From an uncultured Chloroflexia bacterium (GTDB lineage: Bacteria; Chloroflexota; Limnocylindria; QHBO01), in assembly GCA_963825525.1 (NCBI GenBank), contig CAWGTN010000002.1, positions 1,664,001-1,728,000 on the forward strand: DNA of 64,000 nt, written 5' to 3'. Below, piece after piece: positions 1 to 64,000 of the stretch. The notes beneath the pieces are model-generated. The model had not been told where the DNA came from. It saw only the letters and a program-made list of their open reading frames with translations, and ran no database searches. The translations under genes and the position numbers were made by a program. Positions within the stretch are counted from its first letter, which is position 1. The number at the start of each line of letters is the position of its first letter.

Positions 1-395
1 GCCGGAATGCGGTCCAGGAAATGAGCCTCCACGCCACGCAGGTGCGTCGGCGCCGCGTCGCGCAGCCGATCGAGTCCGCTCTCCGTGAGCGACGCCCACT
101 GACCCCGTCGATCGCTGTCGCAGGTGACACGTTCGACGAGGCCCTCCGCCACGAGTCGGTCCACCAGCCTTGTCGCCCCGGACCGGGACAGCAGGAGTCG
201 ATCGGCCAGCTCGCTCATCCGGAGGCGTCGATCCTCGGCGGCGGACAGCTGAACCAGAACGTCATAGTCGGTGAGCGCGAGCCCCTGGTCGGCCTGCAGC
301 TCGTGCTCCAGGCGCCCAACCACGCGGGCATGCGCGCGCAGGAAGGCACGCCATGCGCGGAGCCGCGGGTCGTGCCGCGAGATGGTGTCGGTCAT
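1..395 (-). CDS. MarR family transcriptional regulator (3' end runs off the window)
   Basis: Manual translation from ATG 395: MTDTISRHDPRLRAWRAFLRAHARVVGRLEHELQADQGLALTDYDVLVQL...LRMSELADRLLLSRSGATRLVDRLVAEGLVER...DRRG (winged HTH). Divergent from yceI, a common pairing. Not in the ORF track. Confidence 0.9.
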   Translation of the reverse strand, partial: MTDTISRHDPRLRAWRAFLRAHARVVGRLEHELQADQGLALTDYDVLVQLSAAEDRRLRMSELADRLLLSRSGATRLVDRLVAEGLVERVTCDSDRRGQWASLTESGLDRLRDAAPTHLRGVEAHFLDRIP

Positions 396-483
396 GCGAG
401 AAGGATACATCGTTGCGCTGGCAACTACCAGCCTGTATAGTTGCGTATGCAATCACCCATACGCAACACCGGAGCACGTACCG

Positions 484-1032
484 ATGACCTGGACTCTCGA
501 TCCCGCCCACTCGGCGGTGACCTTCAACGTCAAGCACATGATGATCACCACCGTTCGAGGCAGCATGAAGATTCGCGACTTTGACCTGGAGTTCGACCCT
601 GACGAGGCCCAAGCGTCCTCCGTTCGCGTCAGCCTCGACGTGGCGTCGATCGACACGGGCCAGGATGGGCGCGATGAGCACCTGCGCGGCGCGGACTTCT
701 TCGATGCCGCCACCCACCCGACCATTGATTTCGTCAGCACCAGGATCGAGGGGAAGGGAACCAGCGGCAGGATCCACGGTGACCTCACCATCCGCGGCAC
801 GACGCGCCCTGTCGTCCTGGACGTCGAGTTCGCCGGCATCGTGGCGGACATGAAGGGTGGGCAGCGGACGGCGTTTGCCGCCACGACGCGGATCAACCGT
901 GAGGACTTCGGCCTGACATGGAACGTCGCGCTCGAGCAGGGCGGCTGGCTCGTCGGGCGCGAGATCGGCATCGACATCGAGATTGCCGCGGTGTCCAGCG
1001 ACCTCGTGGCGCGGGAGGCCGCGGTCGCCTGA
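484..1032 (+). CDS. YceI family polyisoprenoid-binding protein
   Basis: MTWTLDPAHSAVTFNVKHMMITTVRG...RDEHLRGADFFD...GDLTIRG...INREDFGLTWN motifs. Confidence 0.93.
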   Translation: MTWTLDPAHSAVTFNVKHMMITTVRGSMKIRDFDLEFDPDEAQASSVRVSLDVASIDTGQDGRDEHLRGADFFDAATHPTIDFVSTRIEGKGTSGRIHGDLTIRGTTRPVVLDVEFAGIVADMKGGQRTAFAATTRINREDFGLTWNVALEQGGWLVGREIGIDIEIAAVSSDLVAREAAVA

Positions 1033-1054
1033 TCGGCCCGGCTAGCATGCCCCG

Positions 1055-3109
1055 ATGCCGCGACTCGAGTACCCGGACGCGCCGACCGCGGACCAGGTGG
1101 ACGTTCTTCATGGCGTGGAGGTCACCGACCCCCATCGGCCACTCGAGGACGTCGACGCGCCGTCCACGCGCCAGTGGATCACCGCGCAGAACGCACTGAC
1201 CAACCGAGTCCTGGCTGAGGTTCCGGCGCGCGCGGCAATTCACCGCCGAGTGGGGGAGCTCTGGGATCACCCCCGGGCCGGCGCGCCGTGGCGCCGTGGC
1301 GATCGATGGTTCCAGTTCAGGAACAGCGGCCTCCAGGACCAGGATGTTCTGTGGGTGTCGAGCGCGCCCGATGACGAGGGATCGGTCCTGCTGGATCCGA
1401 ATCCGCTGGCCGCCGACGGCACGACCGCCGTCTCGGCCGTGACCGTTTCCGAGAGCGGGGAGCTCATCACGTACGCCACGAGCGACGCGGGATCCGACTG
1501 GCGGACGTGGGCAGTGCGGCGCACCTCGAGCACCGAGGACCTTCCCGACCGTCTGCCGTGGAGCAAATTCTCGTCAGCCGCCTGGACGGCCGATGACGCC
1601 GGGTTCTTCTACGGACGCTATCCCGCGCCTCCGTCCGATGCGACCTACGAGGCGCCGACACTCAACATGGAGCTCTGCTACCACCGGCTGGGCGACACGC
1701 CCGAGGATGACCTGGTCGTCTTCGCACGTCCGGACTCGCCGGAGTGGAGCTACGAGCCCGAGGTGGTCGATGGCGGCCGTTGGCTTGTTGCCAGCGTCTG
1801 GCGTGGCTCCCAACCCACCAACCTCATCTACACCGCCGACCTGGCCGATGGCGTCGCCTCGGCCGTTCTTCACCCGGTGCTTGACCAGGATGACGCTCGA
1901 TACGAGCTCATCGGCGCGGTCGACGGGACTCTCTACCTGCTCACCGATCGCGACGCGCCTCGTGGACGGATCGTGGCGACCGAGGCGGCCGGCGACGGCG
2001 ACCTCCGCGAGATCGTTGCCGAGGGCACCGACACCATCGAGCAGGCGCGTCTCGTCGGTGGGCGCCTCGCCCTCGTCCTGCTGCACGACGCCCACCATCG
2101 TCTCCGCCTCGTCGACCTCGACGGTTCGCGCGACACCGATGTCGGGCTCCCGGGCATCGGAACCATCGTGACCATGACGGGTCGGCGCCAGGACCCGGAC
2201 CTCCATCTCACGTTCATGACGTTTGCGATGCCGGCCGCCGTCCTCGCGGTGTCCATGGCCGACGGCTCGATCCGGTCGCCGGGCTCGGCGCAGCTGCCGT
2301 GGGACCCCGCGGACTTCGTCACCGAGCAGGTGTTCGTCGATTCGGCCGACGGAACCCGCATCCCCCTCTTCCTGACCCATCGTCGTGATGTCGGTCCCAC
2401 CGGAGATGTTCCCACCCTGCTCTACGGATACGGCGGGTTCCAGGTGTCGGTGGGCCCGACGTTCAAGGTCGAGTGGCTGGCCTGGGTGGAACGTGGTGGT
2501 CTCCTCGCCGTGGCCTCCCTTCGTGGCGGCGGCGAGTACGGACGCGAATGGCATGATGCCGGGCGCCTGGCGAACAAGCAGAACGTCTTCGACGATTTTG
2601 CCGCCTCCGCTCGCTGGCTCGCCGCGTCCGGCTGGACTCGAGCGGAGCGCATCGGCATCAGCGGACGCTCGAACGGCGGACTCCTGGTGGGCGCCAGCAT
2701 CACGCAGCACCCAGAGCTGTTCGGTGCCGCCGTGGCCGAGGTGGGCGTGATGGACATGCTGCGCTTCCATCACTTCACCATCGGCTGGGCGTGGACCAGC
2801 GATTACGGCTCGGCGGAGGACCCCGAGCAGTTCTCCGCGCTCCTCGCCTACTCTCCGCTCCACAACATCCGCGATGGCATGACCTATCCGTCGACCCTTG
2901 TCACCACCGGCGACCACGACGACCGCGTCGTCCCTGGCCATTCGTTCAAGTTCGGGGCGGCACTCCAGCGCGCGCAGGCGGGGGATGGGCCGATCCTGGT
3001 CCGGATCGACACCGACGCCGGGCACGGCGTCGGCAAGCCGGTCAGCAAGCTCGTCGACGAACGCACCGACGTCCTCGCCTTTCTCGAGCACGCGCTCGGC
3101 GTCAACTGA
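1055..3109 (+). CDS. Prolyl oligopeptidase (S9A)
   Basis: DPHRPLED N-terminus, LLYGYGGF, LRGGGEYG, GRSNGGLL nucleophile elbow, DDRV and GHG triad motifs. Confidence 0.95.
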   Translation: MPRLEYPDAPTADQVDVLHGVEVTDPHRPLEDVDAPSTRQWITAQNALTNRVLAEVPARAAIHRRVGELWDHPRAGAPWRRGDRWFQFRNSGLQDQDVLWVSSAPDDEGSVLLDPNPLAADGTTAVSAVTVSESGELITYATSDAGSDWRTWAVRRTSSTEDLPDRLPWSKFSSAAWTADDAGFFYGRYPAPPSDATYEAPTLNMELCYHRLGDTPEDDLVVFARPDSPEWSYEPEVVDGGRWLVASVWRGSQPTNLIYTADLADGVASAVLHPVLDQDDARYELIGAVDGTLYLLTDRDAPRGRIVATEAAGDGDLREIVAEGTDTIEQARLVGGRLALVLLHDAHHRLRLVDLDGSRDTDVGLPGIGTIVTMTGRRQDPDLHLTFMTFAMPAAVLAVSMADGSIRSPGSAQLPWDPADFVTEQVFVDSADGTRIPLFLTHRRDVGPTGDVPTLLYGYGGFQVSVGPTFKVEWLAWVERGGLLAVASLRGGGEYGREWHDAGRLANKQNVFDDFAASARWLAASGWTRAERIGISGRSNGGLLVGASITQHPELFGAAVAEVGVMDMLRFHHFTIGWAWTSDYGSAEDPEQFSALLAYSPLHNIRDGMTYPSTLVTTGDHDDRVVPGHSFKFGAALQRAQAGDGPILVRIDTDAGHGVGKPVSKLVDERTDVLAFLEHALGVN

Positions 3110-3116
3110 CGGCGCG

Positions 3117-4175
3117 TCACGGGTCCTCGCGCGGAACGTTGATCCAAAAGGTGGATCCGACACCCTCTTCGGTCGTCATCCCTACGCTGCCGCCGTGCGC
3201 ATCGGCGATGTGACGAACGATCGCCAGCCCGAGGCCGGCGCTGGCGCCGGTTCCGTCTCGTTCGTCCCGGACGCGCGACCTGTCGACCTTGTAGAAGCGC
3301 TCGAAGATTCTGGCGCGGTGCACGGCCGGGATACCCACCCCGTCGTCGGCGACGGTGAACCGCACGTCCCGGTCATGTTCCACCCATCCGATGCGCACCT
3401 CCCCGCCGGGATGGCTGAACTTCACGCCATTGTGGGCGAGGTTCAGCAGTGCCTGGCCGAGGCGCGACCGGTCAGCAATGGCGCGAACGCCCTCATGCGC
3501 GTTGCCGGTCTTGCCCGTGACGCGGATGTCACGCCGCTCGGCAACGGGCCGAATCCGCTCGACGCAGGTGGCGACCACCTCGTCCGGGTCCAGGGCCTCG
3601 GTCGTGAGATGGAGATCGCCGGACTCGATGGTGGAGAGGTCGAGCAGCTCATCGACCATCTGGGCCAGGTGGTCCGCCTCGCGTTCGATCTGGGTCGCGA
3701 ATTCGCGCAGCGTATCGGGATCATCCACCGAACCTGCGGCGATCGTCTCGGCCAGCAGCTTCACCGACGTCAACGGTGTCCGCAGCTCGTGGCTGATGTT
3801 CGCCACGAAGTCGCGACGCACCCTTTCGATGCGGCGCAGCGTCGTGACGTCGTGCAGCGCAAGCACAAGTCCGCCGGAGGCCAGCGGAATGGCATCGACC
3901 GTGAAAGCTCTGGCATCGAGGTGTCCAAGCTCGACGTCCTCCTCGAGCGGCGCACCACCGCTCAACGCGCGCCGGGCGAGCGCGTCGAGCGACGCCGATC
4001 CGAAGGCTGCAATCAGGCTCATGCCGAGCAGGGTGGTGGGCGGCCGATCGGCCAGGGTTCCCGCTTCGGCGCCGGCCCGGACGATTCGCAGGCTCTCGTC
4101 GAGCAGGACCAGCACATCACGTCCCCGGTGCGCAACGAGTGCGTCGAACGCGGAGGCGCCGTCCGGCTGGCTCAC
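3117..4175 (-). CDS. phoR: PhoR-like sensor histidine kinase (PAS-like + HisKA + HATPase)
   Basis: RRDFVANISHELRTPL H-box, NLAHNGVKF, DDGVGI, IFERFYKVD, AGLGLAIV; downstream of pst/phoU. Confidence 0.88.
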   Translation of the reverse strand: MSQPDGASAFDALVAHRGRDVLVLLDESLRIVRAGAEAGTLADRPPTTLLGMSLIAAFGSASLDALARRALSGGAPLEEDVELGHLDARAFTVDAIPLASGGLVLALHDVTTLRRIERVRRDFVANISHELRTPLTSVKLLAETIAAGSVDDPDTLREFATQIEREADHLAQMVDELLDLSTIESGDLHLTTEALDPDEVVATCVERIRPVAERRDIRVTGKTGNAHEGVRAIADRSRLGQALLNLAHNGVKFSHPGGEVRIGWVEHDRDVRFTVADDGVGIPAVHRARIFERFYKVDRSRVRDERDGTGASAGLGLAIVRHIADAHGGSVGMTTEEGVGSTFWINVPREDP

Positions 4176-4870
4176 GACGAGCGTGGCTCGAATGCATAGC
4201 CGACGCCGCGCACCGTGCGGAAGTGGTTGTGCCCGTCGCTTCCGCGGAGCTTCCCGCGCAGCCAGCTCACGTGCACGTCGACGGTGCGCCCGTCACCCAC
4301 GTAGTCGTAGCCCCAGACCCGGGTGAGCAGCTGGTCGCGCGTGAAGATGCGTCCAGGGGAGGAAGCCATGTGGGCCAGCAGGTCGAACTCCTTCGTCGTG
4401 AGATGCACGGATTCGGATCCCACGAGCACCTCCCGTCGCGCCACGTCGATCACGACCTCGCCGAAGGTGAGCCGCTCTCGTTGCTCCGGGGCTTCCGCCT
4501 CACGCCGATGCCGCCGCAGGACGGCCTCGATGCGTGCCAGCAGCTCGGGACGGCTGAACGGCTTTGCGACGTAGTCGTCGGCGCCGATCTTCAGTCCGAC
4601 CACGCGGTCGATCTCGTCGCCCTTGGCCGAGAGGATGATGACGGGCGTCGTGACCCCGTCGCGGCGGAGCACCCGAAGCACCTCGATGCCGCTCATGCCC
4701 GGGAGCATGACGTCGAGCAGGATGAGATCAAGGAGCTCGCTGCGTGCCGCCTCGAGGGCGGCCTCACCGTCGGCCGCCGTCGCGACCTCATAGCCCTCGC
4801 GCGTCAGGTTGAATGCCAGCGCCTGGCGCAGGGTGGGATCGTCCTCGACGAGAAGGAGTCGTCGGCGCAT
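4172..4870 (-). CDS. phoP: OmpR/PhoB-family response regulator (PhoP/RegX3-like)
   Basis: LLLVEDD, LDVMLPG, GADDYVAKPF, RTVDVHVSWLRGKL, TVRGVGY; operon context. Confidence 0.88.
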   Translation of the reverse strand: MRRRLLLVEDDPTLRQALAFNLTREGYEVATAADGEAALEAARSELLDLILLDVMLPGMSGIEVLRVLRRDGVTTPVIILSAKGDEIDRVVGLKIGADDYVAKPFSRPELLARIEAVLRRHRREAEAPEQRERLTFGEVVIDVARREVLVGSESVHLTTKEFDLLAHMASSPGRIFTRDQLLTRVWGYDYVGDGRTVDVHVSWLRGKLRGSDGHNHFRTVRGVGYAFEPRSS

Positions 4871-4878
4871 CGACCCGG

Positions 4879-5574
4879 CTACGGGTTGAGGTCCTCTACC
4901 TGGCCGGTGGCCAGATAGACGACATCCTCTCCGATGTTCGTGACTCGATCGCCGAGACGCTCCAGGTGGTGTGCGGCGAACAGCATGTGCGTCGCCTGGC
5001 GGGCGCGGTCCGGATTCGCGGTCATCATCGCCATCGCGTCCTCGTAGACGCTGTTGTAGAGGTGATCGATCTCGTCGTCACGACGGCAGACGGCTCGAGC
5101 TCCGTCCTCGCTCATGTCGACCAGCGCGCGCATCGCCGCGTGGAGCTGCTCCCGGCAGATCCGCTCCATGTGCGGAATCTGCTGGAGGATCGGGATCTCC
5201 GGCTCCGACGCCAGCTGCTGGCTCAGCTTCGCGATGTTGACCGCGTAGTCGCCCATCCGCTCGAGCTCGGCCGATGCGTGATACAGCGCGAGCAACTCGC
5301 GGATATCGCGCGCGACCGGTGCCTGGGTGGCAATCAGGGTCGTGATCTCGGTGTTGATGTCTCGCTGGAGCTCGTTGACCTCCGCGTCGTCCCATCGCAC
5401 CCGGTCGGCCAATTCGGGATCGCGCTCGACGAGAGCACGCCCCGCGCGCTCGAGCGCCTCTTCAACTCGGGCGCCAAGGCGCAGCACGTCATCCTTCACC
5501 CGGTCGAGCGCGCGATCGAACGTCGCCCGCGGGCCGATATGGCGCTGCCCAACGTCGTCGGTTGCGCGATCCAT
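4879..5574 (-). CDS. phoU: Phosphate signalling protein PhoU
   Basis: QAPVARDIR, ELERMGDYAVNIAK, DDEIDHLY, LERLGDRVTNIGEDVVY. Confidence 0.95.
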   Translation of the reverse strand: MDRATDDVGQRHIGPRATFDRALDRVKDDVLRLGARVEEALERAGRALVERDPELADRVRWDDAEVNELQRDINTEITTLIATQAPVARDIRELLALYHASAELERMGDYAVNIAKLSQQLASEPEIPILQQIPHMERICREQLHAAMRALVDMSEDGARAVCRRDDEIDHLYNSVYEDAMAMMTANPDRARQATHMLFAAHHLERLGDRVTNIGEDVVYLATGQVEDLNP

Positions 5575-5592
5575 GAAAGCCTCCTTTGCCCC

Positions 5593-6504
5593 TCAGCCGA
5601 ACCGGCCGGTGATGTAATCCTCGGTGATGCGATTCGCGGGCCGGGTGAAGAGCTCTTCCGTGGCCGCCATCTCCACGAGGTACCCGGCACGGTCCTCGCC
5701 CATGGTGAGGAAGGCCGTGAAGTCGCTGGCCCGTGCGGCCTGTTGCATGTTGTGGGTGACGATGACGATCGTGTAGTTCTCTCGGAGCTCGCGCATCAGC
5801 TCCTCGATCTTCAGGGTCGCGATCGGGTCGAGTGCGGAGCAGGGCTCGTCCATGAGGATGACGTCCGGCTCCACCGCGATGGCGCGCGCGATGCAGAGCC
5901 GCTGCTGCTGGCCGCCGGAGAGCGCCGTGCCCGGCGATCGGAGCTTGTCCTTGACCTCGTCCCAGATCGCCGCTCGCCGCAGGGACCGTTCGACGAGCTC
6001 GTCCATGTTCCCGCGATAGCCGGCGATTCGCGGCCCGAACGCGACGTTGTCGTAGATGCTCTTCGGGAACGGGTTTGGCTTCTGGAAGACCATCCCGATC
6101 CGTCGCCTGACCTCCACCGGGTCCACGCCATCGGCGTAGAGGTCGACACCGTGATAGCGCACCGACCCGGTGATATGGGCGGTGTCGACGAGGTCGTTCA
6201 TGCGGTTGAAGCTGCGAAGCAGCGTGCTCTTGCCGCACCCCGACGGGCCGATCAACGCGGTGATCTTGTTCTTCGGCACCTGCAGCGAGATCTCGCGGAC
6301 GGCGCGGAAATCGCCGTAGTAGCAGGACAGGCGATCAAGCTCGAAGACGACCTGGTCGGGTTCGAAGGTCATCGGCAGTCCGTCGACAGCGGTCGGCGCG
6401 GTCGGCTGGGCTTCGTCCGTCGTGTCCACGACGCCTATTGTTGATGGTCGGGCGTCGTCTCGCTCCGCGCCGTCGGCATCGGGCCGTCGGATCCTGATGG
6501 TCAT
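5593..6504 (-). CDS. pstB: Phosphate ABC transporter ATP-binding protein
   Basis: [58 protein letters not shown]; start ATG 6504 or 6525. Confidence 0.96.
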
Positions 6505-6508
6505 CGGG

Positions 6509-7432
6509 TCACCACTTTCGGTCATATCGGTTTCGGAGGACGATGGCGGTGGCGTTGACGAGGAGGATCACGCCGAGAAGGACGACGATGGCGGCAGCCC
6601 CGAGGGCCCGGAACTCGGCCTGCGGATAGCCCGCCCAGTGGTAGACGAGGGTCGGGAGGGTGGTGTAGCCCTCGCCGAGCTGCTCCCACGGGGCGCCGAC
6701 GAAGCTGAACGTCCCGGCGATCGCCCCGACCATGAGCAGCGGTGCGGTCTCGCCGAAGGCCCGGCCCAGCGACAGGATCGTGCCGGTGAAGATGCCGGGC
6801 GCCGCATAGGGAAGGACGTGGCTGCGGATCGTCTCCCATCGCGTGGCGCCGACCCCGAAGGCGGCCTCGCGAATCGAGGTCGGGACCGCGGTCAGCGCCT
6901 CGGACGTCGTGATGACCACGATCGGAAGTACGAGCACCGCGAGCGTCAGACCACCGGCCAGGAGGACGCTGCCGAGCCCGAGCGCGGTGCTGAAGACGGC
7001 GAGCCCCAGCAGGCCATAGACGATGGCCGGGACCCCGGCCAGGTTGCGGATGTTGGTGCGGATGAACCGACTGAGGCGCGAGTCCCTCGCGTACTCCTCC
7101 AGGTAGATGGCAGCGCCGACACCGATCGGGATCGCGAGCGCAGCGACGATGAGCGTGATCGTCACCGAGCCGATGATGGCCTGGATGATCCCGGCTCGCT
7201 CCGCCCGCGCCGACACGGTCGACGTGATGAAGTCGATGGGACGGTCGGCAAGGACCGGGAACGCTTTCATCAGCACATCACCGATAAGCACGAACAGGAT
7301 CCCGATCGCCACGAGCAGGGAGAGGAGGAGCGCGCCCTCCAGGACCCAGCTGCGCCAATCGCTGCCGCCAGCACCCTGAAGGCGACGGGCCACGAGGTCC
7401 CGGGCGCCGAGCGCCTCGGTTCGGGCCCCCAT
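6509..7432 (-). CDS. pstA: Phosphate ABC transporter permease PstA
   Basis: [37 protein letters not shown]; start overlaps the pstC stop. Confidence 0.95.
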
Positions 7433-8373
7433 CAGTACTTCCTCCGCACCCGACGCACGAATGCGTCCGAGATGAGGTTGAGTCCGAACGTCATCAGGAA
7501 GAGGAGGAAGCCCAGGAAGTAGAGGCTCTCGAACGTGAGTGCGGCGCCGCGAACCTGGTCCGACCCGATGGCCAGCGCGGTCATGGCCGCCGTCATCGTC
7601 TGTCCCTGGTCCAGCGGGTTGAGGTTGAACAGCGATCCGCCCGTGGCACCGGCCACCATCGAGACGATCATCGTCTCGCCGATGGCGCGCGACACTCCGA
7701 GGATGAGCGCGGCAACGATGCCCGAGACAGCCGCCGGCACCACGACCTGGATGCTCGTGGTGCGACGTCGCGCACCCAGGCCGTAGCTCGCCTCGCGCAG
7801 GTACTCCGGGACGGCATGCATGGCGTCTTCGGCCACGGACGCGACGAGCGGTGTGATGAGGATCCCGACGGCGATCCCGGCGGCCAGCATGTTGAACAGG
7901 GGTGCATCGAAGATCGCCTGGACGATGTTCGGGCTGATCCAGGCCAGGGCGAAGAAGCCAAGCACGACCGACGGGATCGACGCCAGGAGCTCGATCATCG
8001 GCTTCAGGATCTTTCGTGAGCGCCGGCCCGCGTACTCGGACAGGTAGATCCCGGCGCCGATACCGAGCGGGGTCGCGACCGCCATCGCGATCCCGGAGAT
8101 CACCAGCGTGCCGACGATCGGCGTGGCGAGGTCGTAGAGCCCTCGACGCGGGAACCACCCGTCGGTCACCAGCTGCCCCGGGTCGACCTGCACGACGAAG
8201 TTCAGGGCGTTGCCGGCCAGCGTGATGATGATCGCCGCGCTGATGACGATCGACGAGGCTGCGGCGGCCAGGAACAGGGCGCCGATCGCGCGCTCCCGGC
8301 GCCTGCGGCCGGCGCCGATCTGGAGGTCGGAGGGCGTCAGGGGATCTGGACGTGAGGCGGTGGATGCCGTCAT
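7432..8373 (-). CDS. pstC: Phosphate ABC transporter permease PstC
   Basis: IYLSEYA, ELLASIPSVVLGFF, LREASYGLGA, SRAIGETMIV. Confidence 0.95.
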   Translation of the reverse strand: MTASTASRPDPLTPSDLQIGAGRRRRERAIGALFLAAAASSIVISAAIIITLAGNALNFVVQVDPGQLVTDGWFPRRGLYDLATPIVGTLVISGIAMAVATPLGIGAGIYLSEYAGRRSRKILKPMIELLASIPSVVLGFFALAWISPNIVQAIFDAPLFNMLAAGIAVGILITPLVASVAEDAMHAVPEYLREASYGLGARRRTTSIQVVVPAAVSGIVAALILGVSRAIGETMIVSMVAGATGGSLFNLNPLDQGQTMTAAMTALAIGSDQVRGAALTFESLYFLGFLLFLMTFGLNLISDAFVRRVRRKY

Positions 8374-8401
8374 CGGTCGCTCATGGTACGTGGCCGGGAG
8401 A

Positions 8402-9427
8402 TCAGCGATCGTTCCAGGCTGATCGCGTCTCCTCCAGCAGCTCGGGCGTCAGCGAGACGTAGCCCGCCTCGGCGACGACGCCAATGCCCTCGTCTGACAG
8501 GTAGTAGTCGACGAAGTCGGCCACGGCCTGGACCTCGGAGGCCCGTTTGGTGTTGACGTAGATGAACAGGTCACGGCTGATCGGGTACTCGTTGCTGGCG
8601 ATCGTCTCGGTCGTCGGCGAGACGCAGCCATCCCCACCGTCCACCTCGAGGGCCTTGACCACGTCGGCGTTCTCCTCGAAGAATGCGAAACCCACCCAGC
8701 CGAGCGACGTCTCACTTCCGCTGATGCCCTCGACGATCACGTTGTCGTCCGCAGACGCCGTGTAGTCGGCGCGCGCCACGGGATCGGTGCTCCGAGCCTC
8801 GGCGATGCCGTCGAAGACGAGCTCAATGAAGCTGTCGTACGTGCCGGACTCTTCGCCCGGTGCCGTGACCTCGAGGGACACGTCCGGGTAGGGTGCGTGG
8901 GCCGGTCCGAACTCGTCGCCGACATCGGCGGCAAGCTCAGTGGCCAGGTCGTTTGCATCGCTCCAGTTGTCCATGCGCTGGGACTCGGGGCCGAGCAGCG
9001 CGTAAAGGTCGAGGAACGAGAGACAGGTCACCGCGTCGTTCGCGGTCGCGGTGATGACGCTGATGCCATCAACGGCGACCTTCAGCTCGACATATTCGAT
9101 CCCGTTCTCCGAGCACGCCGCGGCCTCCTCGTCCTTGATAGGTCGCGAGGCGTTGCTGATGTCGGTCGCGCCGTCGCAGAACAGAGCGAAGCCGTCGCCG
9201 GTGCCGGGACCGTCCACCTGGTAGTCAAAGCCGTCGGTGGTTGCCGCGAAGTCCTCGGCCACCAGCGAGGTGATCGGCTCGACAGTCGATGAGCCGGAAA
9301 CGATCACCGCACCGCCCTCAACGGCGTCATTCGACGCGCGAGGCGTGGTGACACATCCGGCAAGCGCCATGGTTCCGACCAGTGCCAGCGGGAGGATTCG
9401 CCGCGGCAGCTGTCGCGAGATGTTCAA
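8402..9427 (-). CDS. pstS: Phosphate-binding lipoprotein PstS
   Basis: TTG start at 9427 after GAAGGAG; lipobox LAGC; SGSSTVEP, GPGTGDG, NASRPIK, SGTYDSF, YPISRDLFIY. Confidence 0.93.
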   Translation of the reverse strand: MNISRQLPRRILPLALVGTMALAGCVTTPRASNDAVEGGAVIVSGSSTVEPITSLVAEDFAATTDGFDYQVDGPGTGDGFALFCDGATDISNASRPIKDEEAAACSENGIEYVELKVAVDGISVITATANDAVTCLSFLDLYALLGPESQRMDNWSDANDLATELAADVGDEFGPAHAPYPDVSLEVTAPGEESGTYDSFIELVFDGIAEARSTDPVARADYTASADDNVIVEGISGSETSLGWVGFAFFEENADVVKALEVDGGDGCVSPTTETIASNEYPISRDLFIYVNTKRASEVQAVADFVDYYLSDEGIGVVAEAGYVSLTPELLEETRSAWNDR

Positions 9428-9506
9428 CGATGCTCCTTCCGTACTCGTGAGTGCCCGTGCAACTCCAACGGACACCAGTTGACGTTGTCGAGCATGCGCC
9501 AGGCGC

Positions 9507-9550
9507 CTCAATGCACCCTCATGCACGTGTCAACGAAACGTCAACGAGCA
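9507..9550 (-). promoter_or_regulatory. Putative Pho box: four 11-nt direct-repeat units upstream of pstS
   Basis: + strand units at 9507, 9518, 9529, 9540: CTCAATGCACC, CTCATGCACGT, GTCAACGAAAC, GTCAACGAGCA; 11-nt periodicity typical of PhoB/PhoP sites. Confidence 0.65.
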
Positions 9551-9587
9551 GCGAATGGTCGAGGCGCCTCCGAGTTCGTGCCAGGCG

Positions 9588-10589
9588 TCAGCCCAGGATC
9601 GGTGTCAGGATCAGGTAGGCGACCGCCGCGGTGGCTCCGGAGGCCGGAATCGTGAGGATCCACGCGGTCACGATGCTGCGGGCCACGCCCCAGCGCACGG
9701 TCTTCAGCCGGTCCGACGAGCCGACGCCCATGATCGCCGAGCTGATGACGTGGGTGGTGCTGACCGGCATGCCGAAGTGGGAGGCGGCGAAGATCACGCT
9801 GGCTGCCGTGGTCTCGGCCGCGAACCCGTGGACCGGGTCGAGCTTGACCACCTTGGTGCCCATGGTCTTGATGATCCGCCAGCCTCCGGCGGCGGTTCCC
9901 AGGCTGAGCGCGGTGGCCGCGGTGAGGATCACCCACAGCGGAACCTTGAACTCGGGGATGACCCCGGCCGTGACGAGCGCCAGGGTCATGATGCCCATCG
10001 TCTTCTGGGCATCGTTGCTGCCATGGCTGAACGCCATCCAGGCCGCGGACAGCACCTGGAGGCGGCGAAACGCACCGTTGAGGCGCCCGGGATGGGCTCG
10101 TCGGAACACGTTGAAGAGGAGGCCCATCAGCAGCAGGCCGATGACGAAGCCGATGATCGGCGAGCCGACGAGCGGGAGGAGCACCTTGTTGACGACACCG
10201 TCGATCTGCCAGGCGCCGAAGCCGGCCGAGATGAACGCCGCTCCCAACAGCCCGCCGATCAGCGCGTGGCTGGATGACGAGGGGATGCCCAGTCGCCAGG
10301 TGATGAGATTCCACACGATGGCACCGATGAGCGCGGCAGCGATGACCGTCTGAGACTCCACGTTCGTGTCGATGAGTCCCGAGCCAACGGTCTTGGCCAC
10401 CGCGGTTCCGGTGAGCGCTCCCGCGAAGTTGGCGACGGCGCTCATGGCGATCGCCCACCCCGGCTTCAACGCTCGGGTGCTGACGCTGGTGGCGATGGCG
10501 TTCGCCGTGTCGTGGAAGCCGTTGATGTAGTCGAACGCGATCGCGAGCCCCAGGACGACCAGGAGCGTCAGCGTAAAGCCGTCAGGCAT
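9588..10589 (-). CDS. pit: Inorganic phosphate transporter (PiT family)
   Basis: INGFHDTANAIATSVST, GIPSSSSHALIGG, HGSNDAQKTMG, PVSTTH. Confidence 0.95.
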   Translation of the reverse strand: MPDGFTLTLLVVLGLAIAFDYINGFHDTANAIATSVSTRALKPGWAIAMSAVANFAGALTGTAVAKTVGSGLIDTNVESQTVIAAALIGAIVWNLITWRLGIPSSSSHALIGGLLGAAFISAGFGAWQIDGVVNKVLLPLVGSPIIGFVIGLLLMGLLFNVFRRAHPGRLNGAFRRLQVLSAAWMAFSHGSNDAQKTMGIMTLALVTAGVIPEFKVPLWVILTAATALSLGTAAGGWRIIKTMGTKVVKLDPVHGFAAETTAASVIFAASHFGMPVSTTHVISSAIMGVGSSDRLKTVRWGVARSIVTAWILTIPASGATAAVAYLILTPILG

Positions 10590-11199
10590 GCTTGACGACG
10601 ATACGCTCGATCACGTTGGCCACGTCCTCGCACGAGTCGATGGTGTCCTCGAGCAGCGCGTAGAGATCCTTCCACTTGATGATCTCGAGCGTCTCGTTGC
10701 CGTTCGTGAAGAGGTCGGCGATGGCCTGCCGGACGAGGCGGTCGCCGTCGTTCTCGAGCCGATGGATCTCGATCCAATGCGGCCCGACATTCTTGAAGCC
10801 CTTGAGCTTCTGCAGGGCGCGGACGATCTCCTCGACCTGTTTCACGATGATCTCGGCTTGGTCGTGCGCCGTCTGCGTCGGCGCCTCGATCTTGTAGAGG
10901 ATGCAGGTGTCCGCAACTTCCTCGATGAAGTCGAGGACGTCGTCCAGCCGGCTGATCAGCTGGTGGATGTCCTCGCGGTCGAACGGCGTGACGAACGTGT
11001 TCTCGAGCTTGTGGCCGATGTCGTGGCTGAGCCCGTCGCCCTTGCGCTCGAGCTCACGGAGCTGGATGGCGATCCGCTCCCGCTGGTCGTAATTTCGGAA
11101 GAACTCCTCGAGCAACCGTGCCGCGACCAGGACGTTCTGGCCGTCGTCGACGAAGAGCTCGAAGAACTTCTCTTCGCGAGGAATGAACGGTAGTCGCAT
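10582..11199 (-). CDS. DUF47 phosphate transport regulator (PhoU-like), partner of pit
   Basis: MRLPFIPREEKFFELF, FVTPFDREDI, LENDGD, IIKWKDLY...DSCEDVAN. Confidence 0.93.
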   Translation of the reverse strand: MRLPFIPREEKFFELFVDDGQNVLVAARLLEEFFRNYDQRERIAIQLRELERKGDGLSHDIGHKLENTFVTPFDREDIHQLISRLDDVLDFIEEVADTCILYKIEAPTQTAHDQAEIIVKQVEEIVRALQKLKGFKNVGPHWIEIHRLENDGDRLVRQAIADLFTNGNETLEIIKWKDLYALLEDTIDSCEDVANVIERIVVKHA

Positions 11200-11306
11200 G
11201 AGCGATGGACTCTCCAGCCGGGCGCTGTCGGCGGCGGTCGCGTCGCCGCCCTTGAGCACAGCGGCAGCGTACATGCTCGTGGCCCTCCGTGAGCCAACGC
11301 GGTGCG

Positions 11307-11338
11307 GGGCCGGCCGGCCCTGATCGGCCGGCCGGCCC
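11307..11338 (-). terminator. GC-rich hairpin downstream of the small Cys-rich ORF
   Basis: GGGCCGGCCGGCC-ctgatc-GGCCGGCCGGCCC, 13-bp perfect stem; no U-tract. Confidence 0.55.
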
Positions 11339-11347
11339 TTCAGTGGT

Positions 11348-11410
11348 TCAGCAGCCGCAGGATCCAGCGTCACAGCAGCCATCACCGCAGCAGTCGTCGT
11401 TGCGTCGCAT
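11348..11410 (-). CDS. Small Cys-rich peptide MRRNDDCCGDGCCDAGSCGC (metallothionein-like)
   Basis: Strong SD (GGGAGGTGA) about 5 nt upstream of ATG 11410; 6 Cys in 20 aa; hairpin downstream; divergent from arsR. Confidence 0.65.
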   Translation of the reverse strand: MRRNDDCCGDGCCDAGSCGC

Positions 11411-11448
11411 CTTCATCACCTCCCTTCTCGGGTGTGCAATCCATGGAG

Positions 11449-11470
11449 CATATAGATGGTTGTCAATATG
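11449..11470. promoter_or_regulatory. Putative ArsR/SmtB operator
   Basis: CATATaGA-tggttg-TCaATATG inverted repeat in an AT-rich divergent region; TATACT -10 box before arsR. Confidence 0.7.
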
Positions 11471-11498
11471 GACCGATATCGATATACTCGCAACTGAC

Positions 11499-11789
11499 AT
11501 GAGCCGCTCCGATCCCGATATCACGTTCCTGTCCGCCCTGGCGGACCCCGTGCGCCTCTCGTTCGTCCGCCAGCTTGCCGCCGGGGACGGCGTGTGCGCC
11601 TGCGACTTCAGCGAGTGCTGCTCGGTCAGCCAGCCGACGATCAGCCACCACCTCAAGGTGCTGCGCGACGCCGGCGTGGTGACGAGCGAGCGGCGGGGCA
11701 CGAACATCGTCTATTCGCTGTCGCCCGACTTCGGCCGACGCTGGAGCGACATGGGGGCGAGCCTGGCCGGTCTGGTCCAGCTGGCGTGA
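11499..11789 (+). CDS. arsR: ArsR/SmtB family metalloregulator
   Basis: ALADPVRL, GVCACDFSECC, SQPTISHHLKVLRDAG, ERRG. Confidence 0.9.
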   Translation: MSRSDPDITFLSALADPVRLSFVRQLAAGDGVCACDFSECCSVSQPTISHHLKVLRDAGVVTSERRGTNIVYSLSPDFGRRWSDMGASLAGLVQLA

Positions 11790-11806
11790 AACATGAGGGA
11801 GAACCG

Positions 11807-12619
11807 ATGACCGAGCCGATCCACGAGCTTGTGCGGGAGCGTTATGCCCTGGCCGCGAACCAGGCGGCCAGCGGCTCCGGAGCGTGCTGTGGGCCCGAGG
11901 AGGGCATCGGCGCCGGCCTGTACAGCGCGCTCGAACGCGACGAGCTGCCCGAGGCGGCGGTGCTGGCTTCGCTGGGATGTGGCAATCCGACCGCGGTGGC
12001 GGACCTGCGTCCGGGGGAGCGGGTGCTCGACCTCGGGTCGGGCGGCGGAATCGATGTCCTGCTGTCGGCGAAACGGGTTGGGGCAGCGGGCCGTGCGTTC
12101 GGCCTCGACATGACCGACGAGATGCTCGCCCTCGCACAGCGCAACGCCGCGGCCAGCGGAGCCACGAACGTCGAGTTCCTCAAGGGCCAGATCGAGGCGA
12201 TTCCGCTCCCGGCCGCGTCGATCGACGTGGTCATCAGCAACTGCGTCGTGAACCTGGCCGCCGACAAGGGCGCCGTGTTCAGTGAGATCGCCCGTGTCCT
12301 GCGCCCCGGGGGCCGCATCGGCATCACCGACATCGTGGCCGAGGACACGCTGAGCCCCGAGCAGCGAGCGGAACGCGGCTCCTACGTCGGGTGCATCGCG
12401 GGCGCGCTTTCGTACGCCGAGTTCGAAACGGGCCTGCGCCAGGCCGGGCTGATCGACATCTCCCTGACGACGACCCACCAGGTCGCCGACGGCATGCACA
12501 GTGTCATCGCCCGAGCCACGAAGCCGATGCAATCCGCGGCAGATGCGCCGGCCCTGTCCGAGCTTCCGCTGGCCGTCGATGGCTGTGGCTGCGGAAGCGC
12601 ATCGGGCGGTTGCTGCTGA
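11807..12619 (+). CDS. arsM: Arsenite S-adenosylmethionine methyltransferase
   Basis: VRERY, ACCG, ASLGCGNP, LDLGSGGGID, ISNCVVNL, GCIAGA; Cys-rich C-terminal tail. Confidence 0.92.
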   Translation: MTEPIHELVRERYALAANQAASGSGACCGPEEGIGAGLYSALERDELPEAAVLASLGCGNPTAVADLRPGERVLDLGSGGGIDVLLSAKRVGAAGRAFGLDMTDEMLALAQRNAAASGATNVEFLKGQIEAIPLPAASIDVVISNCVVNLAADKGAVFSEIARVLRPGGRIGITDIVAEDTLSPEQRAERGSYVGCIAGALSYAEFETGLRQAGLIDISLTTTHQVADGMHSVIARATKPMQSAADAPALSELPLAVDGCGCGSASGGCC

Positions 12620-12650
12620 ACCTCCGGTTGTCTCCTACAATCGGCGGCCC

Positions 12651-13922
12651 GTGACCGACTCCGAGCGACCCTCCTACCTCGCCCTGCTGCGCGTCCCCAC
12701 CCTGGCGCGCGTGCTGGTCTCGATGCAGATCGCCCGCATCGCCCAGTCGATGGTCGGCGTGGCCATTGTCCTCTTCACCCTGGGCCGATACGGATCGCCC
12801 GCGTTCGCCGGGCTGGTGACGCTCGCGAGCATCCTGCCCGGCCTGCTGGTGAGCCCCATCGCCGGCGCGCTGCTCGACCGCCACGGTCGCATTCGCCTGG
12901 TGATCCTGGACTACGTGGTGGCGCTGATGGCCATGGGGCTCATCGCCGCCCTCGCGCTCGCCGATGCGCTGCCCGGCCCCGTGCTCGTCCTCATCGCGGT
13001 CGTCTCGTCGCTGACGTCCATCCTCAGCCATGTCGGCCTCCGGTCGCTCTTTCCGATCCTGGTCCCCGAGCCGCTCTGGGAGCGAGTCAATGCCGTCGAC
13101 TCCAACGGTTACGTGGTGGCGACCATCGTGGGGCCGCCGCTGGCGGCGGCCATGGTCGCGCTGCTCGGCGGCCCGACCGCGCTGCTCTTCATCGGCCTGG
13201 CGTTCGGCATCGCCGCCGCGGCGCTGCTCGGTGTCCCCGATCCCGCCTCGCCGGTGGCCACGACGGGGCGCATCCTGGCCGACGCGTGGGGCGGCATCCA
13301 ATACACGTGGCGCAACCGGACGTTGCGCGGCCTGGGCTTCGCCGTCACCTTCGGCAATCTCGCCCACGGCATGACGGCGATCGTGCTGCCGTTGATCGTT
13401 CTTCAGCGATTCGGGATGGGTGAGACGGTCGTCGGGCTGGTCTTCGCCGTATCGGGAATATCGGGCGTGGTCTCAGCCTTCCTGTTCGGCCGGATGGACA
13501 CTCGCGGACGGGAATGGTCGATGCTCGTGTGGCCGATGGTGGCGCTCGTGCCGACCGTGGCGCTGCTGCTCATCGCGGCCGGGCAGCCTCCGCTGCCGGT
13601 CGGCCTGGGACTGGTCGTGGCCGAGATGCTCCTCGTGGGACTGCTCATCGGGCCCATGGACATCGCCCTCTTCACGGTGCGCCAGCGGCGAACGGATCGC
13701 GAGTGGATGGGCCGCGCCTTCTCCGTGTCGATGGCGTTCAACTACCTGGGTGTGCCGATCGGCGCCGCCGTCGCCGGGCTCCTGGCCGAAACCTCGATCG
13801 AGCTCGCGATCCTGGTGCTCGGCATCGGCGGTGCGACGGCCTCGGCGATCGCCGCCGCCACCCTGGTGCCCCGCAACGAGCCACCACGAGGCCAACCACT
13901 CGTCGAGCAGACGACCGGTTAG
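12651..13922 (+). CDS. MFS transporter (DHA3-like)
   Basis: Multiple hydrophobic segments, motif A GALLDRHGR; GTG start preceded by TACAAT. Confidence 0.85.
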   Translation: MTDSERPSYLALLRVPTLARVLVSMQIARIAQSMVGVAIVLFTLGRYGSPAFAGLVTLASILPGLLVSPIAGALLDRHGRIRLVILDYVVALMAMGLIAALALADALPGPVLVLIAVVSSLTSILSHVGLRSLFPILVPEPLWERVNAVDSNGYVVATIVGPPLAAAMVALLGGPTALLFIGLAFGIAAAALLGVPDPASPVATTGRILADAWGGIQYTWRNRTLRGLGFAVTFGNLAHGMTAIVLPLIVLQRFGMGETVVGLVFAVSGISGVVSAFLFGRMDTRGREWSMLVWPMVALVPTVALLLIAAGQPPLPVGLGLVVAEMLLVGLLIGPMDIALFTVRQRRTDREWMGRAFSVSMAFNYLGVPIGAAVAGLLAETSIELAILVLGIGGATASAIAAATLVPRNEPPRGQPLVEQTTG

Positions 13923-14233
13923 GCCACCCCGAGCAGCCGCGCGATGGCTGCGGACGCCGCGGCCACCACCACGACCAGCAGGATGGGAGCGCGGAGCGCG
14001 ATGGCGAGCGCCGCAGCCCCGACCCCGATGATCCGTGCGTCGAGCACCAGCTCCTGCCCCTGTCCGATTGCCGCTGTCGCGACGAGGGCGGCCAGCAGGG
14101 CGGGCGCGAGCAGCGCAACGACGCCCTGGACGCGGGCCGGAAGTGCGCGTCCGCCGAGCAGGACCGGTCCCGCGGACTTGATCACGACCGTGCCGAGTCC
14201 GACGAGCAGCACGACCATCCACGATGCGCTCAT
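13919..14233 (-). CDS. azlD: AzlD family branched-chain amino acid export small subunit
   Basis: MSASWMVVLLVGLGTVVIKSAG...LAPALLAALV; overlaps the azlC stop. Confidence 0.8.
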   Translation of the reverse strand: MSASWMVVLLVGLGTVVIKSAGPVLLGGRALPARVQGVVALLAPALLAALVATAAIGQGQELVLDARIIGVGAAALAIALRAPILLVVVVAAASAAIARLLGVA

Positions 14234-14901
14234 CGGCGTCGGAGCCCGACGAGCGCGCCGGCGGCCGCAGCGATGATCGGCACGCCGGGCGGTGTGAAGG
14301 GGACCAGCGAGAGGGCGATGACCGCCCCGGCCAGTGCGGCGACCACCGAGGTTCGCCGGGTCAGCTGCGGTACCAGGAGCGCGAGGAAGAGCGCCGGAAA
14401 TGCTGCGTCGAGACCCAACGCAGCCGGGTCGCCCAGTGCCTCGCCGCCGATCACCCCCACGACCGTGCCGCCCACCCAGGCCAGCCACAGAACCGTGCCG
14501 GCGCCGATGAGCCGATCCCCGTCGAATTCACCGCCGCCGCGTGCAGCTATCGCCCACGATTCGTCCACGACCAGCTGGCCCTGGGCAAAGCGCGCCAGCC
14601 GTCCGCCGTGGAGGAAGCGCGCCACGCTGATCCCGATCGGGAGGTAGCGCGCGTTGAGCAGGAGCGCGGCCGCGATCGCCGCGATCGGCTGCCCTCCGGC
14701 GCCAAGGATCGCCGCAGCCGCGAACTGGGCGGAGCCGGCAAAGGTGGTCATGCTCATGACCACCGCGGGCAGCGCTCCCAGCCCTCCGCTTGCTGCCGAC
14801 AGCACGCCGAAGGAGACGCCGAACAGCGCCACCGCCACGGCCAGCGGAACCGCCGTGACGGCCCCGCGACGAAGTTCCCCACGGCTCGTGCTGCTCGTCA
14901 T
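14230..14901 (-). CDS. azlC: AzlC family branched-chain amino acid permease
   Basis: FAGSAQFAA, LLNARY, VDESWA, GLDAAFPALF. Confidence 0.9.
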   Translation of the reverse strand: MTSSTSRGELRRGAVTAVPLAVAVALFGVSFGVLSAASGGLGALPAVVMSMTTFAGSAQFAAAAILGAGGQPIAAIAAALLLNARYLPIGISVARFLHGGRLARFAQGQLVVDESWAIAARGGGEFDGDRLIGAGTVLWLAWVGGTVVGVIGGEALGDPAALGLDAAFPALFLALLVPQLTRRTSVVAALAGAVIALSLVPFTPPGVPIIAAAAGALVGLRRR

Positions 14902-15064
14902 CCGGTCCTCGTCCTCATGCTTCGAGCGTACGCTACGCGCCGACCGGCCAGCGCGAGGTTGAGCTCAGCGGCCATTGGCCATGGAGCCGGCAGGCGGTGA
15001 CCGACGAAGCGGCCCCGGGTCAGGCATCGGTCGGCCCCGGGGCGGGTGGGCTAGCATCGGTCGC

Positions 15065-15664
15065 GTGAGCTGGATCGAACGCATCGGGTACGACGCCGCC
15101 ACGGGGCGGCTGCGCGCGATCTACGACCGCATCAAGGGGCCGCGCGGGGAGCTCGACAACATCCTGACCGTCCACAGTCTGCGTCCGCACACTCTCGAAG
15201 GGCACATGGCCCTCTACAAGAACGTCCTCCACCACACCGGCAACACGCTGCCCACCTGGTGGCTCGAGGTCATCGGCGTCTACGTCAGCCTGCTCAATCG
15301 CTGCGACTACTGCGTCGATCATCACTTCGCCGGCCTGCGACGCCTGCTGGCCGATGACGACCGTGCATCGGCCATTCGCGCCTCGCTCGAGGCCGATGCG
15401 CCCGATGCCTTCGACCCACGCCAGTTCGCGATGCTGGCGTACGCCCGGCGGCTGACCCTGGATCCGTCCGAGGTCACCTCCGCTGATCTCGATCGGCTGC
15501 GCGCTGCCGGCATCGACGACGGCCAGATCCTGGAGGTCAACCAGGTCACCGCCTACTTCGCCTATGCCAACCGCACGGTCCAGGGGCTTGGCGTCACCAC
15601 CGATGGCGATGTCCTGGGCCTCTCGCCCGAGGATGGAGACGCGGCCGAGTGGCACCACGCGTGA
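15065..15664 (+). CDS. Peroxidase-related AhpD/carboxymuconolactone decarboxylase family protein
   Basis: DNILTVHSLRP, VSLLNRCDYCVDHH, AYFAYANR. Confidence 0.87.
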   Translation: MSWIERIGYDAATGRLRAIYDRIKGPRGELDNILTVHSLRPHTLEGHMALYKNVLHHTGNTLPTWWLEVIGVYVSLLNRCDYCVDHHFAGLRRLLADDDRASAIRASLEADAPDAFDPRQFAMLAYARRLTLDPSEVTSADLDRLRAAGIDDGQILEVNQVTAYFAYANRTVQGLGVTTDGDVLGLSPEDGDAAEWHHA

Positions 15665-16851
15665 CCCCACATTCGTACCTGGCCGGTCTCGAGTGCTCTG
15701 CCTGTGGTGTCGGCGCGTCGGCGGACGAGGTCGCGGGCCTGTGCGCGTCCTGCGGCAAGGTCATGTTCGCCCGCTACGACCTCGAGGCTCTGCGCGCGGA
15801 CATGCCGAGCCCGGACTTCGGTGGCCGCGACCGGACGCTGTGGCGCTACCGTGAGCTGTTGCCGGTCCAAGACGAGGCGTTCGCACGGACGCTGGGCGAG
15901 GGCGGCACGCCACTCCTCTCCCTGGGCGAGGCCGCTCGTGCCGCGGCCGGCATGGAGCGTGGCGAGCTGCTCGTGAAGGACGAGGGCGTCAACCCGACGG
16001 GCTCGTTCAAGGCTCGCGGCCTGGCGGTCGCGGTGGCTCGAGCGGCGGAGCTGGGCATCCGGCACGTCGCGCTTCCGTCAGCCGGGAATGCCGGTGGAGC
16101 CGCGGCTGCGTACGCGGCGGCGCATGGCATCGGCTGCCACGTCGCAATGCCCGCCGACGCACCGATCATCAACCAGCAGGAGGTGGAGCTGTACGGCGGC
16201 GAGCTCATCCTGGTCGACGGCCTGATCGACGCAGCCGGGCGCCTGATCCGCGAGCGTGCCGCCAGCGAGGGCTGGTTCGACCTTTCGACGCTGAAGGAGC
16301 CCTACCGGGCGGAGGGCAAGAAGACGATGGGGATCGAGCTGGCCGAAGCGGGTGGCTGGGGAGACGCCTGGTGCCCGGACGTGGTCGTCTATCCGACCGG
16401 TGGCGGGACCGGCATCGTCGGCATGTGGAAGGCATTCGATGAGCTGCAGCGGCTCGGGTGGATCGGGTCGGGCCGGCCGCGGATGGTGGTCGTGCAGTCG
16501 ACGGGCTGCGCACCGATCGTTCGCGCATTCGAGACCGGAGCCGACCACGCGGAGCCCTGGACGGATGCGAGGACGTTCGCCTCGGGCATTCGCGTTCCGG
16601 CGGCCATCGGCGACTACCTGATTCTGCGGGCAGTTCGGGACGGCGGCGGGACGGCGGTCACGGTGACGGACGACCAGATCGCGGATGCGCAGCGGGTCAT
16701 CGGCCGGCTGACGGGCATCAATGCGGCACCCGAGGGCGCGGCGACCTTTGCCGCTCTGGCCGGCCTTCGCGCATCGGGCTTTCTGGGCGGCACGGAGCGC
16801 GTCGTCCTGTTCAACACCGGCACCGGGATGAAGTATCCGGCTGCGGTCTGA
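15661..16851 (+). CDS. thrC: Threonine synthase (PLP-dependent)
   Basis: N-terminal CxxC...CxxC, TLGEGGTPL, NPTGSFKARG, PSAGNAG, EPYRAEGKKT, YPTGGGTG, FNTGTGMKY. Confidence 0.87.
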   Translation: MTPHSYLAGLECSACGVGASADEVAGLCASCGKVMFARYDLEALRADMPSPDFGGRDRTLWRYRELLPVQDEAFARTLGEGGTPLLSLGEAARAAAGMERGELLVKDEGVNPTGSFKARGLAVAVARAAELGIRHVALPSAGNAGGAAAAYAAAHGIGCHVAMPADAPIINQQEVELYGGELILVDGLIDAAGRLIRERAASEGWFDLSTLKEPYRAEGKKTMGIELAEAGGWGDAWCPDVVVYPTGGGTGIVGMWKAFDELQRLGWIGSGRPRMVVVQSTGCAPIVRAFETGADHAEPWTDARTFASGIRVPAAIGDYLILRAVRDGGGTAVTVTDDQIADAQRVIGRLTGINAAPEGAATFAALAGLRASGFLGGTERVVLFNTGTGMKYPAAV

Positions 16852-17011
16852 TCGGTAGCCGGCCGGTGCCTGCTGGCACCGCGGAGGCCGCGGTCGGGTG
16901 GCACGTCCCCGCCAACGGGTGCAGACTGGATGCCTCTCACAACTTCCGCACCGGACCGCACTGCCCGCGGCCGTGGCTGCGGACCCCTCGCGACCCAGGA
17001 GGAATGCTCGG

Positions 17012-18565
17012 ATGGATGTTCGCCCATTGAATCGCCGAGGCGGCAGCCGAAGGACGGCCGTCGCGCTTGCCATGGCGCTCGCCGTCGCGATGCCCGCATC
17101 GGCACTCGGTGACCACGGCCACCCCAACCCGGCGCCATACGTGGCCCTCACGGCCGCCGCGGGCGCAGGTCAGATCGTGCCGCTGATCAACAGCGGCGAC
17201 GTCTACGGTGGCGTCACGTTCGAAGGGATCCCCGATGGCATCGGCGCCGTGCCCGGCACCGGGACCGTCGACCTCTACGTTGCCCACGAGCAGTCGCACG
17301 TGCCCTTCAGCGGGTTCGCCGACTTCCAGGACTCGTCGGTGTCAAAGGTCACCGTCGACCTTGCGCATAAGCAGGTCGTCGGCCTGGACGTGGCACTCTC
17401 GCCCGACCTCGGGTTCCTCCGATTCTGCTCGGCCTTCATGGCAGGACCCGCGGAGGGCTTCTCGGACTACACGTTCTTCGTGAACGAGGAGACCACTGAC
17501 ATCGTCCCGGTCCCGGCAGGCGCCCCGTATGGATCGGATCCGGCCGTTGCGCCGTACCGCCAGGGTGGCTACGCGGCCGCGCTGAGCACGACCACCGGCG
17601 AGGTCACCGCGCTGAGCCGCATGGGCCGACACAACCACGAGAACACCGTGTTCGTGCCTGGTGGCTGGAACAAGACCGCGGCGCTCTCGGGCGACGACAC
17701 CTTCACGGCGCCGTCGTCGCAGCTCTACCTGCACACCGCCAATGATCCGGACCAGGTCCTGTCCGACAAGGGACAGCTCTGGGCCTTCCAGGTCACGGCC
17801 GCCAATGGCCGCAAGGTCAAGCCCAACGATCCGTTCAACAACGCGAACGACTACCTCGAGATCAATCCGGGAGACTCGTTCAGCGGCCAGTTCATCCATG
17901 TCCCGACCGCCATCGCGCGCGGGCTGACCAACGAGGCGCCGCAGGATGCCCTCGAGAACTGGTCGAATGAGAACAACGTGTTCCAGTTCGTCCGGGTCGA
18001 GGACATCGACTACGACCCCGACGATCCGCGAACCGTCTACTTCGCCGACACCGGCACCACGCGCCTCTCCGAGAATCCCGACACGGGGCGGCTCGAGCGG
18101 CTCGCAACGGGCGGCACCAACTCGAACGGCCGCATCTTCAAGATGGTCCTGAACAAGAAGGATCCCCGCATCGTCGACTCGCTGACGATCCTGGTGGATG
18201 GCAACGACATCCCGGCCGCGCAGGGTGGACCGATGCGCAACCCCGACAACCTCGATGTCGGACACAACAGCATCATGGTCCAGGAGGACGCGAGCAACGC
18301 CAAGGTCTGGCGTTACAACATGTCGACCGGCGCCTGGTCGCACGTTGCGTCGGCGACTCAGCCGAGCGCCGAGACCAGCGGCATCCTGGATGTCTCCGAC
18401 ATCTTCGGAGCGGGCTGGTGGGCTCTCGATGTCCAGTCCCATGTCAACCAGTCCGTCGGCACCGTCGATCTGACGTACACGCCGCCGCTGGGCGGTGACA
18501 CGCTGACGTACCGAGAGCGCCGCGAGGACGGCCAGCTGCTGCTGATGCAGATCCCCGGCAGCTGA
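17012..18565 (+). CDS. Secreted PhoX-like (DUF839) alkaline phosphatase
   Basis: AGGAGG SD; RR-containing signal peptide ending ASA; PDGIG, RFCS, GRHNHEN, RVEDI, NPDNL, QED, ETSG motifs. Confidence 0.75.
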   Translation: MDVRPLNRRGGSRRTAVALAMALAVAMPASALGDHGHPNPAPYVALTAAAGAGQIVPLINSGDVYGGVTFEGIPDGIGAVPGTGTVDLYVAHEQSHVPFSGFADFQDSSVSKVTVDLAHKQVVGLDVALSPDLGFLRFCSAFMAGPAEGFSDYTFFVNEETTDIVPVPAGAPYGSDPAVAPYRQGGYAAALSTTTGEVTALSRMGRHNHENTVFVPGGWNKTAALSGDDTFTAPSSQLYLHTANDPDQVLSDKGQLWAFQVTAANGRKVKPNDPFNNANDYLEINPGDSFSGQFIHVPTAIARGLTNEAPQDALENWSNENNVFQFVRVEDIDYDPDDPRTVYFADTGTTRLSENPDTGRLERLATGGTNSNGRIFKMVLNKKDPRIVDSLTILVDGNDIPAAQGGPMRNPDNLDVGHNSIMVQEDASNAKVWRYNMSTGAWSHVASATQPSAETSGILDVSDIFGAGWWALDVQSHVNQSVGTVDLTYTPPLGGDTLTYRERREDGQLLLMQIPGS

Positions 18566-18589
18566 CGCGCTTCGCGTTCCGCGTCTGAC

Positions 18590-18620
18590 AGAGCCGCCCG
18601 GTCCGCCGGGCGGCTCTTCT
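18590..18620. terminator. Intrinsic terminator between the phoX-like gene and tRNA-Lys
   Basis: AGAGCCGCCCGG-tccg-CCGGGCGGCTCT followed by TCT. Confidence 0.7.
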
Positions 18621-18649
18621 CATGTCCGGCGGTGCTTGGAGGTTCATGG

Positions 18650-18725
18650 TGGAGGGCCGTGTGGGATTCGAACCCACGACACGAGGATTAAAAGTCCCCT
18701 GCTCTAACCGCTGAGCTAACGGCCC
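18650..18725 (-). tRNA. tRNA-Lys (TTT)
   Basis: GGGCCGTTAGCTCAGCGGTTAGAGCAGGGGACTTTTAATCCTCGTGTCGTGGGTTCGAATCCCACACGGCCCTCCA. Confidence 0.97.
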
Positions 18726-18793
18726 ATTCGCCGCGCACAGTATGCCGGTGGCCGCATCCTGCCGGTCGTGATCGGATTGCTCGCTCCGATGGT

Positions 18794-19256
18794 TCAGACG
18801 CCGACATCGATCGGTGCGGCAGGCGGACCGGATTGAATGACCTCGAGGGCCAATGCGGGCAGACGTCGCGGCGCGAACTCGGTCGTTGCCTCCGCCAACT
18901 CGGCGAGCAGTCCACCACCGGATGTCATCGGTGCCATGTTCGCGGAGCGCCTCCGGGGATGGGCGAGGCTCGAACGACGCCACCCTGCCGAGATAGATCC
19001 GCTCGCTCTGGTCGAAGGTCCGCCCATGAATGACGCCGATATGTCGACGCGTCCAGATGTGCGGGCCAAGGTCCACGGCCTCGGTTCCGAGCTCCTCGTG
19101 GATCTCGCGCAGGGCAGCCGCCTCATCCGTCTCCCCAGGCTCGATCCCGCCACCCGGCGTGCACCACCATGAACGATCGCCGTCCCAGAACCGTACGAGC
19201 AGCAGCCGATCGGCGTCGTCCAGGAGCAGGACTCGTACCGCCTGCCGGCTAGTCAC
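18794..19256 (-). CDS. NUDIX hydrolase (one +1 frameshift near 18910)
   Basis: Nudix box GGGIEPGETDEAAALREIHEELG; C-terminus ...RWWT/LAELAEATTEFAPRRL continues in another frame. Confidence 0.85.
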
Positions 19257-19596
19257 GGGCCGTCCCTTCTTTGGAGGCTTCCGGCTCGACCACGAGGGTG
19301 ATGCCATCGCGTGACAGGACGTGGACCCGCTCGCCGGCATCGGCCCCGGCGTCGCACCGGGCACGCCAGGCCTCTCCGCGGACGTTGACGGCTCCGATCG
19401 GGCGGCAGGCGGTCGTGGTTCGTGCCATGGCCCCGATCAGCGCATCGGCACCGGCGGACGGTGGGTGCCTTCGCAGCAGGCGCATCCACACGACCGTCTC
19501 GGCGATCTCCGCCACCAGGCCGACGGCGATGGCGACCCAGCCCCACGGCGGTGGAAGGAGGAAGACGGCCAGAACGATCGCGACGACAACGAACAC
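19249..19596 (-). CDS. NfeD family membrane protein
   Basis: N-terminal TM helices then GADALIG...GAVNVRGEAWRARC...VHVLSRDGITLVV OB-fold signature. Confidence 0.8.
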   Translation of the reverse strand: MFVVVAIVLAVFLLPPPWGWVAIAVGLVAEIAETVVWMRLLRRHPPSAGADALIGAMARTTTACRPIGAVNVRGEAWRARCDAGADAGERVHVLSRDGITLVVEPEASKEGTARD

Positions 19597-19863
19597 GCGT
19601 TGATTGTCGCTGCTGTGCGCCCCGCCGGGCGCGCCTGGCCGCCGATAATATCGGCTGAGCGGATGGCCTGGGGGCCGCGTCGGGGCGCCGCTCACGCTCG
19701 GATGGAGCGTGAAATATCGGTCGGGAGGGCGCCCAGGGTGGGCCTGGGTCGTCATCGAGCCGAAATATCGGCGGCTGGCGCCGAGTCAGAACGGTTCCGC
19801 ATCGGTCCCCTAGTATCGTCGGCGGGTTGGGTCACCGACCCCAACCCCTTCAGGGAGGATCGA

Positions 19864-22800
19864 ATGCTCGAGGGCCTGGTGGCCCCGCTGCGCGTCGTGC
19901 TGCAGCGAAGCCTTGCGGACTGGCTGCTGGTCGCCGCGACGTGGGTCGTGATCCTCAGCGCCACCACGCTGCTTGCCGTTGGCGTCCTGTACGGCGACGC
20001 CGTGGCACTCAGCGGACTCCGCCAGCGGCTGGCCGATGAGCCCCAGGCCGCGACCACGGTCGAGGTCGGCATGCGGGTGGATCCGGCGGAGCTCGACGTG
20101 GTCGATGACGTCGTTGACTCCCAGGCCCGACGCATCCTGGCGTGGGCCGAGGGCCAGCTGGTCCGCGGCATCCGATCCGGATCACTCGACCTGGTGAGTG
20201 GCGTCGGTGGGTTGTCGGACACCGACCTGGGTGTCGCCGCCGCACTGGACCGGCTCGAGGATCACGCCACGCTCGTGAGCGGCGCATGGCCCAACCCGGA
20301 GCGCCAGCCGCTCGAGGCGACGGTATCCGTGGCTGCGGCGGAGCGGCTCGGACTTCGGGTAGGCGACGTCGTCTCCGTCCGGAGTCGGTCCGGGTCGAGA
20401 TCCGAGATCGATGTGCTGGTCTCCGGGATCTGGCAGCCGACGGACCCGGCGGATCGGTACTGGGAGGCCGGATCGCTGGAGCTGACCGGCATCGAGGAGG
20501 GGGCATCCTTCACCCTGCATGGCCCGTTGATGGTCACGACCGAGGACCTCATCGGCAGCCTCACCGCGGGCAAGCTCGACGTCACATGGCGTGCCCTGCC
20601 GGACTTCGACCGCCTTGCCCTTCAGAACGTCCGGTGGATGCGGAGTGACGCCGCGGCGCTGGAGGGACGCATCCGTGCCGAGCTCGGCTCGGGGTCGTTC
20701 TTCGCCGTCGGCACCGACCTCCCCCGGGTCCTGCGTGAGGCGGATCGATCACTGCTCGTCAGCCGCTCCGGCGTCCTGGTGCTCACGATCCAGTTCGTGG
20801 TGCTGGCCGGGTATGCCCTGATCCTGGTGGCGGGACTGTTGGCCGAGCATCGGCGGATCGAGACATCGCTGTTGCGCTCACGCGGTGCGGGGATGATGCA
20901 CATCGCGCTCCTGGCGGCGCTTGAGGCGGTCCTGCTGGTCGTCCCGGCGGTGCTGGTTGCCCCGTGGGTCGCGCTGGCTGCGCTCCAGTTGTTCGATGTC
21001 GTCGGTCCGCTGGCCGCCGCCGGCGTCAGCATCCAGCCACGGATCGACGGTGCCACCCTGGCGGTCGCGGCCGTGGCGGGAGTCGCGTCGCTCATCGGCG
21101 TCGTGCTGCCCGCGGTGGCCGGCGGTGGCGGGCTGGCCAGCTGTCCGGCAATCGATGGCGCGCCAGTCGGGCAGCTCGCTCGCGCAGCGCATGGGCATCG
21201 ATGTCGCCCTGCTGGCGCTGGCGGCGATCGGCATATGGCAGCTTCGCCAGTACGGGGCGCCACTGACTGCCACTGTCCGTGGTGATTTAGGCCTGGACCC
21301 GCTGTTGGTCGCCGCACCGGCCATGGCACTGGTGGCCGGCGCGATCCTGGCCCTGCGCATCGTCCCACTCCTGGCCGAGCTGGCGGAGCGAGCATTCGGC
21401 CCTCGCGCCGGCCTGGTGGCTCCCCTGGGCGCGCGGCAGCTGGCGCGCCGGCCGCTGCGCTACACCCGTTCGGCATTGCTGCTCATCCTGGCCTCGGCCA
21501 TGGGCACGTTCGCCGCGGCCTACATCGGCTCCTGGCAGCGCTCGCAGGCCGACCAGGCCGCCTACCGAACGGGAGGTGACCTGCGGCTCGAGGTCTCCGG
21601 CTTCCCCGACCTGCCTGCCTGGGCACTCGGACCCGCCTACGAGGGCGTCGATGGCGTTCGGTCCGCGATGCCCGTGCTGACCGACACGTTCGACGTCGCC
21701 GGCCGCGTGTCAGGTGGCCAGCTCCTGGGCGTCGGTGCGGAGCGCCTGGTCGGGACGGTCGACGTGCGGTCCGATCTGCTGGGCGGCCTGGCGCTGGACG
21801 AGGCTGCCGGACGCCTCGTCCCGACAACCGACGACATCGGCGGGATCCCGCTTCCCGAATCGGTGACGGGCCTGGTTCTCGAGTTCACGACCTCCCTCGA
21901 GAGCCATCCCGGTCCGTCCGGCGATGACCCCGGCGGCCTGGCGTTCACCGGGGAGCTTCGCGCCGACTTCCCGATCGGGCAGGTCAGCGTTGCCGTCCGC
22001 GACGCCACGGGCGCGGTGCGTGTCGTCAACGCCGGCAACCGGCTACGGGCGGCGGCAGGTGGCCAGGTCGTCGACGTTCCCCTGGTGGAACCGGGGTCCG
22101 ATGGCAGGACGCTGCGCATGCCCGGTCCGGTGCAGCTCATCGGGGTGGACGTGTCGCTCCAGCCTCCGGCCGATACGCGCATTGCGGGGGAGGTCACACT
22201 CGTCGCCGTCAATCCATCCGGCGAGGCAACCGCCGGCCCCGGGCTGCTGGATGAGGGCACCGGTCAAGGGTGGTCGTGGCTCGTCCAGCGAAGTGGTGAC
22301 TCGGCGACGGCGCCGGCGACCGAGAGCGAAGACCCGGCCACACTGCGGGTGTCGCTCCGGGAGGCGATCTACGGTGACCAGGGGCCGGCGCGCCTGCGAT
22401 TCACACCGCCGGACTTCACGCGGCTGGCGAGCACGACGGTTCCGGTGATCGTGAGCCGGACCTTCGCCGACGCCACCCATGTCGAGATGGGGACCACCCT
22501 GTCCCTGGGGTCGCTCACCCGTCGGTACGAGGTCGAGGTCGTCGGGATCGTCGACGGGTTCCCAACCCTCGACCCCTCGCGGCCATTCGCCATCGGCGAC
22601 GTCGGGACGCTGGCCCTGGCTTCGTACGCGCGGTCGGGACAGGAGCTCTTCATCGACGAGTGGTGGCTCCGCGTCGATGATCAGGGCGCGGCCTCCGCGG
22701 CCCTGTCCGGCGATCCGTTCTCGGTGGAGCGCCTCACGTCACGCGACGGGTTGGTACGGTCGCTCGGAGACGATCCCGTGGCGCTCGGGATCGTTGGGGC

Positions 22801-23212
22801 GCTTGCCATCGGCTCGGTCTCGGCACTGATCGTGGCGATCATCGGGTTCGCGGTCAGCGCCGTGGTCAGCACGCGTGAGCGGCTCGGCGAATTCGCCCTG
22901 CTGCGCGCTGTCGGGCTGTCCTCGCGTCAGCTCTCGGCATGGCTCACCTTCGAGTTCGCGTTCCTGCTGGCGATCGGGGCCGGGGCGGGATCGGCGCTCG
23001 GGCTGCTGCTCTCCTGGCTCGTCCTTCCGTTCGTGACCCTCACCGCCGATGCGCAGGCCGCATTCCCGCCGATCGTCATCGTGGTGCCGTGGGTGGCGAT
23101 CATCGGCATTCACGCCGTCGCGGCGGCCGCCCTGGTCGGGGCGGTGATGGTCACCACGCGAGTGATCCGGCGAGCTCCGGTGATCGGCGTCCTTCGGGCG
23201 GGCGAGGACTGA
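19864..23212 (+). CDS. Large FtsX-like ABC transporter permease (one +1 frameshift near 21139)
   Basis: ETSLLRSRGA in ORF 19321..21285 continues into ORF 20921..23212 (DPLLVAAPA, EFALLRAVGLS). Confidence 0.85.
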
Positions 23213-23217
23213 CGCCG

Positions 23218-25980
23218 ATGCGCTCCATCCTCTTCCTCCTCAGCCGGTACCGCGCCGAGCGCGGCGCGATGCTGCTGTTCGCTCTCGTGGTCGGGATCAC
23301 CGCGCTCCTGGCCGGGGTGGCGCCCCGCGCGCTGAGTCGCGTCGCCGACGACGGTCTGCGGACGGCCGTGGCCGGGGCGCGGTCGGTCGAGCGCAACCTC
23401 CAGCTCGGCCAGATCGGCCAAATCGGCGGCTCGACCGGCACCGGGACGGTGATCGATGCGGGCGATGACATCGTCGCCGGGTTGCCCGATTCGATTCAAC
23501 GCATCATCGCCAGCCGGTCCTACCAGGTGGAGAGCGCCAACTGGTCCGTGGTGCGCGACCGCGAGCTGTTCCCCGGATGGCTTCGCTTCCGATTGGGGTC
23601 CGGGATCGACGAGCGCATCACATACGTGGAGGGGCGGCCCCCGACGGGCGCCACGACCACCATTCCCGGTGCGCTCGGCACGCTCCCCGGGCAGCCGGAG
23701 GACGCGACCGTGTTCGAGGTCTCGCTGCCGGTCGCCACCGCCGAAGAGCTCAGTGTGGGTGTCGGCGACCGCATGGAGCTCATCCCCGACACGGACGACG
23801 TCCTGGTCGGACAGTTCAGCAGTCCCGTGCGCGCGGCCGCGGACGTGGTCGGGGTGTACGAAGTCGTTGATCCGGCGGACCCCTTCTGGCTCAACGATCC
23901 GGCCCTCGAGCAGCCGACCGTCATCGTGATCTCGCCCGATCTCCAGCTCATCTACGGCACCGCGCTGCTCGACGAAGCGGCCTATCAGGCGCTGATGTCC
24001 AAGTTCCTGCCGGTCCGCTACTCGTGGCGCCAGTACATCGACCCCGCGCGCCTGGACGCCGGCGTGCTGGCCGAGATCACCTCGGACCTCCAGCTGATGC
24101 TGACCCAGTTCCCGCCCTTCGTCACGACGCTGCGCGAGGCGGAGACCACGACCCTTCGCACCGGTCTGCTCACCGTGCTCGAGCGGTTCGCCGGCGAGCG
24201 TCGCACGGTCGAGGCGGTGCTCACGACCGCCGCGCTCGGCCCCGCGGCCGTGGCCGGCGCCGCGGTCATCCTCCTGTCGCTGATCATGGTCCAACGTCGC
24301 GACCGGTCAGCCGCGCTGGCGCGAGGTAGGGGGGCCTCCGCCGTCCAGTGGGTCGGCTCGCATGTCGTCGAGGGCTCCATCCTGGCCGTCCCCGCTGCCG
24401 CGCTGGCGGCCGTCCTCGCCCGCCTGTTCGTCGACGCGCGTTCGACGGCCGCGGACGTTATGGGTCCCGCGCTGGTTGCGGTCGGCGCGATGGTCATCCT
24501 GGTCGCGGTGGCGAGCCTCCAGGCGCGACGCCGTCCCGGGGACACCGGCGTCTCGAGGCCGCTTCGGCGTCCCGGCCCGCGACGCATCGTGGCCGAACTG
24601 TTCGTCATCGGGCTCGCGGTTGGCGGGGCCTTTCTCCTGCGGGAGCGCGGGCTGGCAGGAGGAGGATCCGAGGCGCAGCTGACCGGCGCCGACCCGCTGC
24701 TGGCGGCGGTCCCGGCGCTCATCGGGATGGCGGCCGGCCTGCTGGCTGCACGCCTGTACCCGGTTCCGCTCCGAATGGCCGACTGGCTCTCGGATGGGTG
24801 GCGCGGAAGCGTGCCGGCACTTGGCCTGCGTCGGGCGGCCCGCTCCGGCGAGGCCGGAAGCATGCCGCTCCTCGTGCTGCTCATCACCGTCGCCATCGGG
24901 TCATTCAGCTCCACGATCTCGGTCTCGATCGCCCGCGGCCAGGAGGCGGCGGCCTGGCAGCAGGTCGGGGCCGACGTCGCCGTCCTGCCGGGATCGCGTC
25001 CGTTCCCCTCTGCCTTCGACGCGACCGAGCTTCCCGGGGTCGAGCTCGCCGCCGGGACGCACGCGGCGACCGCCGCGCTGGGGGGCCGGGGAGGGCAGCG
25101 CGTCGACCTGCATGCCATCGACCTGCCCGCCTACTCGGAGGTGACGGCCGGCACCGGCGCCGACCCGCGACTGCCACGCGCCGTGCTCACCGAACCCTCC
25201 GAGGAGGAGCCGATCCCGGCGATCCTGTCGCGCGGGGCGGCGACCGAAGGGCCGAGGGCCATCCGGGCAGGGGACGAGGTGGAGCTGCTCGTCGCATCCC
25301 GCCTGGTCCCCATCCGTGTCGTCGAGATTCGCAGCTCCTTCCCGGGCATCGATCCGCGCGAGACGTGGCTGGTCGTACCGCTCGGACGTCTCGAGTCGGC
25401 CGTCGGACGCGACCTCGCCGCGACGTCGTACCTGCTGCGGGCACCCGGGATCGAAACCGCGGCATTGCAGGGCGCGATGGACGAGGTCCTGCCGGCGACG
25501 TCGATCGTCGGCCGTGCCGATGTGCTGGACCGGCTGCGCGCCGGTCCTCTGGCGCAGGCCGTCGGCGCGGGTTTCGTGGTCGCGGTTGTCGTGGCCCTTG
25601 CGTACGCCATGTTCGCCACCACGGCCGCGCTTGTCCTCATAGCAAGGGTCCGGATGAGCGAGACGGCGCATCTGCGTACCCTGGGGCTCTCGTCGAGGGA
25701 CGTGCTCGCGCTGTCGGTGGTGGAGCACGGCCCGGCCATCGTGGCGGCGACCGTGCTCGGCGTGGCCCTCGGCATCGGCATCGCCTGGTTCATCGCGCCC
25801 GGCCTCGGCCTGGCCGCGCTCATCGGTTCGCCTGTCAAGGTGGCGCTGGTCGTGGAGTGGCCCGTCGTCGGAGCGCTGCTGGCGAGCCTGCTGGCCGTCA
25901 TGGTGGTTGCGGTGGCAGTCTCATCGAGGCTCGGACGGGGTGCCAGCCTGGCCGGATCGGCGCGCCAGGGCATCGAGTGA
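23218..25980 (+). CDS. Large FtsX-like ABC transporter permease
   Basis: ALARGRGAS, DPLLAAVPAL, AWQQVGAD, ETAHLRTLGLS; paralogue of the upstream permease. Confidence 0.85.
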   Translation: MRSILFLLSRYRAERGAMLLFALVVGITALLAGVAPRALSRVADDGLRTAVAGARSVERNLQLGQIGQIGGSTGTGTVIDAGDDIVAGLPDSIQRIIASRSYQVESANWSVVRDRELFPGWLRFRLGSGIDERITYVEGRPPTGATTTIPGALGTLPGQPEDATVFEVSLPVATAEELSVGVGDRMELIPDTDDVLVGQFSSPVRAAADVVGVYEVVDPADPFWLNDPALEQPTVIVISPDLQLIYGTALLDEAAYQALMSKFLPVRYSWRQYIDPARLDAGVLAEITSDLQLMLTQFPPFVTTLREAETTTLRTGLLTVLERFAGERRTVEAVLTTAALGPAAVAGAAVILLSLIMVQRRDRSAALARGRGASAVQWVGSHVVEGSILAVPAAALAAVLARLFVDARSTAADVMGPALVAVGAMVILVAVASLQARRRPGDTGVSRPLRRPGPRRIVAELFVIGLAVGGAFLLRERGLAGGGSEAQLTGADPLLAAVPALIGMAAGLLAARLYPVPLRMADWLSDGWRGSVPALGLRRAARSGEAGSMPLLVLLITVAIGSFSSTISVSIARGQEAAAWQQVGADVAVLPGSRPFPSAFDATELPGVELAAGTHAATAALGGRGGQRVDLHAIDLPAYSEVTAGTGADPRLPRAVLTEPSEEEPIPAILSRGAATEGPRAIRAGDEVELLVASRLVPIRVVEIRSSFPGIDPRETWLVVPLGRLESAVGRDLAATSYLLRAPGIETAALQGAMDEVLPATSIVGRADVLDRLRAGPLAQAVGAGFVVAVVVALAYAMFATTAALVLIARVRMSETAHLRTLGLSSRDVLALSVVEHGPAIVAATVLGVALGIGIAWFIAPGLGLAALIGSPVKVALVVEWPVVGALLASLLAVMVVAVAVSSRLGRGASLAGSARQGIE

Positions 25981-25998
25981 ATCTGCAAGGATGAGGGT

Positions 25999-26994
25999 GT
26001 GACCAGACCGATCCCCCGCGACGACACGGAGATCGTCGACCTGCCCGGCGGCGCTCCGGCCGCGGCCGGGCCGGCCTTCACGTCCGCAAGCGAGCGGCGC
26101 CGGTATGGCCACGGGGCGCAGATCGCGTGCGACAACCTCGTGAAGATCTACAAGGTCGCGGACCTCGAGGTCGTTGCACTCCAGGGCCTGGACCTGCTCG
26201 TCGAGCGCGGGGAGATGGTCGCCATCGTGGGAGCCTCCGGATCGGGAAAGTCCACCCTGCTCAGCATCCTCGGCGGTCTCGACGTCCCGTCGGCCGGGCG
26301 CGCCGTGGTTGGCGGGCACGATCTGGGAGCCATAGGACGGCGGGAGCGGACCCGATATCGGCGACGCGTCATCGGATTCGTCTGGCAGCAGACCGCGCGC
26401 AACCTGCTGCCGTATCTCTCGGCTGCCGAGAACGTCGAGATGCCGATGATCCTCGATGGTCGTGACGCTCGCGCCCGTCGCGAGCGCTCGGCGCAGCTCC
26501 TCGACCTGGTCGGGCTCCACGATCGGGCGGACCATCGGCCGGAGCGTCTGAGCGGTGGCGAGCAGCAGCGCGTCGCGATCGCGGTCGCGCTAGCCAACGA
26601 GCCGGAGGTGCTCCTCGCCGATGAGCCGACCGGCGAGCTCGACAGCGACACGAGTGGCGAGGTCTTCGAGCTCATGCGGCGCGCCAATCGGGATCTGGGC
26701 ACGACGGTCGTCATCGTCACGCACGACCCGCTGGTCAGCGAGCAGGTGCAACGGACCGTGGCCATCCGTGACGGGCGCACCTCCACCGAGACGCTGCGAC
26801 GCACCTCCGTCTCGGAGGAGGGCGACCACCAGGTGATTGCCGAGGAGTTCGCTGTCCTGGACCGGGCCGGTCGGCTGCAACTACCTCGCTCGCACGTCGA
26901 GGCGCTCGAACTCGAACGACGAGTCCGCCTTCGCCTCGAGCCGGATCACATCGGCGTGTGGCCGGACGACCATCCGGATCGGGCGGACCGATGA
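25999..26994 (+). CDS. ABC transporter ATP-binding protein (MacB/LolD type, C-terminal extension)
   Basis: GASGSGKST, LSGGEQQRVA, LADEPTG, C-terminal EEFAVLDRAGRLQLP. Confidence 0.93.
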   Translation: MTRPIPRDDTEIVDLPGGAPAAAGPAFTSASERRRYGHGAQIACDNLVKIYKVADLEVVALQGLDLLVERGEMVAIVGASGSGKSTLLSILGGLDVPSAGRAVVGGHDLGAIGRRERTRYRRRVIGFVWQQTARNLLPYLSAAENVEMPMILDGRDARARRERSAQLLDLVGLHDRADHRPERLSGGEQQRVAIAVALANEPEVLLADEPTGELDSDTSGEVFELMRRANRDLGTTVVIVTHDPLVSEQVQRTVAIRDGRTSTETLRRTSVSEEGDHQVIAEEFAVLDRAGRLQLPRSHVEALELERRVRLRLEPDHIGVWPDDHPDRADR

Positions 26995-27707
26995 GCCAGG
27001 CGTTCGCTCCCGCCGCTGCCGAGCCGATGCTCGTGGCGGATGGTCTCGTCCGCGACTATCCATCCGGCGACGACGTCGTGCACGCGCTGCGCGGCGTCGA
27101 CCTTCGCATCGCTCCGAGACAGCTCGTCGCCGTCCGTGGCCGATCCGGGTCGGGCAAAACGACACTGCTCAACCTGCTCGGCGGGCTCGATCGGCCCTCG
27201 GCCGGACGGGTCGTGGTCGACGGGCTCGAGGTGAGCTCGATGAGCGAGGCACAGCTCGTCGACTTTCGCCGCCGGGACGTCGCCTTCATCTTTCAGGCCT
27301 TCGGGCTGCTTCCCATCCTGTCTGCGGCCGAGAACGTCGAGGTCCCCCTGCGCCTGCTGCGAACCGAGCCACGGGCACGCGACGCCCGCGTCGCCGAGCT
27401 GCTCGAGCTGGTGGGACTCGGGCCGCGGGCACGGCATCGGCCTCACGAGCTGTCGGGCGGGGAGCAGCAGCGCGTCGCCATTGCCCGGGCACTCGCCAAC
27501 CGTCCGAAGCTCCTGCTGGCAGATGAGCCGACCGGGCAGCTCGACTCCCATACCGGCCAGGCCATCATGGGGCTGCTGAGAACGGTCGTCCGCACGGAGG
27601 GGGTGACCGCCGTCGTGGCCACCCACGACCCCGCGCTGCTCGATATGGCCGACCGCGTCGTCGAGATCCACGACGGCCGACTGTCCGAGGCCGCCACGAC
27701 CGGCTGA
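26991..27707 (+). CDS. ABC transporter ATP-binding protein (LolD type)
   Basis: GRSGSGKTT, LSGGEQQRVA, LADEPTG, ATHD. Confidence 0.93.
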   Translation: MSQAFAPAAAEPMLVADGLVRDYPSGDDVVHALRGVDLRIAPRQLVAVRGRSGSGKTTLLNLLGGLDRPSAGRVVVDGLEVSSMSEAQLVDFRRRDVAFIFQAFGLLPILSAAENVEVPLRLLRTEPRARDARVAELLELVGLGPRARHRPHELSGGEQQRVAIARALANRPKLLLADEPTGQLDSHTGQAIMGLLRTVVRTEGVTAVVATHDPALLDMADRVVEIHDGRLSEAATTG

Positions 27708-27717
27708 CGGCTCGCGG

Positions 27718-28587
27718 CTAGGCCCGGGCGAGAAGGGCGCGCATGCGTTGCACCGCGTCTTCGAGCCCGTCCGGCAGCACCTCGGCAAGCCCGTCCGGCA
27801 GGTCCGGTGCGTGCCGGCCGCCGGCGGCCACCACCAGCCGGGGCTGCGCGGCGCGCAGCGTCTCCATCGTCAGGCGTGCCGTTGCCAGGTCGTCGGCGGT
27901 CGGCACGCCCACCACCGCGACCCGCCCGCCGGATTCCGTCATGGCATTGAGCCAGGACTCGATCGGCACGTCGGAACCCAGGTACGTCGTCTCCACCCCG
28001 GCGCGACGCAGCGCAGTGGCGAAGGCCAGCGCCGGCAGCTCATGGCGCGCCCCGGCCGGAAGTCCGACCACGGCCTCCGCGCGCGTGGAGCTGCGCCCCG
28101 CGGCCTCGAACGCCATCCCGAGGCGGCGATGGACCGCAGAGCTCGCCACGTGCTCGCCCGCAACGTCGACCTCGCCGCGCTCCCAGGCCGCGCCCAGGGC
28201 GACCAGAGCGGGATACAGCCGGGCCTCGACGACCCGTTCGAAGGAGCCGCCGGCGAAGATGTCGTCCAGCGCCCTCTCGATCCCGGCCGCGTCGACGCGC
28301 GACGCCGCATCGACCAGGTTGACGCGCCCGGGCGGCTGGCTGCCGGGCACGTCCGTCGCGATCGGATGATCGGGCTCGGACAGGACGCGGTCCGCAGCCT
28401 GGCGAGGTGACCATCCGGCAAGGACGAGCGAACGCATCGCACGAAGGCGTCCGATGGCCGTCTCGTCGTAGAGCCGATAGCCCGCGTCGGTCCGGGTGGG
28501 CTTCACGATCCCGTACCGACGCTCCCAGGCTCGGAGAAGGGGAATCGCAACGCCCGTGCGGTGCGAAGCCTCTTTGATGGTGTACAT
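27718..28587 (-). CDS. MerR-family regulator with B12-binding domain (CarH/LitR-like)
   Basis: MYTIKE...LRAWERRYGIVKPTRTDAGYRLY; W-x9-EH motif (WERGEVDVAGEH); RHEL...YLG..AAGG Rossmann domain. Confidence 0.88.
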   Translation of the reverse strand: MYTIKEASHRTGVAIPLLRAWERRYGIVKPTRTDAGYRLYDETAIGRLRAMRSLVLAGWSPRQAADRVLSEPDHPIATDVPGSQPPGRVNLVDAASRVDAAGIERALDDIFAGGSFERVVEARLYPALVALGAAWERGEVDVAGEHVASSAVHRRLGMAFEAAGRSSTRAEAVVGLPAGARHELPALAFATALRRAGVETTYLGSDVPIESWLNAMTESGGRVAVVGVPTADDLATARLTMETLRAAQPRLVVAAGGRHAPDLPDGLAEVLPDGLEDAVQRMRALLARA

Positions 28588-28606
28588 GCTGTGTCGAACA
28601 TTACCA

Positions 28607-28687
28607 TGAACAAAGACTTGACACATGACCTGATGGTCGCGTAGCGTAGCAGCCATGGATGAACAAACAGTGGACAGTGCACCGACA
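28607..28687 (+). promoter_or_regulatory. CarH-type 11-bp direct repeats and sigma70 promoter of the ECF sigma gene
   Basis: TGAACA 28607 / TTGACA 28618, and TGAACA 28660 / TGGACA 28671 / CCGACA 28682; TTGACA-18-TAGCGT-7-ATG. Confidence 0.6.
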
Positions 28688-29311
28688 GATTCCACGTTGA
28701 TGGAACGCATCGCAGTCGGAGACCAGGAGTCGCTCGCCGCCCTCTACGATCGGCACCAGCAGGTGGCATTTCGCGTGGCCATGCGGATCGTCCACGACGC
28801 CGGACGCGCCGAGGACGTTCTCCAGGAGGCATTCCTGTCCGTCTGGCGAAAGGCCGCCACCTATTCGGCCTCACGCGGCAGCGTGCGGGGCTGGCTGTTG
28901 GGCATCGTGCGCAACCGAGCGATCGACCTCATCCGATCCCAGCGCCTGCCAACCAGCACCGATGACAGCCTGCTGAACGCGATCCGCGACCCGGGCCCCT
29001 CCACCGCCGACATGGTCGACGCCCGCCTCGAGGCCGTCGTCGTCAGAAATGCGCTGAGCCTTCTGCCCGAGGGGCAGCGGCACGCCATCACCGCCTCCTA
29101 CTTCGATGGTCGGACCCACGCCGAGATCGCCGAGGAGAGCGGTATTCCGCTGGGCACCGTCCATGGTCGCGTTCGACTCGGAATGCGTCGCCTCCAGGCC
29201 CACCTGGCGGCCTCGGAGCTCCGGAGCCCGACAGCCGCCTCGGGCGGATCTGCCGGATTCGGTGCTATCATCGGCCCAACGCCACCGAGCCCGCAGAACG
29301 GAACGGTCTGA
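28655..29311 (+). CDS. ECF RNA polymerase sigma factor (SigK/LitS-like)
   Basis: GDQESLAALYDRH, AEDVLQEAFLSVW, RNRAID, LPEGQR, EIAEESGIPLGTV. Confidence 0.92.
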   Translation: MDEQTVDSAPTDSTLMERIAVGDQESLAALYDRHQQVAFRVAMRIVHDAGRAEDVLQEAFLSVWRKAATYSASRGSVRGWLLGIVRNRAIDLIRSQRLPTSTDDSLLNAIRDPGPSTADMVDARLEAVVVRNALSLLPEGQRHAITASYFDGRTHAEIAEESGIPLGTVHGRVRLGMRRLQAHLAASELRSPTAASGGSAGFGAIIGPTPPSPQNGTV

Positions 29312-29394
29312 GGCACGGATTCGGCGATACCGGCACTCGAGATCCTGTTGCGCAGACGCGTGCCCAGTGTTGGAACACGCATGCTGGGAAGCTC

Positions 29395-30621
29395 ATGAAG
29401 ATCCTGCTGGTTGGCACCGGAACGGTTGGTGAGGCAATCGCGCGCCTGTCCGCCGAACGCGACTGGTGCGAGGTAATGGTCCTCGCCGACTACGACGAAT
29501 CGAGGGCTCGGACCCTTGCCGATTCACTCGGCGGGGCGCCGCGCTTCGTTGCCGCGCAGATCGACGCGCGCGAGGCATCAACCGTGACGGAGCTCGCCCG
29601 CGCCAATGACGTCGATCTCGTCATGAACGCCGTCGACCCGCAGTTCGTCATGCCCATCTTCCGCGGTGCCCTGGAGGCGGGCGTCAACTACATGGACATG
29701 GCCGTGTCGCTCTCGAAGCCACATCCGGATCGGCCGTTCAGCGAACCCGGCGTGAAGCTCGGGGACGAACAGTTCGCGATGGCGGGGGAGTGGGAGTCCC
29801 GCGGTAAGCTGGCCGTCGTCGGCATGGGCATGGACCCCGGCCTCACCGACGTCTTCGCCGCTCACGCCGCGAAGCATGACTTCGACGAGCTGCACGAGGT
29901 CCACGTCCGCGACGGCGGCGATCTCGAGATCCCCGGCTTCGCCTTTGCCCCTGTGTTCAGCATCTGGACCACGATCGAGGAGTGCCTCAATCCACCGATC
30001 ATCTGGAGCGACGGTGACTGGCATACCACCGAGCCCTTCAGCGCCCCGGAGTCCTTCCCGTTCCCCGAGGGCATCGGCCCGGTCGAGTGCGTGAACGTCG
30101 AGCACGAGGAGGTCCTCCTCATCCCGCGCTGGCTCGAGACCCGGAAGGCCACCTTCAAGTACGCCCTCGGGTCCGATTTCATCGACAAGCTCAAGACCAT
30201 CCACGCGCTCGGCATGGACCGGACGGATCGCGTGACCGTCAAGGGCGTCGAGGTGGCACCGCGCGACGTGCTCGCCGCAATCACCCCGGACCCCATCTCG
30301 CTCGGCGACAAGTTCCGCGGGCGTGCGGTGGTCGGCACCTGGGTGCTGGGCATGAAGGACGGCAAGCCGCGCGAGACGTTCGCGTACCAGATGGCCGACG
30401 CCGAGGAGATCTGGGCCAAGCACCGCCTCCAGGTCGTCGGCTGGCAGACCGGGTTCAACCCGGTCATCGCCATGGAGCTGCTGGCCGAGGGCGCCTGGAC
30501 CGGTGCCGGCGTGCTCGGGCCCGAGGCGTTCGACCCCGATCCGTACCTCTCACTGCTCGACCGGTACGGCATCCACCACGCGGTGGTCGAGATGGATCCG
30601 GGAGCCCATCGGCCAACCTGA
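29395..30621 (+). CDS. Saccharopine dehydrogenase family protein
   Basis: GTGTVG Rossmann, NAVDP, YMDMA, GMGMDPGLTD, FSIWTTIEECLNP, VEHEE, GVLGPEAFDP. Confidence 0.88.
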   Translation: MKILLVGTGTVGEAIARLSAERDWCEVMVLADYDESRARTLADSLGGAPRFVAAQIDAREASTVTELARANDVDLVMNAVDPQFVMPIFRGALEAGVNYMDMAVSLSKPHPDRPFSEPGVKLGDEQFAMAGEWESRGKLAVVGMGMDPGLTDVFAAHAAKHDFDELHEVHVRDGGDLEIPGFAFAPVFSIWTTIEECLNPPIIWSDGDWHTTEPFSAPESFPFPEGIGPVECVNVEHEEVLLIPRWLETRKATFKYALGSDFIDKLKTIHALGMDRTDRVTVKGVEVAPRDVLAAITPDPISLGDKFRGRAVVGTWVLGMKDGKPRETFAYQMADAEEIWAKHRLQVVGWQTGFNPVIAMELLAEGAWTGAGVLGPEAFDPDPYLSLLDRYGIHHAVVEMDPGAHRPT

Positions 30622-30707
30622 CCCGGGACGTCTCCCGCCCAGGCTGCACGGGGTTCGGCCAATTTCGGTGCGGCCGTCACAATGGGTGCCAACTCACAAG
30701 AAGGCAC

Positions 30708-31037
30708 ATGGCTGATATGAACGTCGACGAGCTCCTCAACGCCGCGAAAGACTCCATGACCGCCCGGATCGTGTTTGCCGAGCCGATCGAGCGGGATGGC
30801 GTCCTCGTCATTCCGGCCGCCAAGGTTCGCGGGGGCGGCGGGGGCGGCGGTGACAGCCAGGCGAACGGCGGGGCTGGGTTTGGGCTCGCGGCCAAGCCGG
30901 CTGGTGCCTATGTCATCCGCGAAGGCAAGGTCAGCTGGGAGCCTGCCGTGGACGTCAACCGGATCGTCCTCGGGGGCCAGCTCGTGGCGGTCGTGGCGCT
31001 GCTCGTCCTGCGGTCATTCATCCGTCGCCGTGCCTGA
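30708..31037 (+). CDS. YtfJ/GerW family protein
   Basis: VFAEPIERDGVLVIPAAKVRGGGGGGG...PAGAYVI...WEPAVD. Confidence 0.82.
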   Translation: MADMNVDELLNAAKDSMTARIVFAEPIERDGVLVIPAAKVRGGGGGGGDSQANGGAGFGLAAKPAGAYVIREGKVSWEPAVDVNRIVLGGQLVAVVALLVLRSFIRRRA

Positions 31038-31079
31038 GCAAGTTTGACCGAACACCGGGCCACCACTACCATGCGAGGT

Positions 31080-31154
<75 letters not shown>

Positions 31155-31170
31155 AAGACCGCGCGCGATC

Positions 31171-31192
31171 GAGCCCCGCTTCGGCGGGGCTC
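31171..31192 (+). terminator. Hairpin after tRNA-fMet
   Basis: GAGCCCCGC-ttcg-GCGGGGCTC. Confidence 0.7.
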
Positions 31193-31268
31193 TCGCGTTG
31201 TCCGCGGTTCGGTACAATGCGGCGGCCTATTCCGCCCGAGCGAGCCCGCAGGAGGGTGAACGCGCCCG

Positions 31269-32750
31269 ATGACGGTTCAACCCAATCCGAAGAAGATGCG
31301 ACCGTACGACGTGCCGCCCAAACGGCGCCGCACGCTGATTCCGGGCAAGCCGGATGCGGCGGCCACCGGATTCTTCGTCGTCGCCGCGCTGTGGCTGGCC
31401 GTCGCGACCGGACTCGGCGCGCTCGCCATCGGCCTCCGGCTCGTCGACTTCAGCCTTTCGATCCCGCTCGGGGTCTTCGACCTCAGCTTCACGGTCGACC
31501 AGCGACGGGTGGACTTCGCCTTCCTGAACGCCACGGTCTTCGGCTGGCTCACGAACGCGGGCTTCGCCGCCATCGCGTTCATGACCCCGCGCCTGCTGGG
31601 CCGGCGGCTGGCGATGGAGCAGGGCCTGGTGCTTGCCTTCCTCATCTGGAACTCGGCCCTGGCCGGTGGGCTGGCATCCCTGTACGTGTTCGACCTCGGG
31701 CCCAACGCGCCACTCACTGCCTTCCCGTGGCTCATCGATGGCGGACTGGCGCTGGCGGCCCTCATCGTCGCGGCGGCTGTCGTGATGACCGTGGGCACGT
31801 CGGTCCGTACCGCGTACATCAGCCTGTGGTTCGCGGTCATCGGCCTCCTGGGGCTCGCCGGCCTGATGGGGATCAACGCGCTTCTCGGGATGCTCGACTT
31901 CTTCATCGGCCTTGATGCTCTGTTCGTCGCGTTGGCATCGGCCTTCATCGACCGTGGCGTGGTGCTCATCTGGCTGCTCGCCGCCGCCTACGCCACGCTG
32001 CACTACGTCGTGCCGCGTGCCACGGCCCAGCCGCTCGCCTCGGCCGGAACAGCGATGCTCACCTTCCTCGCATGGCTCGTCCTGGCGCCGGTGGCGACCC
32101 TGGCCGTCGTGGTCGACCCCAGCATTCCGTTCTTCGTCACGAGTGCCGCGATCGTCGCCACCATCCTGCTCCTGGTGCCGGCCGCACTGGCCGTGACGAA
32201 CCTCAGCCAGACCATGCGAGGCCGATGGACGCTCGTATTCGGCGCCGGAACGGCCGCGTTCGCCATCATCGCCCTTGCCTTCCTGTTCGCCGTGTCGTTG
32301 CTCGAGGCGATCGGCTCGTTGCGGGCGGTCGATGCCTTCGTCGGACGCACCGACTGGTCACGAGGCCTCTTCCTGTGGGCAGCCTTCGGCACCTTCAGCT
32401 TCGCGGCATTTGCCATGGCCGAGCACGCCGTCCCGCGGATCATGCGACGGGCATGGGGCGGTGGATTCCTCTCCGGCGCCCAGATGTGGCTGGCGTTCGG
32501 CGGGGTGACGATCGCCGGACTGGCGCTCATGGGGGGCGGACTGGCCGAGGGATCGTTCATGGCGCAGGGGACGCCCCCCGACGAGATCGCGTCCGGGGTG
32601 CTGGTGTACCGCGCCGTCGCCTTCCTCGGGTTCGGGATGGTGGCGCTCGCCGGAGTCGCCCACATCGTCAACCTGTTCCTGATGTACACGAGCGGACGGC
32701 GAGCGGACTACGCGGTGCCTGAGCAGGCCGCTGCGGCGGCGGGGCACTGA
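31269..32750 (+). CDS. cbb3-type oxidase subunit I (CcoN)-like polytopic membrane protein lacking His ligands
   Basis: About 12 TM helices; CcoN-like anchors NATVFGW, PRLLGRRL, YISLWF, YVVPR, TDW, PRIMRR. Confidence 0.7.
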   Translation: MTVQPNPKKMRPYDVPPKRRRTLIPGKPDAAATGFFVVAALWLAVATGLGALAIGLRLVDFSLSIPLGVFDLSFTVDQRRVDFAFLNATVFGWLTNAGFAAIAFMTPRLLGRRLAMEQGLVLAFLIWNSALAGGLASLYVFDLGPNAPLTAFPWLIDGGLALAALIVAAAVVMTVGTSVRTAYISLWFAVIGLLGLAGLMGINALLGMLDFFIGLDALFVALASAFIDRGVVLIWLLAAAYATLHYVVPRATAQPLASAGTAMLTFLAWLVLAPVATLAVVVDPSIPFFVTSAAIVATILLLVPAALAVTNLSQTMRGRWTLVFGAGTAAFAIIALAFLFAVSLLEAIGSLRAVDAFVGRTDWSRGLFLWAAFGTFSFAAFAMAEHAVPRIMRRAWGGGFLSGAQMWLAFGGVTIAGLALMGGGLAEGSFMAQGTPPDEIASGVLVYRAVAFLGFGMVALAGVAHIVNLFLMYTSGRRADYAVPEQAAAAAGH

Positions 32751-32754
32751 GACC

Positions 32755-33231
32755 ATGACGATCCACACGCCGATCGAATCGCGTTCCGGTGGCATCCCGG
32801 CCTGGGCGGTGGGGCTCACCGTGTTCGTCCTGCTGGTGGGAGGCGTGTACTTCGCCTCGAACCTGGCGGGCGAGAATCCGCCGTTCGCCATCCCGGGAGC
32901 CAGCGCACCCGCACCGTCGGGTGGCGCCCCCGACCCGGCGGTGGGCCAGGCACTGACCGAGCAGGCCGCGCCGACCTGCGCAACCTGCCACGGCGCCGAT
33001 CTCAATGGGCAGGCCAACTTCCCCAGTCTGCTCGGCGTGAACGACGGTCCGGTCAGCGAGAACCTGCAGGAGCTGGCAGCGGCGAACCCCGATACCTGGA
33101 TCGCCCTGTGGATCGACGGGACGAGACCCGAGACCGAGGGCATCGTGCGCGGCGGAATGCCGGCCTTCGGCGAACAGTTCAGCCCCCAGCAGATCGACGC
33201 CATCGTCGCCTACCTCCAGACGCTGCCGTAG
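32755..33231 (+). CDS. Membrane-anchored monoheme cytochrome c
   Basis: N-terminal TM helix, CATCHG, FPSL, GGMPAF axial Met, QIDAIVAYL. Confidence 0.9.
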   Translation: MTIHTPIESRSGGIPAWAVGLTVFVLLVGGVYFASNLAGENPPFAIPGASAPAPSGGAPDPAVGQALTEQAAPTCATCHGADLNGQANFPSLLGVNDGPVSENLQELAAANPDTWIALWIDGTRPETEGIVRGGMPAFGEQFSPQQIDAIVAYLQTLP

Positions 33232-33234
33232 TCG

Positions 33235-34146
33235 GTGGTCGATCCGGCCGCGCGCGTTGAGCGCGGCGTTCCCGTTCTCATCGGCGCCGATGAGATGGCC
33301 CGCATCGACGAGGCCGCTCAGCGCCTCGGCCTGACCGAGGACGCCCTGATGGAGTCGGCTGGCGCGGCGGTTGCCGAGGTTGCCCAGGCGGAGCTCGGTC
33401 GCCTCGCGGAACGGGTGCGCGGTCCCGGCGGACCGCTGGTGAGACCGCCGCTGGTCGTCGTCCTGTGCGGGCCGGGAAACAACGGTGGTGACGGCTTCGT
33501 GGTCGCCCGCCGCCTCGCTGCCACCGGTCGCTCGGTGCTCGCCATCCTGTGCGCCGATGCCTCCAAGCTCTCCGGCCACGCGGCCGGCCACAACTGGAAC
33601 GTCCTCCAGGCCATGGCCGCGGCCGGGTCGCTCGAGCTCTTCGTGGCGCCAACGCCCGAGCTGCTGCTCCGGCTGCGTGAGCGGATTGCCGATGCCACGC
33701 TGCTCGTGGACGCGCTGCTCGGCTCCGGTGCCGCCGGTCCGCTGCGTGAGCCGATCTCGACGGCCGTCGACCTCGTCAACGCGTCGCGCAGCCACGCGCA
33801 TGCGGCCGGTCGACCGTTCGCCGTCCTGGCCGTGGACACCCCGACGCGCGTGGATCTCACCGGTGGGGCGCGCTCCACGCCGGTGGTGACAGCCGATGTC
33901 ACCGTGACCTTCCATCGGGCCAAGGCGGGCTTCGCCCTCGATCGCGACGCGCGACAGTTGGCCGGTCGCTACCTGGTCGCGCCGATCGGCATCCCGCTCG
34001 AGGCGGAGGAGGACATCATCCCGCCCGACGGCGAGTACCCGCCCGGACGCATCACCGAGGTCAACTGGCAGGAGCCGGTCGAGCGCGCCGACGCGGCCCA
34101 CCGAGCTGGCGGAGGGATCGCCGCCGGACCCGGACGCACTGACTGA
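33235..34146 (+). CDS. nnrE: NAD(P)H-hydrate epimerase (YjeF N-domain only)
   Basis: LMESAG, CGPGNNGGDG, VDALLGSG, AVDTP, ADVTVTF. Confidence 0.9.
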   Translation: MVDPAARVERGVPVLIGADEMARIDEAAQRLGLTEDALMESAGAAVAEVAQAELGRLAERVRGPGGPLVRPPLVVVLCGPGNNGGDGFVVARRLAATGRSVLAILCADASKLSGHAAGHNWNVLQAMAAAGSLELFVAPTPELLLRLRERIADATLLVDALLGSGAAGPLREPISTAVDLVNASRSHAHAAGRPFAVLAVDTPTRVDLTGGARSTPVVTADVTVTFHRAKAGFALDRDARQLAGRYLVAPIGIPLEAEEDIIPPDGEYPPGRITEVNWQEPVERADAAHRAGGGIAAGPGRTD

Positions 34147-34156
34147 GGTCAGCGGA

Positions 34157-34747
34157 TCAGCTGGCTCCGCGTCGATGCAGCGCGACGCCCGACGCGCACA
34201 GGTCACACGCATCGGCGTCGAATGACGGGATCTCGATCCGGCCCAGTGCGTGCACGGGGATCCCGACGTCGGCCGAACCGGCGGATCGGTCAGCGATGAC
34301 GGCCGCGGCCACCGGTTCTATGCCGGCGGCGCGCACCGCCTCGATCGTCTCGACCAGGGATGCACCGGTTGTCAGGATGTCGTCGACGATGACTACTCGC
34401 TCGTCCGCTGCGATGGGCCAGCCACGGCGCAGCTCACGAGCCGCATCACCCGCGGGCTCCGCAAACGCGGCGCGCACCGTCCCGCCCAATTGGCGCGCCG
34501 TCTCGAACGATAGGAGCACGCCGCCGGTCGTGGGACCGACGACAAGCGTCGGCGCGTGCGGTGCCAGCGCCTCGGCCATGCGACGGCAGAGCTCGACCCC
34601 GTAGCGCGGATGCTGCAGGACCAGGAACTTCTCGAGGTAGCGCGCGGCGTGGCGTCCGGACTTGAGGAGGAAGTGGCCCTCGAGCAATGCACCGGCATCG
34701 GCGAACAGCTCCTCGACCGACGCGGCGCGCAGGTCGGTGACGGTCAC
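34157..34747 (-). CDS. pyrE: Orotate phosphoribosyltransferase
   Basis: GALLEGHFLLKSGRH, GPTTGG, VVIVDDILTTGAS. Confidence 0.93.
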   Translation of the reverse strand: MTVTDLRAASVEELFADAGALLEGHFLLKSGRHAARYLEKFLVLQHPRYGVELCRRMAEALAPHAPTLVVGPTTGGVLLSFETARQLGGTVRAAFAEPAGDAARELRRGWPIAADERVVIVDDILTTGASLVETIEAVRAAGIEPVAAAVIADRSAGSADVGIPVHALGRIEIPSFDADACDLCASGVALHRRGAS

Positions 34748-35571
34748 TCGTAGACGGCCGAGAAGTCCACGGCCGGATAGCGCTCCGCCAATGCCTCGGT
34801 CACCCAGTGCAGGACGTCGGCTGGGTCATAGAAGGCGGCGATCGTCTTCGCCTCGGTCACGAACAGTCCGGGCCGCCGTGCCTCTGCCCCGGCCACCACG
34901 TCCTGCGGCCGATCAGAGAGATCCAGGCTCGTCTCGAACCGGCCGTCGGCGCGGAGGATGAGCATGTCCTCCTCCTCGTCGAGCAGCGGCAGATCACCGG
35001 TGCGGCGCAGGACCTCCTCCGCGTTCGAGGTGAACTCGCGCAGCAGCTGTGCCTGGGCCGTTCCGAGCTGGGCCCGATACGCATCGGCGAGCTGCCACAG
35101 CCGCTGGGCAGCCAGTGTTTCCTGCTGCGGCGGAGGAAGCTCGGACTGCCAGTCATCGGGGGTGGCGCCTTCGACGAGCTCTTCTTCCTTCGCCAGCTCA
35201 TCGGCCGAGACGAGGTGGCCGGGGGCATCGCGCGCCGCCTCGATCAGCCACGAGAAGATGTCGGCCGGGTTGTAGAGCTCGATCAGCTCGCTGATCGTGT
35301 CGACGATCTGCTCTTCGTCGTACCACTCGCTGTCCGCCGGGTCCTGGTAGGTGAGGCGGGTCGTCCACGTCTCGTCGATGGGGTGGTAGAGCAGGTAGTC
35401 CTGCTCGTTGTCGACCAGCTTGATCGGACCGATCTCGCGCAGCCGATCCTTGTTCTGATCCAGGAATCGGCGGATCTGCTCGGTCGCCTCGTACAGGAAG
35501 TCGCGACGCTCGAGCTCGGCCTCGGCCGCGAGCTCGCGGAGGGCAACCAGGCGCGGAGAAGGCGCGCTCAC
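34744..35571 (-). CDS. Hypothetical acidic protein with an internal domain duplication
   Basis: Good codon usage, 4-nt overlaps with both neighbours; ELYNPADIFSWLIEA / AFYDPADVLHWVTEA repeat. Confidence 0.75.
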   Translation of the reverse strand: MSAPSPRLVALRELAAEAELERRDFLYEATEQIRRFLDQNKDRLREIGPIKLVDNEQDYLLYHPIDETWTTRLTYQDPADSEWYDEEQIVDTISELIELYNPADIFSWLIEAARDAPGHLVSADELAKEEELVEGATPDDWQSELPPPQQETLAAQRLWQLADAYRAQLGTAQAQLLREFTSNAEEVLRRTGDLPLLDEEEDMLILRADGRFETSLDLSDRPQDVVAGAEARRPGLFVTEAKTIAAFYDPADVLHWVTEALAERYPAVDFSAVYE

Positions 35572-35894
35572 GGCTTGTACACGAAGTCCGGGCCCATCCG
35601 TTCTCGCAGGAAGATCGTGTGCTTCGAGTCGAAGACCGATTCCGCCACCCGGTGCCCGAAGCCGCGCATCGACGGATCGGCGTAGAGCTGGTCAAGCACC
35701 GCGTAGTTCGGCAGGTCCAGGATCAGGACGTTGTTCCAGGTGGATCCCTCGGTCACGTTGAACCAGCCGACGAACCGGACACCGTACTTCTCCTCGGTCT
35801 GCCGGGCTGTCCTCGGGAAGATGTGGCGCATCCCGCGCTTGAAGATCGTGTCGCGGCCCTTGCGGACGTTGAAGAAGGTGACCATCAGCGGCAT
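35568..35894 (-). CDS. Hypothetical protein, possible NIPSNAP-like dimeric alpha/beta barrel
   Basis: EKYGVRFVGWF...LILDLPNYAVLDQL pattern; tight operon spacing; fold is inference. Confidence 0.65.
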   Translation of the reverse strand: MPLMVTFFNVRKGRDTIFKRGMRHIFPRTARQTEEKYGVRFVGWFNVTEGSTWNNVLILDLPNYAVLDQLYADPSMRGFGHRVAESVFDSKHTIFLRERMGPDFVYKP

Positions 35895-36221
35895 TCAGTC
35901 ATCTCCTGGTTCATCGGTTGCGTCCTTGTCGGTCGTGATGATGCTCACCGGCGGCTGGGCGACCCCGGTCTGCCGCCCTCGTCCGCGTCGCCGATCGGCG
36001 AAGAAGACGCGGAGCAGGAAGACGCTCGTCATGCTGACGAAGAAGAGCAGCACGAGGTCCGCGAACAGGAGCGTGGCGAGCAGCCATACCGGCCAGTTGA
36101 ACGTGAAGAGGCCGACCGGGATGAGGAGCAGGATGGCGGCGAACAGGATCGCCTGGGTGACGAAGCATCCGAATCCAGGTCCCTCGTTCGGGTCGAGTTC
36201 CTCGTTGTAACGGATCGACAA
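35895..36221 (-). CDS. Small two-TM membrane protein
   Basis: TTG start after GAGG; two hydrophobic segments followed by DRRRGRG. Confidence 0.65.
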   Translation of the reverse strand: MSIRYNEELDPNEGPGFGCFVTQAILFAAILLLIPVGLFTFNWPVWLLATLLFADLVLLFFVSMTSVFLLRVFFADRRRGRGRQTGVAQPPVSIITTDKDATDEPGDD

Positions 36222-36383
36222 GCCATGCCTCGTCTGTAATGAGCGGCGAGTGGCGAGCCGCATGGTCCCACATCCACGCTCGGGCTGCGCTCTGCGTGAG
36301 GTGCTGGCCGCTGTTCATGGCGAGTGTGCAAGAGACTTGCACACTTCCGCCCTTCGGCTGATACGTGGCAGCCAGGTGCCGAG

Positions 36384-37738
36384 TCAGCTTCGGTAGGTCA
36401 GCCGGCCATCCGCAACGGTCAGCCGCACGACGCCCGGGAGCTCCATCCCGACCAGTGGCGTGTTCGACGCGCCCGAGGCGAAGTCCTCGGCCTGGATCGT
36501 CCACCGAGCCGATGGATCGAAGACCACCAGGTCCGCCGCCTGCCCAACGGCGAGGCTTCGCCGTTCGCCGATGATCTCGGCCGGACGGATCGACAGCGCC
36601 GCGATGAGTCGGGGCAGGTCGAGCCGGCCGGCTTCCACGGCGGCCAGGCCGATGCCGAGCGCTGTCTCCAGGCCGATCATTCCCGGCGCCGCTTCCCCGA
36701 ACGGCACCAGCTTGCGCTCGACCGGATGCGGTGCATGGTCCGTTGCGATGGTGTCGATGGTTCCGTCCGCCAGCCCGGCGAGCAGGGCCAGGGCATCGTC
36801 GCGGGACGCCAGCGGCGGGTTGACGCGGCACATGGCGTCGTAGGAGCGTGCCGCATCGACCGGCCGAGGATCCTCCGGCTCCTCCCAGGCAAACCGTCGC
36901 GATCCCTCGACCCACGCGTCGGTGAGGGACAGGTGGTGAGGTGTCACGTCGCAGGTGACCGGCAGGCCGCGGCCGCGCGCCCGCCGAATCGCCTCGAGCG
37001 CAGCGGCCGTCGAAATGTGGGTGAGATGGAGGCGCCCCCCGGTCTCGTCGCACAGCGCGATGTCGCGCTCCACGACCGTCAGCTCGGCGCTCGGCGTCCA
37101 CCCCCGCAACCCGAGCCGAGATGCGGTCGGGCCGGCGCGCATCTCGGTGCCGTGGGCCAGCGACGCGTCCTCCGCATGCTCGATCAACGGCCGACCGACG
37201 CCACGCAGGTAGCTGAGCGCGGCCCGGGTGAGGCTCGACGATGGAACGGACGCCCCATCGTCAGAGAAGGCGACGGCGCCGGCGTCCGCCATCGCCTGGA
37301 GATCAGCGAGCGCCTCACCCTGCCGGCCGACGCTGATGGATCCGATGGCGCGGACCCGACACGAAGCCTCGCGAGCCTGCTCCAGCACCCAGCTGATGCG
37401 CGCCGGCTCGTCGAGCGGGGGATCGGTGTTCGGCATCGCGCACACGGTGGTGAATCCGCCGCGCGCCGCGGCGCGGGCGCCCGACGCAATCGTCTCGGGA
37501 CCCGGATCTCCGGGTTCACGCAGGTGCACGTGAAGGTCGCAGAAGCCTGGCGCCGCCACGAGCCCGTGAGCGTCGATGCGCTCGACAAGCTCCCCGGCTC
37601 GGTCGGCATCGGCAAGGTGCCCATCGAGCACGGCGAGATCGCGGACAACGTCCGTTCCGTCATTCGGATCAATGACCCGCACCCCGGTCAGGACGAAGGA
37701 GACGGGTGGGTCGGTCAGTCGGCCGAATCGGCCAGGCG

Positions 37739-37742
<4 letters not shown>
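36384..37742 (-). CDS. pyrC: Dihydroorotase
   Basis: PGFCDLHVHLREPG, CAMPNT, FSDDG, HLTHIS, DVTPHH, VNPPL, ATDHAPH. Confidence 0.95.
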
Positions 37743-39258
<1,516 letters not shown>

Positions 39259-39281
39259 TCGACGCGAAGTATAGCCGCGCG

Positions 39282-41017
39282 TTACGGGCCGCTGGTCCCG
39301 GAGCCGCTCGCGAACACCGCCGGTCCGTACCATCCGGCGGAGGGCGGATTCAGCGGCCGGACCTCGTCGGCGACGTCGCCGGTGTTGCGCGTCACGAGCA
39401 GGAGCCGCGCCGATGGCGGATCGAGCACGCCTGCCCGAGAGCTGGCCGCCGTGATGAGCAGATGACGCCCGGTCGGGAGCGATCTTGACGTCGACCGCGC
39501 GCTCGCCTTCGGCCATGTCGGCATCGTCGATGGCATGGCGTTCGGGTCAGGCCGCGAGGATCGCTCGCGTGCCCGAAGTAGACGTTTGCCGCATCCGGGT
39601 AGACATCCTCCGCCGGTCCCTGCGATGTCCCCAGCCAATCGACATTCCATACCGCCAGCGCATCCCCATCCGCTCCCCAGGCGATGGCCGCCGATGCGAA
39701 TGCGCTGCGCCCGATGCTGAGATCGCTGAACAGCTCGCGTGAGTTGGCGAACTCGTAGCCGCCGGCGCCGTCTCCCACGTTCTCGGCCAGCCACGGCGCA
39801 CCACCCTCGCTGAAGAGCCACCCGGACCCGTCGGGCTCCATGCGCCCCGACCAGAAGATGACCAGCGCGCCGTTGGGCGAGATGAGGGGCTGGAACACGT
39901 TCTCGGCCGCGGGATATGGCCCATCCGCCGGGTCGGACGGCGCGGCGCCCGAGGGACCATCGCGGGAGATGCTCGTGAGATAGCTGCGTGGCACGTCGCC
40001 GGCGGTGCTCACCCAGAGATGTGTGCTTCCGTCGTCTTCGAGCACCCAGCTGCCGGCATAGGCGTTGCCCACGTTGGTGATCGGCTCTGCCTCCTCCGCG
40101 CCGACGTTGAAGACCCAGGCGTCCGCCTCGCCGCTGCCGGCGTCCGAAACCGTGAATGCCAGGTTGTAGGCGTCCGGCGACCATGCCATGCGCTCGAGGA
40201 ACGGGCTGCCGGCCGTCGACTCGGCAAGCACCAGCGTGTCACCCACGGCGACCGGGGAGTCGATGGCGTCGAAGCCCGGCAGCGGCGTATCGGTGATGCG
40301 GGTCGCGCGGATCTCGTTGAGGCCGCTCTGGCCCAGCTCGGTGATGTAGGCGAGCCACTGACCGTCGGGCGACAGCTCGGCGGCGATGGGCGGTCCGGCC
40401 GGGGTAGCAACTTCCGCGAACGTGTCGCCGCTGTCCCCGTCGCGCACCGTCAGTGCCTGGTTGTCGACCGGGCCGGTCAGCGCCAGAAACGCATCGGGTT
40501 CCGGCGACGACGCAATCGGCGAGGCCGACGGGACGGGCACGTTCGAGATCGTCGGGGAGGCGAGTGCGCTCCCGCTCGGTTCGGGCGTGGCGCTGATCGA
40601 CGGGTCGGCGCTGCCGGACGGGCCGATGACCTCGGTTGGGGTCGGCGTGTTGCGCCCGATATCCGGGCCGGCCGCCGAGCCGTTGATGATGACGATGGCC
40701 AGGAGGGCGCCGGCGACCGCGGCCAGGCCGCCACCGACCCCGGCGAAGATCACCGCGGGCCGCCGCCACCATGGCAATCCCGCCAGGCGTCCGGTCTCGA
40801 TTCCGGTGCGGACCCGGGCGTCGAGGTCCCGGGGCGGGGCAACGTGTCGGAGGCCGGCGATGATCCTGCGCTGATCGGTGAACGCGGCCAGGGTGGCTCG
40901 ACAGGCGGCACAGCCGGCCAGGTGCGCATCCAGTCGCTGGCGTTCCGCGTCGCTCAGGTCGTCGCTCAGCGACGCGCTGATGAGCTCCTCGAACGACTCG
41001 TGGCGGTTCATGGTCAT
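39282..41017 (-). CDS. Zinc-binding (ZAS) anti-sigma factor with TM helix and extracytoplasmic beta-propeller-like domain (two +1 frameshifts near 39540 and 39475)
   Basis: HLAGCAACR HxxxCxxC, TM helix, Pro/Ser/Thr linker, SPDG/WSPD/SPNG repeats; C-terminus recovered over three frames. Confidence 0.82.
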
Positions 41018-41619
41018 CGGACGAATCCCTCGGCCGCCAGGGCGCGGCGCATCTCGCCGCGAGCACGGCACAGGAGCGTCCGAACCGCCGCGTAGGAGAG
41101 GTCCATCACCTCGCCGATCTGGTGTGCGCTCATGTCGTCGAGGTCGCTGAGCAGCAGGCACTGACGATGGTTCGGACGAAGCTGCATGAGCGCGCGCTGC
41201 ACCCGCTCGTCGAGCGTGGCCGCCATGACCTGCGCCTCCGGCCCGGGGCCCTGATCGGCTCGATTGGCGTAGACGTCGGCGTCGTCGCCCATGGGCGAGA
41301 CCATCCGGCGCCGGCGCATGTCGTCGATGGCCGTGTTCGTGGCGATCCGATACAGCCACGAACGGGTCGCGGCCGAGTCGGTGATGGTGTCGAGCTTTCG
41401 ATAGGCCTTGATGAACGTGTCCTGGGTGATGTCGGCGGCCCGGTCGGGGTCGCCGACCATGCGGAGGACGTAGTTGTGAATCGGTGAGGAGAACTCGTCG
41501 AATATGCGTGCGAACTCGGCCTCGCGGTCACTGGTGACGCGCTGGGTCACCGTGGGAGCCTCCCACGGGAGCCGGCCGTGAATCGCCACAGACTCCACCT
41601 CGTCCTCCGCAATACCCAC
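41014..41619 (-). CDS. ECF RNA polymerase sigma factor
   Basis: AADITQDTFIKAY, SWLYRIATNTAID, AAVRTLLCRAR; overlaps the anti-sigma start; exact start uncertain. Confidence 0.92.
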   Translation of the reverse strand: MGIAEDEVESVAIHGRLPWEAPTVTQRVTSDREAEFARIFDEFSSPIHNYVLRMVGDPDRAADITQDTFIKAYRKLDTITDSAATRSWLYRIATNTAIDDMRRRRMVSPMGDDADVYANRADQGPGPEAQVMAATLDERVQRALMQLRPNHRQCLLLSDLDDMSAHQIGEVMDLSYAAVRTLLCRARGEMRRALAAEGFVR

Positions 41620-41660
41620 CCCTCCTCGACCGGTCCCTGACGCACGTCCATGGCCATCTG

Positions 41661-42644
41661 TTACTGATCGAGGTGCGCGCGCAGCACCTCGGCCGCGTAT
41701 TCGGGGGCGACGGGGTTGACGGCGAGTGCCGTGGCGCGCTCGAGCCCCGCGATCACCCGGAGGCGCGGATGGATCTCCCAGTGCCAGTGGAAGGTCTGAT
41801 CCAGGCGCTCGCCCGATGGGGCCGTGTGCAGAAACAGGTTGTAGGGCGGATTCCCCAGCGCATCGAGCGCGAGCAGCGTCCGCTGCAGGGTCGCGGTGGT
41901 GGCGGCGATCGCTTCGTCGTCGAGCTCGGTGAAATCGGCGGCATGGGCGCGCGGCACGACCATCATCTCAAACGCGGATCGGCTGGCCGCGGGCGCGAAG
42001 ACGACGGCATGGTGGTCGGCGAACACGAGCCGTTCGCCGCTCTCCTCCTCCGACTCGGACAGCGCGCACCAGACGCAGCGGCGCGACTTGATCATCTGTC
42101 GCGCGCCGCCGCCGATCTCCTCGGCAACCCAATGCGGCACCTGCGGGATCGCATACAGCTCCACGTTGAGGTGCGGGCTTCGAGAGCCTGCCTGCCGTCC
42201 ATGGCTCTGGACGACCTGGATGTAGAGCGGTTCGGGGCGACCATCGGCATCCGGCTCGCGTGGTGCGGCGCCGAGCGAACGCATCGCGTCCCGGGCGGCA
42301 CGCAGAAGGGCGCCGGCCAACTGGGGTGCCGCATCGGCCATGCGCTCGTGGTGGTCGCGCGGGCCGACCAGGATCTCCCATGAACCGGTGGCGCGTTCGA
42401 CCTCGCTGATGCTGAGCTGCGCGGCCCGTTCCTTCGACGAGTCGATCCGGTGGAATGCGTCCGATCGCAGCGGCACCCGACGGACCTGGTGCGGCGCCTC
42501 ATCGTCATCGGCATCGTCGCAATGTCGGCAATGGGTTCCCTCGACCGGCTGCGCTTCAACGGCGAAGGCGTCGCGGTCGAAGGCCCGGTCGGCGACGATG
42601 GCCGACCACCAGCCGGTGACCGGGTCGCGTCGCAGCTCGAACAC
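41661..42644 (-). CDS. Galactose-1-phosphate uridylyltransferase-like protein with degenerate HxH motif
   Basis: ELRRDPVTGWW, CVWC, PPYNLFLHTAP, HWHWEIHPRL, AGLE, NPVAPE; catalytic loop reads AGSRSPHLNVE. Confidence 0.82.
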   Translation of the reverse strand: MFELRRDPVTGWWSAIVADRAFDRDAFAVEAQPVEGTHCRHCDDADDDEAPHQVRRVPLRSDAFHRIDSSKERAAQLSISEVERATGSWEILVGPRDHHERMADAAPQLAGALLRAARDAMRSLGAAPREPDADGRPEPLYIQVVQSHGRQAGSRSPHLNVELYAIPQVPHWVAEEIGGGARQMIKSRRCVWCALSESEEESGERLVFADHHAVVFAPAASRSAFEMMVVPRAHAADFTELDDEAIAATTATLQRTLLALDALGNPPYNLFLHTAPSGERLDQTFHWHWEIHPRLRVIAGLERATALAVNPVAPEYAAEVLRAHLDQ

Positions 42645-42674
42645 GGCCGCATCGTACTCGATGCGCCGCCATCC

Positions 42675-43754
42675 TCAGCGGAGGTGCTCGATGACCTCGA
42701 ACGGATCGGTGCTGACGATGGGTGTGGCGAAGAGCTCCATGGCGCCGATGTCGGACGATCGTGAGGCCAGGTCGCCGCGGTCCACGATCCGGACCATGGG
42801 CGGGAACGACTCCCAGCCGACGGCTCCGCCGATCGGTGCCCGCCACAGCGCGAGGTTGAAGGAACGGACCGCGAGCCGATCACGGTACGCCTCGAGGGTC
42901 TGGCCCAGGGCGTTCGCGAAGGACAGGTCCGTCTCATCCATCCCCGCGCTCCCGATGAGGATGACCTCGCGCTCCTTGCGGGGCGTGAGGCTGGCGATGA
43001 GCGTCACGCCGTCGGCGAGGTCGATCGCCAGGCCCAGGCTGCGGTGCACCGCGATGAGCTCCTCGACGAGGTCCGCCTCATGGTCCGCGACATACCGGGC
43101 TGCGTCGCGTCGAAACTGCTCGACCTGCTGGTAGTGCCGCCCCGATCCGAGCAGCGCCTGCGCGTGGCCATGGACGATCGAGCCCCCGGCGCGCCACAGG
43201 CAATTCCAGATCAGGAGGTAGTTCACCGCGCCCGGATCAGCCTCGTGCGCTCGTTCGGCCCATGTACGACCGGTGGCCAGGACGTCGCGAACCAGATCGC
43301 CGTCGAATTCGAGGGGGTCGTGGCGGTCGAACACCAGCACCGCGTGGTGTCCTTCGCCGAGGGCTGCGTTCGCGCCGCTGGTGACGTGGCGGCCGTGCAC
43401 GCGGCCGAAGGTGTCCGCCGGGGTCCCGGTCATCGGCTCGCAGAACGGATCGCCGCCGGTGTGGTCGATCGCCGCGATCATCTCCGCGGCGCCATCGCTC
43501 TCGTCGATGGGCCGGTGCGCCCGCAGCGGCGCGAAGATCGTTGACTCCAGTGTCGCCGGGTTCGTCACCTTGACGATCGCCTGGTCCCGTACCGCCGCCA
43601 CGGATCCGAAGCGAGCCGCGAGCCAGGCATGCAGCTCGGGCGGCGGATCGGTCTGGCCGCGCACGACGTGGGCCTCGACAAGGCGGGCAGCGCGTTCACG
43701 CATCGGGCCGCGCAGCGCATCCAGCCGTTCCGGCAGCTCGAGGATGCTCGTCAG
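42675..43754 (-). CDS. HIT/GalT-superfamily nucleotidyltransferase-like protein
   Basis: GDPFC, WNCLWRAGGSIVHGHAQ (HxHxQ), SFNL, SDIGAMELF; start ATG 43703 or CTG 43754 overlapping the upstream TGA. Confidence 0.72.
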   Translation of the reverse strand: MTSILELPERLDALRGPMRERAARLVEAHVVRGQTDPPPELHAWLAARFGSVAAVRDQAIVKVTNPATLESTIFAPLRAHRPIDESDGAAEMIAAIDHTGGDPFCEPMTGTPADTFGRVHGRHVTSGANAALGEGHHAVLVFDRHDPLEFDGDLVRDVLATGRTWAERAHEADPGAVNYLLIWNCLWRAGGSIVHGHAQALLGSGRHYQQVEQFRRDAARYVADHEADLVEELIAVHRSLGLAIDLADGVTLIASLTPRKEREVILIGSAGMDETDLSFANALGQTLEAYRDRLAVRSFNLALWRAPIGGAVGWESFPPMVRIVDRGDLASRSSDIGAMELFATPIVSTDPFEVIEHLR

Positions 43755-44335
43755 TCGTACTCCCAGCTGCGCCGATGTTCAAGCGCCAGCCACTCGTCGC
43801 GCAGCAGGCTCATGACGTGGACATCCTCGTGAGCGCCGCGTGCGAAGTGGGCGCGGCGCAGCGTGCCCTCGTGGACGAAGCCGGCGCTGCGGTACGACCG
43901 CACGGCCCGCTCGTTGCTCGCGTACACGTGTAGCGCGATGCGCTCGAGGCGCAGCTCGCCGAAGCCGAAGTCGCAGATGGCGCGAAGTGCATCGGTCCCG
44001 TACCCCTTGTTCCACTCGCCCTTCTCGCCGATGGCGATGCCGAACTCGGCGTGGCCGCTGCGCTGGTGGACCTCGTGGAGGCCGGCGGTGCCGATCGGGC
44101 GGTCATCGGCCAGGAGGCAGATCACGAAGTGGTAATCGGTCTTGCCCTGCGCTTCGACCATGCGGTCGAACCAGCGCTCCTCCATGGCCGCGCTCAGGGG
44201 CGCGCGGTTCATGAGGTGACGCGCCACCTCGGCGTCGTTGAGCCATTCGACGAAGCGCGGGATATCGTCCTGCTCGGATGCCCGGAGATACACGTGCTTG
44301 CCCCGGATGATCCGCGCACGGTCCGAACTGCCCAT
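43751..44335 (-). CDS. GNAT acetyltransferase, RimJ/RimL family
   Basis: VYLRA, FGIAIGEKGEWNKGYGT, NERAVRSY, GFVHEG, DVHVMSLLRDEW. Confidence 0.9.
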   Translation of the reverse strand: MGSSDRARIIRGKHVYLRASEQDDIPRFVEWLNDAEVARHLMNRAPLSAAMEERWFDRMVEAQGKTDYHFVICLLADDRPIGTAGLHEVHQRSGHAEFGIAIGEKGEWNKGYGTDALRAICDFGFGELRLERIALHVYASNERAVRSYRSAGFVHEGTLRRAHFARGAHEDVHVMSLLRDEWLALEHRRSWEYD

Positions 44336-44366
44336 GATCGCGAGTGTAGCGGCGGTCGCTCAGCGA

Positions 44367-45459
44367 TCAGAGCCCGACGAGCATCCAGGTCTCGTCGAGC
44401 GCCGCGTCGGAGGTGCGGCCCCCGAACAGGAACGCGCGACCGCTGACGGGGTCGATGCGCCAGCTCCGCACCTGCCCGGGCCGCCGGAGCCTCGCCGACG
44501 GGCTCGAGTCTCGCCACCGTTTCGTCATCGGCCATCAGCCAGAGATCGGCGAGATAGGTGCCGTCGACCGCCTGCCCACCGACGACGAGAGTCGCCGCGT
44601 CGAGTCTCGTCCTCGCGTACAGGTTGCGGCCCGGCGGGAGCTCGGCCTCGACCCGACGCCATGCGTCGCCTTCGAGGACCCACAGGTCGTCCAGCGCGGT
44701 GAGGCCGGTGGTCTGGCCCGCGTACAGGGCAAGGGCTCCCTCGTCCGTCCACCAGCAGCCATGAAGGCATCGCTCAACTGGCCGCCGCCCGTCTGCCGGC
44801 GTCACGTCCGACCAGGTCTCGGTCACGAAGTCGTAGGCGCGCGTGTCCGAGAACCGGGTTCCCTCCTGGGTGAAGCCGTGGCTCATCCACAACCGTCCGT
44901 CCGGCCCGACGGCGACGCACGATCCGTAGCGCGGGGTCGGCACCGCACCGCTGGCGGGCAGCTGCCGCCAGGCATCGGCCGTCGGGTCATATGCCCAGAG
45001 GTCGCTGAAGAAGGTCGTCGGTCCACCCTGACCGGCGAAGATCACGACGCCGACTCCCTCGACCCAGGCTGCTTCGTGGCCGAATCTTGGCGCGGGCGAG
45101 GCGGGCGGGCTGAGTTCGCTCCAGGTCCGATCCTCGAGATCGAAGGCCCACGTGTCGGCGAACACGGTGGTCCCGCTGCGGCCACCGAACAGGTAGGCGA
45201 TCCCGGACGAGCCCGCCACCGTCCAGGTGTGGTCCTCCCGTTGGCTCGGCCCCGCGACGTCGAGACGCTCCCATGCCAGGGTCACCGGCTCGGTGGTGGC
45301 GACGGTGGAGGCGGATGGATGGGAGGACCGGTCGCTGGGTGCGGCCGACGGTGGTGTGCTGGGCGTGGCGCCGGGATCAACCGTCGTGGGGGTCGGCGTG
45401 GCGGCGCCGCATCCGGTCACCAGCATCACCAAGGCGGCCATCATCCGGACTCGATTCAT
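44367..45459 (-). CDS. Kelch-repeat lipoprotein (one +1 frameshift near 44457)
   Basis: Lipobox VTGC; repeats YLFGG...DTWAFD, IFAGQ...DLWAYD; last blade IDPVSGRAFLFGG...ETWML in shifted frame. Confidence 0.82.
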
Positions 45460-45532
45460 GGGTGACAAGCATACGCTCGGGTCGGCAGACCCCCGGATGG
45501 ATCCAATGCTGCCGCCTGCGCGTCATGTCGGC

Positions 45533-45613
45533 ATGCCAGTCGCCGAGCTTCTCTCCCTGATCGTGGCGGTGCTGCTGTGGATCGCGCTCCTCGGCACGCT
45601 CGAACAACCGTGA
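45533..45613 (+). CDS. Possible 26-aa single-TM peptide (MPVAELLSLIVAVLLWIALLGTLEQP)
   Basis: Strongly hydrophobic short ORF with GC3-rich codons in an otherwise empty gap. Confidence 0.3.
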   Translation: MPVAELLSLIVAVLLWIALLGTLEQP

Positions 45614-45637
45614 GCCTGCTCGGCCGATGCGGAGCGA

Positions 45638-45713
<76 letters not shown>

Positions 45714-45835
45714 TCGGCCAGGGCCGCGATTCTACCCGATGGCCCCGGGCCGATCATCCGGTCAGGGCGGTGCACCACGACGCCGGGCATCTGCCCGGCG
45801 TCTGCCACGGTATCGGGATGCTCAGCGGACCACGG

Positions 45836-46054
45836 TCACGCCGCCACCCGTCGGGTGGGTCGAAGGCCGAGGATCGCGCCCGCGAGGGTGGCGACCAGTC
45901 GACGAGCCGTTGCGCGGCGGTGGGCCTGGCGGTCGACGGTCATTGAGCCATCGGCACGATCACGGACGACCTTGTGGAGCAGCGCCGCGTGGGCCTGGCG
46001 CTCCGCGTGCACGCTGTCGGCCAGCTGATGGGTCGTGAGATCGGGTGCGAACAT
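45836..46054 (-). CDS. Small hypothetical protein (72 aa)
   Basis: GAGGAGG SD before ATG; divergent from the Crp/Fnr gene. Confidence 0.6.
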   Translation of the reverse strand: MFAPDLTTHQLADSVHAERQAHAALLHKVVRDRADGSMTVDRQAHRRATARRLVATLAGAILGLRPTRRVAA

Positions 46055-46309
46055 GTGATGGCCTCCTCGGATTTCGCTGGCACGTCGCCGTGCTCATCGG
46101 TACTGAACTGTCTGCGGTCATGGTCGGCCCCGGGCGGCGATCCGCGCGATCGACTGGCAGACGCCCCGGGCGTCCCCTTGCCGATGCGAACGTGGTCACC
46201 GGTGTCACACGGCACCGGTCGCCCATCCGACAACTCTTGACGGAATCCTCGACCGGAACGAGAGTGTCGGCACGACCGGATTCCAGCCCACCGCCCCGAG
46301 GGATGACCC

Positions 46310-47005
46310 GTGCCGGACCACGAACTCGCCATTGCCAGCCTCCGCCGATGCGCGCTGTTCGCCCACGTCGAAGACGATGGGCTGCGGCTTCTGGTCGGGC
46401 TCATGCGGCCGCGGCGCTTCCGCCGCAACGAGGTGGTGTTTCACCAGGGCGACGTCGGCGATGCGCTCCACATCGTGGTCGAGGGTGGCGTAAAGATCGT
46501 TCTCCCCTCGGCCGAGGGTGACGAGGCGATCATCGCCAGCCTCAAGGCGGGCGATTTCTTCGGGGAACTGGCGCTGCTGGACGGCTCGCCGAGGTCGACC
46601 ACCGCCACCGCGCTCGAGCAGACCGAGACGCTCGCGCTGCCGCGTGACCAGTTCCTTGGCCTCTTGCCGGACGATCCTCGGCTCGTGACGGCGCTCTTGC
46701 GGGCGCTCGCCGCCGAGCTCCGTCGCCTGACCGGCCACGTCGAGGAGCTTCACTTCCTGGACCTCGCGGGCCGGCTCTCCATGCGCCTCGTGCGGCTGGC
46801 GCGCGCGAGCAATCCCGATGCGGCCGACCGAGTCGAGCTCGATTGGCCGTTCACCCAGTCCGACCTGGCCGCGATGATCGGGGCGACACGACAGAGTGTG
46901 AACAAGCTCCTCAGCGGCCTGGTCGACGAGGGCCTGATCGAGATCGATCGCGACACCCTGATCATCGTGGACCTCGCGGCCCTCGAAGCACGTGGGGCGC
47001 GGTGA
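46310..47005 (+). CDS. Crp/Fnr family transcriptional regulator
   Basis: VFHQGD, GDFFGELALLDGSPRSTT phosphate-binding cassette, TQSDLAAMIGATRQSVNKLL HTH. Confidence 0.94.
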   Translation: MPDHELAIASLRRCALFAHVEDDGLRLLVGLMRPRRFRRNEVVFHQGDVGDALHIVVEGGVKIVLPSAEGDEAIIASLKAGDFFGELALLDGSPRSTTATALEQTETLALPRDQFLGLLPDDPRLVTALLRALAAELRRLTGHVEELHFLDLAGRLSMRLVRLARASNPDAADRVELDWPFTQSDLAAMIGATRQSVNKLLSGLVDEGLIEIDRDTLIIVDLAALEARGAR

Positions 47006-47006
47006 A

Positions 47007-47024
47007 GTGTCCGATTTCAGACAC
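47007..47024. promoter_or_regulatory. Palindrome with CRP-like geometry upstream of the repeat-peptide gene
   Basis: GTGTC-cgatttca-GACAC (TGT-N10-ACA). Confidence 0.4.
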
Positions 47025-47223
47025 ATGGCATGTCGCATCGGCGCTTCGTCGGCTTGCGAGGCGCCGATAGGATGAGCAAAGCGCGGTACCACTGCCGCCA
47101 CCGCCACAGGAGGGTTCGGATCATGGATCTCCGCCATCGGCAGCAGCCAATGGCATCATCCGCCGGACCAGACCAGCCCGGCGGCAAGTCATTCGAACAG
47201 CGCAGTTGAGAGGGAAACCAGAC

Positions 47224-47592
47224 ATGACGGACCAGCGCGACGACAGGATCGACGACGTCGAAGGCCACGGCTTCCGCAAGGGCGCCACTGACGACAAGCC
47301 CGAAGGCAGCGACTTTCGAAGCAACTCCGACGACGATGTCGAGGGTCACGGCTTCCGCAAGGGCGCCACTGACGACGACGATGTCGAGGGCCACGGCTTC
47401 CGCAAGGGCGCCACTGACGACGACGATGTCGAGGGTCACGGCTTCCGCAAGGGCGCCACTGACGACGACGATGTCGAGGGTCACGGCTTCCGCAAGGGCG
47501 CCACTGACGACGACGATGTCGAGGGTCACGGCTTCCGCAAGGGCGCCACTGACGACGACGACACCGAAGGCCACGTGATGAACCTCAGGTAG
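47224..47592 (+). CDS. Tandem-repeat peptide precursor (DDDDVEGHGFRKGAT)n, 122 aa
   Basis: GAGAGGGA SD; synonymous variation between repeats (GGT/GGC, GAG/GAA, GAT/GAC) supports this frame; 13 nt from the GAF gene. Confidence 0.85.
   Translation: MTDQRDDRIDDVEGHGFRKGATDDKPEGSDFRSNSDDDVEGHGFRKGATDDDDVEGHGFRKGATDDDDVEGHGFRKGATDDDDVEGHGFRKGATDDDDVEGHGFRKGATDDDDTEGHVMNLR
47329..47553 (+). repeat. Five tandem 45-nt repeats, plus a diverged copy at 47251-47295
   Basis: GACGACGATGTCGAGGGTCACGGCTTCCGCAAGGGCGCCACTGAC x5, one T>C in copy 2; no spacers. Confidence 0.97.
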
Positions 47593-47605
47593 CAGGTCGC
47601 TATCT

Positions 47606-48382
47606 GTGGACCAGGAGTCCCAGGCCGCGCTCACCGCACTCGTTGCGGGGGCGCGGCGTTCTGCCGTCGGTCGCCGGTTGCAGGGCGACATCGAGACCCG
47701 GCTGCTGCAGAGCATCGTTGACGCCACCGTCCGCCTGTTCGACGCGGAGGCGGCGTCAATCGCCCTGTTCGAGCAGGACCCCGATCGCCTGGAGTTTCGC
47801 GTTGCGGCCGGTGAACAGGGGGCCGGCGCCGTTGGACTGACCGTGCCGCCAACGCAGGGCATTGCCGGATTTGTCTATTCGACCGGCCAGGCGCTGTCGC
47901 TGTCCGACGTCGCCAACGATCCGAGATTCAACCGCGACGCGGCTGAACAGACCGGATACGTGCCACGCTCGATTGCGGCCGCGCCCCTCCTGGATGAGGA
48001 AGGTGCCGTCGGTGTCCTGCAGGTCCTGGACAAGCGCGGATCGCCGACATTCTCCCTGCAGGACATGGAGCTCCTCGGCGTGTTTGCCGCGCAGGCGACG
48101 GTCGCGATCTCGGCGGCCAAGGTCCAGCGCGACACGGAGCGTCTGCTTCGCTCCACGATCGGGCGGGTCGGGCCGGACCTGGGCGACGAGGCCATCGAGC
48201 AGCTCGTCTCGTCGGCCACCATCGGCCTCGACGTCGACGATGAAGCGCCCTTCTGGCGACTGGTCGACCAGGTGGCGCGACTTCGGTCGCTGAGCGATGG
48301 CGAAGTCGCGCTGGTCACCGACATCCTGTCCGTGGTCGCCGACCACGCCGGACGCCGGCGACGCCCACAGGCTGGGCGGTGA
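47606..48382 (+). CDS. Stand-alone GAF domain protein
   Basis: AEAASIAL, GIAGFV, DVANDPRF, TGYVPRSIAAAPL, GVLQVLDK...F...DMELL; no output domain. Confidence 0.9.
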   Translation: MDQESQAALTALVAGARRSAVGRRLQGDIETRLLQSIVDATVRLFDAEAASIALFEQDPDRLEFRVAAGEQGAGAVGLTVPPTQGIAGFVYSTGQALSLSDVANDPRFNRDAAEQTGYVPRSIAAAPLLDEEGAVGVLQVLDKRGSPTFSLQDMELLGVFAAQATVAISAAKVQRDTERLLRSTIGRVGPDLGDEAIEQLVSSATIGLDVDDEAPFWRLVDQVARLRSLSDGEVALVTDILSVVADHAGRRRRPQAGR

Positions 48383-49222
48383 CCGACCAGCTTCCGGCAT
48401 GGTCTGAACCATTCGCCGACCCGCGAGGGACCCTGCGCCGTCCGCTGCGACTGCGCGGATTGACACGGCGACTGGGCGTGGGGCGGTTCCACCGGGAAGG
48501 GCATTCGCGTCGGGATCATCGACTCGGGCCTCGAGAACGCCCATCCGAGCCTCAAGGGTCGCGTCGTGCAGAACGTCACCGTCGAGCTGGGTGAGGATGA
48601 GCCCGTTGTCGTGCCCGACGGCGAGCAGGACATGTTCGGCCACGGCACCGCCTGCGGCGGGATCATCGTCGGGCTCGCCCCGGAGGTCGAGCTCGTTTCG
48701 ATTCGTGTGCTCGGCGCCGACCTCCGTGGCAAGGGCGCCGCGTTCGCCGCCGGGCTCGAGTGGGCGATCGAACAGGGGCTGGAGGTCTGCAACCTGAGCC
48801 TCTCCTCGAAGAGCGAGTCGCTGTATCCGGTCTTTCACGATCTCGCCGATCGCGCCTACTTTCGAGGGACGGCGCTGATCAGCGCGGCGAACAACGTTCC
48901 GGCGCCGAGCTATCCGTCGTTGTTCTCGTCGGTGTTCTCGGTGGCCGCTCACGGCGAGCCCGATCCTCAACGCCTCTACTACAACCCGCAGCCGCCCGTC
49001 GAGTTCGGCGCCTGGGGCGTCGACGTTCCGATCGCGTGGAAGGACGGCGGGTCAACCGTGGCGACCGGCAACAGCTTCGCCGCGCCGCACGTGGCCGGTA
49101 TCGTGGCGCTCATCCTGTCGAAGCATCCGGGCCTGAGCCCGTTCGAAGTCAAGGCGATCCTCGCCAGTGTTGCCGACAATCCCGGTCGGCGCGCCTCGCG
49201 GCGCGCGGTCAGCCGGCCATGA
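48379..49222 (+). CDS. S8 family subtilisin-like serine peptidase, no signal peptide (one +1 frameshift near 48468)
   Basis: After correction: DWAWGGSTGKGIRVGIIDSG, GHGTACGG, NLSL, AANN, TGNSFAAPHVAG. Confidence 0.9.
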
Positions 49223-50844
49223 GCCTGGTCTCCACCTACGTCGAGCTGTTCCGACGCAACCACGCTCTGGCGCGTCTGCTGGCGGGAGAGTTCATCTCCG
49301 GCATCGGCGACTGGCTCTACCTGGTCGCCATCCTGGTGGTGGTCTACGCGGAGAGCAATTCGGCGGTGCTCCTCGGCATCGTGGGCGCTGCGCGCATCCT
49401 GCCGTACGTCCTCCTGTCGGTTCCGGCGGGAATCGTGGCCGACCGTTTCGACCGCCGCATGGTGCTGCTGGTGACCGACGTTGCGCGCGGAGTCCTGATG
49501 TTGGTCCTGGTTGGCGCCGTGATCGTGGATGCGCCGACGATCGCCATCGTGGGCCTTTCGATCCTGGCCGCCTGCTTCTCGACATTCTTCGGGCCGGCCA
49601 TCGCCGCGCTGCTGCCGATGCTGGTCGACGAGAGCGACCTCGGTCCGGCGAACAGTGCCTGGGCGACGCTCGACAACGTGGCCTTCATCGTGGGTCCGGC
49701 CCTGGCCGGCGTCCTGTTGGCGAGCGGCGGGCTTGAGTTCGCTTTCCTGCTGAATGCCGTGTCCTTCGGCGTCGTGGCCATCGTCCTGTGGCGGCTGCCG
49801 GTGCCGCGTCGCGCCCCGCCCAGCCAGGAACCGGGCGCCGAATCCTCCGAGGCAGAGCCAACATGGCGACACCTCGTCCGACCCATGGCCGGGCCGTTCG
49901 TTCTCGACTCGGCGACGAGCTTCGTGGGGGGCGGCGTGGGCGTCATGACCGTGGTCATCGCCGTCGACGTGCTCAGCTCCGGTGAGGCAGGCACGGGCTA
50001 CCTGAATGCTGCGACCGGCGTGGGCGGAGTGATCGCCGGGATCGCCGGTGGCGCGCTGCTGGCGCGACGGCTCGGCGTGCCACTGGCCATCGGTGGCGCG
50101 GCGGGAGCGATCGGGCTGGCCTGGCTGGCAATCGCCGGCGATCTCCTGACCGCCATGCTGGCCATCGGGGTGGCGGTGGCCGGCCTGCTGCTCCTGGACG
50201 TGGTGAACACCACGCTCATCCAGCGCATCGTTCCGGATGATCTTCGCGGTCGAGCGATGGGCGTGCTGCAGACGACGTCCGCCGTCCTGTATGCCCTCGG
50301 GTCACTGGTCATGCCGTTGCTGGCGAGCGTGATCGGCGTTCCCTACGTCCTCGTCGGCTCGCTCGTGATCGTGGTTGCCGGGGTCGTCGTTGCCCTCGTG
50401 CTGTCGCCCGCTGAGGGTGTTCCGACCCAGCTCGACCCGCGGCGCGCGCGGTTGCTCGAGCACTCGATCTTCCGAGGGCTGCCGACCGGACGGCTGGAGT
50501 CCGCCGCGCGCCAGCTCATCGAGGTCCCGATGGAGGCCGGCACCGTGATCATTCGCCAGGGCGACGTGGCGGATCGCTTCTACCTCATCGGCGACGGATC
50601 GGTGGCGGTGACGCAGGAGCCCGACGGCGGCGGAGCCCAGGAGCATCTCCGCGACCTCGGGGAGGGAGACGTATTCGGCGAGATCGGCCTCCTGCGCCGA
50701 TCACCTCGCACCGCGACCGTGACCGCCACCAGCAGCGGCACGCTCCTCGCGCTCGACGCGCCGATCTTCCGCGAGCTCGTCGGATCCGGGCCCGGTCTGA
50801 GCACGCGGCTGCTCGACCTCTACCGCGGGGCGCTCGCTCGCTGA
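49219..50844 (+). CDS. MFS transporter with C-terminal cyclic-nucleotide-binding domain
   Basis: GIVADRFDRR motif A, multiple TM helices; IIRQGDVADRFYLI...GDVFGEIGLLRRSPRTATV; ATGA overlap with the peptidase. Confidence 0.92.
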   Translation: MSLVSTYVELFRRNHALARLLAGEFISGIGDWLYLVAILVVVYAESNSAVLLGIVGAARILPYVLLSVPAGIVADRFDRRMVLLVTDVARGVLMLVLVGAVIVDAPTIAIVGLSILAACFSTFFGPAIAALLPMLVDESDLGPANSAWATLDNVAFIVGPALAGVLLASGGLEFAFLLNAVSFGVVAIVLWRLPVPRRAPPSQEPGAESSEAEPTWRHLVRPMAGPFVLDSATSFVGGGVGVMTVVIAVDVLSSGEAGTGYLNAATGVGGVIAGIAGGALLARRLGVPLAIGGAAGAIGLAWLAIAGDLLTAMLAIGVAVAGLLLLDVVNTTLIQRIVPDDLRGRAMGVLQTTSAVLYALGSLVMPLLASVIGVPYVLVGSLVIVVAGVVVALVLSPAEGVPTQLDPRRARLLEHSIFRGLPTGRLESAARQLIEVPMEAGTVIIRQGDVADRFYLIGDGSVAVTQEPDGGGAQEHLRDLGEGDVFGEIGLLRRSPRTATVTATSSGTLLALDAPIFRELVGSGPGLSTRLLDLYRGALAR

Positions 50845-50848
50845 CCGA

Positions 50849-51793
50849 TCAGCCGGGGAGATCGCCCGTCAGGAGGCGTCGGTAGGAGTCGTAGCGTGCC
50901 TCGGACACGGCCCCGGCCTCCACCGCCGCGCGCAATCCGCAGCGCGGCTCATGGAGGTGCGTGCAGTCGTTGAAGGCGCATGCCCCCAGGTGCGACCGAA
51001 ACTCGGGGAAACACGACGCCAACTCGGTCGACGGGATCTGCCACAGGCCGAGCTCGCGGATGCCGGGTGTATCGGCGACGTATCCGCCCTGCGGTCCGTC
51101 CAGAGGATGCAGCTCCGCGTGGGTGGTGGTGTGCTTGCCCTTCCCGCTCTCCGTCTCCGAGACCTCGCCCGTCACCAGCTGGAGGCCGGGCTGCAGGGCA
51201 TTGAGCAGCGTCGACTTCCCGACGCCGGACGGTCCGGTGACGATCGCCAGTTTGCCGGCGAGACGACTCCGCAGCTCTTCGAGGCCGATATCGGCCTTGG
51301 CACTGGCATACACGACGTCATAGCCGATGCGTTCGTACGGGCCGAACAGGGCGCGCGCCGCTTCCGATCCGACCAGGTCGACCTTGTTGGCCACCAGCAG
51401 CACCGGGACCTCGTTGTACTCCGCCACCACCAGGAAGCGGTCGATCAGGCGAGGGTTCGGTGGCGGCCGGTCGGTCGAGAAGACGACCGCCACGAGATCC
51501 GGATTGGCGACGATGACGTCCTCGCGCCAGGAGCCGCGGGGCCCGGGTTGGCGACGGCTGAAGCGCCCGGACCGTGGCTCGACCGCCGCGATGGCACCCG
51601 TCCCGTCAGGTAGCCGTTCGACCGAGACTCGATCGCCGATCACCGCCAGGTCGCTGGCCTGGCGTTCCTTCTTCATCCGACCGCGGAGGCGAGCTTCGAT
51701 GAGGGTTCCATCCGCTGTCTCGACGGTGTAGAAGCCGGAACGCGCCCGCAGCACGAGTCCCTCGTGCGTGGTGGGCTCATCCGAAGCTGGCAT
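50849..51793 (-). CDS. rsgA: Ribosome small subunit-dependent GTPase A
   Basis: NKVD, GPSGVGKSTLLN, GKHTTT, DTPG, CAFNDCTHLHEPRC. Confidence 0.96.
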   Translation of the reverse strand: MPASDEPTTHEGLVLRARSGFYTVETADGTLIEARLRGRMKKERQASDLAVIGDRVSVERLPDGTGAIAAVEPRSGRFSRRQPGPRGSWREDVIVANPDLVAVVFSTDRPPPNPRLIDRFLVVAEYNEVPVLLVANKVDLVGSEAARALFGPYERIGYDVVYASAKADIGLEELRSRLAGKLAIVTGPSGVGKSTLLNALQPGLQLVTGEVSETESGKGKHTTTHAELHPLDGPQGGYVADTPGIRELGLWQIPSTELASCFPEFRSHLGACAFNDCTHLHEPRCGLRAAVEAGAVSEARYDSYRRLLTGDLPG

Positions 51794-51828
51794 CGGAACG
51801 AGTCTAGTGCGGCCGGTAGCATGGCGGC

Positions 51829-52875
51829 GTGGACCACGTCGTCGCCCGCTATGAGCGCATCGTGTCCGATTGGTCCGCCCGGACCGCGGATCCGATGGAT
51901 CTCGTGCGCCTCGCCGCCGACGCCGCGCGGCTGGCCGCGGATGCGAGTCCAGGCTGGTACGGCTCCCAGAGTGGCGCGCTGCGTGCCGCCGCGCTGGCCG
52001 CTGCGGGCCATCCACCGGACATCGCGGTCATCATCGATGCGGATCTGCCGCCGGTCGATCCCACTGCGCCGGCTCGCCTCGCCGATCTGCTGCCCGGTGA
52101 CGGGCCGCTCCACGAGCGCATCCATCGCCATCGCGCGACGATGTTGATCCCGCCGGACCGGCTCGCCGAAGTTGCGGCTCGGCTGCTGCGATTGTTCCAG
52201 CGCCGAGCGACCGAGGACCTTGAGCTCGGCCAGGGCGTGCCGCTGGAGATCGGTCTCGCTCGACCGCGGAACGCCGGACCGGCAGAGGTGGAGTTGCCTG
52301 CAAGTTCGCCCCGCCTGAAGCTCGACTCCGGCCGAGCCTGGACCGCCGAGGCGTTGGCGCGGTGCATCACCGGGCGGGGAGTCCCCGGCGACTACCTCTT
52401 CGCCACGCTCCGGCCCGCGAGGCCGTCGTGGCATCCCAGCCCCCAGGACACCGTGGACCATGGGCTGCGCGCCGTAGGTCGCGAGGTGCTGCTGAGCGAC
52501 CACGAGCTGGGTCACGAGTTGCAGCGCATCGGGCGAGGCATCGGCGTGCCATGGGACGCCGAGCTGATCCTCGGCGTCTGGCGCGCAACCGATGATCTTG
52601 CGCCGGCACGGGCGGCGGCATTGGCAGCGGCAGTCACCCGCCACGAGCGCCGAACTCGAGTCCCTGGGCATGGCGCCGACGGTCGGCCGCCTCCGTCGTC
52701 GAGCGGGCTTCGGACCCGCTGGAGCGGGCACGCTGGGTGGCGAGGGCGGCCGGCCCACCCCTGGTTCGTCGGTGGCTGACGGTCACCGGCCAGACCGTCG
52801 GACTCGGACGCCTGGTGCGCGAACATCTCGTCCCGTCCCAGCTGCGCGTGGAGGTCGGGAATGCCGGAGCATTGA
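51829..52875 (+). CDS. Hypothetical protein resembling a degenerate DUF885-like protein (+1 frameshifts near 52640, 52681, 52870)
   Basis: LADLLPGDGPLHERI, VPGDY, corrected C-terminus DPLERARW...LVRRWL...REHLVPSQL; family call is inference. Confidence 0.55.
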
Positions 52876-54041
52876 GCGGTCCGTCGACGTTCTCCTGGTC
52901 GGAGGTGGCGTCGCGTCGGTTCGATGCGCCCGCGCATTGCGGCGCAATGGCTTCGATGGTTCGATCCTGCTGGTCGGCGACGAGGAGCGGCCGCCATACA
53001 ACCGCCCTCCGCTCAGCAAGGAGCTCCTGCGCCTTGATCTGCCGGACGACCTGGTCGATGCCGAGCCCGATGCCTGGTATCGGCGCCGATCGATCGATGT
53101 GATGACCGGCACCGCCGTGCGCACCCTGGAGCCGGAAGGACGGTCGGCGGTGCTCGCGGGTGGCGACACCATCCGTTTCGGCCGATGCCTGCTGGCCACC
53201 GGGGCCGAGCCTCGCCGCCTGTCGACTCCCGGGGCCGAGGAGGCCATGCTGCTGCGAACGTTCTCGGACGCTCGCAGGTTGAGATCCGCGGCAACGTCGA
53301 TGGAGCGCGGGGCCACCGCGGCGGTCATCGGCGGTGGATTCATCGGTCTGGAGGTGGCTTCCGGTCTTGCAGAGCTCGGCCTGCGTCCCATTGTCCTGGA
53401 GCAGGCCGAGAGGCTGTGGGGAGGCCGCCTCGGACGACTTCTCGAAACCTGGGCAGTCGGACCGGCTGCGATCCGCCGGCATCGAGGTCCGGTTCGGCGC
53501 CGAGGTCACTCGCCTCGACCCCGGGTCGATCCATGTCGGCGACGAACGCATCGAGGTCGGAATGGCCGTTGCGGGCATCGGCGTGCTCCCACGCTCGGAT
53601 CTTGCCGCGAGCGCCGGATTGGAGACCGACGACGGCGTGGTGGTGGATGCCGGCGGCCGGACGAGCCACCCGGCGATCTGGGCGGCCGGTGATGTCGCGC
53701 GATACGGGCCACTTCGCGTGGAGCATTGGCACGCGGCCCGAGAGTCCGGTGAGCGTGCTGGCCTCTCGATGCTGGGCCTACCTCTGCCCGACGTTCCGCC
53801 GCCGTGGGTCTTCACCGAGGTTGTCGGGATGGCCGTGGACATCGTCGGCGACGCGGCGGAATGGGACGACGAGCAGTGGCTGATTCCCGATCGCCTGCTC
53901 GTCCACACCAAGGCGGGCAGGGTCGTGCGGATCATCTCCATCGGGTCGGAGATGCCAGCGGGCGTCCTGCGCGAGGTGGTCGCCGCGCGCGAGTCAACCG
54001 AGTCGGTCAGCGCCCGGGCGGCCAGGCTGAACCGCCAGTGA
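52861..54041 (+). CDS. FAD-dependent NAD(P)H oxidoreductase, ferredoxin reductase type (+1 frameshifts near 52870 and 53460)
   Basis: GGAGG SD before ATG 52861; LLVGGG, PYNRPPLSK, LLATG, VIGGGFIGLE, WAAGD, RVEHW. Confidence 0.88.
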
Positions 54042-54065
54042 CCGCGGGGTCCCGCCGCCGCGGCG

Positions 54066-55808
54066 ATGCACGTGCTAGCCTCCGGTCACCACTACCCGCA
54101 CCGGGGGGCTCCCTTGCCCCGTCGACACACCGCTCGGACGCTGCCTCTCGCGGTGCTTCTCGTCCTCATCGCGGCCATCGGGCCCGCCCCGCGCCCCGTC
54201 GCGGCAGCCACCGATCGCCTGCCCGATCTGCGGATGGCACGGCTGGCCAACTTCTACACCGAGAACTCCGGCGGGGAACGGCGCCTCAGATTCCAGACGA
54301 TCATGACGAACGAGGGAGCCGGTCCGCTCGAGGTTCGCGGTACGCGAGACAACCTGACCCAGCCGCACCTGCGCACTCGGCAGGCGATATACGACACGGC
54401 GGGCGGCGTCCGACTTCGAGACACCCGCGCCCTTGCCGAGTATGCCGTGGATGGGCACGACCATTGGCACATCCAGGGGGTCATGCTCTACCAGCTGTGG
54501 TCCGCGAATGGGGTCGTGCGGCGCGGAACCAAGGTCGGGTTCTGCTTCCTCGATAGCTATCGGTACAACCTCGCGCTGCCAGGAGCGCCGCAGTCACAGG
54601 TCTACCCGGAACACCTGTGCGGTGATCGAGGCGACCTGACGAATCGGATGGGACTGTCCGTCGGCTGGGGCGACGACTACCCGGCCAACTTTGCATACCA
54701 GTGGATCGACATCTCGACGCTGCCGCCCGGCGACTACACGGTCCAGGCCCGGGCTGACGAGCAGAACTGGTACCTCGAGTCGGATGAGACGAACAACTGC
54801 GCCTACGCGCGGCTCAGGATCACGGCGTCGAATGGACCGGTCACGGTGCTTGGCTCCGGCCTGACCTGTGCGAAACCGCCGGCGTCGACGGCCCGGGTGG
54901 AGCGCCAGTACGGGAACAATCGGTACGAGACGGCCGCCGCAGCATCCGAGGACGCATTCAGCCCCGGGGTGCCCGTCGTGTACGTGGCCAGCGGCGCGAA
55001 CTTTCCCGATGCGCTGGCGGCCGGGGCCGCGGCCGGGTTCCAGGCCGGCCCGGTGGTCCTCGTGGCCAGGAACTACCTCCCGGCCCTCGCGATCACGGAG
55101 CTCGAGCGGCTCGATCCGCAGCGGATCGTCATCGTGGGCGGGACATCCATGATCTCCGAGTACGTCGCGTCACTGATTCGGCCTTACCAGACTGGAGGCG
55201 GGCTCACGCGGCTTGCAGGCACCGATCGGTACGGGACGGCCGCCATGGTCTCCTCGGTGTTCGCGCCCGGGGTCGACACGGCGTACGTCGCCAACGGACT
55301 GAACTGGCCGGATGCGCTGGCCGCCGTTCCCCACGCGGCACGTGCGGGCGCCCCGATCCTCCTCGCACCCACCACGAGCCTCCCGACGGCGACGCGCGAC
55401 GCGCTCGTCCGGCTTCGCCCGCATCGGATCATCGTCCTCGGCGGAACCGCCTCGATTGCGGCCAACGTCCAGGGCGCGCTGGATGCCTACGACCAGGGTG
55501 GGGGAGTCCTGCGCATCGCCGGCGCCGACAGGTATGCGACTGCCGCCGCCGTATCGAAGTTCCATCTCCCGGCCGGAGCCCCGATGGCCTACGTGACCAC
55601 CGGCGAGAACTTCCCGGATGCCCTCGCCGCGGGTGCGCCGGCCGCAGTCAGGGGAGCGCCGACCATCCTTGTCCGTACCGCCGCGGTGACCGCCCCGGCC
55701 GCCACGGAGCTTGAGCGCCTCAACCCGGCGCGGATCATCATCCTCGGTGGGCCGAAGATCGTGAATCAGGCTGTATTCAATCGCATGCTCGACTACGCGG
55801 ACGGCTGA
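54066..55808 (+). CDS. Secreted lysyl oxidase-family domain fused to three cell-wall-binding type 2 (CWB2) repeats
   Basis: Signal-like hydrophobic segment; LPDL, LRF, N.GAGPLE, GHDHWH, TKVGFC, GWGDDY, QWIDI, PGDY, ESDETNN; three G.DRY.TA...PDALA repeats. Confidence 0.85.
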   Translation: MHVLASGHHYPHRGAPLPRRHTARTLPLAVLLVLIAAIGPAPRPVAAATDRLPDLRMARLANFYTENSGGERRLRFQTIMTNEGAGPLEVRGTRDNLTQPHLRTRQAIYDTAGGVRLRDTRALAEYAVDGHDHWHIQGVMLYQLWSANGVVRRGTKVGFCFLDSYRYNLALPGAPQSQVYPEHLCGDRGDLTNRMGLSVGWGDDYPANFAYQWIDISTLPPGDYTVQARADEQNWYLESDETNNCAYARLRITASNGPVTVLGSGLTCAKPPASTARVERQYGNNRYETAAAASEDAFSPGVPVVYVASGANFPDALAAGAAAGFQAGPVVLVARNYLPALAITELERLDPQRIVIVGGTSMISEYVASLIRPYQTGGGLTRLAGTDRYGTAAMVSSVFAPGVDTAYVANGLNWPDALAAVPHAARAGAPILLAPTTSLPTATRDALVRLRPHRIIVLGGTASIAANVQGALDAYDQGGGVLRIAGADRYATAAAVSKFHLPAGAPMAYVTTGENFPDALAAGAPAAVRGAPTILVRTAAVTAPAATELERLNPARIIILGGPKIVNQAVFNRMLDYADG

Positions 55809-55974
55809 CCGGCGGAGCTCGGGCCCGGCGGCCGGATACTCGATCGACAGGTGGGTGCCGCCAACACCTGGACGGAGGAGCGCCTGGTTGTCGAAGGCGT
55901 GGGCGTCGAAACGGGTTCCACCGCGCAGCTCGTGTCCGGCTGATGCGCAGGTGGCGCCGTGGCGTATCAAGGTC

Positions 55975-56526
55975 ATGGACTGGACCTTCCCCCCCGACGC
56001 CGACAGCCCGGCCGATGGCCTATCCCGCATCGCCGATCGACTGATTCTGGAAACCGGCGACGATCGGCTTTCCGGCACGCGCTTTACCTACGACGCCCGC
56101 GAGATGCTGGAGGCGACGCGCGAGATCGAGGCCACATTGGCGGCCGGCGGCCGGCTGTGGGTCGGATTCCAGCGCGCCGCGAAACTCGATCACGAGGCCG
56201 ACCGCTACGCCGCGATCACCGGAGCAGGCACGCACGTCGTGGCGTTCGGCACCGGCGAGCCAAACCTGCCGGACGGCACTCAGCTGCAGTGGATCAGCCT
56301 GGACCCGAGTGTCGAGCGACTCGAAAACCAATGGTTCCTCGTCACGACCGAGCCGGAGCGGATCGCGTTCGTTAGCTGGGAGGTCTCCGAGCCCCAGCAG
56401 TTCGGCGAGGGTGGGATCAGCGCCCCCGGCAAGGAGTTCGTCGGCTTCGTCACCGAGGACGAGCGGGTGATCGGTTCGCTGGTCGAGCACCTCGAGTCGA
56501 CGTCCGGCGCGAGCGAATCGTCATGA
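55975..56526 (+). CDS. Stand-alone DICT-like sensory domain protein
   Basis: TREIE, LWVGFQR, DRY, VVAFG, LENQWFLV, FVGFVTED. Confidence 0.7.
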   Translation: MDWTFPPDADSPADGLSRIADRLILETGDDRLSGTRFTYDAREMLEATREIEATLAAGGRLWVGFQRAAKLDHEADRYAAITGAGTHVVAFGTGEPNLPDGTQLQWISLDPSVERLENQWFLVTTEPERIAFVSWEVSEPQQFGEGGISAPGKEFVGFVTEDERVIGSLVEHLESTSGASESS

Positions 56527-57032
56527 TCACGATCCTCGTCGCGACCGATGACGGCCGAGATGCAACCGTCTCCGTCGCGCGCGACGCGGCCCTGCGATGG
56601 GCGACGGCGCACGACGCGCGCGTTGTGCTGTACGACCGCGCCGCCGAGTCTTACTTCACCGATCCCTACCCCGGCGGGACCTGGTCCGCCGACGTGGAGG
56701 GCGTCCCCACGCCGGAGCAGCTGCTGGGCGCCGATGATCTCGAGATGCTCGGGCGCCGCTACCTCGCCGACCAGGTCGCCGACGCGCGCCGCTCCGGGGT
56801 CGATGCCCACGGATGGCTTCCGCCGCGGCCGGGCGTGCGGGGCATGGCGGAGGCGATCGAGCGCTTCGACGTCTCGGTGGTCATCCTGCCCGGTTCGATG
56901 TCACAGCCTTCGCTCATCAACCGAGTTCGCCGCAACACGGCCGAACGGTTCCGCGAGGCGCTCGATGCGACCGTCATCGTGGCCGACGGGACGACGGAGA
57001 TCCCCTCGACGCTCGCCTCCGCGAGGAGCTGA
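56523..57032 (+). CDS. Universal stress protein-like
   Basis: MITILVATD N-terminal strand, VVILPG, C-terminal ATVIVA; ATGA overlap with the DICT gene. Confidence 0.6.
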   Translation: MITILVATDDGRDATVSVARDAALRWATAHDARVVLYDRAAESYFTDPYPGGTWSADVEGVPTPEQLLGADDLEMLGRRYLADQVADARRSGVDAHGWLPPRPGVRGMAEAIERFDVSVVILPGSMSQPSLINRVRRNTAERFREALDATVIVADGTTEIPSTLASARS

Positions 57033-57096
57033 ACCGGCGCGAACGTCCGCCTGCCGTTCGGAGCGCGAAGCGAGGAGGGGGACGCTTTGACCACGG

Positions 57097-57158
57097 TTGA
57101 CCTTGGGCTCCGTTCGCGCGAGAATGGTCTCAGAACACCGACCAAATCAGTCGGGATT
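57097..57158 (+). promoter_or_regulatory. suf promoter and IscR-like (Rrf2) operator
   Basis: TTGACC-17-GAGAAT, then CCGAC-caaatca-GTCGG (57138-57154). Confidence 0.7.
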
Positions 57159-57198
57159 CGTGTGCAGGCGAATTCCGGCGCGAGCCCACGAGGAGCGC

Positions 57199-58608
57199 AT
57201 GGCCCTTCCGAATCCAGCCCTCAACGAGATTCCCGGCGGCTACAAGTACGGCTGGCACGATGAGGAGAAACCTCTCCAGATCTTCCAGAAGGGGCTGAAC
57301 GCCGAGATCGTCGCCAAGATCAGCGCCGTCAAGGACGAGCCGAAGTGGATGACCGATCTTCGCCTGAAGGCGTATCGGCACTTCGAGGCGCGTCCCATGC
57401 CGACGTGGGGCGGCGACCTGACCGGGATCGACTTCCAGGACATCTACTACTACGTCACGGGCACCGACAAGGCCGTCCAGAACTGGGACGACGTTCCCGA
57501 CTACATCCGTCGCACGTACGACAAGCTCGGCATCCCCGAGGCGGAGAAGAAGTACCTCGCCGGCGTCGGTGGCCAGTACGACTCCGAGGTCGTCTATCAC
57601 AACATCCGCGAGGACCTCGAGAAGCAGGGCGTCATCTTCCTGGGCACCGACCAGGCGCTGAAGGAGCACCCCGAGCTCTTCCGCGAGCACTTCGGAACGG
57701 TGATCCCGGCCAATGACAACAAGCTTGCGGCGCTCAACACCGCGGTCTGGTCGGGTGGCTCGTTCATCTACGTGCCGAAGGGCGTTCACGTGGAGCTGCC
57801 GCTCCAGGCCTACTTCCGCATCAACACCCAGAACATGGGCCAGTTCGAGCGCACGCTGATCATCGCCGACGAGGGTTCGAGCGTGCACTACGTCGAGGGC
57901 TGCACCGCCCCGACGTATTCGACCGCCAGCCTGCACAGCGCCGTGGTCGAGATCATCGTGAAGAAGGGCGCCCGCGTCCGATACACCACGATCCAGAACT
58001 GGAGCTCGAACGTCTACAACCTGGTCACCAAGCGCGCGGTGGCTCACGAGGACGCGGTCATGGAGTGGGTCGACGGCAACCTCGGCTCGAAGCTCACCAT
58101 GAAGTACCCGAGCATCTACCTCCTGGGCGAGCGTGCGCACGGCGAGGTTCTCTCGATCGCATTCGCCGGGGACGGCCAGCACCAGGACGCCGGCGGCAAG
58201 ATCATCCATGCCGCCCCGAACACGACCTCGCTGATCACCAGCAAGTCGATCAGCAAGGGAACCGGCCGCACGAGCTACCGCGGCCTGATCAAGGTCTACC
58301 CGGGGTGCGAGAAGTCGAAGTCGACCGTGCGCTGCGACGCGCTCATCCTGGACGATGACGCTCGCTCCGACACGTATCCCTACATGGAGATCGACGAGGA
58401 GGACGTGACCATCGGTCACGAGGCCACCGTCTCGAAGGTCGGCAGCGAGCAGCTCTTCTATCTGATGAGCCGTGGTCTGTCCGAGGCGGAGGCGTCGGCC
58501 ATGATCGTGAACGGGTTCATCGAGCCGATCGTCAAGGAGCTGCCGATGGAGTACGCGGTCGAGATGAACCGCCTGATCCAGCTCCAGATGGAAGGCGCGG
58601 TCGGCTGA
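57199..58608 (+). CDS. sufB: Fe-S cluster assembly protein SufB
   Basis: [56 protein letters not shown]. Confidence 0.97.
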
Positions 58609-58612
58609 ACCG

Positions 58613-59866
58613 ATGACCCTGACCCAGGCCACATCGGCCCTCGACGCCGATGCGATCGGGCGCATCAGCGACCGATCGAACGAACCCGACTGGCTGCGTT
58701 CGCATCGCGCTGGCTGGTTGCTGCGCGCGTCCGAGACTCCGGAGCCGACCGGTCAGGAAGAGGAGTGGCGCCGCACCTCGCTCGACGCGCTGCCGCGGGA
58801 TGCCGAGCTGCTGTTGGACCCGCCGCAGCTCGAGACGCACCTGCCGGTGGGTGCCGCCGAGGCAGGCGTGATCCTCACCGACCTTCGAACCGCCGTGCGT
58901 GAGCACCCCGAGCTCGTCCGGAGCCACCTCGGAATGGCCGATGGGCCGGCATCCCATGCCCACTTCTGGGCGCTGGCCCAGGCCTCGTGGACCGGTGGCG
59001 TGTTCTGCTACGTGCCCCGTGGGGTGACCGTGGATGGGACATTGATTGCTCGACAGGCGCTGCCGCGCGCCGACGTCGCGTTCCACCCGATCTCGCTGGT
59101 GATCGCCGAAGAGTCGAGCAGCGTCACGCTGCTCGAGGAAGTCGTGTCGCCGGACGGGTCCGCGGGCTGGTACGGGGGCATCGTCGAGGTCATCGCCGGC
59201 CAGGACGCGCGGGTGCGGTACGCGAATCTTCAGCAGCTCGGCGACGGCGCGTGGCGAATCGGCGCCGAGCGGGTGGTCGTCGGCCAGGACGCCGTGGTCA
59301 CGACCCTCAACGCGGAGGTCGGGTCTCGGGTGACGAAGCTCGGCCTCGACGTGCTGATGGAGGGCAAGGGCGGAACATCACGCGTCCTGGGCATCCTTGC
59401 GGCAGGCGATGAGCAGCAGATCGACATCAACACGGTCCAGGACCTTGCCGCTGACCACACGACCAGCGACCTCCTCTACCTGTCGGCGCTCTACGACCGC
59501 GCTCACGCCTCGTTCTACGGTGTGACCAATGTTCGGCACGGAACGCGCCAGACGAGCAGCTACCAGGAGTGCCGCAACCTGCTGCTGAGTCCACATGCGG
59601 GCGCGGAGCCGATCCCCGTCCTCGAGATCGAGGCCAACGACATCCTGCGCTGCGGCCACGGGGCGACCGCCGGCGCGATCGACCCGACAACCCTCTTCTA
59701 CGCTCAGGCCCGTGGCCTGGATGCCGATGAGGCAGAGCGCATGATCGTCCGCGGATTCTTCGAGCAGGTGGTGGCGCAGATCGTGGACGAGACGATTCGT
59801 GAGCGCATCCTGGCTTCGTTGGCCCGGCGCATCGGCTCCGAAGAGTCGATTGAGGCTGCATCGTGA
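58613..59866 (+). CDS. sufD: Fe-S cluster assembly protein SufD
   Basis: EEWRRT, TTSDLLY, NLLLS, PVLEIEAND..CGHGAT, FYAQARG. Confidence 0.93.
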   Translation: MTLTQATSALDADAIGRISDRSNEPDWLRSHRAGWLLRASETPEPTGQEEEWRRTSLDALPRDAELLLDPPQLETHLPVGAAEAGVILTDLRTAVREHPELVRSHLGMADGPASHAHFWALAQASWTGGVFCYVPRGVTVDGTLIARQALPRADVAFHPISLVIAEESSSVTLLEEVVSPDGSAGWYGGIVEVIAGQDARVRYANLQQLGDGAWRIGAERVVVGQDAVVTTLNAEVGSRVTKLGLDVLMEGKGGTSRVLGILAAGDEQQIDINTVQDLAADHTTSDLLYLSALYDRAHASFYGVTNVRHGTRQTSSYQECRNLLLSPHAGAEPIPVLEIEANDILRCGHGATAGAIDPTTLFYAQARGLDADEAERMIVRGFFEQVVAQIVDETIRERILASLARRIGSEESIEAAS

Positions 59867-60198
59867 CGCCGCTCGAGCAGACCACGGCCAGCGGTTTCGT
59901 CACCGTGGCACGCACCGCGGACGTCGAGCCCGGGACGGTCCGGGTCGTCGAGATTGCGGGCCGCTCCCTGTGTATCGGCCTGACCGAGGACGGCGACTGG
60001 GGGGCCATCGACAACATCTGCACGCACGATGGCGGAACCCTCGGCGAGGGAGAGCTTGATGACTCCGGCGTGGAGTGTCCGCGTCACGGTGGCCGGTTCG
60101 ATCTGTTCACCGGACGCGTGCTCGCCCTCCCGCCCGTCCGACCGGTGGTCGCCTACGAGACCGTCGTCGAGGGCGACGAGGTCCGGGTCAGGTTCTGA
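59863..60198 (+). CDS. Rieske [2Fe-2S] ferredoxin
   Basis: CTH...CPRHG motifs. Confidence 0.93.
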   Translation: MTPLEQTTASGFVTVARTADVEPGTVRVVEIAGRSLCIGLTEDGDWGAIDNICTHDGGTLGEGELDDSGVECPRHGGRFDLFTGRVLALPPVRPVVAYETVVEGDEVRVRF

Positions 60199-60202
60199 GC
60201 CG

Positions 60203-60697
60203 ATGAAGATCAGCACGCGCACCGAGTACGGCATCCGGGTCCTCGTGACGCTGGCCCGCACCGATGAGGGTGCCTGCCTGTCACTCAGCGAGATCGCCAA
60301 ACGCGAGAAGCTGCCACACGCCTACCTCGAGCAGCTCGTGGGCGACCTTCGCCGAGCCGAGCTGGTGACCGCAACGCGCGGCCAGGCCGGCGGCTATCGG
60401 CTGGCACGACCCGCCTCACAGATTTTCATGACCGACGCGGTGCGCGCGCTCGACGGCCCGCTGCTCGAGATGCCCTGTGCCGGCTCGGAAGACCTGGAGC
60501 ACTGCAACCGACCGGAGCCGTGCAGCGTGCACGAGGTGTTCCAGCGCGTCCACGAGTCGCTCTCGATCTCGCTGGGGACCACGAACCTCGCGGACGTTGC
60601 CGCCGTTGCTGGCGGTCCGCCGTACCCGCAGCAGGTACGACGTCGCCGAGCGATCCAGCGATCAGCCATTACCCCGCAGGAAGCAAGGAACGCATGA
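60203..60697 (+). CDS. Rrf2 family (IscR-like) transcriptional regulator
   Basis: MKISTRTEYG, YLEQL, RGQAGGYRLA, C-x8-C-x5-C-x2-H. Confidence 0.92.
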   Translation: MKISTRTEYGIRVLVTLARTDEGACLSLSEIAKREKLPHAYLEQLVGDLRRAELVTATRGQAGGYRLARPASQIFMTDAVRALDGPLLEMPCAGSEDLEHCNRPEPCSVHEVFQRVHESLSISLGTTNLADVAAVAGGPPYPQQVRRRRAIQRSAITPQEARNA

Positions 60698-61536
60698 CCG
60701 ACGAACTCGTCATCTCCGGCCTCGAAGTGAGCATCGGGGAGAAGAAGATCCTCAAGGGACTCGATCTGACCGTCAAGAAGGGCGAAGTGCACGCGCTCAT
60801 GGGTCCGAACGGGTCGGGAAAGACCAGCCTGGCATTCACGCTCATGGGCCATCCCGAGTACCGCGTGACCTCCGGAACGGTCACGTGGCGCGGGAGCAAC
60901 CTCCTGGCCCTGACGCCGGACAAGCGCGCACAGCTCGGCGTCTTCCTCGCCTTCCAGTATCCGAGCGCGATTCCCGGCGTGACGGTTGCGAGCTTCCTTC
61001 GCAATATCTACAACGCCATCCATCACCCCAAGCTTCCGGACGCATCGGGTGAGACCTCCATCAAGTACACGGGCATCCCGCTGGCGAAGTTCCGCAAGCT
61101 GATGGAGGAGAAGATGGCCCTGCTCCACATGGATCCGGCCTTCGCGGCCCGATACGTGAACGAGGGCTTCTCGGGCGGCGAGAAGAAGCGGCTGGAGATG
61201 CTCCAGATGGCGATCCTCTCACCGTCCATGGCCATCCTGGACGAGACTGACTCGGGGCTCGATATCGACGCGCTCAAGAACGTGGCCGAGGGCATCAATG
61301 CGACGCTCTCGCCGGAGATGGGCGTCCTGCTCATCACCCACTACCAGCGCATGCTCAACTACGTGAAGCCGCAGTTCGTTCACGTTCTCCTCGACGGCCG
61401 CGTGGTGATGTCGGGTGGCGAGGAGCTGAGCCATCAGCTCGAGGCCAACGGGTACGACTGGGTCCGCGACCAGGTCGGCGTCCCGGATGGTGTCGGTGAC
61501 GAGGCGGCGGCCCCTGAGCCGGTCGCCCAGCACTAA
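60694..61536 (+). CDS. sufC: Fe-S cluster assembly ATPase SufC
   Basis: MGPNGSGKT, FLAFQYP, FSGGEKKR, LDETDSGLDIDAL, ITHYQR. Confidence 0.97.
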   Translation: MTDELVISGLEVSIGEKKILKGLDLTVKKGEVHALMGPNGSGKTSLAFTLMGHPEYRVTSGTVTWRGSNLLALTPDKRAQLGVFLAFQYPSAIPGVTVASFLRNIYNAIHHPKLPDASGETSIKYTGIPLAKFRKLMEEKMALLHMDPAFAARYVNEGFSGGEKKRLEMLQMAILSPSMAILDETDSGLDIDALKNVAEGINATLSPEMGVLLITHYQRMLNYVKPQFVHVLLDGRVVMSGGEELSHQLEANGYDWVRDQVGVPDGVGDEAAAPEPVAQH

Positions 61537-61552
61537 GCGGGCGGGACGCGAG

Positions 61553-62812
61553 ATGGCGATCGAGCAGCTTCGGGCCGATGTCTTCGACGGCGCGGCGCTA
61601 CGAGCCGATTTTCCGGTCTTCGAACGTCCGCATCGCTCCGGTCGGCCGCTGACCTTCCTCGACTCGGCGGCGTCGGCCCCCAAGCCGCAGGCGGTGATCG
61701 ACGCGGTGGCCGATGCCTACGCGCATCACTATGCCAACGTCCACCGCGGCATCTACGAGCTGAGCGAGGACGCGACGGCCCGGTTCGAGGATGCCCGGCG
61801 TGCGGTGGCGCGCTTCATCGGCGCGCCGAGTGAGCGCGAGGTCGTCTTCGTCCGCAACGCGACCGAGGCGATCAACCTCGTGGCCTACAGCTGGGGTCGG
61901 ACCAACATCGGGGCCGGTGACCTGATCCTGTCGACGGAGATGGAGCACCACGCCAACATCGTGCCGTGGCAGCAGCTTGCCGCCGAGACGGGCGCCACAC
62001 TCGAGTTCGTCGCCATCACCGACGACGGGCGGCTGGACCTCGACGACCTGCGCGCACGCCTGGCCCGAGGCCCGAAGCTGCTGGCCGTCGGGCACGTCAG
62101 CAATGCTATCGGCACCATCAATTCGATCAGCGAGATCAGCCGCCTGGCACACGATGCCGGAGCCCTCGTGATCCTCGACGCCGCCCAGAGCGTGCCGCAC
62201 ATGCCGGTCGACGTGAAGGCGCTCGGCGTCGACTTTCTTGCCCTCTCGGGCCACAAGATGCTCGGCCCGTCCGGGATCGGAGCGCTGTGGGCGCGCCGCG
62301 ACCTGCTCGAGGCCATGCCCCCCTTCCTCACCGGGGGCAGCATGATCAGCAAGGTCACGCTCACCGGAACGACGTGGGCGGAGGTGCCGCTCAAGTTCGA
62401 GGCGGGGACCCCGGCCATCGCGGAGGCCATCGGCCTGCACGCGGCAATCGACTATCTCGAACGCATCGGGATGTCCAAGGTCCGAGCTCACGAGCGCTTC
62501 CTGTTCGAGCGCGCCCGTGAAGCGCTCGAGGTGATCGATGGCGTCCGGATGCTGGGTCCCGAGTCTGCGGAGGAACATGCCGCGGTCATCAGCCTGGTGA
62601 TCGAGGGAGTTCACCCGCACGACGTGGCGACGATCTTCGACCACCACGGGGTTGCCGTCCGCGCCGGACATCACTGCGCACAGCCCGTCATGGCGCGCTA
62701 CGACCTGCCGGCCACCACCCGCGCCAGCTTCTACGTCTACAACGACGTTGACGACATCGACCGACTCGTCGAGGCAATCGCCGCAACACGCACCCTGTTC
62801 GGGGTCGCCTGA
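61553..62812 (+). CDS. sufS: Cysteine desulfurase SufS
   Basis: LDSAAS, ANVHRG, EHHANIVPW, SGHKM, RAGHHCAQP. Confidence 0.96.
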   Translation: MAIEQLRADVFDGAALRADFPVFERPHRSGRPLTFLDSAASAPKPQAVIDAVADAYAHHYANVHRGIYELSEDATARFEDARRAVARFIGAPSEREVVFVRNATEAINLVAYSWGRTNIGAGDLILSTEMEHHANIVPWQQLAAETGATLEFVAITDDGRLDLDDLRARLARGPKLLAVGHVSNAIGTINSISEISRLAHDAGALVILDAAQSVPHMPVDVKALGVDFLALSGHKMLGPSGIGALWARRDLLEAMPPFLTGGSMISKVTLTGTTWAEVPLKFEAGTPAIAEAIGLHAAIDYLERIGMSKVRAHERFLFERAREALEVIDGVRMLGPESAEEHAAVISLVIEGVHPHDVATIFDHHGVAVRAGHHCAQPVMARYDLPATTRASFYVYNDVDDIDRLVEAIAATRTLFGVA

Positions 62813-62813
62813 C

Positions 62814-63236
62814 ATGGACAACCTGTACCGCGACTTCATCCTCGAGCACTACCGCGAGCCGCACAACAAGGGGGTTCTCGATCCCCACGACCTGCACTTC
62901 GCCGATTCGAACCCGACCTGCGGGGACGAGATGTCGATGACGCTGCTCCTTGATGAATCGAAGCAGCGGGTCGCCGACGTGGCGTTCGACGGCCGGGGGT
63001 GTGCCATCAGCCTGGCATCCGCCTCGATCCTGACCGATGAGCTGCGCGGCATGACCCTGGATCAGCTCCGCGAGATGGATCCGCGCGCCGTGGTCGAGAA
63101 CCTGGGCGTCCCGATCGGCCCCGCTCGCCTCAAGTGCGCACTGCTCGGCTACAAGGTGCTCCAGGGCGCCGTCATCGGCGCCGAGGCGCGCTGGCCGGAC
63201 GAAGCCGACGTGCTGGCCGGCGGGTCGGCACCGTGA
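62814..63236 (+). CDS. sufU: SufU / NifU-like sulfur-transfer protein
   Basis: LYRDFILEHY, NPTCGDE, GCAIS, RLKCALL. Confidence 0.92.
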   Translation: MDNLYRDFILEHYREPHNKGVLDPHDLHFADSNPTCGDEMSMTLLLDESKQRVADVAFDGRGCAISLASASILTDELRGMTLDQLREMDPRAVVENLGVPIGPARLKCALLGYKVLQGAVIGAEARWPDEADVLAGGSAP

Positions 63237-63276
63237 GTCGGCGCAACCATCCACCCAGCAAGGAATCAAGGCGACC

Positions 63277-64000
63277 ATGACCACCAACTTCCGTGAAGTG
63301 AGCGCGCCCGAGGCGGTCACGCTCGCCCGATCAGGCCATCGCGTCATCGACGTCCGCGAACAGACCGAGTGGGACAGTGGACACGTCGACGGCGCGACAC
63401 TGCTGCCGCTGAACGAGCTCACCCAGCGCATTGCCGATATCGAGCCCGACCGTGAGGCACCGCTCCTCCTCCATTGCGCGGTCGGCGCACGATCGGGCCG
63501 TGGTGCCGCGAAGCTGGCCGAGATGGGCTACACGAACGTCGTGAGCATGAAGGCACCGCTCGGCGCGTGGAAGGAGCACGGCGGTCCGTGGGAAGAGCCG
63601 CGGCAGCTCCTCACGCCCTCCCAGCAGCGTCGCTATGCGCGGCAGACCCTCATTCCCGAGATCGGGCAGGAGGGCCAGCGCAAGCTGCTCGATGCGAAGG
63701 TTCTGCTGATCGGTGCGGGCGCGCTCGGCTCACCCTCGGCCCTCTACCTCTCGGCATCCGGAATCGGCACCATCGGCCTGGTGGACGATGACGTGGTCGA
63801 AGAGTCGAACCTCCAGCGCCAGGTGCTGCACGGCGTCGATCGGCTCGGCATGCGGAAGGTCGACTCGGGCGAGATCACCATACGAGGGCTCAACCCCGAG
63901 ACGGTCGTCGTGAAGCACGCCGAGCGCCTGAACGCCGACAACGTCGAGAGGCTCATCGCGGACTACGACGTCATCGTGGACGGGACCGACAACTTCGACA
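63277..64000 (+). CDS. moeB: MoeB/MoeZ-type adenylyltransferase with N-terminal rhodanese domain (runs off the window)
   Basis: Manual translation: IDVREQTEW..GHVDGA, HCAVGARS, RYARQTLIPEIG.EGQ, IGAGALGSP, SNLQRQ, DGTDNF. Confidence 0.92.
   Translation, partial: MTTNFREVSAPEAVTLARSGHRVIDVREQTEWDSGHVDGATLLPLNELTQRIADIEPDREAPLLLHCAVGARSGRGAAKLAEMGYTNVVSMKAPLGAWKEHGGPWEEPRQLLTPSQQRRYARQTLIPEIGQEGQRKLLDAKVLLIGAGALGSPSALYLSASGIGTIGLVDDDVVEESNLQRQVLHGVDRLGMRKVDSGEITIRGLNPETVVVKHAERLNADNVERLIADYDVIVDGTDNFD

Follow-up and report, generated by a model that had tools for sequence, protein, structure and literature searches.

ElxP, the LanP-type protease of epilancin 15x, is a cytoplasmic S8 leader protease with the recognition sequence (D/E-5)(L/V-4)X2(Q-1), and the cyanobactin protease PatA cleaves on the C-terminal side of G(L/V)E(A/P)S, both according to excerpts of one source (PMC10885120). 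In the excerpted NHLP logo, V/L stands two positions ahead of Gly-Gly (PMC2887384), and the leader cleavage site of StsA is stated to be unknown in the part of the source available to us (PMC10288494). In Streptomyces venezuelae, the accessible text of another report describes a serine protease, WprP2, that cuts past each repeat of the precursor WprA2 and then makes a second cut (PMC12957482).

In this study, we analysed a 64,000-nucleotide stretch (the window) from the 2.58-Mb genome of a soil bacterium, a Candidatus Limnocylindria-type member of the Chloroflexota, in which a multi-core peptide precursor is encoded together with a GAF protein, an S8 protease, a transporter and a Crp/Fnr-family regulator (Table 1). 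The gene set is conserved across relatives and as a system apparently has no earlier description. It resembles the core that processes precursors in peptide natural-product pathways, stripped of the modifying enzymes, and the reading we favour, with moderate confidence, is that of a cNMP-gated module for peptide production that descends from the parts of RiPP clusters responsible for leader removal and export. The original prediction had placed five co-oriented genes here; gene calls and sequence bear out the genes, their order and all junctions, the 13-nt gap and the GTGA and ATGA overlaps of the tightly coupled last four genes being exact. However, the five genes probably form two transcription units, since a conserved TTGAC promoter of its own lies before crp and the peptide gene is preceded by a separate operator and -10 hexamer; this operator and an out-of-frame ORF upstream of the array had been overlooked. 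As had been noted, no RiPP-modifying or other tailoring enzyme was recognised in the gene calls read between 36 and 60 kb of the window. With PADLOC, anti-phage defence components gave only shared-domain matches (cNMP domains, generic subtilase), and no defence system was identified.

Table 1. Position and description of features at the locus (window coordinates)
Feature	Position	Strand	Remarks
Small divergent gene, 72 aa	45836..46054	-	Conserved beside crp in the genus
Operator copy with one mismatch	46217..46232	+	4-nt gap to the crp promoter hexamer TTGACG (46237-46242)
Crp/Fnr-family regulator, 231 aa	46310..47005	+	cNMP_binding PF00027, E 1e-26; HTH_Crp_2 PF13545, E 5e-17
Perfect palindromic operator TGTC-N8-GACA	47008..47023	.	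Consensus TGTCR-N6-YGACA
Second, partial operator site	47031-47046	+	Predicted position about -41.5
-10 hexamer TAGGAT	47068-47073	+	No canonical -35
Upstream ORF, 28 codons	47123..47209	+	Own ribosome-binding site; out of frame with the array
Multi-core precursor, 122 aa	47224..47592	+	7 D[VT]EGH sites
GAF protein, PDE/CyaB type, 258 aa	47606..48382	+	Pfam GAF, E 2e-19
Cytoplasmic S8 subtilase, 280 aa	48379..49222	+	One-base assembly error near 48467
MFS transporter (H+ antiporter/MFS_3-like) with C-terminal cNMP-binding domain, 541 aa	49219..50844	+	Pfam

Each unit of the precursor consists of a short basic core, an A-x-Dn spacer and [VT]EGH. Six of the seven D[VT]EGH motifs are followed by GFRKGAT and the final one by VMNLR and the stop codon, and five lie at an exact 45-nt spacing, starting at 47335. 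The protein has no Cys, no signal peptide and no hydrophobic stretch. The repeat is not an artefact, as the repeat-unit contig of run X1 has a depth of 47 against 9.4 for the flank, and in a six-frame scan the DVEGH-type array is unique in the genome. The Pfam model PF21627 (BTH_I2711-like) reaches 33.5 bits summed over the repeats (cut-off 27), but no single stretch passes and the best spans only model positions 22-37 of 71; we found no paper on this family, and the precursor gave no NCBIfam match and no PDB sequence match. On sequence comparison, the upstream ORF is the decayed remnant of an N-terminal extension that most congeners fuse to the array; in 21 loci this extension is coding sequence, with 30/44/136 non-consensus bases at the three codon positions, and it can be aligned with the DNA of the upstream ORF, and contigs of runs X1 and X3 have no gap in this region.

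Across 103 arrays, entropy rises to 2.95-3.8 bits directly past the His, and the acidic bias extends upstream of the motif. The commonest units are 102 distinct ones among these arrays, and the first six core residues have an identity of 0.81 within arrays and of 0.15 between 18 congeneric genomes. Motif conservation suggests purifying selection on the D[VT]EGH site across lineages, and the very low conservation of the cores would be awkward for a fixed receptor. Terminal cores are at most 14 aa long in 92 of 119 cases (median 5), 47 of the 92 ending in K/R, and in 22/90 they match the first residues of an internal unit.

Of 36 congeneric genomes, 32 retain the module, in most cases with an S8 identity of 83-91%, and the array is present in 25/28 same-genus loci. 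A decaying RiPP-cluster relic, in which the modifying enzymes were lost and the repeats are functionless slippage products, would account for the decayed N-terminal extension in this lineage and for the variable copy number (3 to 9 among the arrays counted); this retention, the invariant S8 triad, the conserved operator and promoter spacing and the occurrence of arrays in two phyla make it the least credible of the alternatives considered. The module is found in Chloroflexota and Actinomycetota with shuffled gene orders. Among 35 fully flanked loci found through the repeat peptide (peptide-first), S8 and GAF genes are present in 28 and all four partner genes in 19, MFS being limited to 23 and Crp to 24. 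At the S8-first loci, a small ORF with at least two motifs occurs in 26/60 compared with 0/100 control windows; manual reading gave no motif peptide at 9/60, nor at the Miltoncostaea and Gemmatirosa plasmid loci, and S8 had no match in three of ten genomes with stand-alone arrays, for which completeness was not given. The proposed recurrence of S8/GAF pairs beside a DVEGH peptide is supported, although some pairs adjoin Tyr, Phe or Gln sites instead.

As assembled, the S8 gene carries a surplus base near 48467 that breaks its reading frame. The break is an assembly error, and its earlier correction was right, since intact 280-aa proteins exist at 99-100% identity (P0001-P0004), the gene is in frame in all 28 of 28 related loci examined, and the contigs of 4/4 runs from four studies are one base shorter at 48467 or 48469. 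The protein belongs to peptidase family S8 by PF00082, by its triad (D48/H88/S232) and its oxyanion residue N172, which do not vary over 95 rows, and by a subtilisin fold (model pLDDT 91, pTM 0.91; against subtilisin BPN' Z 28.8, rmsd 2.5, 222 aligned). It has a conserved 28-aa N-terminal extension and no signal peptide, prodomain or hydrophobic N-terminus. QhpE is likewise a small cytoplasmic subtilisin-like protease, and its model NF049966 scores best among those for small cytoplasmic S8 enzymes; at 111.7 bits for the full protein it stays below the cut-off of 165, and no qhp (quinohemoprotein amine dehydrogenase) genes were recognised nearby.

Only one of the 280 S8 columns, 142 (Ser142, the position of subtilisin Gly127), has disjoint residue sets in loci with His and with Tyr/Phe sites, being Ser in 62/62 of the former and Gly in 14/14 of the latter. 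This covariation of the S1 pocket amounts to about one phylogenetic event, since the Tyr/Phe rows form one clade, together with four unlabelled rows (quick tree, support 89); a further case besides that event is L290, with Ala at this column and a Gln site. L292 and L294 have Gly outside the clade, and no precursor was found for them. The same exchange bears on the idea that the invariant His and the acidic runs bind Cu, Ni or Zn. An N-terminal Xaa-Xaa-His is an ATCUN-type metal site, which a cut two residues earlier would generate; the His is invariant within arrays, although by search pattern, and the cores of L075, L091 and L150 are His-rich. However, the position is taken by Tyr or Phe in 14 loci, with the pocket residue changing alongside, and by Gln in the arrays of L080, L295, L296 and L297, the loci read share no recurrent metal-homeostasis genes, and control is by a Crp box, all of which make metal binding highly improbable.

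Orthologous S8-GAF pairs also occur in RiPP-type clusters, namely class IV lanthipeptide-like, NHLP (Os1348/Franean1_4349) and aroma-sacti (StsA-related) ones, with an example in Streptomyces sp. NBC_00184. The leaders of these precursors end in [DE]-V-x-[GA]-[YF], and leader-core precursors flanking orthologous pairs have ends of the form D/E-V-x-G/A-Y/F/H/Q, so that DVEGH would be one variant of a leader-protease site covering P5-P1. Model cut-offs are passed at L088 (NF038399, 48.8 > 40) and L085 (NF045560, 60.3 > 30), the LanL-like score at L090 (576.6) is below 650, and a lanthionine synthetase with a Cys/Ser/Thr core was recognised only in the relatives L090, L093 and L097 and not in the window. 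The DVEGH site fits the register of the ElxP and PatA sites, and cleavage there is predicted. The locus had been viewed as an unmodified-peptide system outside any named pathway; because S8/GAF pairs serve RiPP-type precursors too, it would be better described as a RiPP processing core that lacks tailoring enzymes than as something with no relation to RiPPs.

The likeness to ElxP, drawn from the register of the site as excerpted and not from sequence, extends to Gln variants of the motif in relatives, which recall the ElxP-type P1 Gln. Unlike the ElxP system, the window lacks a lanthipeptide synthetase and Cys and has a multi-core precursor, a dedicated GAF partner, a Crp operator and a cNMP-fused exporter. 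The original comparison with cyanobactin PatE/PatA/PatG holds for repeated cores parted by S8 sites in the same register, with V/L at P4, E at P3, a small residue at P2 and an A-x-D element past the core. It does not hold for the recognition letters (D[VT]EGH and A-x-Dn against G(L/V)E(A/P)S and AYDG) or the protease families, there being two large proteases in cyanobactin pathways and one small enzyme here (PatA/PatG model TIGR03895, 18.3 against a cut-off of 421 bits); in addition, no heterocyclase or prenyltransferase was recognised in the window, where control would be by cNMP.

With a single protease, it is hard to account for a clean C-terminal cut like that made by PatG. The products might not be plain linear peptides, either through head-to-tail transpeptidation by the subtilase or through core modification by enzymes encoded elsewhere. 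Identical units split by one site would suit single-enzyme cyclisation, the linker A-x-Dn-[VT]EGH has a counterpart in the AYDG follower and PatA site of cyanobactins, and LanL-like, radical SAM and iron-redox enzymes are the partners of this protease's relatives. Nevertheless, with a minimal subtilisin fold that scores so poorly as PatA/PatG, Cys in only 2/103 arrays, no tailoring gene recognised nearby and just one of the nine perfect operator sites in the genome lying before a peptide gene, we consider such products improbable and plain linear peptides the better assumption. WprP2 provides a precedent for a single protease trimming both ends of repeats, though it belongs to family S9 and acts on radical SAM cross-linked cores, and the accessible text describes no cNMP modules. 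The motif sits at the leader-end register of the NHLP Gly-Gly site of the excerpted logo, but the window precursor has neither a folded leader nor a modifiable core, and an S8 site replaces Gly-Gly/C39 processing; no Gly-Gly leader with C39 transporter was found, leader models being matched only in relatives such as L088. Phr/PapR-type signals are short unmodified strain-specific peptides, acting through RNPP receptors, from small precursors that are secreted by a signal peptide and processed outside. In the window, by contrast, the precursor has no signal peptide or hydrophobic stretch, multi-copy processing is predicted to be cytoplasmic, and no adjacent RNPP receptor and no TPR gene were recognised, which argues against RNPP/Phr-type quorum sensing.

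Three cNMP-type modules are present in the cluster by Pfam and profile matches. The first, Crp, is assigned to the Crp/Fnr family by its cNMP-binding domain, its Crp HTH and a palindromic site with a 6-nt centre. It keeps the GE and RS residues of the cNMP pocket, and GE and R[ST] are present in most cluster Crps. Canonical CRP has Glu at a recognition-helix position that is Gln here; this Glu is missing in 65/70 cluster Crps, 53 of which have Gln instead. The operator TGTCR-N6-YGACA lies upstream of 59/81 array genes, compared with 0/76 for downstream controls, a mean of 0.3 for shuffles and 0-1 for other spacer lengths. It accompanies 43/48 Gln-type Crps and 0/5 Glu-type Crps, the latter, which are one family, all having the canonical CRP box TGTGA-N6-TCATA in its place, so that the operator sequence tracks the recognition-helix residue. 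The proposed cyclic-nucleotide control thereby gains a concrete DNA site, a putative Crp operator. TANNNT follows 44-45 nt past the operator in 44/71 loci. Relative to a putative start site, the second, partial site would lie at about -41.5, as in a class II Crp-activated promoter, and the one-mismatch copy makes autoregulation of crp possible.

The GAF protein has N-terminal helices, a C-terminal helical extension and no catalytic output domain. It matches the CyaB GAF profile 1ykd (E 1e-37), and its model (pLDDT 86) has fold matches to 4mcw, PDE2A and Lcd1-cAMP; its closest solved relatives are 1ykd, 4mcw, 5w10 and PDE5/10/2, the best fold match, 4mcw, not being a proven cNMP binder. It is the likely partner of S8. 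A predicted complex of two GAF copies with S8 scored 0.51 against 0.00 for the best control (at least 68% contact agreement between runs, partner pLDDT at least 81) and lends weak support to complex formation, the mark being reached by 116/157 solved complexes and 2/215 mismatches, but at 0.60 or less by only 18/157 solved complexes and both mismatches. The transporter matches MFS_1 (E 5e-37) and cNMP_binding (E 3e-19), with TIGR00900 at 153.6 bits under the cut-off, and ABC-cNMP fusions are a recurrent transporter-cNMP form (L074, L076, L079, L082, L086).

The first step of the mechanism we propose, strongly supported by the sequence, is that the cluster Crp would bind TGTCR-N6-YGACA and switch on the class II-type promoter of precursor-GAF-S8-MFS. 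The GAF protein may then complex with the prodomain-less subtilase and control it through bound cyclic nucleotide; we know of no precedent for GAF gating of a protease. Judging from register and covariation, the protease would read D-[VT]-E-G-H as P5-P1 and cut past the His, yielding several 15-mers that begin with GFRKGAT, along with one longer spacer unit and the pentapeptide at the end, and other peptidases could trim the acidic tails. The MFS protein would export the unmodified peptides once its cNMP domain is loaded. Cyclic-nucleotide-controlled cutting past His would in this way free short, hypervariable basic peptides for export, and their likeliest use would be as a short-range, lineage-specific signal feeding back on nucleotide cyclases. 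The earlier proposal of a polyprotein cut in the cytoplasm under cNMP control draws its support from comparative genomics only, namely module recurrence, motif register and the Crp operator.

Alternatively, S8-GAF could be a cNMP-controlled signalling protease within the cell, with other motif proteins as its true targets, either membrane-anchored ones with two or three sites before a TM helix or small ones with helical tails, and with the array as a co-induced decoy or timer. Hypervariable cores stand beside a site and an acidic spacer that are fixed, and array cores would be free to drift if the array only soaks up protease. Membrane-anchored motif proteins occur in 8/80 peptide-first loci and L149 and beside S8 in L059, L062, L064, L065, L067, L069 and L091, and helical-tail forms in L070, L071, L102, L114, L144 and L176. 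We nevertheless hold this to be unlikely: a six-frame scan and a membrane-type query matched only the array in this genome, leader-core RiPP precursors adjoin orthologous proteases, the transporter gene is translationally coupled, and the short terminal cores that repeat an internal unit's start are as expected of products.

A bolder extension of the peptide-production reading, which we put forward tentatively and think doubtful as a whole, is a self-amplifying peptide-to-cNMP loop in soil Chloroflexota and Actinomycetota. Here cNMP would drive transcription through Crp, proteolysis through the GAF-gated subtilase and export through cNMP-fused MFS or ABC proteins of prohormone-like multi-copy peptides, and cyclase-STAND-TPR proteins would sense these and synthesise further cNMP; S8-GAF would then also supply the leader protease still missing from aroma-sacti, Os1348/NHLP and some class IV lanthipeptide clusters. 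For the peptide-production reading itself, it counts that 13 class III cyclase domains are encoded in the genome and that a cyclase gene lies within 26/101 S8 loci against 10/208 own-genome tiles, although this comparison draws its background from a single genome, includes kin that are not independent and took two of its four cyclase queries from S8 loci. Cyclase and STAND genes occur in 23/101 related loci, with TPR by Pfam in L090 and L104; no receptor gene is adjacent in the window.

The 72-aa divergent gene has homologues with 42-69% identity at seven loci (L151, L119, L124, L154, L137, L118, L136) and is at most a candidate member of the system. At L155, its place is taken by two DTEGH-motif genes.

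The gene order that the original prediction had described was recovered exactly, with five co-oriented genes of which the last four are joined by a 13-nt gap and two short overlaps. By Pfam, the Crp protein has cNMP and HTH domains, the next two enzymes or regulators match GAF and Peptidase_S8, respectively, and the transporter combines MFS and cNMP domains; the 122-aa precursor contains seven D[VT]EGH motifs. Close S8 homologues carry the names Candidatus Limnocylindria or Chloroflexota, and the source genome (2.58 Mb, 92% complete) has no second array. The frameshift in the S8 gene is an assembly error, because near-identical intact proteins exist, all 28 relatives examined are in frame, and four of four sequencing runs, from four studies, are one base shorter at this place. 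Three further genes look split between frames, which suggests more indel errors in the assembly.

Features in and around the repeat-peptide module (positions within the window)
Feature	Position	Strand	Remark
Anti-sigma-like gene	39392-41066		looks split
Kelch-like gene	44209-45468		looks split
tRNA gene	45641-45713	-	just outside cluster
72-aa gene	45836-46054	-	divergent
One-mismatch operator copy	46217		adjoins crp promoter
crp	46310-47005	+	
Operator	47008-47023		perfect palindrome upstream of precursor
Out-of-frame ORF	47123-47209		counterpart of N-terminal extension
Repeat-peptide precursor	47224-47592	+	
GAF	47606-48382	+	
S8	48379-49222	+	frameshift near 48467
MFS-cNMP	49219-50844	+	
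FAD oxidoreductase-like gene	52737-54041		looks split

A tRNA-like sequence upstream of crp is also seen in two congeneric loci (L091, L107). Seven congeneric loci keep the 72-aa gene next to crp; its relatives have a hydrophobic segment at the end, and its product bears a loose resemblance to the helical tails found after DVEGH in L070, L071, L102, L114, L144 and L176.

Judged from sequence, the module recurs well beyond this genome. S8 is present in 32 of 36 congeneric genomes (one match is weak), and an orthologue turned up in 46 of the 401 Chloroflexota and 27 of the 401 Actinomycetota genomes that were searched, with Geodermatophilus sp. CPCC 205761 (L105) and Streptomyces sp. NBC_00184 (L308) as cultured hosts. 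At least two motifs lie upstream of GAF in 25 of 28 congeneric loci, the three exceptions being two contig ends and one locus with a single motif. A DNA pattern scan of species genomes that started from the peptide gave at least 118 stretches, and the 80 with wide flanks (among the matches listed) were sorted by script into 55 arrays, 8 membrane-type stretches and 17 noise. Among these same listed matches, S8 and GAF occur at 28 of the 35 arrays flanked by 4 kb or more at each end, Crp at 24, MFS at 23 and all four partners at 19; the order and orientation of the genes differ among loci. Where motif genes stand alone, S8 is encoded elsewhere in the genome in 7 of 10 genomes. The counts 32/36, 7/10 and 27/401 and the 35 flanked arrays include genomes flagged as unpublished (G034, G452, G542 and G574), on which no single claim depends. 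In phage sequences the tandem-motif pattern gave two chance matches, both out of frame, and the best viral S8 is only 31% identical.

Stand-alone DVEGH arrays with the operator were also noted a few kb from cyclase-STAND(-TPR) genes and not beside the protease (L104:551-3655, L175:2064-3464). S8-GAF pairs are found on megaplasmids of Miltoncostaea oceani (L307) and Gemmatirosa kalamazoonensis (L309), with neither motif peptide nor operator within the 12.7 kb read; the pair in L307 comes after an ECF sigma factor gene, as it does in L291.

We infer that the S8 protease would cut the precursor after His under control of the GAF protein and a cyclic nucleotide, and that the short peptides would then be exported and may act as signals. 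According to PMC10885120, the S8 leader proteases known so far recognise five non-prime residues, with (D/E-5)(L/V-4)X2(Q-1) for ElxP and cleavage after G(L/V)E(A/P)S for PatA. D-V-E-G-H matches this register as P5-P1, with the cut predicted after His, and the module may work like the leader-protease and export core of a RiPP system in the manner of ElxP or PatA. In 103 arrays, whose in-pattern columns are fixed by construction, an acidic bias reaches beyond the pattern on its upstream side, and the positions straight after His are highly variable.

In 92 of 119 stop-ended arrays the protein stops at most 14 residues past the last His (median 5), and 47 of these 92 have Lys or Arg as the last residue. 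The tail copies the beginning of an internal unit in 22 of 90, and in 13 of these that unit goes on with Ala; the unit therefore consists of a core, an A-x-Dn spacer and the site. This spacer and site resemble the follower-plus-site linker of cyanobactins, although here there is only one protease; one serine protease making two cuts in a repeat precursor is described for WprP2 in PMC12957482. With a median length of 17, a net charge of -3 and Cys in only 2 of 103 arrays, the units are not typical antimicrobials. Cores are homogenised inside a gene and diverge from genome to genome, with identities of 0.81 and 0.15, respectively (18 arrays). For the precursor peptide there was no PDB sequence match and no NCBIfam match, its exact sequence is absent from the protein collection, and the ESM Atlas gave unnamed clusters under 0.9 only.

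Most congeners (21 loci) have a coding N-terminal extension. Its counterpart in the window is out of frame, and contigs from runs X1 and X3 show no gap there, so the extension is dispensable in this lineage. Its loss may have been made possible by a Met that congeners have two residues past the first site. That the extension is an RNA element was ruled out: variation falls mostly in third codon positions, and Rfam found only a tRNA between 44 and 52 kb. At 47254-47574 the E-G codons of the motif often form a purine-rich word like a ribosome-binding site.

The original prediction expected a DVEGH peptide beside homologous S8/GAF pairs. Such peptides are indeed recurrent, but many distant loci lack a DVEGH array and have other precursors instead. 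Wide flanks were taken for 40 of 49 Chloroflexota and 20 of 28 Actinomycetota S8 places, leaving out those that were from the source genome or its genus, on short contigs, already seen or unpublished. By manual reading, a [DE]-[VTA]-x-[GA]-[HQYF] gene is present in 37/40 and 14/20 of these loci. An automatic test found one motif, which is weak evidence, in 43 of 60 loci vs 20 of 100 control windows, and at least two motifs in 26 of 60 vs 0 of 100. An earlier view that 17 distant S8-GAF loci have no substrate, based on single scattered motifs genome-wide, was wrong for most of them, the pattern having been too strict. Gene calling revealed helical leaders ending in DVQG-Y/F (L072-L074, L079, L082), and NHLP-like leaders end in EVSGY beside a LanL-like synthetase (L090, L093) or in EVRGY (L076, L078, L088). 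In the NHLP logo of PMC2887384, position 10 is V/L and positions 12-13 are Gly-Gly. Aroma-sacti leaders ending in DVQAY or DVQGY adjoin iron-redox or radical SAM genes (L083, L085), and Streptomyces-type ones, which end in EVQAH, form a coupled set with cyclase-STAND, S8 and GAF genes (L299-L301), a cassette that is annotated in Streptomyces sp. NBC_00184; Gln replaces His in the arrays of L080 and L295-L297. Family models back the RiPP-type context of these loci. Taken as aligned motifs, DVEGH appears to be one form of a general leader-protease site.

One precursor family is unannotated; it combines a helical leader with a DVQG-Y/F site and Tyr/Trp/Pro-rich cores and occurs in up to three paralogues (L072:7858-8960, L073:8208-9256, L074:7815-8120, L079:5973-6233, L284, L094), and family models matched none of the members scanned. 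In L299-L301 and L308:2538-7361 an aroma-sacti-domain peptide, whose core of 9 residues comes after EVQAH, is translationally coupled to cyclase-STAND, S8 and GAF; the NBC_00184 cassette also has radical SAM, iron-redox, glycosyltransferase and S9 peptidase genes.

From 103 loci with a match, 89 full-length S8s (14 partial or frameshifted ones were dropped) were labelled by their adjacent motif before columns were viewed, giving 62 His, 14 Tyr/Phe, 2 aroma-sacti His and 11 without label. Column 142 alone fully separates His (Ser) from Tyr/Phe (Gly) proteases. Its equivalent in subtilisin BPN' is the Gly of the S-L-G segment, which lines the substrate groove and S1 pocket. Judged on a quick tree, this covariation amounts to about one event, because the Tyr/Phe rows form one clade. 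Within this clade, L290 has Ala at column 142 and a Gln site; outside it, L292 and L294 have Gly, with no precursor found at either.

Of 81 array genes, 59 have a perfect TGTC-N8-GACA palindrome in the 420 nt before them, as against 0 of 76 downstream control stretches, a shuffle mean of 0.3 and 0-1 for other spacings. It also precedes Tyr-type precursors (L072, L073, L079) and stand-alone arrays (L101, L104, L143, L175). In 44 of 71 loci there is a TANNNT hexamer 44-45 nt past the operator. Another, partial site begins a further 23 nt downstream from the first one. In class II activation the Crp site is centred near -41.5, and the second partial site would fall near this position relative to the putative start site, which is predicted close to 47080. 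A generic sigma-70 scan did not pick up these promoters. The canonical recognition-helix Glu is absent from 65 of 70 cluster Crps, 53 having Gln, and the operator is present with 43/48 Gln, 3/6 Pro, 0/1 Val and 0/5 Glu types. All five Glu-type loci, which belong to one family, have TGTGA-N6-TCATA, one mismatch from the CRP consensus. The operator covaries with the cluster Crp in the sequences compared. A wide Crp regulon is not supported: of nine perfect sites in the genome, seven are within coding sequence, and the other two, as read from sequence, precede the precursor and, in an intergenic region, a ribonucleotide-reductase-like gene.

The best solved relatives of the GAF profile are mostly cAMP/cGMP-binding GAFs, the top fold match not being a proven binder. 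Class III cyclase domains number 13 in the source genome, with no cyclase gene within the 64-kb window; among 101 non-redundant S8 loci, 26 include a cyclase, which has a STAND domain in 23, vs 10 of 208 tiles of the source genome. The exporter candidate is MFS-cNMP in the window and ABC-cNMP in five distant loci. The S8 model is a complete subtilisin fold without prodomain. Complex prediction for two GAF chains and S8 scored 0.51 vs 0.00 for the best control, and the runs share at least 68% of contacts with partner pLDDT of at least 81. Of 157 solved pairs 116 attained the mark, as did 2 of 215 mismatched ones, a calibration only rough for GAF-S8, and at 0.60 or below by only 18 of the 157 solved pairs and both mismatches. 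The prediction thus weakly favours such an assembly; together with constant adjacency and translational coupling, we consider a physical GAF-S8 complex probable.

By the membership tests of cyanobactins, lanthipeptides, NHLP and QhpE, the module belongs to none of them. Open-licence full text gave no description of the module, and no paper on subtilisins acting on multi-core RiPPs or on Gly127 of subtilisin. By title and abstract start, none of the papers listed on NHLP with cyclic nucleotides deals with this system, and none of those listed for Limnocylindria RiPPs mentions Limnocylindria. If our reading holds, this would be a widespread peptide pathway in two dominant soil phyla, which RiPP mining would miss because it is without a modifying enzyme, and a bacterial protease under control of a separate cyclic-nucleotide-type GAF protein. 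For several families of RiPP precursors it would also point to a leader-protease candidate that cuts after [DE]-V-x-[GA]-[HQYF], and it would provide a natural Crp specificity variant together with its operator.

Larger D[VT]EGH proteins, with 2-3 N-terminal sites, a conserved segment, a TM-like helix and a repetitive tail, are encoded in L117:5662-6246, L099, L128, L135, L147, L148, L149 and L155, and likewise in L059, L062, L064, L065, L067, L069 and L091. None was found in the source genome of the window, and the L117 protein matches neither Pfam nor NCBIfam. These proteins are candidate membrane-anchored substrates.
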